Counted from the first letter of the stretch, positions 1 through 64,000 are shown. The stretch is DNA of 64,000 nucleotides from Dimorphilus gyrociliatus (GCA_904063045.1 CAJFCJ010000003.1:2776504-2840503), one strand, 5' to 3'. Numbers and translations: made by a program. The notes: generated from the sequence alone by a model not told the origin.

Positions 1-1133
1 TTGATTGGTTGTTGAGTTGATGAAATATGTAAAGTCTACACTCATACATAGTAATAAGGTACTCGCCACGGATGCGATAAACTGACTTCCTTTTTATATG
101 CTGATAAGATTGATTGTGTTATTAATAATAATTTGTCGGTTTTACATCGGTGAAATAATTGATTTATATCAGAACTTTTCAACCTTCATTGTTTAAAGGT
201 AACTATTTCGATTTTATAAAAGATCGGTAAGAAAACGATAAAGGAAACAGTTGTTAACGTATAAGATCACTTGTGGACTTATATTATCGCCCACATATTT
301 CTTAATTATTTATTGTAAATAAATTATTATTATATTAAATATTTAACGCATCTTATTAAATAACAGGAACGTATTTTGATTTTTAAACAGATATAATGAG
401 GGGTGATTATTTCATACAAGTTAGAATTAAGTTTTCCTTTTTTATAATTATTTCAAAAGTTCTTTCCTAGCTTTTTATTATAGAATAGTACATAATTCAA
501 TATAAACTTAATCTTCTCATGATTATTCACCTCATTAAATAGTTTGAAGTCATAATTTTCTAATTTATACAAATATATAAAGAATACATTTGTAAACAAA
601 CGCTGTTACAATATAATTTTCTCTATTCTCTCGCTGAATTTTCCATTAATTTTTTACAATTAATTGAAGAAATGACCTTGTAAGCGTCACTCTTCAATAT
701 AATAGGCTTATAATACTTCCTTCATGTACTATTAATAGAAAATATTGGCAAGCGAGTTTTGTATGAAAGAACTGAAAAGAGTGAATAAAGAAAATCTATA
801 TGGTCGACTAGTTTCTTTATTCAGTCACTCCTCCCCTATTTTTTTTTTTGACATATTGATAAAAAAAAAGAGAAAGCAAAAACCACCATGATTTTGGAAT
901 TAAAATTGTAACTCTTTCCAATATGTTTCTATCCATATTTAAATATTAAGCTGTCTTCACCCAGCCATTAAACCGATTTAGATGCTTCTCTTTAAAAAAA
1001 CAGAATCATAAAGCTATGTTTTCTTTATTAACATTTCTTCATTACTAATATAATATATTCGAACTGTCTATGTTTACATATTTATCTCTTTTTTTTTTAA
1101 AAAAAAAGAATTATATCCGCTAACGTTAAACAG

Positions 1134-1651
1134 ATGGCAAGCATGAGCGGAACTAACGACGCAGCTGATCAGAATTTTGATTATATGTTTAAATTGCTAA
1201 TTATTGGCAATTCTAGCGTTGGAAAGACGTCATTTCTATTTAGATATGCTGATGATAAATTTACACAAGCATTTGTCTCAACTGTTGGAATTGACTTTAA
1301 AGTTAAAACGATATTTAGGCAAGATAAAAGAGTAAAATTGCAGATATGGGATACTGCTGGACAAGAAAGGTTAACTAGACATTACAGCTTCTATTTTAAG
1401 AATTTTATTACAGTAGAAATTTTTTATTACTTAAACAGATATAGAACAATTACAACAGCATATTATAGAGGTGCTATGGGCTTTCTCTTAATGTATGACG
1501 TCACAAACGAGGAAAGTTTCAATGCTGTCCAAGACTGGTACGTTTTTAACACTTAATCATTTTCAATAGATAAATATTTTTTATTGAGTACAAAATATAG
1601 TCTGGCATTTATACATGTTCAACATTAAAAATATGCTGTATATATATACAG

Positions 1652-1688
<37 letters not shown>

Positions 1689-1938
1689 CATGATTAATCC
1701 AACACCATATAAGTAATTTTTCCTTCCTTCTTAAAGAAACACTCGAAGATTATAATAGTAATTCTATATGATTTATATCACTTAGTAACGAATGAAAGAA
1801 AGTCACATTGAGAATAGAATATATAACAATAATAATAAAATACCAAATTTAATTATATTATTTCAATTAATTGGCTTTCTTATTACTATTTAATGCTGCA
1901 ATACTTTCCTTTTTTTTTCGTATTCCATCTCTCTCTCC

Positions 1939-1992
<54 letters not shown>

Positions 1993-4052
1993 TTCTCTTT
2001 TGTCTATTACTACAAAGGTACATACATTGTATTCTTAGGAAAATACGATGAATGTATATTCAGTGTATATACTGTATATATATATATACAGTATATATAT
2101 TAGATACTATGTATACATTTATATATTGTAGGTCAAATAGAGCATATTTTTCTTCCACGTTCTATAAAAATCACATGATATTGAAAAATAAAAATTGTAA
2201 ACGTTTAGGATTTGTTTGTACTTGACAATAATGAAAAAATACATTTTTAAAATAGCATTTTATTGCACTTTATATATAAAAAAAAAATCAGAATATCTTT
2301 TTTTAATATATTAATAAAAGTTAATATTGTAAAAGTTAATTTTTTAAGACTTCTTCTATTCCCTCAAGTCATAGTGTTTTTTAATAATTTAGCTATATTT
2401 TGATACAGTATGTACTATTTGTAAAAGTAGATCTTATATATACATATATATCATCTTTATCTTCCTTTCATCTCATTCATCCCCTCCTCCCTCTTTTTGG
2501 ACACTATTCTGATTATTCTGATTATTAATCGAGATGTCGTTTTTTTAGTTATGAATTGTTTTGTTTTGGGGTGGGATATATAGTAGAATAGAGGAAAACC
2601 TAATATATATAATTAGACTGATATTTTATTCAAATGTGAAATAAAAGAAACACAAATAATAACAGGATTACACAAGTAGAAACTCATGCTCTGGCTAACA
2701 AGTCAATAATTTTAGTGGGGAATAAAAATGACCTTAATCTTGAAAGGCGTGTTCTAAGGAGGGATGGTGAAAGATTGGCGGCTGAATTAGGTATTTTTTC
2801 AATTAAAAGTGCAATATACACTATGAGGATTTAGATATATACATATATATATTTATGTATGTATATGTACGTATACATATATATGTATATATAGACGAAT
2901 TAATATTGATCCACTGCCAGTTGATTTTCTGTTTAATGCTGTGTTGCAAATGCAGCATAAACAAACACAAGTAGATGAACGAAATGAACTTTTGATAAAA
3001 AATAGAACATTTAATGCTTCTTTCCTCCCATTTTTTTAAATCCCTTCTCATCTAACAAAAACTTCAATGGCTTTTTTGTTTAATTCTTTCTATAAATAAC
3101 ATAATTTTTAATTAATGTTTATAAATTTAAATAAATTTAATTAATCTTAATTACTTAAACGGTGATGAATATGAATGAATTAATCATAAACTATTCAAAT
3201 GACGGGAAAAGCCATTAAGAGAAATACTGTATATATTCAATATAATTTTGTTCTTTTAGCTTCTATATACCTGAATTTGGTGAAAGATGGTGATGGTTAT
3301 TTTTTATTGTACAGGTCAACCCAAATTAAAAATTATTCTTGGGACAATGCTCAAGTAGTTTTGGTTGGCAATAAATGTGATTTAGAAAGTGAGAGAGTCG
3401 TATCCTCAGACAGGGGTAAAAGATTGGCAGACGAACTTGGTACGTTCGGTTTTTATTACTTATTGGATATGCAAAATGAAGAAGAAATTTCATTTTGCCT
3501 AATTAAATATTTAGATATATAAGTATTTTATGAAATCCTTTACAAATTAGATCAAATAACATATTTATATACAATCGCTCTCTCTTTCTCTCTCTCTATC
3601 TATCTCTCGCTTCTTCTTCTTGTCAGCGTCTTGTTATTCTTTTTTATTATTATTTGCTTTATCTTCATGATTTACATTTTAAAGTTGGAAAAAGTCTTTC
3701 TTCCTCTAAAACGATTAAATAAAGGAAGAATAAAAAGGGAAATTAAATTGTTCTGATGAATATTAAGGATTAAATATACTTTTTCTATTCATTAGAGCTT
3801 TTATATTTCTCTTATATACTAACTCCATAAAAATAATAAAACATGATGTTTTCATTTCCAGGAATAGAATTTTTTGAAACATCGGCGAAAGAAAATCACA
3901 ATGTTAAGCTAGTTTTTGAAAGGCTTGTTGATATCATTTGCGACAAGATGAATGAAAGTTTGGATTCCGATCCTGTAATTATGAGTCAAAAAGGAACTCA
4001 TCTTTCAAATGACACAGCATCAGGACCAGCCAACAGTAATTGCCAGTGCTGA
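1134..4052 (+). CDS. RAB3: Rab3 small GTPase, 216 aa; exons 1134-1369, 1439-1537, 3315-3439 (or alternative 2666-2790), 3862-4052
   Basis: [66 protein letters not shown] and a C-terminal CQC prenylation motif. GT-AG junctions with matching phases give 651 nt in frame. Confidence 0.96.
1658..1687. repeat. (TA)n microsatellite
   Basis: Direct reading of a TA run in Rab3 intron 2. Confidence 0.9.
1929..1990. repeat. (CT)n microsatellite
   Basis: Long CT run in Rab3 intron 2, upstream of the alternative exon. Confidence 0.9.
2666..2790 (+). CDS. RAB3: Alternative (probably mutually exclusive) exon 3 of Rab3, paralogous to 3315-3439
   Basis: aacag|...|gtatt flanks, 125 nt and the same phases as the canonical exon. 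Translates to [43 protein letters not shown], 21/43 identical by manual alignment. Absent from the supplied ORF track. Confidence 0.85.
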
Positions 4053-6096
4053 GGGAGAAGATAAAAATTAATTTTTTTCTCTTAAAGATATCTTTAATTG
4101 TCCTTAATTTATAATATATATATATTTCAAATTATTATTAAGAATGTTGTGATGTAATTTTTATCGGTAGCTTCTTAAAAATCTACTGCTGTTTCTAACA
4201 TTCCATATTAAGTGGACATAAATGTTACATATACTCTATATATGTAACACTATAGATTTATGTGTTCACAGTATACAATTGTTGTATACTTTACAATTTT
4301 ACGTTTGTGCTCGTTCTTTAAAAATATAATTATTTAATATGTTAATTAGCCAGTCTGCTCTTTGCTGAATTCTAGTCTTGAACGTATTACAAACATATAT
4401 CCATCTTTTATTATAATTGTTTACGATTGAAATAACATATATTAATATTTATAATCTTTAACCTGCACGATGTTTCTGTCACAGTTCAACTGTGATTGTC
4501 AGTGTTTGATTGATTGTTTTTAAATGTCCAATGATTGTTATTATGCAAAAAGAGAAAAACAGTAAAAACGTAATTTTTCCGTCTAATTTCAATTAATAAA
4601 CTATTCTAACACCTGCATAAATTGCTGTCTCATTATATTCATATTTTTATATACAAAATATTTATAGATAATAAGTTTCAGTATCCTTCTTTGAAGACTA
4701 TATGAAAAAGATTAGGAAATATTATTTTCCAGCTATCAAAGCCATTCTTGTGTCAGTTATTTGCAATGTTGTCGATGGGATAAGGCTGAAAAATTGCATT
4801 CATCTTTTAAGTTGTTTGTTATTAATAAAGTTGATGTAGAGTCTAATAAAAAGCTGCTGGGAAGACATTGTCCGAACTGAGTACATTTCCTACTCATTAA
4901 AACGAAAACGAATAGAAAGCTTTTATAAACCTCAGATAAAATGGTTTGACATATTGCATAAACTATGTATGTATTAGATCGTCATAAATAAGTCTTAAAG
5001 ACAGATTTTAGACAACAAAATTTTATTCTACGTTCCCATTGATCGTATAATTTAACACATATTCACATAAAAATATATTCACTCCGTCAACGGTTGCCTT
5101 GTTTGAATAACAAAACAAAAAGTATTATAGCTATTTTATTTTGCAGATACGCTTAATATTTCATTAAGAGAAATTAACCATTGCCTAAACGGTTCAAACA
5201 AATATTAACAAATTCCCTAACATGTTTTTTTTTACAAGTTGGCTACATGAAGGTCAATCACGAACACAGAAACAAAGGAAAAAATGCATGATATACACCT
5301 TCATGAACAAACAATGTTGGCACAATGGCTAAATCAGTTTCAAAAATAAACGAAAGCACTATCCAGGAGTCCAGGGGAAAAAACTCCAGTTAGTCGACAT
5401 TTATTATTTTTCGGAATTACGCTTGAATCGAAATTGGTTAAAAATTAATTCGTCGAAGTAGATCATCTGGCCGAATTTTCTTCCTGTTTAAAAAATATAG
5501 GTGTAAGTGTTGCAGAAACTTTCAAATTTTAATATTTATACAATAAAAAAAATGTAAAAAAAAAAAAAAAACAACTCTCATTCTAAAAACTAAAACGAAC
5601 TATAAGGATTGCAAAAGAATTAAACAGTTGAAATATTACTCAAAAGAAAACCTTTGAAAATTTCAAATTAGTCCAAAAGTCCTGGGATTTTTTCTCACGC
5701 TTAATTGAGTTGAGACGATAGAGCGTTTGACATAATGATTTGCTAGAAAAATAGAAAGAAACAATTTTTCATTCTAATTTATTTGTACATAATTATCATT
5801 GATAGCAAAAAAACAGGAATTTTGTTGAATTTTTTCTTATTAATTTTCGTTTATGTTCAAACTGTTTTTTTTTTATTTTTTCAAAAAAAATCTAAACCTA
5901 AACAATAGGTGCCGTTTTTAAGATAAAAAATATGTCCAAAAAAATATTCAATCTAGTTTACACACATAAAATCGTTCGTTTTCGTTTTCTAGAAAGTTTT
6001 CAAGATGCAAAATCTTCGATTTTGTTTATGGAAAATTCATAAATCGCCCTCGATCGTCGAATTTTATCCGTTTTTTTTTTAATACGACCACAAGCT

Positions 6097-6250
6097 ATAT
6101 ATATATATATATATATAAAGAATATATATATATGTATATATATATATGTATATATTTACCTACACATATATATACGTATATATACATACATATATATATA
6201 TATATATTAATATATATATATATACATATAGATATCTATATATATATATA
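6097..6250. repeat. Degenerate (TA)n low-complexity tract
   Basis: TA repeats interrupted by C/G; explains the spurious YI-rich ORF 6132-6383. Confidence 0.9.
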
Positions 6251-7025
6251 TCGTTATTATATGGGAACAACAGTTTTGTCGAAAAGCATCAATTACAATC
6301 ATAATTTGAGACAAATCAAAAAAAAAATTTTTTTATACAATGAGTTTGTACAAAGGAGAAAAACGTTACATAAAAATTTGTAGGTCAAATGTATTTGGGG
6401 GTAGGATTTACAGTGGTATTATAAACATTTTAAGTTTATCACGAATGCCATTGTTACACAAGCGAAATAATAGAAAAGTTAAGTCATGCCCAGTTAAAGA
6501 ACTGATTTGAGAGTTAAATTGGAAAAAGCCAAATAAATTCTGCATAGTTTATCAGGTTTTCTAGTTTATAAAATCTTCTCATTGGAAGGGTTAATTCTTC
6601 GATGTGTTTTTTTTGATATAGTGCATTAAAAATCTAGCTTTCAGACACTAACAAACAAAATTAAAGCTGATCATCTTAAAGGATTCCCTTTATCCACCCA
6701 TAGACAGAAAATGGCTAAGTATATAATAAAATTTAGAGACCAATTGGTGAAGAATAGATACAGTGACTAGATAGTTTAGGTGAAAAAGGAAAGAAAAAAG
6801 GTGAGATATTTACAAAACCACTGTTTACACCCTCCATCCTCCCAGTACATCTAGCCAAAAAATTCGTTAATGAACAGATATTTTTCGTTGTCAAAAATAA
6901 CTAAAACAGGTAACTCTTTTCGCAGGTAGGGCGTGATTATGACTTTAAAACATCATGTACATAAAATTGAGAAAGAGATGTGAAATTTTTTCAAAAATTC
7001 GTAAAAAATAAATTTAAAAAAATTT

Positions 7026-10000
7026 TTAATTCCATTCGTGTTGGTCGTACGAATCCTGATACCACGACTCGTCAGTAGCCTGTTGTTGCGGCTGTTGCAC
7101 AGCGAGCGGTTGCTGTGCAATAGGCTGCGCTTCAAAATGACCATCCACCACCTGAACTGGTGGTGGAGGTCTTCTCTTCGAAGCCGGCCCCCCTAGACCA
7201 CCTCCCATATTAGGAGCGCCCTTACGTTTTGGGGCAGCCATACCTCGCATCCCGGATTGAAGGTGTCCTCGTCCTCCCCGACCTCCGTACGCTGGGGGCC
7301 CAACGAATCCTCCGCCCCCACCGCGATTTGCTCCCCTATTGGTGCCACGATTGCCCCCGCCACGCTGTCCCATAGCCACCCGACCTCTGTGCGTACCACG
7401 GGGGCCAGGCTGCTGCTGCGTTACTGGTCCATGCTGAAGGATAAATACCCTGCAATATTTATAAATTGGTTCTAGAAAAATTTACCTACAGGAGCCGGAG
7501 CATGATGTCCACCTCTTCCTCGACCACGATGAGGAGGTTGAGGAGTGACTGGATGAGGAGAATATTCGGCAGAAAAGTCTTCATAACAGCCCCCGTAGGA
7601 GCTATAATCGTCGTAGCCATAGCCTTGGCCATACCCACTGTAATCGTCATAATAGTCCATTGGAGCAGCTGTTTCATGAACTAAAATTAGTTATTTACAC
7701 TCAACGACTTGCTGACTACGACTTTTTTGACGAAAGGAGAAAAGAAATATATTTTTGTCAAAAAACTCAATAATAAGCTAAACTCACGTGGTCTCATCAT
7801 ACCACCACGACCCCTCATACCTCCTCTGGCTATCCTACCTCTCATCATTGGTGGAGGTGGTCCGAAAGAAGCAGGTGGATAGCTGGAATAATAATCATCA
7901 TATCCCATATTCATATTATTGTCTCTTTCTCTTCTCATCCTCCTTTCTCGAGCTTTATTTTCATTGGCTGGTTTAGCTAAAGTTACATTGATTTCTACTT
8001 CATGTAGTTTGTAACCATTCATGGCCTCAAGGGCTGATAATGTACTATCTCGTTCTTTATAATGAACAAATCCATAGTCTTTAACTTTTTTGACTCGCTC
8101 AATTTCACCAAATGGCTCGAAGATTTTCTTCAATTCTTCTTCGGTAACGTTCGACCGTAAATTCCGAACGTACAATACTTTTACCTATTGAAATAAAAAG
8201 AAAATTTATACTAAAATAGCAATACTTTCCAACGTTAAAAAAAATATGAAAGCAACTCTTAAATAGAAAATTCTCTCAGCTTACAAAACTAAGTACCCAC
8301 ATATTACATCGTTACACGTTGATGTAATCGCTAATGTTGTTATCTCTGTTTTAACTTTAAAATATGAAACTATTTAATTGTATAACAATCGCGATAAAAG
8401 CATTCTTTAATAATTTATGTAATTCTAGTAAAAAGTAACCTTTGCCATTGTCTCTTCATCTGGTTCATCTTGGGGATCAGCCCAGTCTACAATAATCTCA
8501 CTACCCCAAACTCTTATTCTGCCACTAGCCAACTTCCTCTTAGCACCTGAAGCTGATTTATGAGTATCGTATTCTAGAAATGCAAATCCTCGATTTTTTT
8601 TCTTTGGATCATCAGGAAATGCATAAACTATAACTTCTCTCAAGCCTTCCGTTAACTTTTTGAATTCTTCCAATATATCTTCACGAGATTTGTTTTTTGG
8701 TATATTTCCAACAAACAATCGCACATTCGCAATTGAAACATTAACCTGAAGTTTCTTATTCGGTTTAATTTCATAATTATTTAATTGTTTAGCAGCTTCT
8801 CTTGCTGCTTCAGCTGTGGTGAATGTTACGAAAGCATATCCCCTGTTACAGCCTTGCATGGGATTCATCATCAGTCGAAGATCCCAGATGGTGCCAAATT
8901 TTTCAAATACTGGAATCAGATCGTCTTCATATACTGTTTTAGGTATGCGTCCAACAAAGCATTCGTGCCCATTGCCAGGTGGACCACCATCCCAACTGGG
9001 GGGTGGACCACCATATTTTCTTTGACCTGTTGTTATTTCCAAGGCATATCCCGTCCGATCAAGGATTTCCTGGGAATGAATATCAAGATTAGAATAGATA
9101 TTTATCTAATCTATAATTTTTTCTATCTTATTTAAAAATATATTTCTATTTTATCAATTATCTGTTTTAGAAAAATAGAGTAAAAAACGAAAGAACAAAT
9201 TGAGTTGTTTTAGTAATTATTAGGTGTAGTTTCTGAGACTGAGAATAGCACGTAATACACTCAATGACCCAATATCATGAACATGACAAACAAGTTCATT
9301 TTTCCTATGGCATAAAGACATAAAGCAATATCGATAGGCTTAAAATGCAAACGAGGAATTCAACACCTCAGTAATTTTGTACATAGGATTCCTTACTAGA
9401 CGTTTCCATGTTTAATCAATACAATACTAAATTCTCTTTATTTAAGGGTAATTTTACAAGTAATAGTATTATATTAATGAAATGAATCCTTCTTTCTATA
9501 TTGAGTAGCAAAATTTCACTATATACTATAAATTTTATCAAAAATTGGCTATCTTTGTTAAATCTTAATCAGTAATTACATAAGACCCTCAAGGTTATAT
9601 CGTCCAAAAGTTGAACTGTCCATTAGCAATAATCTACTGTTGATCTAAGATTAAGCCTTCTGTTGGACATTAATGCTTAAAATCACATTCAAATATTTTT
9701 GTCAAAACCAGCTATAGGTTTAATTTGATATCAAATGTCACCTTAAGTTTGAAATTAGTTTAAAATACACGTTCGAAAGTCGAATATGCTATAATTCCTA
9801 ACAGAAGATGTTGCCTTTTACCCTTACAGACTATGTCACATACCATGCATACAAGATATGATTAGAATATTAAGGGTTATACAAGTCGAAGCTCAACTAT
9901 GGTTTCTATAATGTTAAAAATTAACCTTTAATTTCTTTTCGTCTGGTCCATTCGTTACAGCCGGTTTATCCTCGCCTAAGCTTTGTTTTTGTCTGTAAGT

Positions 10001-10485
10001 CTTCATAACACCACAGATATAAGCACTTTTATTATTTACATGCTGTAAGTTGCTGTCAGCTAAAAGTTGCTTAAGAACTGCGATAGCACATTCTATAGGA
10101 AAGTCTCTTATTGCTTCTAGGGCTCTAGGATCCAGATCATCATAAGTCACAAGTTTTGCTTGAAATAGCTTCTCTAATTCATCGGCCACTGTTGTATCTA
10201 GACCGAAATCGACTAACTTCTTATGATCTTCTGATTTTTCGACTGTTTCAACATCTCCCCCACCGCCATTTTCCGTAGATGGAGCTTGATCATCTGTAAA
10301 ATGCGTTTAGATTATGTAAAATGTAACTTAATTTGATTCGGCGTTTTTGGACGAAACAACGAGGCCAACATGTCTGCCGACTTCGGCGATTAGTTTTAGT
10401 TTATAATATCCTATATTTTGATCTTTATTCTTAGGCAAATTCTTGATAAAGTCATAAATAAGAATTCATGAACTATACCTGACAT
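7026..10485 (-). CDS. SYNCRIP: hnRNP Q/R (Syncrip) RNA-binding protein; exons 10485-10479, 10293-9926, 9069-8440, 8184-7788, 7680-7490, 7433-7026
   Basis: N-terminal helical domain (LDPRALEAIRDF...NKSAYICGVMKTY), ITTGQRKYGGPPP, three RRMs (ECFVGRIP, RLFVGNIP, KVLYVRNL), RGG/Y-rich tail and WYQD C-terminus. All junctions are GT-AG and phase-consistent. Confidence 0.95.
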
Positions 10486-10690
10486 CTTGCTGTAAAAGCG
10501 CTTATATTCTCAGAAATTCTTCGTCAAGCCTGCACATCCAATATGGCGGCTCAGCGGAAAATGGACGCTAATTTAAAAAAAAAAGAGTCCAATCTCAGTT
10601 TTTTTTATGATAATATATTAACAATTATGATTTTTCCCTATAGATAAATATTATAGAGTATAAAAAACATATATTTTACGAAAATAATGA

Positions 10691-10701
10691 GCGCCAAATT
10701 T
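10691..10701 (-). promoter_or_regulatory. E2F-like TTTGGCGC motif upstream of Syncrip
   Basis: AAATTTGGCGC on the sense strand about 200 bp upstream of the ATG; a similar motif lies upstream of ERGIC2 and PROSER3. Confidence 0.3.
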
Positions 10702-12023
10702 AGAATATTTAATTACTTGTGTTTAGCTTATAATATAAATAGGTGCGTTTTAAGGAAACAGCACTATTTCTATATCACAAATTTGTAGAGATAACATAGT
10801 AATTACATAATTTACTATATTATTCACGACTTAAACGTTTGTTTCTACTATTCTATATAAAGATAAACGTGTAATTCACAAAAACAGTCGAATATAGAAA
10901 TTACGTAATCAAATGAAAATGCACTAATTATTTATCGTTAAAAAAAATTCCACATTTTAAAAGGTTAAAATGACAAAAACAACAAGAAAAGTCAAAATAA
11001 GGACTTTTAAAAGGTCACCAACTAAATTTAACATAGTAAACTACTCAGTACTATATAGTATTAAATTAATTGGTGCAACTTTCGATATTCTCTCTCCCTC
11101 TCTCTTTTGTCTGTCTTTCAATATTTCACTTTCTCTGTCACTGTCACTCTCTCTTAAACCATATATCTCTAACACATTTCTATAACTTACATTCACAAAG
11201 TCACGATCAGACACACATAATTGATTTCTCCCGAAGTTTTTTCGCTATTCGACTAATATAACCGAGTTGAATTAATTACTAATTTAAAAAAATGAACAAA
11301 TACAAACATAGTAACTGAAAGTAAAAGAAAATAGAGTCCTGTTTGGTTTTTTTGTTTTGTTATTTATTTCTTTTTCTTCCCTTCTTTCTTTTTAAATATG
11401 AATAACAGTTTACTTTCTGTCTTTATATTGTTTCTTTCTTAAATATTTATATAAGTTTATTATTTTATAAATACAATATAATAAAAGGAATATTTAAGAA
11501 TATAAAATAATAAGAAATATGTTGAATATTTTGGAATTAATTTATTCAATTAAATAATTTTAAGAGGTGTGTGTAAATATGTGCTGTTTTTCCTTTTATA
11601 TATTCTTTGTAAAACCCAGACTAATGAATAAAATATATATTTATTTGAATAAATAAAGCGGGTTCAACGGCTACTCCCACTCTCCCCCTCCTTCTTCTCT
11701 CCTTTTTTGTATTTTTATTTTGCTCTATCTCTATCTTTCTTTCTTTCTTTCTCTCTGTCTCTCTCTCTCTCACGTACAACCTCCTGTCTAGTCCGTGGTG
11801 TTTACATTGAAATATGACTCTTAAAAGTAAATTGTTTATTTTAACCAAATAATCTACCTTAAAAAACTAGCTTTGAAATATAAGTAGTAGACTTTTTGTA
11901 TCAATAGTATCTGCTTTTCCCTAAATATTTTCCAACAATTCTAAATGTGAATATATTCATATTAGAAATTCTGAAAGTTTGCCGTATTATCGCCTAATGA
12001 GTTACTACTCTTATCAGAATAAA

Positions 12024-12036
12024 AGCAGATGGCGCC
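12024..12036 (+). promoter_or_regulatory. CTCF-like motif (AGCAGATGGCGCC) upstream of TESK
   Basis: Matches the 3' part of the CTCF consensus; one of many AGATGGC sites in non-coding DNA. Confidence 0.4.
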
Positions 12037-12358
12037 ACTCCCGGAGTGAAAAAAAAAAGTAATGGCAGCTGAGCATTCTAACGTGTTGACACATACTCTT
12101 TAAAAATACCTGGTTTAATTAGTCTTGAATCTCATGTTTCTAGCACTCGAAGGCCTTCACTGGAGCAGAGAGAAGAAAGAGGGGATATAAATCTTTTTAG
12201 TTGAGGAATTTACTAAAATAACTACTCTTTTTTATACTTTAAGTTGGTTTTCTCTTACTATTTTATAGCTAAATTTAAACTTGACTAAGATAGAAAGCAC
12301 GCCGGTTTGAATAGTAGAAAACTTTTTATTTTGACTAGATAAGAATAAATGATATGGA

Positions 12359-12389
<31 letters not shown>

Positions 12390-12568
12390 GTTTTGTATCC
12401 AATTTGATTTACCACAGAAATAAATTGGGAATATTATCACGTTCTAATCTTAATCCTTATCATTTTCTGGAATTGTTAACACGTTTTATGTTTAAGCATA
12501 TAAATTAAAGTTCCTTTAAATTCGACAATGAATTTTTCAGATATGATTTTGAGGTTAAAAGCGAAGCA

Positions 12569-15500
12569 ATGAATATAGTAGAATACGACAAGAACGTTTC
12601 ACCTTCTTTCACGGCAATAAGAGAAAGTTTATGCCAGCTTTACAATATTGAGGATTTTCACTTGAATAAGATTGGAGAAGGATTTTTCTCTGTTGTTTAT
12701 AAGGTAATACTTAAAAAAAGAATTTCAATATTTACACTTAAAGTAGTAAATATACAATATATAAAGATAATTTATTATTTTTATTGGTATTACTATTCCT
12801 ATTTGTTTTGTTTTTTTTTTTTAAATTACGTAACATCAAAAAAAAAACAAAAGAAAGTGATTTGTTATTGTTTCTTTCTTTCTTTCTCTCTCTCTGTCTC
12901 TCACTTTCTCTTTCGTCCTTATAAATATGTTTTTCAACAGTATAAAATTATATTGTTACATCAAGTAGGTTTTTTAATTTATATAGAGTACTATAAAACC
13001 TATATGCACTGTATAATATCATTATCTGGATTATTTAACCATCTATCGTTTTATTAAATATCTACTAAATTCTTTTTTATGTATATTAAAAAAAAGCGGC
13101 TTTTGTTTTTTTTCTCTATAAATAATCTCATTTTTTTTTTCAATACGACTACTATAGACATATATGGAATAATGTATAGAATATTCCATATACAGGATAT
13201 ACTGTACATATATATATATATATTTGTAACTGTAAGCTTTATGCCCAATTAAATATTTTACATGTTTCTCTTCCTTACTACTTGTGGAGTATTACAAGTA
13301 GAATTTAAGTTTAACAACAATAGAATAGCAAGCGTAAGAGGAAGAGAATAGACAGTGTTTTCTTTAAAGTAGATATGATCTTTAAATAACCTTTTCATTT
13401 GGATTCTTTTCTTATTTTATAGAAATTTTTGATTAATATATAAGAGATTGATTTAAGATTCATTACAAAATAGAAATATTGTATACTCCCAGTGATAATA
13501 AAATATATGACCTTTTCTGTGGTTGGCCTAATATAGCAAATATATATATATGTATATATATATAAGCTTTTTTAATAACAAATTGCACATGAAGTAGAGA
13601 TAATTATGCTTTATTCCTATCTTATTCTGCTCTCTTTGTCTCCTTTTTTCCTACTCTTCCCCCACTCTATTACTTTTTCTACAAGTATCTAAACAGCTGG
13701 GATATTAGTATCTTTTTTATTGAAAGGATCACTTGTAAAAAAACTTTTTTGCGTATAGCCGAGAATGTTGCTTGTATTTATATTTAAACAACTAAGAAAA
13801 TGTTTATAAATTCAAAATTATTAGAGAAAACAGTTAGCTAATGTTTTTATATAAAGTCCTGTTAATTTTAGATTACAAATATTTTACTCGATTCTACCCT
13901 TTTTTCATAGGCTTCGCCTCACTTGATTCACTCTTACTACTATACATTCCTTTGTTTTTTTTGACCTATTTTTAACCCGTAGGTATTTACCTACTGATTT
14001 CTTCATTTGATACAATAAACTTTGTGTTACAATACTCTAAATTTTTCATGATAACGATGTATAAACCTGAATAGGACATTAATGATTATTAAAGGGAAAA
14101 AACAAAGACAAATTTTGATATTATATCTTTAGTTTTTGTATACAATTTACAGGTATAGGTTGTTTTTTCCCAATAGAAATATAATTTTAAACTTCTAAAG
14201 TTACAACCTTCGTAGAAAGAAAATGTTTTCTAATATTTGTGAAAGAAACACGTTTAAAAAAAGAAAAAGAATAATATTTCTTTCCCGAAAGTTAAAAAAC
14301 ATTTTTTTAATATTCAATATTTAATTCTTGTTTATTAAATTATATAGGCAATAAATAAGGAAACATCAGAAAGTTTGGTATTAAAACGTCTAAAATTAAA
14401 AGAGGATAATCCAAAACGTATAGCCCAACATCAAAGAGCAGCTTTAAACGAAATTGAATTGCTTCGGCAACTTTCTCACCGGAATGTTATTAAATTAAAA
14501 GGTGTTTGTACGGAAAATGGACATTTACACGCACTTACGGAGTTAATGGATGGAGGTTGTTTAGAGTCTTTGGCTACAGACTGTAATAGGGATCTAACAT
14601 GGAGTGTCAGATTGCATTTGGCTTTGGATATAGCTAGAGCTATGAAATATATACACAGTAAAGGCTATATTCACAGGGACTTGACGGCTAGTAATGTTCT
14701 CTTAAAGTTAACGAATAATAGAGAAGGTTTACAAGCAGTTGTTGCTGATTTCGGTTTGGCTACAAAAGTACCAAAGAAAGGAATAAAATTGCCTGTTGTA
14801 GGATCACCGTTCTATATGTCTCCAGAGTGTTTAAATTCAAAGTTTTACGACGAAAAAACAGATGTTTTTTCGTTTGGTATCATTCTTATACAATTAATAT
14901 TAAGAACTGACTCTGATCCTGATCGAATTGCTCGTACAACCGCTTATGGACTTAATTATGTTGAAGTTGGAAAGAAAGTGAAAGAAACAATGTGCCCTCT
15001 TGCCCTATTAGCAGATGCCTTCTACTGTTGTCAGGTAGATCCGAAAGAACGACCAAGTTTTTCAAAATTAACTGTCGATTTGGGTCGGTTGTTAAACTCA
15101 CCTAATTACCATGAGATTGTAGCAGATCAAGAATCTTTACCTGCTATTGTTCGGTCAACACACTTGAAAAAGATTGCCGATAATATTGAATGTAAGAAAA
15201 GGTCTAACAGAAGATTACCAGGAGGTCATTTATTTTCTTTAACGGCTGCTGTTGTTGGCAATGTGATGTCGGAATTAGATGCAGCAAATGATTACACACT
15301 TTTGGATAGAAGTATCTTTGAGCTGAGATTTCAGCACAAGAAACTAATGCCGGGAAGTGCTTCCAGTGATGAATTTTTATGGAGGAGTACAGACGAATTA
15401 GATAGTTCAATAACCTCTGTTTCGGATTGTGAAGCTACGCTACGGCGAACACATTCCTTCCCTAAAAGGAAAAGGAAGGACGATAAAGAAGATATCTCAG

Positions 15501-15700
15501 AGTTAAGTGACGACGGTGACTCAGGTGTTGCAATAGGATTTCTAAAATCCCCAACAAATTTTAAAATGTTCAATGATGAAACTGACTGTGATTTTATTAC
15601 TCCAAATACAGTTTGGAATTTAGCAAAGGCTTGCGAAGAAAGAGATAAAGAAGCTCAATTTTCATCGGTAAGACGACGAATGGGCTGTGCAATGGATTAA
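12569..15700 (+). CDS. TESK: TESK1/2 (cdi)-type dual-specificity kinase of the LIMK/TESK family; exons 12569-12703, 14348-15700 (5' end uncertain)
   Basis: PSFTAIRESLCQLYNIEDFHLNKIGEGFFSVVYK is a TESK-type N-lobe; HRDLTASN, ADFGLA, VVGSPFYMSPE, DVFSFG are present; no LIM/PDZ exons seen. Phase-0 GT-AG junction AAG|gt...ag|GCA. Confidence 0.9.
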
Positions 15701-16813
15701 TAAATCGACCTATAGTTGATTTAGATTCTTTTTTTTTTTTTTGCTGTTTATTTTTTGTTCTTTTGTTCAAATGTAAAACTATAATTTTCATGTCATTCAA
15801 AAAAAAAGAGAATAACATGTTTTTAAAAAAAAAAAAAAGAAAACAAGAAAAGTAAAAAGCTGAAATTTTGTTTTTTTTTTGCTATTATTTTAGTCGCAGA
15901 AAACTCTCTAAATAAACATTTTTTTTACTGTTGCTTAGTAAGTTTTAATGTATAAGTATTTAATTTTTTTTCTATAGATATATTGGTGTTATTTCCCAAT
16001 TCTTTATCTTATCTTGTATATAATGTAAAGAGTTATATATCCTTCACATCATCATTCACCATGAGAATATTCTAAACATTTTTGACCTGAATTTAAGATA
16101 GATTTATATTTATTACTATTAATAATTGTTCGAGCTACTTACAAATAACATTGGTAGGGGATAATGCGATTGCCATGAAGCGCCTAAAATATATGTATAC
16201 AGTATAAGCTTTTTTTTATTACTAAAATCAATTACGAATTGAAATATTATGCAAAAGAAGATTTTATTCGTTGTTATCAGGTTGAAATAAAAATGCTTCC
16301 ATTGTCAGTATTTACAACTTTTATAACTATGGAGTATATAGGAATTTTTTTTTACAAGGTATGTGCACAAGTATAGCGCAATAAAATTCAACGAATGTTA
16401 TAAAGCATAGAATATATAATGAAAAGGTTATCGACTTGTACAACTCCAGGATTTAGATAATTAGATTTATATTATATAACGCCATCTGTTTTCTGAGGTT
16501 AACATAGTTAACTGCTATCAATATTGGTTGAAGACAAGGTGAACAATCCTTTTGAAAATAGTTTTGGTGTTCAACTTTGGTAATTTTTTGTATATTATTT
16601 TTTATCCGATATCCCGTTACAGTCTTTGCTTTGTATTATTAATTTAAAGCCGGTAAGATTCAAACTCTGTGCAGTTGGTGCTTTGAATATAAATACAGCA
16701 TTTGCAATTGATTAATATATATTACATCTGTTATTCCAGCGAAATAAAAAACAGATAAATATTAATTGTTGCCGATTACAAAAGTTCAAAATCTGAGAGC
16801 TACTAGTTCAATT

Positions 16814-18107
16814 ATGGGTAAAAAGTCACCGAAAAAACCAGCAACAGTTGCGAAAAAGCCAAGGAATGAGAAATCATCAAAACTTTTTTTTCTGGCTGTT
16901 ACTCCTATTGTTGTTGTAATTGGTATTTACATCTTTACGGTGCTAAAATCTCCTATAAATCCGAAATCATCAGAATTAGGATTAGCACCAGTTTTTGAAG
17001 GGGCCTTGGAGCCAAATAATCATCTTCAGGCAGCAGAGAGACTGTTTGAGAATGAAATTCTGGGGCCAGAAGCACCAATGGTATATAAGGGAAATGTATA
17101 TGCTGGCCTACATGATGGAAGATTTGTTAAATTTGACCTTAAAAACAATAAGGTTGAAACTTTGTTACGACTTGGTCAAAGTGAAAATTGTGGCAGTTAC
17201 GAAAACGAACCAAAATGCGGAAGACCTTTAGGCTTTCGAATACTTCCGGATGGAACCATGTACATAATAGATACATATTTAGGTCTTTTCAAGTTCAATC
17301 TAAACACGCACGAGAAGACGAAGCTTTTCGGTCCAGATCTTGTAGTCGAAGGAACGAATATGACACTATTAAATGACTTAGATATCGACGACGAAGGAAA
17401 TATTTATTTCTCACATTCAAGTGTCAGATGGGAGAGAAGAAACTTTGTCTATGTAGTCCTAGAGTCAGCCTCTGATGGACGTCTTCTATCTTATAATTTG
17501 CATACTAAGAAGTTTAGAGTACTAATCGATTCTCTAGATTTTGCAAATGGAGTACAACTGTCACCAAATCAAGATTATGTTCTAGTCGCTGAATTAACTA
17601 GAGCTAGAATATGGAAATACCATATTAAAGGTTTCTTTTCATTATATAATTATTACTTGTCATAGGAGAAAGTCAGTTTACTGTATGTGATAAATTTTTT
17701 TCTTTACATTAGGACCGCTAGCCGGAGAAAAAACCATATTCGCCGATAATCTACCTGGCTTACCAGATAACATTCGTCCTTCAAAAAATGGTGGATATTG
17801 GATAGGATTAGGAGCCGCTAGAAAAAGGACGGCGTTTAATATTATTGAATGGATGATGACCAAAGCTTTTGTCAAAAAATTTCTAGCTGCCGTCTTGAGT
17901 ATTGATACTTTCCCAAAATTAGCTCCCAAATATGGGTTAGCTATTCATATAGACGAAAAGGGTCGTATAGATAAAACCTTACACGATACGACTGGTAGAG
18001 TTATTGCTAAAGTTAGTCAAGTTATTGAAGATGGTGATAATTTATATTTTGGCAGTTATGGATCACCTTATTTAGGTCGTTTGAATGTTAAAAATCTTAA
18101 GTTGTAA
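16814..18107 (+). CDS. APMAP: Adipocyte plasma membrane-associated protein (strictosidine synthase-like beta-propeller, type II membrane); exons 16814-17630, 17713-18107
   Basis: N-terminal TM segment, GPE, CGRPLGFR, LNDLDI, FANGVQLS, NLPGLPDNIRPS, YFGSY; 82-nt GT-AG intron, phase 1. Confidence 0.92.
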
Positions 18108-18274
18108 AAAAAAAGCAATAAATGATTTGATTAAAAAGCTAAAGTATATTTTATATGAATAGAAAAAATTTCGTTTAGTGTTAGTTAGCTTAGTTTTAAT
18201 TCTAAAATGTTAAACTTCCTATAATATTCCCTTTTGGTACCCAAAACAAAACAAAAAACAAAAATCAAATATTA

Positions 18275-20199
18275 TTAAGATGTAGCAGGCTGAGTGGGAA
18301 CAACAGCCGGAACAGTATCACCACTGTCGAACGGTGGCGTAATTAGACTGCTCTGAGCAGGAATTTGATCTGGGGTAGATTTCTTAAATCTACAGCATAT
18401 TAAATCGATTCCAGAACAAAGAAGTGAATGTAATATAGAAGATGTTGCAAACACACCGCCAACTATTCCGGCAAGGCGAATTAATAATCTTCCAAAACCT
18501 CTTTTTTCTTCAGTTATTTTAACTTTAATTGGCGATAAATCATATTTGAAGAAAATTCCAGGTACTCCATGGCTACCTTTAGAATGATTTATTGTTCTGT
18601 TCTTATGAGTGACAGCAAATTGATAGGTATCAACTTGAGAGATAAACGTATTGACAGAAGTTGGTACAACTTGCAAGAAATATTGAGCCATGTACAAATC
18701 TAATAGAAAAAATAAAGTTTTAAAAATGACATTTATTTTGAATAAGTATATATTCAATTTTTAATTACTGTTCATTGTTACTCGTTCATCGTAATCCAAA
18801 GCATAAATTAATCCAGGAGTTCTTCGACCGAAAGAAAAATGATCGATACGGTGAGAAAAGTTATAGTCTATAAAAAATGGAATAGTTTAATGGTGCAAAT
18901 AATACTTTTAAAAAACGACACATAAAAAAATAGTATCTGATATGGATAATCGATACATAATTTAATCTAAAATTGGCCATTACTTACCACTCTTTTGTAT
19001 TAAGTTGAAAAAATGTACGTGCATATTTTTGAAGGGGAGTAACCTACGTGTTTAATCAGTTGAGTTTGTTAAAATTATTGTAAAGTTAATGAGTAAAATA
19101 TTAGGAGACGATTTGTGAGAGAGTTGAAGTGATTGATAACAGGTAGGTGAAAGAGAGGATACATGCATATATATATATATATATATATATACAGGTGTGT
19201 GTGTGTGTGTGTTTATACTTTTTCGCCTAAACTACATGAACTTACAAACAAAACAGATATGACTATACTTATCTTACCCCGCTCTTTAATGAAAGCAAAG
19301 TGAGCATGGCCCCTAGGGATAACGGGAACCGGTCTAAAAGAGTACAAAGAATAGTTTTCCAATAATCCCGATAGAACAGGTAGAGAGTTAAATACGAAAT
19401 GTAAACAAGGAAATTAAACTTACTTTCCAGCTGTAACATGAAAATTTCCTGCTACCTTATTAATCTCTAAAGTTCCATGAATTCGGCAGGCATCCGGTTG
19501 TGTTGTTGGTTTGATTTCTCTTTCTGGTCTTGAAGTTCTCAGACCAACCATATATCCAGTTTTCCAAAGGAGTTTATGTAATGAATGATATTGATCTTTC
19601 AAGTATGTAGAATACTTTTGCATCATAGAATAATAGTTTCTCTGTCTTGGCGTTAAATCGAAATATGTATCTTCCTCTTCAAGAGTTGAAGAAGTCATTA
19701 GAACGTTCTCATTGGTAACATCTAAGACATCTGCACCAATATCTATAATTATAATTAAATCAAGTTTAATTGTAAAAATGATTTGTATAGTTTAAAAACT
19801 TACTGGCACATTGCATTGCAACAGTAATATCAATATTTAATTGAATTTTTCTATAGGAGAAAAAGGTAAATTAAACCAATACTTGTATGTCTTACAGTTA
19901 TTATTTGTTATACCCTTCGTGTGCTCTATCTACTTCATAATCATACTTCACGTCACTTCTTAAGTATCTCATTATTTCAGAAAATGTCAATATAAGTATT
20001 ATTGTAAAAGTTACCAGGGAAACTATAAAATAAACATTTTGTGAATAAAAAAATCTGACATATGTTGTGGCACTTTACCTCCACCTCCTGAGACTCTCGT
20101 CTCTTGATAGCTGTCAGAGACTTTAGGAAATGCGTCTAGCTCTTTAACATCTTTAAGGCTGAAAGTCTTTCTTCGTCTTACAGTTGTATCGTCAATCAT
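18275..20199 (-). CDS. ERGIC2: ER-Golgi intermediate compartment protein 2 (multi-exon)
   Basis: VKELDAFPKV, INIDITVAMQC, IGADVLD, ACRIHGTLEINKVAGNFHVTAGK, NFSHRIDHFSFG, HGVPGIFFKYDLSPI, RLAGIVGGVFAT, ICCRF. Confidence 0.93.
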
Positions 20200-20459
20200 T
20201 ATTTCGGTAAGAACGATAATATAAATATTTTATGTTTTTTTTCTATTCCATCAACAGTATGAATAGCGGTCAGTTATACTAAAACATTTCGATAATTGAA
20301 TTCTTTATTGAAGACTATTCTTAAGTATAGAAAGATCTTTCTTAACAAAAAAAATATTCTATTAAACCGAATTATAGTTGATGATGTGTATGATCGAAAC
20401 AAATGTAAAATATTCTTTCATTGATGAACAAAAACTGGTTATTCACAACTACTCAATAG

Positions 20460-20475
20460 GGCGCCAAAATTTGAA
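20460..20475. promoter_or_regulatory. E2F-like / CDE-CHR-like element GGCGCC-AAAA-TTTGAA
   Basis: GC core followed after 4 nt by TTTGAA, about 260 bp upstream of the ERGIC2 ATG. Confidence 0.3.
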
Positions 20476-20660
20476 AATAATAAAAATGAACTTGTTGAAG
20501 TATGAATATATGTATATATTTTTTCGTTATCAGAAACTGAACTCATTTTAGATCTAGATAATCGTAAGTGTAACATCACATGAAAGTAACCCTATTCAAT
20601 ATGGCCAAGTTTTAAAGTTTTTAAATTGTAAAGGTTTTTCCTTGCAGATGATGTATCACG

Positions 20661-22863
20661 TTAAGAGGTTTTTCCCATATCAACTGGAACTGGAAAAAAT
20701 CTTTCATACATTCCTCGAAGAATATTTCCTGGTAATTTTTGGTTTTTTAATATTAGATTTTCAAGACCTTTCTTAACCTTGAAGATAGAAAATTATCAAT
20801 TATTAATTTTTTGAGTTCTAATTTGAATAACAAGAGAATCTACCTTTGTAGCTAATTGTTCTGGTGTCATTCCTTCTTCGTAAGGTATGGCATCTCCGAT
20901 GATAGTTCTTAGGAATACAACAGACTAGAATTAATTTTTACTTTACAGTACGTTACTATATTTATACTTTAACTTCACAGGAAACACTCCATATAAAGGA
21001 ACAATAGGTAAGCGAGTACGTTCATAAATTCGTCTCATGAAAGCTAGGAATTTCAGGAAGAAAGAAAAACACAGTATTATACCCAACAGGTATGGTAAGA
21101 AAACGTATAAAGATATTTACATCTTCCAGCTTTTACTGCTCTAACTGCTTCTCTAATATTTTGTGTAAATACTGGGATAACAGGCTATTTAGATTTAAAC
21201 AATAAATTTTTAATATACCATATATGATGTATTTTGTTTAAAATAGAGAAAATACATACAACTTTTGCTTCAACAGCAATTTTAGCAAATCCAATTCTTT
21301 GTCCCCAAAGTACTTTGTAATACTCATCGCTGAAGTAAGCTTCTCTAACTCCTCCTGAATGAACAGAAACAGTTTTTAAACTAGTAGATTATTTAAAAGT
21401 ACAGGAAGTTTTGTTAAAATAACTTTTGGGTATTTTTGAGGCCAGAGCCTTAAAAAATTCATTAAGACTATAAATCTAATTTCTTCAAAGTTAATATCAG
21501 ACAAAGAAAGCTCTAATTCTTATTTCGAGTGAAATTAGTACGTACAGCCTTGATAGAATACTTTTACAAAAAATGAGATTAAGTTATTAATTATGTTACT
21601 ATTAAACGTATGTTAATCTTACAACGATGTACTTTGATCATTTAAATCTTCCGATCATTATGTGTCAAGTCAGATAACTTTATAGTAGAAAGAAATTAAG
21701 CCTGTATTACTACATTATATAGTACATGTTACTTAATTTTATACATAGGCTTTTTTTATATTAGATATATCTTACCTGGAGCAATCGCCAACAAATTTCC
21801 TGATTTTAATAATTCAACCCCTCTTGAAACTGTTCCGGGTAAAACTCGGAAGACGTCCATGAGAATTTTAAAACCAGGTATTAGAAAGAGAAACCGATCT
21901 CCAACAGTCCAAATTGTTCTATTTTTATTTAAAAATATATTTGCTACTAAGTAATAGTGATCTATTGGTATAGCCCCGTGGTATAAGATTATTAAAGCTG
22001 ATCCTGTATCTGGAATTTTCTCCATTCCAAGTACTTCATAACCTAATTGACAAATATAGAATATTGATAATTAGATAAAAGAATGTTAAATCGTATATTA
22101 ATTGTTTTTACCGTGCCATATTCTACCCTGGGCATTCCATAAAACAGATAGGAAGTGTTTGGCCCCTTTCCATTTATCTAATAGTGCTACATCTTTTATA
22201 TGGTGACGCCATCTAAAAATGAATATTACATATAGTTATTAATATTATATAATTGAATTTTTATGACTATCTTTTGAATTATACTTATAGATATGCAAGA
22301 AGATAGCGGATATGTAGACAGAAATCATTATTCCAACGGGAAGAGCAAAAGTCAATATGGCGGGGTATACTATCCATGCCAGCCACTAAATCAGCAAATT
22401 TCATTTGTTATTTACAGTTCAAGTCTTAATAAAAGTTTACAAACTGACTTGCATATAAAGTATGTCAACAGAACTGGCAATTATATTGTAGAAAAACTCG
22501 TAAGTTGATTCAATTAGTGACATTTTCAAAGTACTTTAGAGACACTCCAGTTTTATAATAAATAACTCACTGGATTAGATTTTTCGTTCGAATGCAACAT
22601 TTGGCCTGCTGCTGAAAAGCATGTTGGTTAGAAATACAAAGAATTTTTATAAAGGAACTGAATGAAATTTCAACAAAATTGCAAAAAGAAATGATGTACT
22701 TCAACTTTGAAATACAAATATAGAAGAAAAATTTTATAAAAATTATTTTATTTTATTAAGTTAAAACATAATTACAAAATTAACTGAATAATTGGCAAAT
22801 CATAAGAAAGAAAAACAATTAGCTAGAAATTGATGAAGAACTTACCGGTTGTGAAACGGTCAT
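20661..22863 (-). CDS. TMEM68: TMEM68/DIESL-type acyltransferase (multi-exon; start codon uncertain)
   Basis: AIFLHIYK, LWNAQGRIWHGYEVLGMEKIP, YHGAIPID (H-x4-D), LAIAPGGVREAYFSDE, IPVFTQNIRE, LPGNILRGMYERF. Confidence 0.92.
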
Positions 22864-23016
22864 ATAAGACCGGTCAGCTGACTGCGCATGGGCGACAGAG
22901 CAGAAGCAATTAAAATAGTGGCGGTAGAAAATAGCCCGTTAATCAATGATTGTATGACTAGATATACTCAATAACTGCTTTATAGAATCTTAAAAGTTTC
23001 CATAAACAAGATAAAT
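22864..23016. promoter_or_regulatory. Compact bidirectional promoter between TMEM68 and ADAM10, with NRF1-like TGCGCATG (22883-22890)
   Basis: Divergent first exons about 150 bp apart; local GC enrichment. Confidence 0.5.
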
Positions 23017-26000
23017 ATGAATCTCTGCCTACTTCCTTTGATATTCAATATTTTCTTAACTGCAGTTAGCAGAGGTAAGTACCAACGCTTAGTTATTCAC
23101 TTAGGGCTAGTTTTACTAACCTTTAATCGGATTTATACATAAAATAATACCACAGAAACAAACGAAATTTTGTTGTAAACAAAGTTAGAGTAACAAAGTA
23201 TCCTACAATAATCAATATTTCCTCGATTTATAAATCGAAGAGGATATCGTGACAAAAATAAGATATGATTTCCGCATTAAATTCAAGTATATTTTTTATG
23301 ACTCAAGTTGCGATTATTATACTTTTTCGTCAATAAACCAGCCCACGACTAGACAACTTGCTTAGTTAAACATTTGTAACGCAGGGATTAACTACCTTGA
23401 AGTCTTAATCATTACATATATATGAAATAGTAAATAAGACATCAAGATTTCGGAATTAGATTATTGTTTGACTATTTAATGCATTTGTTATGTAAGCTAA
23501 ATGGCCTTTTTCCCTATTTTTGATAGCCCACCACATAGCAGACATAATCTCAAGATTCGAACCTCTTAGTTACTCGAAAGAGCATTTGAGAAATCATAGA
23601 TCTCGAAGAAGCGTCGATGGATATTTTACATTCAAACTGCAGAGCCCTAATAGAAGTTTTAACCTTCAACTAAAATCTGATAGTGCAGCTTTTTCGGATG
23701 ATTTCATTTTAGAGGGTTCTTCTAAACCGAAAAACAGTAATCACTTTCATCATCTTTATACTGGTAGCGTTCAAGACCACGATGGTTCATCTGTGGTCGG
23801 TTACATTGTTGATGGTGTATTTCAAGGACAAATTGATTTGGCTAACGAAACATTTTACGTTGAAAAGTCCGCTAAATTTTTTCCTAACGAGAAAAAATCA
23901 TTTCATAGCATTTTGTATAAGGATAAACATGTAAATATGAAACGATTCAAAAGGAGTGCTGGATTACGGTGTGGAAATGACGAAAGTCGACAATGGATGG
24001 AGAGTATTCAGAATTCAGCAGCAGAACGTACAAAGAGATCAACCAGACAAGCGAATCCGTATAGCTGGCATGCTAATCGACAGAAGAGATCAATACCTGA
24101 TGGGTCTAATACTTGCACACTGTAAATATTACCTTATTTCCATAGCAAAAATACTAAATTTAATGAAAATAGTTATCTTACACAATTATTTCTTATTTAA
24201 TATTTAGTAGAAACGCAAATTATTACCAAACTATCTCTTTCACATTGTCTCTATATGCTATATTAAGTAAATATCAATCATAGATTGGGTAGGGATAGGG
24301 ATAAAATAGTCACAGATAATTTGTTATATAATATATGCTTTCGATATAAGGTATCTACGAGCTGACATTGAGCTTTACGAGAAATATAAAGAATTATTCG
24401 GATCAAATGCGGAAGAAGAAATTATGGGAATGTTTCATATTCATGTGACAAATCTTATATCGATTTATAATAACTCACAATTTGTGGATACCAATGGCGT
24501 GGTATACGCGGGTATATCTTTTAGCGTACGAAGAGCAAAAATTGTTACTGCCTGTACACCAGGAGATGTTGACGATTGGATGTGTAAGAAAAACATAGAC
24601 GTCAATAACTACTTGAACTATGCGAGCTTGCAGAATCATGATGACTTCTGCTTGGCTTTCGTTTTCTCTAATAGAGATTTTAACGGTGGTACTTTGGGTC
24701 TAGCTTGGGTGGCTAGTCCGAATAATCAGGCAGGGGGAATATGTGAAAGATATAGGGATTATGAAGATGGTAAAGGGAAAAAGACGAAAAAATCTCTTAA
24801 TACGGGCATTGTTACTCTTATCAACTACGGACGCTTTGTCCCCCAGAAAGTCTCAGTGTTAACTTTCGCTCATGAAATTGGTCACAATTTTGGATCACAG
24901 CACGACTCTGGAGTATGTATTCCTTCGGATAGCGGTCAAGGAGGTAATATATTTACTTTTCTTTGTATTATTATTCAGTAGTGCATCAGCCAAAATAACG
25001 TTAAAATTTCTTGTTCGATTTAATAATTTTCAATAGTCGTATATTTATTGTAAACAACTGTAAATCAGTTGCTCTACGTACCATTGTTAAATGGATAGTT
25101 TGTTATTACATTGAAGAGTAGAAAAAAATATATATTTATTTCAGCCAAACTAGGCTTAAACGTATTTTGTTTATATTAGAAGCATTTTACAATAAAATGC
25201 GACTTTAACAGATACATTTAAAACCTTTTATAAATATATATTTATTTGTTTTCTTTTCACTACTTACAGGGGGAAACTTTATTATGTATGCCTCGGCAAC
25301 TGACGGAACAGCGAGCAACAATAATAAATTCTCTGAATGTAGCCTTAAGTACATAGGGAGTGTTTTAAACGCAGTCTTCAATGGTAACAGTAAAGAAAAC
25401 TGTTTTACCAGCCCAGTCGCAGGTTTCTGTGGTAATAAAATAGTAGAAAAGGGTGTTAAAGGCAATAATGAACAATGCGATTGTGGTTATGCGAATGACT
25501 GCAAAGATAAATGTTGTCATGCCAGGGAAAGTAGTTCCAAAGTGGAACAATGGTGTAAATTGAGGGATAATAAGGACTGTAGTCCGACTGCAGGTCCTTG
25601 TTGTAAAGAAGACTGTACATTTGTGAGTGACGTGCAATGTGCAGCAGCAACTGAGTGTGCTTTTGAGGCTAAATGTAACGGAAAAACTGAAAAATGTCCA
25701 GATCAAAGTCCTAAAGGTAATTTTTCTCGCTTTCCTTTATCGATTTAATGAATATCCGATAACTAAGACACCGAAAATAGTAATGTAATTAATTTACATT
25801 TTGAATAGTCAACGAAGATAAACAGATTTATTCTTGAATTAATGAAGGAAATAAGCATAGTTTAGTAATGAAATATTGCCAGTTTTAAAAGTCTGACAAA
25901 GACAAAAAAAAAGAATTTTTGAACGAAATTTAGTCATTGTTTAGTTATATATCTTATTAAAATAATTTTTATATTTTCAGCTGATCATACTCTTTGTAAT

Positions 26001-26705
26001 GATTTCACGCAAGTTTGCATAAGTGGTTTATGCACGGGATCTGTTTGTCAAAAGATTAATTGGACTCAATGCTTTTTAAAGAAACCGTCACAACCTTCGA
26101 GAGATTACGATTTTGGCGATTTATGTTATGTGGCATGTAGAAAGGATAGGAATTCACCTTGCGTTAGCTCAAATTCTGAACAATCAGTATTGAAAAAACA
26201 GGAGAATTTAGAATTTTATGAATTGCTTAAAAGTATATCTAAAGACGATAAATTGGCCATTAAACTTAGATCAGGAGCACCCTGCGACGATTACAAAGGG
26301 TATTGTGATGTCTTTCAAAAGTGCCGTAGTGTGGATGCCGAAGGTCCGCTCTCACGACTAAAGAAACTGCTGTTTAGTGAGGAGACTATTGCAACAATAA
26401 GAGATTGGATAGTAAAAAATTGGTGGGCTGTTCTCTTGATGGGTATAGGACTCATCATTTGTATGGGATTGTTTATAAAGCTTTGTGCTGTCCACACACC
26501 CAGCTCTAATCCTAAATTAAAAGCAGCTGTTACTTTGAAACAAACCTTGACTTTCAGAAGAAGACATAACCGTCATCCGCAAGGTCCTCCACCCGCCTAT
26601 CAACAAGCTCAGAGTTCAGCTGGTGGACCTGCTCAGGGTAGGAGAAAGAAGCGCGTTAATGAGATTCCCATAGACCGTATAAATAAGGGTGGTAACCGAG
26701 TTTAA
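23017..26705 (+). CDS. ADAM10: ADAM10/Kuzbanian metalloprotease; exons 23017-23074, 23527-24121, 24351-~24945, ~25270-25716, 25981-26705
   Basis: Signal exon [19 protein letters not shown], prodomain with cysteine switch (RCG), [34 protein letters not shown] zinc motif, Met-turn IMYASA, disintegrin ([16 protein letters not shown]), cysteine-rich [24 protein letters not shown]. Confidence 0.96.
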
Positions 26706-28463
26706 GAATATAATCTTTATTGTTTACTTTTATTAAGAAAAGAGACTATCGAACAAACATGAATATTAGTTACAATGAGGAAAAAATTCGGGGTTTGTTA
26801 GGATAACATGTCTTTTAACCCAGAGTTTTTTTCTCTCATTCCATTCTCTTAATCTTTTTGGAACATGGTGCTTCTTCCTGTGTAGAATTAAATTCAAGTA
26901 ACTGAAAATAATCAAAAAAAATAAAAAACAATACTACAGTAAATTTTTATGAAGAAAAACAAGCTATTTAGGCTGCTTTATAGAGAACCGACCCTTTCGT
27001 TTTATTTAAAATTTTTTCCTTTTCTCGTTTTACTTTGTTCTTTTTTATTATTTTAAACAGTTTTTCTCCTTTTCCTATATATTTAAAAAAAATTAGTTTT
27101 ACAAACTTGTTTAACATTTAAATGACACTTACAAATCTCATTTGGAAACTTATTTACAATAATTATAAATATACAGTTTTGTATAATTTTCTTGTTTTGT
27201 AGATTACGTTATCTTTCAACAAAAAAAAAATCAAAAAAAAAACAAAACATGGATTTTTTCCCCCAAAATAATTTTTTAAAAATTAAAATATAAATAATAT
27301 ATTTCAATTAACAAATAACGATAACTAGACTTATGCAAGAGTTACCTGAATGAGAAAATGTTCTACATTTAGTATTTTTTCAAAAACATAATTAACCTTA
27401 TAAGAAATTTCACAAAAAATTGTCAAAATTCTGCATAAAAAGGATTGTTGCCACTTTTTTATCGAGTAATATACGAAACATGTATATATATATACTGTAT
27501 ATATATATATATATGTCTTTGTTTATATATTTATATAAATATATGCATCAATTCATAAATGTCATAGGCCAACAAGCTCTTATTTTTTGTTTTTTCTTTA
27601 TTGTGCAATTTCATGTAATGAATTCAAAAAATAAATAAATATTTGCTTGTGATAACTATAACAGCATCTCTCTCATTACACATAATATATATATATAACA
27701 TAAAAACCACCTACAATGTCTGAAGTAAATACTTGTGATGTATATACTATAAATTATGGAGGAAATATTGATTCAAAGTAAACAACAAAGAAAAAAAAAC
27801 ACCTAAAAATCTAGTCGTATGGCTCTCAAAAAATATAAACATATTCCTCTAAATTATAGAAAGATAGAAAGGAAATTACTGTTTTATCTGCAAATATTAA
27901 ACTGTAATTACTGCTGGATAGAGAAGGAATATTAATTTTAATATTTTCGTACGAATATTTTATATAACAATATTACAAATATTAGATATTTTATAGAGAT
28001 AATGAGAAAGATAACTCTATAAACCAAACAATAAAGGTTAAAGAAAAGAATGGAGAATTGATTATACAAAGAAAAAGTTCAAATAAAATCAAGAAAATAA
28101 ACCGACAAATCCAATTGAAAAGGAAATATCCAAGTATTTATACAATAGTATTACTTATTACATTTAAATATCATCCTTTATAAAGTACTATTAGTATTTC
28201 TTATTAGTTTATTATAAATTATAGCTAAAGAAACAAAATTACTATATAGAAATCAATTTGGTGAAAAATCAAGATTTATTTAAAATGACATTCTCTCCCT
28301 ATTCTCCAAGTGGTGCAGAGAGATTTTAAGAGAAAACAGCATGCAATGCAGTATATATTTATATATAAACTATTCATATGCAATAATATTTCTTTTGCGG
28401 TATATAAACTGTACTATAAAATTTTTCTATCGTATATAAAAAATTCAAATTTCAAAATAAATA

Positions 28464-30612
28464 ATGAAAATCTATGATTATTATTACAGCATTTGTTTCT
28501 TTAATTTAATTAACTATTCTTTATGTTCTGGTATTCGCTGCAATCCTAGTGCTAGTATTGATACATTCCTCTACTGTACTAATGATTATCTACCAGGCTA
28601 TTTAGAGTTAAATGACCTTAATAGAAATTTATCATTAGTATCATCAATGTTTCTTACCTGCGCGAAAACTGTTCGAGATAATTATTCAAATTATACAATA
28701 AATGAGAATTTATCGTTTTTGAAGATTATTAATTGTAACGAAAGGATATTAATTAAAATTACTTCAAAGATTAATGAAATTAGTCTAATTGACTCTTCAT
28801 TACCACTTTTCACACAAGTATTTTACATTTTTCTTTCATTTATCCATCATACTAATTTATCATCGTGTCCTACAACTAGAATTATACAGTATCTACAATC
28901 TCTATAAGTTTTAAAAAGCAGTATAGGCCTATAATGTTGAAAAATAAGAATAATAGTTTAAAAATAAAAGTAAAAAGTTTATGGATAGAATCAAAATTGA
29001 ATTATATAAAGTATAAAGATATAATAGATGGATTAGATATAATACAATCATTCCATATTCTACGCAAAGTTTGTTTAGATAATCTCGACCTGAAAAGCTT
29101 AAATATAAGTAAATTAACAACGTTTTACGCCATCAATTGGAATAATAGATTAGATAAATTATTTAAATTATTTAATACTTCTTTAAATATAAAGAGTTGT
29201 ATTTATATAGAAAATGGTAGAATGAAAGAATGTAAAAAATCATTAAAAGTATTTGAAGCTGATAGATTTAAATGTTTTATTAATAAAGAAAACGAAAAAC
29301 AAATTATCTGCTCTCTATCCGAATTTCCATTAGAGGATTACAGTAATAATCTTATTAATTTGTTGAAGATTAATAGTTATATCAAAGATTTATTAATAAC
29401 TTGTAATTATTTTATGAGATTACCGAATGATATTAAAAGAGATTTAATTGTTGTCCTCCATAAAAGATATCGTATTGAAACACTCAGAATTATGGGATGT
29501 ACTAATAGAAGAGATATTATATGTAAAAACTGCAAATTTACCAATGTTTACTTGTATAATTTCAACAATAAATGCCTATTTAGATATTCTCAAAATACGT
29601 ATATTTTTGATACTGTTTCAAAAGGTTGCGGTACGACTGGTAACCTTTTTATCGATTCAATTAAAAAGTCGATAACGATATGGAATATTCAATTGTTTAC
29701 TAGTAATAACTTAAGAATTATCAATAATCTTATAGTTAAGAGTAAAATTATCCTTACTAATCCTTTAAGGGATAATCCTAAAGAATTAAAAAATGTTTTA
29801 ATTTCTCTAAATGGTTCGTTAATTATTCCCAAACTTCATGGTTGTATTAACGATAAACAATGGTTAATCGATGTATTCCGTTATAGGTTAATGAAATATG
29901 GAACAAAAGTTAATATCAATTATATTAATTAACTAATTTATCTTATCTTATTCATATTATTCTCCAATAGAATGCAAGAGATATTTTAGGAATTTCTAAT
30001 TGCGTTTGTTACAAGACAAATACAAATAATACAGAATTCTATCAATTAATGAATATTAATGATAGCCTAATTTCTTTTAATTTCAAAGTAAATAGCTGTA
30101 AAGCTATTGGAAATCTAATAGAAAATGAACTAAAGCCTAGAACAATATCATTTGTTACGGACGCTTCGTTGGGATCAAAATCTACTTATTCAATATATCT
30201 AGTACTTTTCGGTACTATCGTATTCTGCGGATTGATTATTCTATTAGGAGTATTATTCTTCGGCGTTCATACACCAATAGATTCAACATTAACCAATAAC
30301 GAACTATCTAGAATAGAAAATTTAAAAAAATTAAAAGAGAAATTATCTCTTAAATATAATGAAAGTAATGAAATTTTCAATAATATTGATGTATTATATA
30401 AAAGGAAATTACGTAATTACGAGAGAAAGATAAAGAGAGATAAGAAATTATCAAAAATACTTAAAGGAAGAGCAATAATTAGAAGGAGTTTCTGTTTATG
30501 TAAAATATTTAGTTTACTATTTTATTTTCAGTATAAAAAACAGATTTTGGACGAACGTAATCGAGTTATAAATGATTTAGTTGACGAGAATGATAAATAT
30601 ATAAATGAGTAG
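28464..30612 (+). CDS. Uncharacterised type-I membrane protein with degenerate LRR-like ectodomain; exons 28464-28817, 28880-29908, 29971-~30612
   Basis: Three collinear ORFs join in frame through two 62-nt GT-AG phase-0 introns (28818-28879, 29909-29970). Possible signal peptide, LxxLxIxxC/N-like motifs, one TM segment (IYLVLFGTIVFCGLIILLGVLFF) and a basic/coiled-coil tail. A further small intron near 30490-30530 is possible. Confidence 0.65.
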
Positions 30613-30711
30613 CTGAGGAACGTCTCTTACATCTTTATGACAGTAAAACTTTATAACGTTAACGTAAAATGTATTTTTTAATTTAAAAGCAATGTTTTAT
30701 TAATACTATTA

Positions 30712-32969
30712 CTATGATTCACTATTCAATAGTGTGCAATAATTTTTCCATCTATTTAGGCAATGCTGTCGTTGTTCCCTTAATTTTGCTAATATTACAT
30801 CGTCTGCAAATTCTTCCTCATCTGATTCTAGAATAGAATCGAGAACTTTTTCAAATTCTAAACCATTCTGCTCTTCTTTCAAATTGTCTTCTTCGTTTTC
30901 AACAGCCTCAACAAAATCTCTTTCCGGTACTTCCTGTTCTAAGCCGTAAATAGATTTTTCTATAACGTGACTGATTGTATCTTCGACCCTTTCTTTAATC
31001 TGACCGTCTGGAGTGTTTGTTAGAGTTTCATTCTCCTCAATTTCTAAGCTTAATTGAACGTCTGTTTCTGTATCAACCATTTTTTTTTCACCATTTGTTT
31101 GACAACCAGTAGAGCATAGTACAATTTCCTGTTTGTCAGCAATTTCTCCTTTTTCCTCCTTTTCTACTTCAAACTTGTTAAAATTAGTTTGACAACTTGT
31201 GGATAATGTTTGTAGAATTGGTGTTGTTATTTTGTCAGCTGGTATCGTCAAACCAACTTCCGGTGTATTGTCTTTACTCTCCGCGACATGAGACGCACTA
31301 CAATGGCAAAAGCTAGAAGAGGATGGTGGTTGTAAAAGCAGGGAAGTGTTTCTATTGAATCTTTGTAAAGAAGGGGATATTTGTTTGCCAGACACTCGGA
31401 ATGTAAACGATTTTAATTCTTTTCTCATATCTGCAACCTTGTCTTCCAAGCTTTTAATATCCTGTACAGTAATGAAAGTGCAACCGTAATTAAGGTAAAA
31501 AAAATAGACAAAATTCAATGTTACAAACAGTTTCGTCTATGTTTTCCCTGGGTTTTGGTTGCTGCGGTTGATATTTTCGTTTTGCTCTCCATTCCGCAAG
31601 AATATCGTTGCTTTTGGCGATGAGATCTGATTTATCTAATTGAATTTTCGATTGAGAATATTGTGGGCGGTTTGGTAGCTTCTGTGAAACGCTTGTTAAA
31701 TGCGATGATAAATCTGATGAGTCGTGAGATTTTAAGCCATCCGTTGATACGAGAGCAATGCATTCGTTATCAGATGCTAAACTGGAGCTTCTTTTATTTT
31801 TAATAAAGAAAATAGTTAATCAAATCGTAAAATAAAGAATTTAATTAATTACTTTTCTATTAATTTATCAGCTTTGGCTTGCAATTCTAAAAAGGTTCTG
31901 TCTCTCCAAGGATTATTCGACTCAATACTTTGTCTAAGTAACTACAAGAAAGAATTTATACATATATTAGATATATATGTATATACATTATAATACTGTA
32001 TACTATACTGTATACTGTATGTAATCTTAATAACTTAAGTGACTATTAATTGCTCACTTCTTCCTCTAAGTTCTTTCTTTCTTCTCTTAAATCATCAAGT
32101 GTTTTGAAAGATTTTTGATTATCTTTTAACCACCAGAAATCTTTTTCGTTTGGCTTACTACGTTCCTCCCTACTCTTTGGCTCTTCTGTACGAAATCTTT
32201 CTAAATATCTATAAGAGAAAGAAAGAGAAATAATCATACGTTTGTCCGAAAATAATAGTTACTTGGCAACTGTAGAGGAATCTGCACTGTTATTTTCTTT
32301 ATAAGAATCGATATCATTTTCTATTGAGGTTGTAGAATCTTTACCATCGTAAGATTTTGAATTATAACGTTTAACATCTTCTCGCCTTTTGAAATAGTTG
32401 TCAACTCTTTTAGGGATTCTTGTAGATCTTTTAGTGTAATTTTCCTTTGCTCTCTGAGGCTTTCTGCAAGGCAGAAAGCACTAGTTGATTTATGTGTAAT
32501 ATATTTAGTATTTCATTTACTCACTTTGCATCTACAGTTGGTGAGGACCAGCTCTCAGTTAATTTTTTATCATACTAAGTGGATTCAATTAGTTGTATTA
32601 TTTTGACGAATACTTTAAATGGAGCTATTCATTACCTTTTCTTGATCTATTATGGGCCAGTCTGATAAGAATCTACTGGATGACTCAAGAGGTTCTTGCA
32701 TAGCATCTGATGGAAATTTTCTTTGTGAACCTATGGCAGAATCACGTAGACATTTTGGAAGATTTAGGTCTGGTGTTGGCATATAAAACGAGCGGGGAAA
32801 CTCTTGAGAGTTGAACGGACTAGCAAACAGAAACGTGCTTATACATGAACGTTTGAGCGATAATAAAGCATACAGAATGTTGTTTAATTAAACAGTTGAT
32901 ATTTGATATCAAAATTACCTCGAAGTCATAGAGAAAGTGGAGATCAGAGTCAATTTTCATCAAATTCAT
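30712..32969 (-). CDS. PROSER3: PROSER3-like protein (multi-exon; ends approximate)
   Basis: Spliced exons give VAK|YLERFRTEEPKSREER...DFWWL, LQAKADKLI and C-terminal EEFADDVILAKLREQR, matching the short conserved blocks I recall from PROSER3/C19orf55. Confidence 0.65.
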
Positions 32970-33100
32970 AGAAAATTTTTATTGTGATTATAATCTTGTC
33001 TTATTACAGAATTTAAAAAGTTAATACGCTGCCTAGATATTTAAGCGTTCATCACAATAACATAGCTGGCGATCTGTGAACAGGAGACCAGTCATTTTAC

Positions 33101-33113
33101 TTTTGGCGCCAAA
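33101..33113. promoter_or_regulatory. Palindromic E2F-like site TTTTGGCGCCAAA
   Basis: Near-perfect palindrome about 130 bp upstream of the PROSER3-like ATG, abutting TTTGAA on the minus strand. Confidence 0.4.
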
Positions 33114-33669
33114 TTCAAAAGCGTAATAAAATAACTTCAAAAAGATTTTATTCTGATAACGAAAAGATAAGAAAATACAATAAGATAAGATAAAAAATAT
33201 AATAAATTATCAAAGAATATGGTCCTTTTATAAGGATACAAATAGTTAAATAAATGCAAGCAGCTACTTTGGAATCCTACCTAGAGCAGGTCTTAATAAT
33301 TAATGCTTGCATATTAAGTAGTATAATATCTATTATAATTATTTCATGAGAATATATATTAATGAAATTTCTTTTATTACATAAAAATCAAAAATTGCAT
33401 TGAAACGTTAAATTAATTAAAACTTTACATTTTCATCACAAAACTGAATTTGATTTCCTCAAATGTTCAAGATATACGAACAGGCACGATATGAAATATT
33501 TCATTAAACTAAGACTTAGAAAGTTTGTCAGATACAAATTGCGAAAAGGATTAATATGCCATTTCTATCATTAAACATAAGCTAAAAAGCAATATTCTAC
33601 AATGGCTTCTCTATGAGTTCTGCAATGTGTTTGGTCCCTCTAAAGGGAAAGGTAGGGAAAACAATGAAA

Positions 33670-36600
33670 TTAAAGTTTTCCATTCTTTTTATTGTTATTT
33701 TTTTTTTCACAATCAGAACTCTCTACTTCAGATTCGCTTCTTTCGTCTTTCTCCACCTAAAAGGAGCAGGAAACCACAATTAAAATCGTTTGGATATTTA
33801 AATATGTGAAAATTAAACTTACAGTTCCAGTGATGATATATTTATACACCATTTTACAAATGAGAAAAAACCAATATACATGTAGAATCTGTTTTGGAAG
33901 AAAAACAAAAGTTCTTTGTCATTCATTCATATTCAACAGCAATTAATATCATTGATAATTTATAAATTATGGCACGAAAGAGAAGTATATAAGTATATAT
34001 TCCCCCTGACAATAAATAGTTATTATAAATTCATTCTGTTACCTGCAGAAGGGTTAATAAAGAGCAGTAGATAGTGTGCATTGGAAAATATCCAACATAT
34101 GAAATAATTTCAAAGTAAGCTGCGTAGAGTAAACTGTAAAGGGAAAAATAGATTAAAAACTATGACAATTCACCTCTTCAGAGGAGGGAATATTTTATAT
34201 TTACTTACTAATATGGATAAATGAACAATCGAGTTATGGCCCAAACAATTGTAAAGCAAACAAACAAGAAATCTGTTAGCTTTGAATATCCTAAATATTT
34301 CGCCAATTTGGCTCCCTGTTTTTTTTTGTAATGAAAAAGTAGGAATTGAGTATAAATTTACATGCTGATAGTGTCATTTCAAGTCGTTACCTCCATCCAC
34401 CAGTCGACAGCGTCATGAATTACCATGACCAAAGCCCCAAATCGAATAAAATTTGTCATGAATGTAAAAACAGTTAGAATTATCGTCGATATATGATGGC
34501 TAAACATTTCATAAAAGTCCTATTTATAATAAAGTGAAAAACACGTTATTTTCGTGAAAAACAATTCATATCATTAGTGTGTTTAAAAATTAAAAGATAG
34601 TAACCTTTCTTTTTACATCCATAAAAGATGACATTATCAAAGACCAGTAGAATGCAATTTCTATTTGATAGTACCACCATATCGATTGATCAATTGGCTA
34701 TAAAGATAGAAGGTGTTAATAAACACTGAAAATGATATATCTTGATTCAATGCATGCACATAAGGGTAGAATACATAGGAATGAGTACCTGATACGGGAA
34801 ACCAATCCAACAGTGTCTTGTATCACTAAAATATGGTTTCTTTATATGAAATAATATTAAAACGTTAAATTAATGCGTCAAAAAATATGTATTATTATAA
34901 TACGAACATCCCATAATGCCCAGATAGCATACCAAAAGATACCTTTGTAGAAAGCAAATCTCCAGCTGTTAAAACCGCATCAAATTAGCTCTTTGCTACA
35001 TTTGCAATTAGCAACCGATTCAGTGATAACTTATAATAATGTTGATTAACTCTAGAGTTGTTTATAAATGTATTGTTTTTACAATGAATTAACTTACATT
35101 GTTATTTCTTTCCCATAGAAGCCTTGTTTACTCGTATGTTATACAGAAATTTTATAAGTATAGAAAAAAATCGTACGATTAATCTTTCCTTTTCACATTT
35201 ATCTTTATGATCTGTACTAAAAATTTTCGTGACCCTGAATTATATAGTCTAAATATAAAACTAGAGTATCCTACGATTCACATATAGCATTAGACCAGCT
35301 TACTAATCAACTATATAAGTAAATCAATACACTAGTGATAAATAGATTTCCTTTAACTATTAGTATCTACAAAAATTATCTACTAAGGATTGAAAGTTAT
35401 AAGTAACTTATATTAAAAAGTTTTCCAATATACAGTATAAAAAGGTGTACTATTTTTAAATTCTTGGTTAAAGAACAAATGTCTTGTTTATAATATATTT
35501 TTTTCTATAGAATTATACCGAGATCAAATATTTTTACCCATAATAAACTAAATAAATCAATAAACTTTGCTAAAATAGATCCTTTGTTTCTTTGTAAAGA
35601 AAATTACGATATAAAACAAAGCAAGATATTTATATATTATACACTAATTAACTTAGTTATTAAAAGTATAGGTTATTTTGAACATCCAGTTAAAAGGTTT
35701 TTCTTATAACGCCGATAATAATAATAATAATAATATAAATTCTAGCCTGGTTTCCTTAAACTTTTGCATGACACTTGGATTACACGATACCCTCTTTCTT
35801 CTAAACCATCTCTCGACTTGTCTTGTGCTCATATCGGTTTTTTTTGCGAGGTCCTATCATTTCATTAGTAAATATATAATTCACTTTATAGTAAGTTATT
35901 ATTACCAACCTCTAAAGCAGGTCCTTGAGGAATCGCTTTGCGTTTCTTAAAAGCCTGCTCCAAAGCTTCAATAGGTTGAGGAGCTTTAGCTGGTTTTTCT
36001 TTTAGCTTATAATATTTTCCAATTGGGGAAGCAAAAAATCTATTAAAAAAAGAGAAGATAACAGCAATAAAAAAGTTCAAAGTATTAATTTATTTATATA
36101 GTTATATATATTTTTATAATATTAAAAAAAAATTTTATATAGACAGATGGCAAACCATATTAATTTTAATAAAAACTAAATGAACTTTATTAAATGAAAA
36201 AAGTAACAAATTTATTATTTCCATTTATATCTATAGCGTCTAGTTTAGGTAATTAATATGTTCATATACAAAAATATTATTTATTACTATAATGGAATAA
36301 CTATAAAAGTAAGCAATGCTTTTCCATTGTAAATATTAAAGCGTAAAAATCAAGGTAACAATGATATTCTTATGTTATATTTGCATTGATTCAATAGGCG
36401 TAAACTTCTTATCGTAAAAATTACTGTGTTCTTTTCAATGGGTTTTTTTTTTTTTTATCCCATATGAATGACCGTATTAGTTATTTGACTAATGATTGCG
36501 GATTGAACGCCTTTTCTATTAACTATTGTCATATTAGTAACTTTAGAAAATTGTCAATTAAGTTAGGCATTCAAGTACTTTAGCATTAAGCCCACGTGAG

Positions 36601-37059
36601 TTACTATATTTTATTCATGTAAAACGTCTGTAACCGTTTTTAAATTATTTTATTTTACCGTTGATGGTGACTAACCCCTGAAAGCAGTCCTAGTTATTAA
36701 TTAACCTATATAGGTTCTTACATATATTATGGCAAAATAATCCGCCTAGTTCTTTGATTTTTTAGGGAAATAACGAATTAAACAATAGATTATACTTTAA
36801 AATATAACTGTAAATCTGCAAATTTCAGTCATCGAGACTTATGGTAGTAATTTCCAGTAACATTAAAGAAGTAATAGATTATCGCTCACCTCTCAAAACA
36901 CAACCTAACAAAAAGTAGTAGAAACGCAAAAGGAATAGGTAATAAGGCTTCCCAAGCATTTGGCAATCGTGTATCTTTATGTTGTTCGAAATCTTTCCAA
37001 GTTATATTGGGAGGCAGCCAAAAGGAGTCCGTCCAAAACCACTCCGAAAATTTTTCCAT
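33670..37059 (-). CDS. CERS: Ceramide synthase (LASS/CerS, TLC domain with homeobox-like region), tandem copy A
   Basis: FWTDSFWLPPNITWKD, RQVERWFRRKR, KFKETSWRF, Lag1p motif RKDFYEMFSHHIS...VIHDAVDWWME, acidic tail EKDERSESE; about 10 short exons. Confidence 0.93.
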
Positions 37060-37981
37060 TTCTGAATCACTTAGTAGAGATAGGTGAAATGCATTTCGTT
37101 TAGACTGGTATCTCAGTCAACACCTAAGTAGCTTTTACTACTCTTGCAGCATGAAGCGAGGAATCAGTCTAAAGCAAACTCTTGTAATTTATATATCTAT
37201 ATATAGCTCATATACACTATATATACAAATTAACGCAATGCTGAGTTTGTTGACTATGTTGCTAATGCAACTATAATTTCTCGTCAAATGAGCGTCCGTC
37301 AAAATAAGATTTCCTTAGCTATGTTGAATCACAATTTTTTACAGGGACATGACGTCCTTTAAAGGTTTATAGTCTATTCAGGTTAGATAATTCTGCCTAA
37401 TCGACCGATAGAATACTAAACTATATAAAATTTCACTCTAATATATATTTTAGTATTATTTTTCAAAGCAGTTTATTACATTTGAGAATTGCATTAGTTT
37501 GTTTATGTTTTCTTTTAAATATTACATAATAAAGTACAATATCTAATAAAAAACAGAAATATTCACAAGAAAAAAAATAAGAAACAATCTTTTCTTTAAT
37601 TTAAACTATTTTCAGTTAAATAAAGTTAAAATCTTTCTTGTTTTTCATTCGTAAATAGTTTCTTAAAGATACAATTGTACTATATTTTGGTATACTATTT
37701 GGTAAAATGAGAATCATATTGGCAAGATACAAGGAATACAAGAATTAAATATGTGACATATCATTTGTAAGAGTTAGACTTGGTCTTGTAATAATTGCTT
37801 AAAAAATAATCTTTAATTTGTATAAAAGGTCGTAAACTTACTTAAATTTATGAAAAATGTAGATTAATTCGAATGGGGGGCGTCATTCCAGTTATACAAC
37901 ATACAAAAGTTATGTATAACTTTTCAGCTCTCACCATTACTAGCTTATAAGGGGAAGATAGTAGTAAATATCAAGGAAAAT

Positions 37982-40900
37982 TTACGTCTTCTTCCCATTA
38001 CTGAGAGAATTATTATTCTTTTGTTCATTTTCTGAGCTTTCAACTTCTGATTCACTTCTTTCATCCTTTTCAACCTATGAATAATTGAAAACAGTTTTGA
38101 ATCACGACATAATTATTATGCAATCATTTATTAAATATTAAAAAAACTTACCGAACCAGTTATAATGTATTTGTAAATCATTTTACAAATTAAATAGAAC
38201 CAGTAAATATGAAGAACCTGATTTAAAAATTAACACATTTTAATATAGTTCTAAAGAAATTAAACAAAGAATAATTACTTGAAGAAATGTCAAAAGTATA
38301 CTAAAGATCTTGTGCATAGGGAAGCCACCAACTATGTCTATAACATCGAAGTAGACCGAATACAATATGCTAAATTAATTATAAATATTTTGATAAAAAT
38401 TAGTTTTTTTCATTAAAAACATTAAATAAATTTGGATATTTACTAGAACGGATAGATGAATAATCTTGTTATTGCCCAAATGATCGTAAATATGATAAAA
38501 AGAGCATCTGTTAATTTTGAATATCCGGTATATTTAGCAAGCTTAGCACCCTATATTTAAATAAATAATATTCATGAATGTCTTAAGAGTATTAATATGC
38601 GCATTACGTGATAATATTTAATTAATATTTACCTCCATCCACCAGTCAACAGTATCGTGTACGACAAGTATTAACGCACCAATTCTTACAAAGTTACTAA
38701 CAAAACTAAGAACCAAAAGAGCTATTGTTGCCATATGGTGACTTAACATCTCCATGAAATCCTATAATGAGAGAAGATTGATTGTTAAATGACAAATGGA
38801 GAAATATTTTTTTTTAAATTTACTTTTCTTTTAACATCCATAAAGGAAGACATAACCAAAGACAGATAGAAGGAGATTTCTAGCTCGTAATACCACCAAA
38901 CATATTTATCAACGTGCTATAAAAATATGAAAATAATAATTAAGATAATTTTTAGATTCTGGTTAAATTGTAAATAGAAACCTGATATGGAAAACCTTCC
39001 CAACATTTCCGAGCATCGACAAAATATTCTTTCTGTAATGAAAGTAAAAATGTATATATATATATATATATATATAAGTAAAAGTACAGTATTCTGTATA
39101 TTTGACTATAAAGTGATTAGGCTAAAGTAATAAATAGTGTCTACATAAGGAAAATAGATTATATAGTCAAAAAAAGTACATGAAGAGAAAATATGGGTTT
39201 GATATCAAGACTGTAGATATTATTCTTTTCCAAGAGGAACTTGATTTTTTACTACAACAACTTATCTTTCAATCCTTGTGACAAGAGTATGTGCTACATC
39301 AAAGTCCACAAGCCTGCTTTTGAAAACATAATTGAGAAAAGGTAACCAGCCTTTAGGCATTATTGAATAGAAAAATGATGCTACTACAAACTAGCATTAA
39401 TATGTCCTTTGTAGAAGAAACTTGAAACAAATCGATACAGTATTACAATTGTTTACAAAACTTTCAATAAACACGTGTGAGAGAGAAACAAAGATAATGA
39501 ATATTACAACGATACTATTAGAATCTTTCTAATAAACATATCAATGTTTCATAAGGAAATATAAATCCTTAAAAATTATTTCAAAAAATATCATATAGAG
39601 GTCATTACTAGAAGTGTGCTAAAAAAAATTCGTACGATCATCTATATAAAAATTATGATTTGAAAACTGCTTTTAGTTAATTTATTTGCTATTCAGGTAT
39701 TTATCTAAAATATTGAGTTACAAGTTTGTAAGCTCAAATCAATAATTTCCGGTATAAAATAAATTTAGAATAAAGGGAGAAATTAGCCATAAATAAAATA
39801 ATATCAATACAAACTGAAATAGAAGAAATTGAAAGGTTTTTAGGGTAAAGAATAAGAGATAACATGAGAGAGGTCTAAGGAATGTATACCAATTCAAGTT
39901 ACTAAATAGAACACTGAGGAAATGTATAATTTATAGGGATAAGATTACAAATGTTGTTGTTGTTCTCTATCATGACTCTAAGTGTGATAAGAGATAAATT
40001 TCTTATAAAGCTGGTTATAAAATTTGAACGAGGTTCAGAATAATTCGTTTTCAGTTTGGTTATTTTCTATTAAGATTTTATATAAATTTTACTTACATCC
40101 CAGAGTATCCAAATTCCATACCAGAAAGCAATAAAGTAGAAAGTAAACCTCCAGCTAAAATAAAAGAAAATGACATATTATTTGTATGTTATCATACATT
40201 CAAGCATTTCTTAATTTGTATATTTCATATAGTTTATATCAAACAGTGCCCTCTGTTGCATATACAAGCGATCACGCCATATAAATATCAGGTGATCACG
40301 CCATAAAAATATTATGCAATCATGGCGTAAAAAACCCTGACAGTAAAAAACTGGGATATTCTGTTCTTTATTAATCGTGACATTTCTCCTATCCTTGACC
40401 TCACCTACTGTTGGCAGTTAATAAACATTTTTCACATATTAGAATAGTGAATCTCGTCTTTATTCTAACTAGTTTGGTTAAATATCGCTATTTTTAGGCT
40501 TTCATTCAAACAATTTCTAGTATTAAAGATAACATAGTTACTAAACAATCCATACATATTTTCTAGACTCATTAGAAACTAGATTTAAGACAATCTAAAT
40601 TTAAATATGTATGTTAGATAGTATATTCTTATGATAATAATTTCCTTATTAAAAAATAAAGAAGAGTTTTCTAAGTTTTTAATTAAAATAATAAATTCTA
40701 CCTGGTCTCTCTAAATTTTTGCATAAGACTTGGATTAAGCGATACTCTTTTCCTTCTCCACCATCTTTCTATTTGTCTTGTAGTTAGATCAGTCCTCTTT
40801 GACAACTCCTACGGCAAAACTAACTTATATAGGTATTTATCTATCAAAGGGAAGAAAAATTACGTTTAGGCGATCTTCCTTCGGTAAAGACTTTCTCAGT

Positions 40901-42059
40901 TTGAATGCAGCCTCCAGAACTTGATTTTTTGGGGGTGGTGGTGGTGCCTTTTCTTTTAACTTGTATAATCTTCCAATTGGAGTAGCAATACATCTGTTAT
41001 CAAAATTTATCATTTTTATTACTGCTATATTGTATTATCGATAAGTGACAAGACTGTTTCCGATACTGCTATCGAAAGTTTAACCTTTTGATCAAAAGAT
41101 GGAGAGTTTTGTTCAAGTAAAGGACTTGTAGTGTAAAGTAAATAATATTCAAGAAGCGTCTTAACAGAAAGTTAAAAGCATGTAGTTAGATGAATTAATA
41201 GAGAATAGATTGTAATAATAAAAGTATATAATACTAATAAAAGTAATAAACGATACTAATAGTAATAATGGCAATATATCTCCGCTAAAAGTATGAAAAA
41301 TTAACGGGGTGTAGTCCTTTTTGTCGCCTTTTACATTTGCACTTTATTTGCACTAACCGCCAATACATGCATTTTATCAAATCAACTTAATGTGGATTGA
41401 TAAGGTTCATCTAACCGCCGTGGACGTCTAAATATAGTTCAAATTTTAATGTATTACAGTAAGTGAATAATTTACTTAAATAAACAGTGAGTGTTCAGCA
41501 AATAATTAACGATATCAATATTAACAAAATGATTGTAAAATTTTAGTTATCATTGTCCTCCAAATATATGACTCATTGATATACTATATTCATCTTTTAA
41601 TTAATATATATAAAGCCTAAGCATAAGTTTCTTCTAATGACAAAATATATTACTTCGTAAAAAATTAGGCCTTTATTAAAATATTGTCAAGTAAAAGATT
41701 ATACTTTAATATTATATATATTGTTAAATATTAATGTTAACTTACTAGACGTGAAAGTTATTCAACCACTACTAAACGCTACTTATGAATAGTGCAAAAT
41801 CGTTTAGGATTGCTTTAAATATTTATCATAAATACAACTATTGTAACAAAATATAGTATGTATAGTAAAGCAATCTATATATCGCTCACCTTTCAAAAAC
41901 CAATCTAGTCATAAATATGCAAATACCAAAAGGTATTATAAGAAATATGTGCCATGCTTTTGGTAAATCAATATGTGGGTACTTTTCAAAATCTTTCCAT
42001 TTGATATTAGGTGGCAACCAGAACGATTCTGCCCAAAAATACTCCTTCATCATATCCAT
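37982..42059 (-). CDS. CERS: Ceramide synthase (LASS/CerS), tandem copy B
   Basis: FWAESFWLPPNIKWKD, RQIERWWRRKR, KFRETSWRF, RKDFMEMLSHHMA...VVHDTVDWWME, EKDERSESE; same exon boundaries as copy A. Confidence 0.93.
40245..40258 (-). promoter_or_regulatory. CTCF-like motif CAACAGAGGGCACT in a CerS-B intron
   Basis: Close match to the CCACCAGAGGGCAC-type consensus. Confidence 0.4.
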
Positions 42060-42555
42060 AATCAGCTTGTACCTGTTTCTATTTTCTCAACTGAGTGTTT
42101 TGCTTAATATGAATATAAAATAAAATACTTTGCAAACTTCCTATGTTCTTATTTTACTGACAGTTAGCTTAATGATCGTTTCTGGAAAGCTGAAGATTAA
42201 ATAATTCTTCTTGCCTATAACTTAGTTACTCATTCAAGTTATGACTAATAAAATCGAAGTCTTCACTATAATCTTACATTGTAAAGATAAACCTACAGGC
42301 CTGAACTATATTGATAAGCCGCATGAAAATACAAATAGAATATTTAGCAATAAAAAATATATTTTATAAAAGAATAAGAAGTCAATGATTTCATTATTGA
42401 ACTAAAAAAAGCTAATAGATTGGAATGTGTGCATTAATACTATTTTTACAACAAAAGGAACATACGAATAAATGCTTGGTTAATTATTAGTGTAAAAGAA
42501 AAGGAGAAGTAGACTTGAAACTCGACAGTATTACTAACCGGTCAATTACTAGGAA

Positions 42556-45500
42556 CTAATCGATTTCATCATCTAAACTATGTTGATTTAATTTATAACT
42601 ACCGTATCTTTTGCAAGTTGAATGAATTGATGATTCATAAAGATTATAGTTTAGTTCACTTGTTCTAAACCTTATTAATGGGTTACCATAAGAAAAAAAT
42701 CCTATAAATTTTTTATTTTCATTGCCATTCGACGTTGTTCCTTGTCCGTTAGGAAGAGAATTATTATGTATTACTTCCATTACAGCTGTATTTTTCTGCA
42801 AGCTTCTCCTCCTAATAAATTTCTGTATTTTTAACGCAGCTCTATTCCTTTCAACGATTGTTTTTAGTTTCTTTCTTAAAATATAACTTTTCCAATATTT
42901 TGTAATTGTAATAACATTTTTTCTCTTAATATTTAAATAATAATTTTCAATTGAATTATTTGCCAAATCATTCATAAATATTCCAGTTTTGCCAAATTTT
43001 ATACTCTTTTCAAATTCAGGTATATTAAGAGATTCTAGAAATTTTTCAATAGCATCTCTCAGTTCTTTATCATTATCGACATTTTGAGTAGGAAGACGAT
43101 AATTTCTATGTAATAAATCATACTTATGGCTGAAAATGTATCATTTTTTATCAATTGTATATATTTGAGGTTTAATAATATTCATTTTAATATTTTAGAA
43201 TTTATTTTACTTATACTTACAAGTATGGATAATCTTTCTGGGTTAAATATACCTCCTGTACTATACCACTATTCTTAAGTTGCTGATACAAATAACATCC
43301 ATTTATTTCAACGCCATTTTGGTGATTTTGTGCAGTTATATTAGATGGTTTAAAACATCTTACGAAGCGTTCTTCTGTTTTTTCAAGTAGTTTTATCAGA
43401 TTTTCAACCGATACCTAAATGTTTGGAGAAAGAGAGCATAAGATATAAAAATTCCTTCTCTCAAATCAAATTAATATACTCTATGTTCGGTTAATAATGT
43501 ATGTCGACGTCTATTAGTTGTAAATTTTTTATCATCTACATTATTATTATCAATTAGATTCCTTATAAATGAACTCTCGCTATTTGATATTAAACTTGTC
43601 CAAGTTCTTATATCCGCGGCCGAATTCTTTTCCACCATACCAATTATTGAATATTCAACATTTTTCGCGTAATGGCTAATAACAAATGTAGACGTATGAG
43701 GTTTCGGTTTAATTAATTTAGATTGTTGACAATTTAAACATAAGCTATCCATAACTGCCTTCTTCGCAAAGTTATTTTTCATTACAACTGGCTGTATAGA
43801 TGAAATATTTTACTAGAATTTTAATAGAATTAATTAAGCATCTAACTAATAACATACGTCATTTAAAGCTGAAAATAATAATTCTGAAATTTCATCTGAA
43901 GTTTTTGACACATGTTTCCAAAGGTTATTTCTCTCAACGTCCAGACCCTCCTCAACAAATTTTTTTTGTTTATCTATTACGCATACAGTTAAATAATGGT
44001 CTTGAAGTTTTTCGTTGGCAAAATTGATTGATAGCTGTTCTAGTGAATTTACTTCCATTGATTCAAAACCAAATATATCAAGAATTTGAATTGTCTTAAT
44101 AGTCTCTATAGACGGTGATAAATCTTGGTTTATTTTTTTTACAATAAATGAAAAAGTTCTGAAAACAATATATAATTAATAAACTTTTGGGAAGCGAAAA
44201 ATAATCAACGCTTTTTCTGTGCTCTATTTCATAGCAACACAATATTACAGAGTTAAATACAGATTTGTTGCTAGGTAGCACAGAAAAATCCTCGGTATGT
44301 AATACTAACCTACAATACAGAAATTCTATGAAACTATTCAATCGTTCTTTTGCTTCTCCGGCTGAGTATTGAACAACGAAAACGCTCTTTCTCCTCGTTC
44401 CAGCTCGTAGCTGTCGGGTCGATATTGCTCTTAAAATTTCCGTATAGTCTAATAGAAGAGCATTTTCAATAAGATTTAAAGCCTCGTTGATATTTCCTCT
44501 TTTGAAGATTGGTTGAGCAATTGCACAATCTTCTTCCTTTTCAAAATCAATTCTCTTTAGAAGAATAAGCGATGCTATTAATTGCATTAAGCCATCAATT
44601 TCGTGTTGTTCAAAATTTGTTTGTCTTAACGAATTTATAGTTTTGTTCAAATTTGATTGGCCTTCATTTTCATTAATGCCATATTTTCCAAGATATTTAG
44701 TCAATTCAGATTTAGGCAAACCTAAGAGCTAAAGGGTTACATATTAGTATAAAAGGTCACAAAAAATAAAGGAACAACGAAGGAATTACTTGATAAAAGA
44801 TGTGAAAATTAGATAATTCCAATGAATGAACTCTCATTTTTTCAAGTAAAACAGCGTCTATATTAGCTCCGACCATTGTCTTTTTCCTATGAGTAATTAT
44901 ATTTCTTTGTAAGATAAGAGATTCTAGTAAAGATAAGCAAACAAAAACTCTTACGAATCAAAGTAAATCCTAATCAATTTGACAAATCTTGAGGAGTTTG
45001 TGTTTAAATTCGTTTTAGCGTTTCCCATAGCTTCAAGTAGAGCATTCGATTCGATTAAACGCCTTTCTATGGCTTTTTCGTTCAAATGCCCATTTCTTGA
45101 TGCAAAATAATTTATTAAATGCTTCACATTTTCCGTTTTTCCAGACCCACTTTCTCCAGTTACAACGATGCTATTCACTTTTGCATCATTTTGAAAAGTC
45201 TCCTCAGCTATTTGATAAATATGAGGCTCGTGTGCTAAACCTTTTAAATATTCAATCATTTTCTCATTGTTGTATAAACTCTTAATTGTCTTCATAGGAT
45301 TTAAAGCAAATAATGTTCTACCACATTTCGTATAGATTCTATTATCTTTATATCGTTGAATTAATGCCATAAGTATAGATCCAATATGAATATTATTTAA
45401 ATTAGATAGGTCACAATAATTCTTTAGAGTGTAGTTAATTTCCTCATCTTTTCTTATTTCTGACCTATTTAGCTAAAATATCAAATGTTAAACTCTATTA

Positions 45501-45892
45501 ACACAGTATCCATTTTAAAAGACAGCTTGAAAGTTACCGATATTTGTTCTTTTGTCAACTTGATGACAATTTGCATCTTATTTACAGAACTTCCTCTGAA
45601 AATTCCTAATAGTTCATCTTTCCGATAAACGTAGAATGTACTCTTCTGGAAAAAAGATCATTATAGCAATAGTTTTATTTCTCTTATCTATAGGCCTACT
45701 TTAACTGTTAACAGAAATTTGAAAAAAAATATAATTTACTTTAGAATAAAATTACACATTGACTTATTGATTGCTTCACTGACAGCTTAATTTTTTTTAC
45801 TATTATTGGTTTAGTTTGATAGTATGGTTTGTAACCTTATTTAAGGAATCCATGTAAAATTTACAATTTGAAGATTCGTCGAAAACCGCCAT
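42556..45892 (-). CDS. MYO19: Unconventional myosin, most like myosin XIX (motor, IQ motifs, short tail; 5' exons approximate)
   Basis: YTKCGRTLFALNP..LYNNEKMIEY, P-loop GESGSGKT, NSSRFVK, DIFGFESMEVNSLEQLSINFANEKLQ, converter FGKTGIFM, IQ-like ITKYWKSYILRK and IQKFIRRR, short tail. Confidence 0.8.
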
Positions 45893-46157
45893 GTTCAATT
45901 TTATGCTGTCACGTGACAAAAATATACCGACTTCCTGTTTATTATTGCAGTCATGAAAACTGTTATATAAAAAGTTTTTGTTCAAATTTTAAAACAATTC
46001 CAACTATTTATAGAATATTTTCAGAGAGCTAAACTTTATTATAACAGTTAATAACATTTTATACGTTTAAAATGAAAGGCATATATTAGATTAAACATCG
46101 CTGTCAGATCAAACAATTACGTATAGTCATTCAGATGGCGTTAATATGCGCAATAAC

Positions 46158-46171
46158 TAAACCATAGCAAC
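46158..46171. promoter_or_regulatory. RFX X-box-like motif (TAAACCATAGCAAC) in the MYO19/FAM227 divergent promoter
   Basis: 12/14 match to GTHNYYATRRNAAC with a perfect ATAGCAAC half-site. Confidence 0.45.
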
Positions 46172-46384
46172 TATGCCTTACTAAAAGAGACATCTGAGTT
46201 TAGAACAAATAACCTTCTGGCTTGTTTCTATAAACAGAAAATATTAAATTATTAAACTAGTTAATGATGCTTTTATAATAAGTTGATTAGTTATAACCTT
46301 TAGTATATTATATTTGTAAACACAAAAGCCATTCCTGTTGATACCGTGGAAAATTAATTGAAAGATTCAACACAACTAATAAAA

Positions 46385-48521
46385 ATGACAGAACCACTGG
46401 ATTATACTTCTAGTATTAATTATCCTATGGCTAATGGTTATGATTATGGGTATGATGAGAAAGATGGCGAATATTATGATGAGACTGATGACAAAGACTT
46501 ACCACCAGTGCCAAAAACAATGGAAGATTTCTTACGCATGGAAAATCTTGAAGAATGGCCTCAGAAATTAACTTCTGAAAACCCATTGGATATTCTTACT
46601 GACAAAAATTGTTTAGGAAGTAAAACTGACTTGCAAGAGAATATAGAAGATTCAACGCGTCAGTAGATTATACTTTGATGTACTAAACGAATACATTTAA
46701 TATAACTATGACATTTTTTAAAATATATAGCCGATATTGAAAATGTATTTGACGTTCTTCAAGAAAGAGTAAATGGATTATCCAAAACAATTCTATATTT
46801 TGGGGAGAAAATGTTTAATTATCAGTTTCCAAGCATCGAAGAATCTAAAGAAAAGAATCTATATGGTAAGTAATGATTTCTATCCAGGAACCGGAACTAA
46901 TAGAAACAAATATTTCATCTACATTTTTTCTTCTATTTGCTTTTTAAGAAAAAGAAGAATTCGATAGTCAAGAAGAGAGTTACAAGGATGCGTTTTTAAC
47001 AGAATTGTCAGATAGTCAAATTATGGATGCTAATAAATATTCAAATAGATCTAAAGTGAGTTAACATAAAAATAGTATAATAATATAATAACAAGATAAA
47101 TACATGGGTGTTATTTAATTTTTTAGACATTAGAAGATTCAATGAAAGAGAGCCAGAAAGGAAACGTGAAATACTGCACCTTTCCAGGTTGGGAATTGCT
47201 AATACTTTTAAGTAATCTATTTCGGTCACTCTAATTAACTCTCTTCTGACGATAGGCTTTAAAGAAGGTGATTTAACTTCATTGCCATCTAATGTTGAAG
47301 CTCCTCACGTTCTTCATCACGTTTCGAAAGCCAATGAAGTCAACACTGGACTTCGAAAGTTTTGGAAGAAAATTTTTCAATCTGAAGCGTCAATTGCCTT
47401 ACTACAAGATTCTGTTTGGTGGCTATTTATTCATTTTTTCGAACCTACTCGCATCAGCGAAAGGGATAAACTTTTTGATAGAATGTCCGACAGTTTCGTC
47501 ACTCTCTTGTTGAGTATTCATCCAGACTTGGCTGATAAAGTTTTTATGATTTATCCAAGTTGTTTGGCACAGAGTGTATTTGTTTCTTTTCAAGAGGCCT
47601 TTCCAGAATCTGGACAAATGTTCGATAACAGCTTTAAAGAAGATATTTGCGGGTTTGTATATGAGTGGATAACTGGAACAAAACCACCTGTTGGCTCATG
47701 GAAAGTTTGGAACTTCAATCGTTTAAAATTACCTTCAGAACATAGAGCAACATCTGATGAAGGTGAATTAGAAAGACTGACTATGGATATAGCTCTAAAT
47801 AATCGACCTTTAGACGTTCATTTAGGGTTTGATGAATTTTTAAAAGTTGTAGAGAATTTAGGAGATAAAGAGCTGGAAGATAGTCAAAATACTACTCTCG
47901 TGAGAAATAAATCCAAAATTAACATAATGAGGCCATCAAATAGAAGAAAAAAAGTTGACAAAAGTCATGTTATCGGAAGAGGGTCAAAAGTGGAAAAAGT
48001 TCTCTTCGACTTAAAAGGACGATCGCCGTTAGTTGAGCATTTTCTTAACATGAAACTGCTAGCTGAAAAGGAGCCACCTAGAGTTCCAAGGAGAATGCAG
48101 AGAATACAAATAATTGAAGAACCAGAAAATAAAATGACATATAAACAAGTTATTAATGAAACTGTTGAAAAGAGTAGGATAAATAAAGAGAAATTTATGA
48201 ATATATCTAAAGAAACCGAAAAAGAGTTAGCCAAATTGGAAAAGGAGAGAAAAATGATGAAAAGAAAAATCGAGAAACTTCAAAAAGATTTACTTTTTAT
48301 TAAAGATCCTGCTGAAGCTAGAAAGAAGAGTGAAAAAGTATTTTCCAGTTTTGTAAGCATATTAATAATATTTCATTCTTGTTTTTGTCTCCATTTACTA
48401 CTCTTTTAATCATTTGTACATTTAACAGAAACAATCTTACGATGATTTAATTGTTATGGAAGAAGAAAAAGTTGAAAACTTAGAAGACGAAGAAGATAAG
48501 GAAGAGAATTTTGATGATTAA
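46385..48521 (+). CDS. FAM227B: FAM227A/B-like protein (FWWh domain; multi-exon)
   Basis: SEASIALLQDSVWWLFIHFF, LFDRMSDSFVTL, YPSCLAQSVFVSFQEAFPES, FKEDI...WITGTKP; coiled-coil and acidic C-terminus. Confidence 0.85.
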
Positions 48522-49697
48522 AAATTTTAATACTTTTTTATAAGATATATCTTAAATATTGTTGTATATAGCTAACGACATCTATTGGCGACCGATAAAA
48601 ATTATATAATATTTTTACTATCATTAATTTTTGATCAAATGTCATCAGTAATGTCGCTAAATCTTTGTAATAAATAAAATAAAAAGCTCTTTAATCATGC
48701 ATTTAGAAAAATAATAAGACAAATCATAAAAGAAAGCGTTACTTAGGGCAAAGGTTTCGTTTGATTATTCTTTTTGTTTCTTTTTTCACATATACTGGAT
48801 GATATTTCAATTTTATACTTGCGTTATAATATGTACACTAATGTATAGTATATTATCATTTTATGTAGGATTAAGTTTCCTCTATTTTTAAATGAAAGAA
48901 AAGTTATTTTGTTCTGGGAATCAATTTTTCATTCTAAAATGGAATATAACCTCCTTCTTATATACATAAGGTCTTATGGTATGAAATAATTAGAGAGGAT
49001 GTTTGAATAATCTTGACCTTAATTTTTGCTTTTTACTATTGCCAGAATTCTAGAAAAGTCTTTCTTCTAGATAAAGCTCCTCTCTAATTATTAAACCATT
49101 TCCTCTTGAGTGACAGTTACGGGCCTAACTATCAGATCCGAGAGACTTAAATTTGCTCTCATCAGAAAAGATTTTGCCTTCATATTACAAAGGCTTTTTT
49201 CATTCTCCCATTTTTTACCCTCTCAATTTTCAAATATTCCTTAAAAAGACTTTTTTACAAATCTTTATTTACAAATAAAAGTTTATACTGATTTTGAATA
49301 GTACATCTCTTTGATTTTCTTTTATCATTTCTCCTTCGTAAATTCATCCTATTCCTTCAATCACATTTTAAAAAATATACACCACCTTTCATTCTTTCCC
49401 TATCTAATAAAAAAAATTTACAGTATAGGCTTAATGTAAATATAGAGAACTTGGGACCCAATTTGAGAATGTTATTATACATAGTCTTCTAAAGATAATT
49501 AAAGCGAACAGCTACTTATTTTAGGACTCCAATTTTCTTTTACTATTGACTCTGAGAAAAGGAATAAAACACTTTTTCTCTGTTAGAATATGGTATTAGG
49601 AATTTTACTTTAAAATCATTAAAATATCTTAATTTTATTAATTATATTACTTTGCTAATTAATAGACAATTAATAAATATAAAAAAAATAGAGCATT

Positions 49698-49709
49698 AAA
49701 AAAAAAAAA
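49698..49709 (-). terminator. Pol III oligo-T terminator of the tRNA
   Basis: T12 run beginning 8 nt downstream of the tRNA 3' end. Confidence 0.8.
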
Positions 49710-49716
49710 TATCAAC

Positions 49717-49799
49717 GGGGACAGCCGGGATTCGAACCCGGGACCTCTCGTAGACTAGAACATCCCTAAACGAGAATCATACCCCTAGACCACTGTCCC
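49717..49799 (-). tRNA. tRNA-Pro(AGG) with an 11-nt intron after position 37
   Basis: Acceptor stem GGGACAG/CTGTCCC, D arm TGGTCTAGGGGTATGATT, anticodon stem CTCGT/ACGAG, loop TTAGGG|T, T arm CCGGGTTCGAATCCCGG, discriminator C. 83 nt = 72 + 11 (intron ATGTTCTAGTC). Confidence 0.92.
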
Positions 49800-51261
49800 C
49801 TTGCGGCGTAAGGTAGTAAAAAAACCTAGTATATAAAATTTATCTTACTTAAAAATAAAATGACAATTAAAATCGTAAAAAAATAAAAATATGGAATAAT
49901 AGTAAACTACAATTATTCTATATATTGCCAAAAAATACAGAGAAAATGTGCAGTTACGTAGAACAAGAGCGATAATAGATAGCATTTAATTAAGTATGCC
50001 TAATCTTGATAATTATAATAATAAAAATAATAGTCATTCACTTCACATGCATTATGCAACTAAGATACAATAATATAAAAAGAGTCTAGGTGAAGATTTG
50101 TGATTTTTTAAGAGTAATAAATTAAATTAACTAAAATTCACTTTATAAGCTAATGTGACTGACTATGAGGTAATTAACTAAGTAAGCTAATTAGTACAGT
50201 GTGAGTATGGAGCATAAATTATATGAGAGACATCGGATTAGCTACCTCATCATTTGTTGCAACTGCAGCGTTTTAGTAAGACTAAAGCGAACTAGAAAAG
50301 ACTCTTTTGCTGTTTTTAAAAGGCTTAGTGCCGATTCGTTTTAGAAAACACAGTGGAGGTCATTAAATACTATCTCTCTATATTGAAAGGAAATTAATCA
50401 ACCATCTTATGTCTGTGAATTTTACATCAAGTTGAAAAAAGATAGGATAAAATCATAAAATCTTATAAAAGTGCTAATAGAAAAAAAGAAGAAAAGATAT
50501 AAGAGACAACGGGGAAGGGGAGAGGGGAAAAAAAGAAGAAAAATTAGAGGTAGAAGAAGCAGAAGAAGAAGAGGAAGAAGATCAAATAGTGAATTTTTCA
50601 TTTTTATTACCTCAAAAAAAAGACTACTAATAATGGGATAACCCAAAATCTGCTTAAAAAGACTCTAAACTGCAAAAAACTAAAAAAAGGTAACTTTCTA
50701 GTTTTGAATTTATTACGAAATACTTTATTAAAACAAATAGAAATTTTGAATGTTAAGTTAGTTAATAGAAAAGAGAAGGGAAAGGGAAAGAACAGTGAAT
50801 AGAATTTGTTACATTTTCTTTATCTTTATTTGAAGTCAACTTTTAAATATTGACATTTTAAATACAAAAGTCAAATTAGAGGGTTTAAGACAATAGTTTA
50901 AAGGTAACATACTTAAAACAAAGTGAAATTCAATAGAAAATAATTATCGCAATGATATATGATTTTTAGGAAGAGGAAAAACGGAAAAAAATGCACATAT
51001 GTATAAAAACATATGCAAAGTAGTAGATTTTTTTTCGTTAATACAATTCGAGCCTTTCATTATCCATAGTAAGTAAAGTATTCTATGACAGTTTTTTTTG
51101 TAAATAAGAAATAAAATGTATTTTGGGGAAACTCTTAGACAAAGATTACTATTATCCAGATATCCTTTTATATAATCAATAATTTAAAACTGGTAATGGT
51201 ATAGAAAAGACGGCGACAGAATAATTTTTAAGCGATAAATAGACAGAGACAGAACGAGAGA

Positions 51262-51263
<2 letters not shown>

Positions 51264-51326
<63 letters not shown>
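51264..51326. repeat. (GA)n microsatellite
   Basis: About 30 GA units, roughly 170 bp upstream of the GPCR ATG. Confidence 0.95.
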
Positions 51327-51330
<4 letters not shown>

Positions 51331-51496
51331 AAAAGAGAAACTTGCAATAAATATTTCTCCGTTATGAGATAACACATTTAAAAGTAATATTTGTTTAAAA
51401 ATTTCATTTCTTTTGGAAATCCTTCTCAATTTCTAATTTATTTATTTATTAAAAATAATTCAAGCTTAAATTGAAATTGGAAAATAGAAGAGGAAT

Positions 51497-52450
51497 ATGG
51501 GCGAAAATGAGACTTACAATTCTGCTTATGTCGATACTGGAAATGTCATTATAATCTATTTTTTTCCATTTTCGTTGATAATAGGAACTTGTGGAAATAT
51601 TATGGTTGTTATTATAACTAGGAGAAAGTCTATTAAGGCTTGTATAAGTGTTTCTTTAATTTTAACTACTCTTGCTATTTCTGATACAACTGTTCTGTGG
51701 GTTTCTGAATTCAAAAATTGGTTGTTTGTTGTTTTTAATTATGATTTTTCTAGATCTTCTGCAATTTCTTGCAAATTAACGAAATATTTATTCTATTGTA
51801 GTTCACATTTATCCAATTGGCTTGTTGTTCTATTTTCAATTGAAAGATGTGTTTGCGTCTGGTTTCCTCTTCGAGTAAAGCATTTATGTAGTTCAAGGAA
51901 AATGACAGTTGCTGTTATCCTATTAATATTCAGCATCTGTTCAGTAAACATTGTTTGGTTTCTATTTTATCATATAAATTTTAGAGGAAATTGCGCAACT
52001 CAGTTTGTTGGTAGGAAATTTTATGCTTACTTTCCAGTTGTAAACATTATTATGGCCGTTGTATTACCTTTCCTTTTTGTGCTAATATTGAATACTTTCA
52101 TCATTATTGGACTTATAAGAAGCAGAAAAACTTTCAATGTTGAAGGATCCAGAAATAGATATTCCAAAAAGGACTCTAATCAGAAACGACGTATCACCAT
52201 AGGCCTTATGCTTACTTCTATGCTTTGGCTTATTTTGACAATGCCTCAAGCTCTGGTGGAGAATATAAAACCTAAGTTGAGCTATGGGCCCTACTTTTTA
52301 TTACAGACTATTGTATTTATGGCTTTATATGTAAATTATAGTATCAATTTTTTTATATATATGTTAAGTTCAAGAAATATTTACTGGGAATTTATGGGGC
52401 TCTTTGGAAGGAGAAAGCCATCTTCATTAAAGCTGAAGAGAGTTAAGTAA
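51497..52450 (+). CDS. Intronless rhodopsin-class (class A) GPCR, FMRFamide/peptide-receptor-like orphan
   Basis: Seven hydrophobic segments; GN in TM1, LAISD in TM2, Cys at the start of TM3 and in ECL2, SIERC (DRY variant), P in TM5 and TM6, NYSINFFIY (NPxxY variant typical of invertebrate peptide-receptor-like GPCRs). Confidence 0.92.
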   Translation: MGENETYNSAYVDTGNVIIIYFFPFSLIIGTCGNIMVVIITRRKSIKACISVSLILTTLAISDTTVLWVSEFKNWLFVVFNYDFSRSSAISCKLTKYLFYCSSHLSNWLVVLFSIERCVCVWFPLRVKHLCSSRKMTVAVILLIFSICSVNIVWFLFYHINFRGNCATQFVGRKFYAYFPVVNIIMAVVLPFLFVLILNTFIIIGLIRSRKTFNVEGSRNRYSKKDSNQKRRITIGLMLTSMLWLILTMPQALVENIKPKLSYGPYFLLQTIVFMALYVNYSINFFIYMLSSRNIYWEFMGLFGRRKPSSLKLKRVK

Positions 52451-53069
52451 CATATTGTTATAGTAATATGTCCTAAGTGGTTTAATTATTCAATAACATT
52501 TGATGATTATCGTATTCTACGTTAAGTCTAAGCGATGAAAATATGAATACAGTCGACAAGAATGAAAGAGACGTGTGTAATAAACTCTGAAAACGACTTT
52601 TATGCTCTCTGTTAGAGTGTTCTTTAAGTACGAATCTTTTCTAAAATAAAACTATCTATACATATATTCTATTGTCAAAAGGCGATGTCGTTTTTATCAA
52701 TTAATCCCTTTCGCACACTCTCTTCAATTCTTTTTCCCTTCATCATTTATCCAACAATATCAAATATCTCACACCCTAATTCATTCTCAGTCTTTTTTCT
52801 CTTCCTCTTCCTTTCTCTCTCTCTCTCTCTCTCGCTTTCTCTCCCTTTTTTTCTAATTGTCTCTCACTCACTCGCTGTCTGTACTTTTTTCTCTTAGTAC
52901 TTTTAACGCTTTCCGGTGTATTTATAGATTTTTTAAAAAAAATGTAGCTATTATATTGAGTAATTAGGTACGAAATTGTGTGTTCCTTTTTTCGGCAGTG
53001 AATCTAATTTCTCTATAATCTTATAAGAATTAAAAACGCAACTATATACGAATCCTAAGAATTAATAGT

Positions 53070-53120
53070 CACTAGATGGCAGAACATTCGACAAAACAGC
53101 CACTATCTGCACTGCCATCT
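53070..53120. promoter_or_regulatory. Pair of convergent CTCF-like motifs (CACTAGATGGCAG on +; AGATGGCAGTG on -)
   Basis: Two AGATGGCAG cores 40 bp apart, between the GPCR and the peptide genes. Confidence 0.45.
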
Positions 53121-53498
53121 TTTACTTTTATAGAGGCAAACGAAAAAACTATTGTCTTTGTATAACTTGATAATAAAGAAAGATTTTTAAAATAATTTAC
53201 ACTTTTGGGAAATCGTTTAAAAGACTTTTCGTATGTTGCAAATGCTCAACAAAATAAGCTAATGGACAAAGGAAAGTAATAATTAATAAGGAAAAGATAA
53301 AAATTTGAATATACAATTCCATTTTTACAAACTATATCTAAAACATGACAAGAATGTTTGTATAAAAGTATAAGAAGATCAGCTGTTTCTTTGGAAAACT
53401 ATATGACATCTATATACTGTATAAGAATAGAACTTATTCAAAGTTTTCTATTTTATAAATAAAATATTAATCCAGTTTCTCATCTTTTGAACGTTAAG

Positions 53499-53689
53499 TT
53501 ACATTAAATAAAAATTAGTTGGAATTACAAAATCAGTTGAAGGTATTAAATATTCTTGCAGAGAAGATATATCTTTAACTACTTTTTTTTGACCAAGAAA
53601 TCGATTGACGATTCGTTTTACAAGTAGAATTTTTTCTGATTCCAACAGATTGCTTTTCGCGCTTTCAAATGCATAGAACAAGGTAATTC
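53499..53689 (-). other. Candidate phase-1 terminal coding exon of unknown parent
   Basis: ctaac...ccatctatag acceptor followed by a 63-codon open frame to TAA; no clear private first exon. Confidence 0.3.
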
Positions 53690-53935
53690 CTATAGATGGA
53701 AGTTTAGCATGTTAGTTGTATCGTTCACTAATCCTTTCCATAATATATAAAACAAAATCACAACTTTTTTAATTTAACTGAATAAAGTCAACGTTTAAAG
53801 GATGCAATTAAATTTTCTTATATGATTGAAATAAATGGGGATATAATAGTTATTCTATGTAATTTAAAGTGAAATGATTTAATACTAAGACTATTTTTTT
53901 TATTTATATAATCTAATAGATAATTAACTAGTAGA

Positions 53936-53976
53936 AAGAGAAAGAGAAAGAGAAAGAGAAAGAGAAAGAGAAAGAG
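53936..53976. repeat. (GAGAAA)n hexanucleotide repeat
   Basis: Direct reading; explains the FLFLFL ORF. Confidence 0.85.
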
Positions 53977-54254
53977 AGAGAGAGCGAGAGAGAAAGAAAA
54001 AAAGAGAGAACTCTTTTTTTGTAAGAAAATTAAATAAAAGACATGGACATTAGAATAATTTAAAATTGAAGATAGATTGGCAAATGTCTTGAAAGGTTTT
54101 ACATTTACATATATATGCAATAAGCCTATAGAGATAAATTTTTTATATTATATATTTATTTATATCCTTTAGTTCTGTTAAACTTCTGGTTGATTTTTGA
54201 AGCTTTGTTTTGTCACTTTTACGTCCATTTTACTTATTATTTTTTTTATAAAAA

Positions 54255-54654
54255 TTAATTATTATAACTCAAACATTTCATTAACAATTCTCCGCAAAAA
54301 AATGGCTGAGACATACAGAATTTACAGTAAGTCATGAATTTTGATCTTTTTCCGACGGAATTACGAGATTTGAGATTAGGAAAAATAGCGTTATTTGGTT
54401 GATAATAACCGTCCCAATCCAGATCGACTTCTGGCTTTATTACGGCCATTTGCCAAGTTAGATCTGTAAGAAAATTAAAGTTATTTCATTTCTTTTTATA
54501 ATTAGGAATAGATTTGTTTAGTTTCTCTTTCATAGACTTAAAATATTTGAGTAGTTGCCTTGGAGAGAAAGTAAATACAAAAGGGAGAAATTTTATGAAA
54601 TCACTTACCGATTGAAATGATGTTTACTAAGATAACTAAGGCGATGAAATGCAT
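54255..54654 (-). CDS. Small secreted prepropeptide 1 (84 aa), 4-Cys C-terminal peptide; exons 54654-54609, 54463-54255
   Basis: MHFIALVILVNIISI|DLTWQMAVIKPEVDLDWDGYYQPNNAIFPNLKSRNSVGKRSKFMTYCKFCMSQPFFCGELLMKCLSYNN*. Strong G|gtaagt donor, ttacag acceptor, phase 1; hydrophobic N-terminus; GKR site; AATAAA downstream. Confidence 0.75.
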
Positions 54655-55464
54655 GTTCCAAGGACCTCTGGCTTTCTGTCTTCGATATCCACTACTTGCT
54701 TATTAAGTATTACCAGGATTTGTAAACAATGTATGTTAATTGGATAGAATAATAAAAATTATCTTAATTTGAATATTTATACGTTTGTATAAAAGTCTTA
54801 CTTCTTGGTTTTAAATCTGTTTAGCACTGACAACAGAATGACAGCTCATTAATATTTTCCTATCAATATTCATAAGGAAAGAATAAAAAAGTTTTATATT
54901 CATGAATATTTATAAAGTGAAAGATTATAAAAAGTCTTTCTCAATTAAAATCTAATATAGTGGCATAAATATAAATGTTTATTTGTATATACTATGATAT
55001 TATTTGTTTAGGGCAAATATTTTTTTTCTACAAGTACGAAACTATCTATAAAATAAAAGTATTATACGAAAATATAGCAGTTTAAACGTAATTTTACAGT
55101 AGAACTATAAAATTTAATAGAAAAGTTATTGTTAAATAGAGTAATACTAAATTATATTACGCAATAGCTTATTTAAGTTATTAATAAACAAAATTCTTTT
55201 ATTATTACATAATACCCTCCACCATAATAAAAACTATTGAAAATATTTAATAATAAAGCGTATTATTAGGTTTAAACGTAATAAAGGTTTTTAAAAATGT
55301 ATACCTTACTAACCATATAGTTAATAGAATTTATTAAGTTTTATAAGATGATATTGACTTAATACAATGCATTTTATTCTCGACAAAAGAATTAACATTG
55401 ATTAGATAAGACTATAAAGATATATGACATTTAATACTTGATTAAAAATTATGCAACACATCTA

Positions 55465-55792
55465 TTAGTTGTCCTTAAAAAGTTTTAAGCAATCCCAAAG
55501 AATTCCGGAATAACAATAAAATTTTCTATACAATAGACATTGGGTACATACGTAATTCTGATATCTTCTTCCATGTAGAAAACTGCGCCGGGCTGTTCTT
55601 GTATGGTGTTGGTCTTGTTTTGTTATTACTATCGATAAAGATGAAATGAATTGTTATATAGATAGAAATGGAAAAGAACTAAGAAAAGTCATAAATTTAT
55701 CACTTTTTACCTTTATGATCTTGTAAATAGACTCCTTTTGCAGCTAAGAGTAACAGTAAGACAAAGATTTTTACCCCAAAGTCCTTCATCAT
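55465..55792 (-). CDS. Small secreted prepropeptide 2 (81 aa), 4-Cys C-terminal peptide; exons 55792-55711, 55628-55465
   Basis: MMKDFGVKIFVLLLLLAAKGVYLQDHK|VITKQDQHHTRTARRSFLHGRRYQNYVCTQCLLYRKFYCYSGILWDCLKLFKDN*. Classic signal peptide, 82-nt phase-1 GT-AG intron, RR and GRR sites, AATAAA about 90 nt after the stop. Absent from the ORF track. Confidence 0.78.
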
Positions 55793-58080
55793 TAAACAAA
55801 AAAGACTGAACTATCAGCGAAGAGTTATTTACGTCCCTTTTTAAGTAAGAGAAGAAGAGTGGAATAATTTGCCGTATCACGACTAACTGATGGACTCTTA
55901 AAATTATATTAAAGGTTAAGTTACAAAATGACTTTCACTTTTAGAATAAAATACCAAGAAATCTCTTTTTACGTAACCAATTTTCTTAAGTTTACTTTAT
56001 CAAGAAGTCGACTTTTGTAGCTTTTAATAAACATTATTCTTATAAAAAAAGCTCTTTGTTTGTTTTAAAAAGAAAAAGAAAATTTCCTATTTTAAAATTC
56101 TTGTTATAGAATTAATTAAACAAATAAGGAATCTTAGTTATCTTCATCTCAATGCTATTACTCAGATATTCAGTACTTGCATTAAAAACTATAATTAGCG
56201 TACTTTCAGGTAAAATATTAATAAATATTTTACATTCATATGTTGTTTTACTGTATATATTTAACATCATAGTAATTCTTCCAATATATAATATAATATA
56301 GATACTGTCTATATACTGTATGTGACTACTGGCTATTTATAAAACTATCTATATTACAGATAAAAGTTATAAAATACCTAAAAGTATATAAATATTTAGA
56401 TATAAAACATTATAAAATATAAATATTCTGAAATATAGAGGCATCACGCCATCTAGAGATTATCTTAAAAATTTCTCTCTCCATCCTCTCCTCTCTGCCT
56501 GCTGCCTGTCTCACTGTCTCACTCTGTCTGTCTCACTATCTCTGTCTTTCTTGTTATTCTAAAAAAAGTTTTGTACAGTTCAGAACGTTCTCTTTAAGAG
56601 CTATCTTTAGAGTGAGCAGGAAACGTGAAAAATGTTTGTATGACAAATAATGGAACTATTTCTTCAATTTATTCTGTCTGGACGGAAAGGAGACAAAAAA
56701 GTAACGTTACTCCTTTACTTTTTTTATAGTATTTTCTTTTTTTAGTATATCTGAGTTTATATTTGCGTCAGAAGTTGAGAAAAATTGGGAATAAATTTTT
56801 ATTTTACGTCCTGTATATTTAAAAAACAATATATAGATACAGTATATATATATATATATAATTTGGAATATATTAAGTTAAAAAACCTTTCATTATTCAA
56901 TGAAAAATGTTGAATACCTATATTGACAAACTCACAATTCGAAGTTTAAATTATAAATATTAGAAGCGAATGCAAAGATATTTTGTTGTGTATGTTTAAT
57001 GATAGTTACATAAAAGTTTGTCACTTTTTATACAATCCATAAAAAAGCGAGGAAGATTCCCAAAGTCCCCAAAGCTTAAAGCTGGAGATGCGTTAGATTA
57101 GTCCCGTTGAGGAAATTTTACCAGCACTTCTTTCCTTAAACTACTATAACCGACATAGGTTTCAGTATAGAAAAGGGAAAAAGATTATATTATAGGCCTA
57201 CTCCGGGAGAAGAATTTTAAAATTCGTTTAAGTAGGCCTAAGCGTTGCAGTGGTTTGCAGACATTGCAGAGTAGAGGTCGCCAGCATAAACATTCGAAAT
57301 ACATAAAAGAAATCAATCGATAGAAAACCTGCCGGCGTTGCAGATGAGGCATGTATTACACTTTCAAAAAAAAATTATATTTAATAAATTAGACAATTAA
57401 TAAAAAAATAAAGTAATTTAAAAAAGGAAACGAAAAAAAAACGCTCTTTTTATTTGAATATACAGCAAGTCTATTTTATTCTTTTTTAAAATTTGATATG
57501 CTCATTTGCAGGTAAGCTTTCTTAAAGAATTAGTTTTCCAATTTTATGGTATACTCTATATATATATATATATATATATTTACTGTATATATACGAATTG
57601 TCTACTTAAAGTCAATATAGAATAGAATATAAGTATATATTTCTATGTATGTATCCTTACATATAAAGAATATAGGAGCATCTATATATCATTTACGAAA
57701 TCAACTTGTTGATTCTTCATGAATTAGTTAAATTGGAAAAAAAAAAGAAAAAAAAAGAAAGGTTGCAAGAATATACAATCAAGTTCTTTATTTATGTTGT
57801 AATTTTTTAGAATAGAAAAAGAACAGAAAGAAAATTTTTGAATAAAACAAAAAGTTTGCTTTGAACGAAATTTCTTCTTGTTTTTCTTTTATCCATTCAA
57901 TTTTCCATACCTTTCTTTTTTCATCTTTTTATTTCAAGTTTTTTAGCTGAGTTTGGTGTTATTTTTTTTTTGTTCTCTTTATTTTTTATATCTTATTTTT
58001 GAGGGGAAAATTTTTACTTTTAAATTATTCATGACTGATAGTAATTAGGTTAGAAAATAAATGCGTATTCTATCAAAGGA

Positions 58081-58145
58081 ACGAGCGGGGCACTCGCGCT
58101 TAATTGCGCATGGGAACCGAATATAGTCGTAAAAATGGCCGCTGT
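58081..58145. promoter_or_regulatory. GC-rich promoter-like island with NRF1-like TGCGCATGGG (58105-58114) and YY1-like AAAATGGCCGC
   Basis: CpG-rich patch in AT-rich DNA; the same TGCGCATGGG 10-mer occurs in the TMEM68/ADAM10 promoter. Confidence 0.35.
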
Positions 58146-60360
58146 CCACTTTCATTTGTTTCCTTTACACGTTTTCTATGCCTTTATTATATATTAATGT
58201 ATGCCAATCGCGTCTTTTCGTTCTATACATGTTAATATGAATTTAAAAAGGGCAAGCCGAAAGAGACTGTCAAAATGTTATAAAACTTTTACCAAAAGTT
58301 ATCTTGTGTCTTACGCATTCTACGTATTACTTTTTCACTTTGATCTGATGTCTGAATCTCTTTAACCTGAACATAAACTTGTTTATTACTATATACATTT
58401 ATATTAAAGAACAGTACGTGTATATTCTTGTATAAGCCACAAATTAACTGCACAACAAGTTATAGGATTTTAATTAAGCCCAAAACATATGGTGTTAATG
58501 CTTTTGGTTCATGTAGAGAATTTCTATTATTTTTATTATTTTATTTGTTATTTTTATGAATATTTACTACAAATGCAGTATTGACATCTTATATTGAAAT
58601 TAGTTTTATTTTTAGCATTCAATAAGACTTATTAGAATACTAAATAAATTGATAATTAAGTTACTTACGGATAATCTATCATTATAATCTTTTCTCTATC
58701 CAAAAATTTGTATACAAGGAAAATAATTCTTATTAATTAGGCCTATAAATAGATATTTATTTGCTACATTGTTAATTTTTCTTCTTTTTGACTTACTTTG
58801 ATTGATGTTATTTTATTATGCAAAGATAAAGTTCTTTTATGGGGTTAACCGTTAAGGCTACTATCATTTTTCATTGTTAAGCTTTCGCCTCTTTCTATTC
58901 TATCGCTTTCATATGGAGTACTAAAACCAGCTTCTCTTTATATTCTTGTTTTAGTTTTTCTTAGCATATTTTCTTAATGCCATTATGTAAAACACTTTCG
59001 TTTTCTTTTACTTTTTTCTTTTTAGCCAATCTTTCTCACTGTCTCTTTCTCTCTCTCTTTTATGTCTCTCGACTTCTTTCCTCCATTACTCCTTCCCTCT
59101 CTGTCTCTCTGTGTCTCTTTTGTTCTGCGTATGTGCTTTTTTGTATCTATCTATCTATCTATCTATCTCTCTCTCGTTGCCTCTGACTGTGACTCTGTAT
59201 TTGTCTGTCTGTCTGTCTCTCTGTCTGTCTCTCTGTCTGTCTCTCCCTCTCAACCTCCTAGTTACAATATCCTTATGGAAATATCTTAGATGTAGAATAA
59301 TTAAGAAACTGAAGACCGAATATAGACAGCTAATTATTATATGTATATAGGTTAACATAAAATAGAGTTTAATAAACCGTAACCGTATTGTTTCCGATGA
59401 ATCATTAGATAATCAGTTACGCTTCGAGCTTCTGACTTATTCAGGAATTCTTTTAAGCGTGTACAAATTAATCTCAGAGTCATTCTTTATTAATAATATG
59501 CCTTCTACAAACATCATAGAATGATACTGCATAAAACCATTACATCCAAATGCGTATTCATCTTGTTTCGTAGTTGAGAGAAACATCTATTTATAGACCA
59601 GTACATAATTTGGTGGAGAATTTAATATGCTATTCTATTCTATTAATATATTATTATTTTACTATGTAATTGGGATCATAAGGTTTTTTATTGATTGACG
59701 ACATAGTAATTTGTATTTCAGTAAAGCTTTTAGTGAGAACTATCAATAAATGTTAAATTTCTCCATTGTTTAATGGTGCAATTTATGTGATTCTCTGTCA
59801 ATTTCATCCGCTTTTAATTGCATTTTGCTTAACGCCTGAACTCACTCAGCGACAAGGGATATATGCAGCCATAGCCATATTTTTTTTATAGATTGTCTCG
59901 TGGCTCCAACAGAAGCCTGGTGTTTGGTTGACCAATCTGTTGGCAAATCACCATCAGTTGCCGTTCTACTTTTAACAAGGTCTTACCAAGAGTTCAGTTT
60001 ATTTTTATTAAAAAAAACGTCAGCGTTGACCTTATTTAGTTAAAGGACTTTTCCTTTTTTTTATCTGTAATTTTATTTCTCTAACTCTATCTCTTAATCT
60101 TTCCAACTCTTTTCATTTCTTCTTGTTAAATTCTGTTATGGTGCCAAGTATCATACTCTTTAATATTCAGTTTGTCATGCTTTGATCTATCTCTTGTGTT
60201 TTAGGAGAAGTTTCTTCAGTTGTTTATTACGAAAGCAAATACTAAACGATTTTAAAGGTCGAATCTGTGAGTCTGTGAATACTAATAACGCACAAATGAA
60301 AATAAATCCTAATTAATATTATACAGAACAATAACAAATTATGTTATCAGTTTACATGCA

Positions 60361-60362
<2 letters not shown>

Positions 60363-60400
<38 letters not shown>
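60363..60400. repeat. (TA)n microsatellite
   Basis: Direct reading. Confidence 0.9.
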
Positions 60401-60404
<4 letters not shown>

Positions 60405-61325
60405 GCTATTATACTAATTAAGATGTATTTGTATATTCATAAAAAAAAATCCTTCGAAAAGGGATGAAGCTAAATAATGAAATACTGAATAGAGAGATTT
60501 TCGTTAGATTGCCCCATAAGAAGATTTACGAGTTCAATGCCCATGATCAGGCCTACTTTGTCAAAATAACAAATTAGTTTACATCTGTTACAAAAATCTG
60601 AAATAAAAAAAATTTAATCCACAAATGAATATTTATTTTCTTTTTAAAGAAAAATAATTATTTTCTGTTGCATATGATTATGTTTTTTAATTTTTATGAA
60701 TAGATCCTGAAATAGCATCTGTTTAAGAAGAGAAGAAATCATAATTTCATATATATGTATTGTACAGCTTCTATTTATACATACAGTATATATTATATGT
60801 TTATATTGTATATAGCTTTCAAACGGGGTTTAGAATAAGTTGATAAAGTTTATTTTTAACCTATTTAATAGGATAGATTTTGTTTTGCAAGCTAAAACGA
60901 CAGAATACACTCTTGGGAATAATTTGGGAACTACATTATACTTTTCGTAGCAAGCTTAAACAATGAAACTGTTGACTTAGTAGTTTGTTAGGGAAAATGA
61001 GACATGGAGACGGTCTTTGTGTGTTTTTTTTTTTGGTATTCTTTATTATAAATAAATTAAGGATTAAGGAAGAAAGGGAATGAAACTTAGATAATCGGAA
61101 AGATTACGGGAATTTTATAGATTTAATATTATTATCCATTTTCCCCCCCCGTCTGGTTTTTCTTAGCAATACTATGAGATTATGTAAATTTTGCAATACA
61201 AATGCCATCTAGTCATGAGAGTCAACAGACTTTAGTATTTTTTTAAGATTATAGGAGAATTATAGTATAGAGAAATTTATGACTATGTTTGGAATAACGA
61301 TTCTACTTTTTTTACAGGCCTAAAC

Positions 61326-63101
61326 ATGGCCCAAATGACGGAAGATGCAATAGACGTCACGCCAGGGTTAACTGTGGAAGTGAGGCGAGACAGTCAAACA
61401 TTTCAAGATATTCAAAAAGAGAGAATTCGGGGACTTCAAAAGAAAATGGAAGAGGAGGTATTAAGGAAAAAGCTCAAATGGGAAATGGAAGTAGGTAGAA
61501 TGAGAGATGAATTTTTGAAGCTCTATCCGGAGGATAGAAAATGGCCTTCATTGGAAGAAATTAACGAACCATTAGTTCTAAAGAGAAGAGGAAGTACAGA
61601 TGTTCTTGATGTTAAGAGAATGAAAACACTCTTCTTGGAATATCCTAGTGGGGGAAGATTTTTTAAACTGAGATTTGATATGGAGGATTATGATAAGGAT
61701 ACAATAAATATCAATGTTGATGGAGATCGAATAGTTGTAAGAGCCACCAAAGAAGATGATACATATCCACAGTAAGTAAAAAGAAGAATTTCGCTATTTT
61801 TCTTATTATAAATTGCTTTATATTTAATTTTTAATTAATTTCCGATTACCTTGAAAATTAATTCCTTCCTCACATAAGAATAATATCATTATCTTTCTTT
61901 TTCCTTATTTCTTTCCTCTTAATACTTTTCTTATGTTATTTACGATAATACTCAGACAAATAAAATTTGCAGTCGTAAATTTTACTTATTTGTTTTTTTT
62001 CTACAATTGGGTCTCTCCCTCCCCCTTCCCCCTTTTCTCTTTCTCACTCTCTCACTCTCTCTGTCTCTCTATCTCTCCGCCCCTCGCTCTTTGTTCGTGT
62101 TTCTTTATTTATTTTCCATATTTTCTTCATGGTACCATTCAATTCTTCATTCAATTATACAACTGTTTCATCATATTCTTGTATTTACCAGTTTATGATA
62201 AAATATTTACAAAGGATGAAAATATAAATTGATTTTTTTTCCTTATAGATTAAAACATCCTTTCTTCTTTTCTTTTCTTTTCAACCATTTGTTTGCAAAT
62301 ACTTATTATCTTTTGTTTGTCTCCTTACTAATTTATCTCTCATAAAATTTTTAAAAATGCATGAAAATTGAGATGATTAAGGAATTATGAATAATTAGAT
62401 TATTCTATTTTGTTTCCTTAATAGTATTACAATGAAAAGTTAATTATAATGCGATTACGGTTGACTACAGGGAGCGGAGTAGTTTCGTGAGGAAGATAGA
62501 AAAGCCGAGGGACGTTGATATTTCTAAACTTAGGTCTTTCTTAACATCTGATGGGGTGTTAATTATTGAAGCTCCGATGCCTCCTAGATCGTTAAATATC
62601 AAGAAATTTCATCATTCACCTAGTACAATATCTAGGTGTAGATCATCGCCTCCTAGTTCTCCAACAAATTCTAGTCCCCAGACTCCATCTCACTTGCTGA
62701 AGCCAAACATTCCTACTTTTTCTGGACAAAATGGAGAAAGAAGAATGTCATTACTAATAGAAATTGGAAAGTGCTTTAAACCAAAGGAAATCGCTGTTCA
62801 AATATTAAAATCCGATAGGATAATGGTAAGAGCGAAACACGAAGAAAAAACAAAAGAGCTACAATCCAAGTCAAAGTTTTCTAAAGATTACGACTTAAGC
62901 GAACCTATTGAAAGGTATACGCTTAGAGCGGGTTTAACAGAGGATGGCAGATTATTAATAGGTGCTTTGGGTAAGAACCATGATGCTATTACTAAATTAG
63001 CGGCTGTTGAACAAATTACTAAGGATATTGCTGCCAGGTCTAGTTCCTGTAATGTGTTAGATTTTGCTAACTTCCCTCCGGCGGTTGTTCCGCAAATCTA
63101 A
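61326..63101 (+). CDS. Small heat shock protein with two alpha-crystallin domains (p40/Tsp36-like); exons 61326-61771, 62471-63101
   Basis: ACD1 FKLRFDMEDYDKDTININVDGDRIVVRA...FVRKIEKPRDVDISKLRSFLTSDGVLIIEAP; ACD2 IEIGKCFKPKEIAVQI...YDLSEPIE...LTEDGRLLI; phase-2 CA|gtaagt...cag|G junction. Confidence 0.88.
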
Positions 63102-63381
63102 AGAGGAAAAAACAATTTAAGAAAACAACAGAAGTATTGAAAATATCTCTTTTTCGATAGTTTTTCTCTTCGATTGCTATGACAACTAAAAAATTTTTTA
63201 TTTTCAAAATTATTTAATTACGATTCATTTTATTTCTTCCACTTTCTTTCTGATTCTATCATTCCCTATCCATTTCTCTTTTTTCAACTTTTGGGTTCTG
63301 CTACCTGATTGATAGAAAATATAAAAAAAAGACAACTCCTGGGAAAACTTTCTCACGTTAGTATTTATAATTAAAAAATCC

Positions 63382-63395
63382 CCAAGTAGATGGCG
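63382..63395 (+). promoter_or_regulatory. CTCF-like motif CCAAGTAGATGGCG
   Basis: Close to the CCAGTAGATGGCGC consensus, downstream of the sHSP gene. Confidence 0.4.
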
Positions 63396-64000
63396 TTAGC
63401 AACCTTTTAGGACTGATATAATTTTCCTCAATAAATGTCTTGAAAGACAAATAGAGGTGAAAAGAATATCAATTTAGGAAAGCGAAAATGTTTTTCGTAG
63501 TTAGAAAATTGGGGAATAACTTATTACAGTTTCCCTGGATGGTAGTTTGCTACGGGAAAGTTTTTTTTTTCAATCTGCAAAATACTCCAATAAGCATCTT
63601 CATTAAAGTTTTATAAACTACTCTCAATGGATTTACTAACATAAAAAACAAAATTTCAAAGGAGCCGACAGTCTTGGGAATAAACTATTTTTGGCTTTTC
63701 AGTTGCTCACGTTTCTTTCTTATATGGATGCACTTTTTGCTCAATTTTCTATTGGTTCAATCAGTTTTATCTTTGGTTTGGGAAATTTTTCCAGGAAAGA
63801 CAATAGAAGAAGAGGAAATATTTCTGAAAAAACATTTTCATTCTCGGCATAATTCAATCTTAAGTTCGTTTATTAAAATGTGCGAAGGTCTAAGAAAATA
63901 AAATATTTGATGAATATATACAAGAATCAGTTTTATGCAGAAATACAAAATCCTTTTTACGTATTCTATCGCAAGTAAACAAATATATTTCGTTTCTTCA

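What the first reader, a model, noticed from the sequence alone, without database searches (positions are those of the whole stretch)
2666..3439. Rab3 carries a duplicated, apparently mutually exclusive exon that swaps the effector-binding loop
Seen in sequence: inside Rab3 'intron 2' is a 125-nt AG/GT-flanked exon (2666-2790) of identical length and phase to the canonical exon (3315-3439). It is stop-free and 21/43 identical, keeping the G4 motif as GNKND instead of GNKCD. Including both exons or neither shifts the frame, so only one-or-the-other gives protein. Established knowledge: the alpha3-beta5 loop (YSWDN) of Rab3A is one of the Rab complementarity-determining regions contacting rabphilin-type effectors, and mutually exclusive exons are known in Rab6A. 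Inference: the alternative isoform (HALAN in place of YSWDN) is a GTP-binding Rab3 variant with altered effector specificity. I know of no such Rab3 isoform.
Basis: partly seen in the sequence, partly recalled or inferred. Interest (0 to 1): 0.82.

Follow-up and report, generated by a model that had tools for sequence, protein, structure and literature searches.

The report
Swappable exon pair in worm Rab3
The synaptic-vesicle GTPase gene Rab3 of the tiny annelid Dimorphilus gyrociliatus holds two either/or copies of one 125-base exon; nemerteans, molluscs and a brachiopod have the same pair, so it is old and real, but it is already in sequence databases, though I found no paper describing it.

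Summary
Window 2666-2790 and 3315-3439 are homologous 125-nt exons of a Rab3 gene. They share phase, have AG/GT borders and are stop-free. Using both or neither shifts the frame.

The genome is Dimorphilus gyrociliatus. Its deposited protein DgyrCDS2562 already uses the "alternative" exon, not the canonical one.

The same pair, alternative exon upstream and both exactly 125 nt, lies in the Rab3 genes of a nemertean and a chiton. The alternative version also appears in annotated Rab-3 proteins of gastropods and bivalves, including several RefSeq "isoform X2/X3" records, and in isoform X2 of a brachiopod.

Three diagnostic residues separate the classes. Canonical exons have Y123, S124 and Q129. 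Alternative exons have H123, A124 and S or C at 129. The worm's exon has the alternative state at all three.

Bdelloid rotifers duplicated the same exon independently, with the new copy downstream. Intronless transcripts carry either copy.

The swapped segment covers the alpha3/beta5 loop (RabCDR2), beta5 with the G4 motif, and alpha4. Altered partner binding is therefore plausible but untested.

An RNA run holds all sampled words of the exon.

Verdict: a new member of a known kind (RAB6A and RAB37 have such exon pairs), of moderate interest.

The parts
1134..1368 (+). Rab3 exon 1 (start codon; G1/P-loop, switch 1, through DTAGQE)
   Evidence: Splicing and translation by script. Identical to deposited protein P0057. 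Gene range in the NCBI record equals window 1134-4052.
1438..1537 (+). Rab3 exon 2 (switch 2 to the end of AVQDW; ends with TG of a split Trp codon)
   Evidence: 97.5% identical to the equivalent exon of L002, L006 and L007.
2666..2790 (+). Alternative ('HA-type') exon 3a, 125 nt: end of alpha3, alpha3/beta5 loop (HALAN), beta5 with G4 as GNKND, and alpha4. This is the exon used in the deposited gene model DgyrCDS2562.
   Evidence: Orthologous exons in Tubulanus, Liolophura and L002 have identical length and phase. Diagnostic H123/A124/S129. All 7 sampled 31-mers are held by RNA run X2. AF2 pLDDT is 71-93 over the region.
3315..3439 (+). Canonical exon 3b, 125 nt (YSWDNAQ loop, GNKCD). Not used in the deposited model, but about 85% identical to the canonical exon of other phyla.
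   Evidence: pN is 0.10-0.14 against nemertean, chiton and L002 canonical exons, with synonymous sites saturated.
3862..4052 (+). Last coding exon (beta6, G5 SAK, alpha5, hypervariable tail, CQC prenylation motif, stop TGA 4050-4052)
2261..2283 (+). Upstream arm of an inverted repeat whose partner (2794-2816) starts 4 nt after the donor of exon 3a. It could loop out exon 3a, but it is not statistically supported.
   Evidence: the repeat finder I4, 23 nt, 83% complementary. RNAduplex gives -19.7 kcal/mol, equalled by 16 of 300 dinucleotide shuffles.
2794..2816 (+). Downstream arm of the same inverted repeat

Best explanation
The Rab3 gene of Dimorphilus gyrociliatus carries an ancient tandem duplication of its 125-nt third coding exon, and the two copies are spliced as mutually exclusive exons. 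Exon 3b (3315-3439) encodes the bilaterian-wide canonical segment with the YSWDNAQ loop. Exon 3a (2666-2790) is the fast-evolving 'HA-type' copy that arose before annelids, molluscs, brachiopods and nemerteans diverged.

Because 125 is not a multiple of 3, mRNAs with both exons or neither carry a premature stop. Only one-or-the-other messages give a full Rab3. This frame check, probably with nonsense-mediated decay, is the likeliest basis of exclusivity (inferred). The weak A-rich acceptor of 3a suggests that its use depends on trans-acting factors (inferred).

Both isoforms keep every nucleotide-binding element. They differ in the alpha3/beta5 loop (RabCDR2/RabSF3), the beta5-alpha4 loop and the exposed face of alpha4. 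The most likely consequence is two Rab3 forms with different affinities for partners that read this surface, such as rabphilin-type effectors (inferred, not tested).
For: Anatomy of the pair and frame arithmetic.

Organism and deposited model using exon 3a. The annotation pipeline gave PASA transcript assemblies weight 10, against 1 for ab initio predictions and for Capitella/Helobdella protein alignments (PMC7854359). Choosing the diverged exon over the 85%-conserved one therefore points to transcript support.

RNA run X2 holds 7/7 sampled words of exon 3a, and RNA run X16 holds 0.43 of them.

The same pair, alternative copy upstream, both 125 nt with AG|G...G|GT borders, occurs in Tubulanus (L006), Liolophura (L007) and the unidentified animal contig L002.

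Annotated proteins carry the HA-type exon in place of the canonical one in Lingula, Haliotis (two species), Littorina, Batillaria, Patella, Pecten, Ylistrum, Saccostrea and Liolophura.

Y123/S124/Q129 are invariant in 24/24 canonical exons. H123/A124 occur in 14/14 alternative exons and S/C129 in 13/14. The worm's exon 3a has H, A and S.

In the ML tree all 15 upstream alternative exons, including the worm's, fall on one side of a branch with support 77/89.

For alternative exon pairs pN is 0.28-0.40 while synonymous sites are saturated. The worm is no outlier: Dimorphilus-L002 is 0.283 and L002-Liolophura is 0.295.

The worm's changes avoid universally conserved positions: 13/17 kept against 8/25 elsewhere, Fisher p = 0.011.

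The AF2 model of the exon-3a isoform gives helix 103-119, loop 120-124, strand 125-131 and helix 143-153, with pLDDT 71-93.

The chiton alternative exon matches Rab3A-D chains best (43-45 bits for Rab3A-C and Drosophila Rab3 near 42, 38 for Rab3D, at most 31 for other GTPases). This indicates duplication within Rab3 rather than capture from another Rab.

CDR2 is the alpha3/beta5 loop: PMC4552854 and PMC5902227.
Against: No transcript-derived protein of 119 aa or more with the worm's exon 3a exists in the protein collection apart from the genome model.

I have no direct evidence that the canonical exon 3b is spliced in this species; only its strong conservation supports that.

Exon 3a has a long terminal branch (1.25 against 0.17 changes per site). 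It has lost the otherwise invariant W125 (now L) and K121 (now E), and it has a poor polypyrimidine tract. Recent loss of function cannot be excluded from sequence alone.

WDN-to-AAA in Drosophila Rab3 CDR2 had no phenotype in the assay used, so a functional difference between isoforms is not assured.

I could not examine any other annelid.
Confidence: 0.8

Rival explanations
1. In Dimorphilus only exon 3a is used. The canonical exon 3b is an unused relic, so the gene makes one divergent Rab3.
For: The only deposited protein uses 3a. RNA run X2 holds all words of 3a.
Against: Exon 3b is about 85% identical in protein to canonical exons of other phyla. Its pN is 0.10-0.14 with synonymous sites saturated. 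It has intact AG/GT borders and the better acceptor. That degree of constraint is not expected of an unused exon. The NCBI record appears to hold one product for this locus, so absence of the second isoform from the deposit says little.
Confidence: 0.07
2. Exon 3a is a decaying duplicate in this lineage, taken into the gene model by the predictor. Only the canonical isoform is functional.
For: Long branch, W125L, K121E, C137N and a weak A-rich acceptor. No transcript-derived protein with it in the collection.
Against: The 125-nt length, phase, both splice sites and an open frame are kept in a 27% GC genome. NKxD and 13 of 17 universally conserved residues are kept, and changes are concentrated at variable sites, p = 0.011. 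pN is no higher than between other phyla's alternative exons. The annotation pipeline favoured transcript evidence tenfold. An RNA run holds every sampled word.
Confidence: 0.1
3. The pairs in different phyla arose by independent duplications, so the worm's exon 3a is not orthologous to the mollusc, brachiopod and nemertean alternative exon.
For: Bdelloid rotifers show that this exon can duplicate independently. Support for a single clade of upstream alternative exons is only 77/89 on 42 columns.
Against: The order is the same in every trochozoan locus examined: alternative upstream, canonical downstream. The derived states H123, A124 and S/C129 are shared. The best tree already unites them.
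Confidence: 0.1

Closest known systems
Annotated Rab-3 proteins of molluscs and a brachiopod with the HA-type exon: RefSeq isoforms X2/X3 of Lingula anatina, Haliotis rufescens, H. rubra, Pecten maximus, Ylistrum balloti, Saccostrea echinata and Liolophura sinensis, and GenBank models of Littorina, Batillaria and Patella
   Same: The orthologous alternative exon: same position in the gene, 125 nt where I checked the DNA (Liolophura), and H123/A124/S-or-C129 in place of Y/S/Q.
   Different: Those exons keep W125 and mostly C137 (THAW...GNKCD). The worm's copy reads THAL...GNKND and is the most diverged of the class. They exist only as database records; I found no paper on them.
RAB6A / RAB6A' (human; duplicated exon spliced mutually exclusively). 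From my own knowledge: Echard et al. 2000, not read here.
   Same: A Rab GTPase that makes two isoforms by either/or use of a tandem-duplicated exon. The isoforms differ in partner binding rather than in nucleotide binding.
   Different: A different Rab subfamily, and only three residues differ. I did not check here whether the exon covers the same structural elements.
RAB37 tandem-exon-duplication substitution event (PMC8373072)
   Same: An ancient mutually exclusive exon pair in a Rab of the Rab3-related secretory group. The differing residues form a surface patch proposed to change interaction partners. It is conserved between vertebrates and Drosophila.
   Different: A different gene (the Rab26/37 lineage). 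I did not compare the duplicated segments.
Bdelloid rotifer Rab3 exon pair (Adineta, Rotaria)
   Same: The same 125-nt exon is duplicated, with the same phase. The new copy also has His at position 123. Intronless transcript contigs carry one copy or the other.
   Different: The extra copy lies downstream of the canonical exon, keeps S124, has its own signature (THSWEKTP) and forms a separate clade with 100/99 support. It is most likely an independent duplication.
Vertebrate Rab3A-D paralogues
   Same: Several Rab3 proteins made in one organism.
   Different: They arose by gene duplication, and all keep the YSWDNAQ loop. The exon swap diversifies a surface that the vertebrate paralogues leave unchanged.

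Membership tests
Rab3 subfamily of Rab GTPases | Best sequence matches are Rab3 proteins over the whole G domain | tested here: met
   P0057 against PDB: Rab3C, 3B, Drosophila Rab3, 3A and 3D score 284-326 bits; Rab8A scores at most 218.
Rab3 subfamily of Rab GTPases | Nucleotide-binding motifs G1 (GNSSVGKT), G3 (DTAGQE), G4 (NKxD) and G5 (SAK), and a C-terminal CXC prenylation motif | tested here: met
   All are present in both spliced ORFs. G4 is NKND in the 3a isoform and NKCD in the 3b isoform. The tail ends in CQC.
Rab3 subfamily of Rab GTPases | Rab3-type RabCDR2 loop (YSWDN), invariant in canonical Rab3 | tested here: not met
   Met by the 3b isoform and not by the 3a isoform (HALAN). 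This is the point of the isoform difference.
Mutually exclusive exons from tandem exon duplication | Adjacent homologous exons of equal length and phase, each with its own splice sites | tested here: met
   Both 125 nt, AG|G...G|GT, 20/42 residues identical.
Mutually exclusive exons from tandem exon duplication | Including both or neither is incompatible with the reading frame | tested here: met
   Both: stop 18 codons into exon 3b. Neither: stop 4 codons into the last exon.
Mutually exclusive exons from tandem exon duplication | Mature transcripts of this species contain exactly one of the two exons, and each is seen | tested here: inconclusive
The deposited model has 3a only. RNA run X2 holds all 3a words. 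I have no evidence either way for 3b transcripts.
Mutually exclusive exons from tandem exon duplication | Both copies conserved in other species, with isoforms using one or the other | tested here: met
   Genomic pairs in Tubulanus, Liolophura and L002. Single-exon annotated isoforms of both types in molluscs and a brachiopod.
RNA-structure-guided (docking/selector) mutually exclusive splicing | Competing, significant base-pairing between a docking site and a selector next to each exon | tested here: inconclusive
   The best pairing flanking exon 3a (2261-2283 with 2794-2816) is matched by 16/300 shuffles. Places 2060-2110 were left out. No cross-species conservation test was possible.

The most novel reading that the evidence does not exclude
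Trochozoan animals (annelids, molluscs, brachiopods, nemerteans) have kept, for over half a billion years, a one-gene, two-isoform Rab3 system. An exon switch rewrites the otherwise invariant RabCDR2 loop and the alpha4 face, giving two vesicle Rab3 forms with different effector or regulator sets, possibly used in different neuron or secretory cell types. Bdelloid rotifers reached the same solution independently, down to the Tyr123-to-His change.
Probability: 0.35. Interest if true: 0.62.

Novelty: new member of a known kind. Interest (0 to 1): 0.5.

Why it matters
Rab3 is a central regulator of synaptic and dense-core vesicle release, and it is a single gene in most invertebrates. Several classic neurobiology models are molluscs or annelids, for example Aplysia, Lymnaea, octopus and Platynereis.

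If their single Rab3 gene makes two proteins that differ on the surface used to recognise rabphilin-type effectors, two things follow. Studies that clone or knock down "Rab3" in these animals may be looking at only one of two forms. And the pair offers a natural experiment on what RabCDR2 and alpha4 contribute to partner choice.

The independent re-duplication of the same exon in bdelloid rotifers, with the same Tyr-to-His change, suggests this segment is a preferred place to tune Rab3. There is also a practical point: gene predictors mis-handle the pair. Some models read both exons in tandem, and the worm's only deposited protein is the non-canonical isoform.

Tried and rejected
So there are no junction counts.

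2. I could not hand the spliced canonical isoform to the protein look-ups. It has no reference, and I did not type a 216-letter sequence. That step was left out.

3. The big protein search with the 41-aa exon peptide gave only 8 weak hits. None was the worm's own, but they led to the rotifer and 'THAW' exons.

4. A word search restricted to the worm's exon 3a found only the deposited model.

5. The Lingula isoform X2 locus was not on record.

6. The organisms behind L002, P0006 and GCA_003358065.1 could not be identified. I could not obtain a Rab3 locus from any second annelid.

7. RNA pairing as the exclusivity mechanism is not significant.

8. Capture of the exon from another Rab (Rab8 or Rab27) was rejected, because the chiton alternative exon matches Rab3 chains best by 7 bits or more. 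For the worm's diverged copy the margin is small: Rab3D 26 bits against Rab5a/Rab8A at 21-22 bits.

9. Literature searches for a described Rab3 mutually exclusive exon found none. This holds only for the open-access library searched.

Full report
**What is in the sequence**

Reading and splicing the window by script gives a five-exon Rab3 gene on the + strand:

| Exon | Coordinates | Note |
|---|---|---|
| e1 | 1134-1368 | start codon at 1134 |
| e2 | 1438-1537 | ends with TG of a split Trp codon |
| 3a | 2666-2790 | "alternative", 125 nt |
| 3b | 3315-3439 | canonical, 125 nt |
| last | 3862-4052 | stop TGA 4050-4052 |

- Exons 3a and 3b both start with the third base of a split Trp codon. 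Both are bordered by AG and GT and are open in that frame.
- Using either one gives a 216-residue protein.
- Using both gives a stop 18 codons into 3b. Using neither gives a stop 4 codons into the last exon.
The DNA shares 67 of 125 bases.
- The loop reads HALAN against YSWDN, and G4 reads GNKND against GNKCD.
- A masked tblastn found no third copy in the window.

**Which organism, and what is already on record**

A profile search returned "DgyrCDS2562 [Dimorphilus gyrociliatus]" (P0057, 216 aa), whose sequence contains exon 3a. The profile was built from a full-length rotifer Rab3 plus the window's own exon peptides. The exact-sequence look-up places this protein on GCA_904063045.1, CAJFCJ010000003.1. 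Its gene range of 2919 bases equals window 1134-4052.

So the deposited gene model of this miniature annelid already uses the "alternative" exon and omits the canonical one. The genome paper states that EvidenceModeler gave PASA transcript assemblies a weight of 10. Ab initio predictions and alignments of Capitella and Helobdella proteins each got a weight of 1 (PMC7854359). Protein alignments would favour the conserved exon 3b. The choice of 3a is therefore indirect evidence that an assembled transcript contained it. This step is inference.

**Direct RNA evidence in the worm**

The index of public runs shows that all 7 sampled 31-mers of exon 3a are held by a metatranscriptomic RNA run (X2). 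A second RNA run (X16) holds 0.43 of them.

I could not go further. No transcript-derived protein with the worm's exon 3a is in the protein collection apart from the genome model. Junction-level proof in this species is still missing, for 3a and for 3b.

**The pair is old and widespread**

The exhaustive protein search with the 3a peptide gave only eight weak hits. These included single-exon ORFs reading THAWDNTS, and read-through ORFs with two Rab3 exon copies in tandem. Following them up gave three kinds of evidence.

1. Genomic pairs. The Rab3 genes of the nemertean Tubulanus polymorphus and the chiton Liolophura sinensis, and the unidentified animal contig L002, each hold an HA-type exon upstream of a canonical exon.

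| Locus | HA-type exon | Canonical exon |
|---|---|---|
| Tubulanus (L006) | 28518-28642 | 31315-31439 |
| Liolophura (L007) | 45144-45268 | 45852-45976 |
| L002 (unidentified) | 10048-10172 | 12175-12299 |

   All six exons are exactly 125 nt with AG|G...G|GT borders.

2. Annotated proteins. Models of Lingula anatina (X2), Haliotis rufescens (X3), H. rubra (X2), Pecten maximus (X2), Ylistrum balloti (X2), Saccostrea echinata (X2), Liolophura (X2), Littorina, Batillaria and Patella carry the HA-type exon in place of the canonical one.

3. Mis-annotated models. Two submitter models, from Batillaria and Nucella, read both exons in tandem with the HA-type copy first.

Only a single, canonical copy was found within the Rab3 loci of Schistosoma turkestanicum, the hemichordate Ptychodera flava and the monogonont rotifer Brachionus plicatilis. 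In Brachionus an assembly gap lies just upstream of the exon, so absence is less certain there.

**Orthology of the worm's exon 3a**

Column counts over 24 canonical and 14 alternative exons, in Rab3A numbering, show three class-diagnostic positions:

| Position | Canonical exons | Alternative exons | Worm exon 3a |
|---|---|---|---|
| 123 | Y, 24/24 | H, 14/14 | H |
| 124 | S, 24/24 | A, 14/14 | A |
| 129 | Q, 24/24 | S or C, 13/14 | S |

The worm's 3a has the alternative state at all three, and it lies upstream of the canonical exon like the others. A maximum-likelihood tree of the 42 columns puts all 15 upstream alternative exons on one side of a branch (support 77/89). With so few columns this is suggestive, not proof.

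The chiton alternative exon matches Rab3A-D structures best: 43-45 bits for Rab3A-C, 38 for Rab3D, and at most 31 for any other GTPase. The class therefore arose by duplication inside Rab3, not by capture from another Rab.

**Is the worm's copy still under selection?**

It has the longest branch in the tree, 1.25 against 0.17 changes per site for 3b. It has also lost W125 and K121, which are otherwise invariant in both classes.

Against decay:
- Length, phase, splice sites and open frame are intact in a 27% GC genome.
- NKxD and 13 of 17 universally conserved residues are kept, against 8 of 25 matches to the class consensus elsewhere (Fisher p = 0.011).
- Non-synonymous difference to other alternative exons is 0.28-0.40 while synonymous sites are saturated. 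This is no worse than between the other phyla; for example, L002-Liolophura is 0.295 and Tubulanus-Liolophura is 0.344.
- Canonical exons evolve much more slowly (pN 0.01-0.13).

The alternative class as a whole is thus constrained but freer than the canonical one. A recent loss of function in Dimorphilus alone cannot be excluded from sequence.

**How it most likely works**

Shown:
- Two homologous, frame-incompatible exons.
- Conservation of both across phyla.
- Annotated isoforms with one or the other.

Inferred:
- Exclusivity rests mainly on the reading frame. Double-inclusion and skipped mRNAs carry premature stops and are probably removed by nonsense-mediated decay.
- The intron between the exons is 524 nt, too long for steric exclusion.
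- Competing RNA pairing is not supported. The best pairing that would loop out 3a (2261-2283 with 2794-2816) is matched by 16 of 300 shuffles.
- The poor pyrimidine tract before 3a suggests regulated, factor-dependent use.

**What the swap changes in the protein**

The exon runs from Rab3A residue 117 to 158. An AlphaFold2 model of the 3a isoform puts it on the end of helix alpha3 (to residue 119 of the worm protein), the loop 120-124, strand beta5 125-131 with G4, and helix alpha4 143-153. pLDDT is 71-93 there, although the whole model is only moderate (mean 69).

The alpha3/beta5 loop is RabCDR2, which overlaps RabSF3. It is one of three regions lining the pocket that rabphilin-3A binds besides the switch regions (PMC4552854, PMC5902227).

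The class differences fall in this loop (positions 123, 124, 126, 129) and on alpha4 and the loop before it (positions 142, 146-149, 151-152, 155-156). The core and the nucleotide-binding residues are shared. A change in partner recognition is the most economical reading, but nothing here tests it. A WDN-to-AAA change in this loop did not impair the function assayed at the fly neuromuscular junction.

**A second, independent duplication**

In bdelloid rotifers (Adineta, Rotaria) the same 125-nt exon is duplicated with the extra copy downstream of the canonical one (L001, L003). That copy has its own signature, THSWEKTP, and forms a separate clade with 100/99 support. It shares the Tyr123-to-His change.

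Full-length proteins with only the extra copy are encoded without introns on two JGI contigs (L011 and L012). Canonical-only ones sit on other contigs of about 1 kb. In rotifers, then, either/or use is seen in transcripts.

**Comparison with what is known, and novelty**

Mutually exclusive exon pairs from tandem duplication are known in Rab GTPases. RAB6A/A' is known to me from memory. RAB37 is conserved between vertebrates and Drosophila (PMC8373072).

For Rab3 I found no description in the searchable literature. The isoforms do exist as database records, including the worm's own deposited protein. I therefore rate this a new member of a known kind. It is real and ancient, of moderate interest to people working on synaptic vesicle Rabs in molluscs and annelids, and not categorically new.

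Earlier notes of this scan list many other either/or exon pairs in the same genome, in other genes. One of those notes gave me the species name, which I then confirmed independently.

Noticed in passing
L001 413-537 and 662-786; L003 399-523 and 648-772; L011/L012 3-692: Bdelloid rotifer Rab3 carries its own tandem duplicate of the same 125-nt exon, downstream of the canonical copy and with the same Tyr123-to-His change. Intronless JGI contigs encode the isoform that has only the extra copy. This is probably an independent, convergent duplication.
   Followed up: partly
window about 5660-7050 and beyond, minus strand (L005 7530-8919): The neighbouring gene downstream of Rab3, on the opposite strand, is annotated as a 616-aa product with hnRNP_Q_AcD and RRM domains, i.e. 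an hnRNP Q/SYNCRIP-like RNA-binding protein.
   Followed up: no
P0032 (Batillaria), P0036 (Nucella), P0012 (Adineta vaga): Submitter gene models read both Rab3 exon copies in tandem into one protein. This is a likely mis-annotation caused by the either/or pair.
   Followed up: no
window 1368/1438 versus L006, L007, L002: The intron before the switch-2 exon sits at a different place in Dimorphilus (after DTAGQE) than in the nemertean, the chiton and L002 (before DTAGQ). This suggests intron sliding, or loss and gain, in the compact genome.
   Followed up: no
window 1655-1690, 1921-1990, 2830-2895: The 1128-nt intron before exon 3a and the start of the next intron hold (TA)n and (TC)n microsatellites and TA-rich palindromes. 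Places 2060-2110 tripped the reads tool's filter and were not used further.
   Followed up: no
window 2261-2283 and 2794-2816: A 23-nt inverted repeat with an 11-bp perfect core (TATTGCACTTT / AAAGTGCAATA) brackets exon 3a. It could loop the exon out, but pairings this good occur in 5% of shuffles.
   Followed up: yes
P0006, P0008 (L004, GCA_003358065.1), L002 10048-10172: Three unidentified animals have HA-type exons (THAWDNTSV...) that are the closest relatives of the worm's exon 3a. Two of them, like the worm, lack Cys at the G4 position (NKAD, NKTD). They may be annelids, but I could not identify the organisms.
   Followed up: partly
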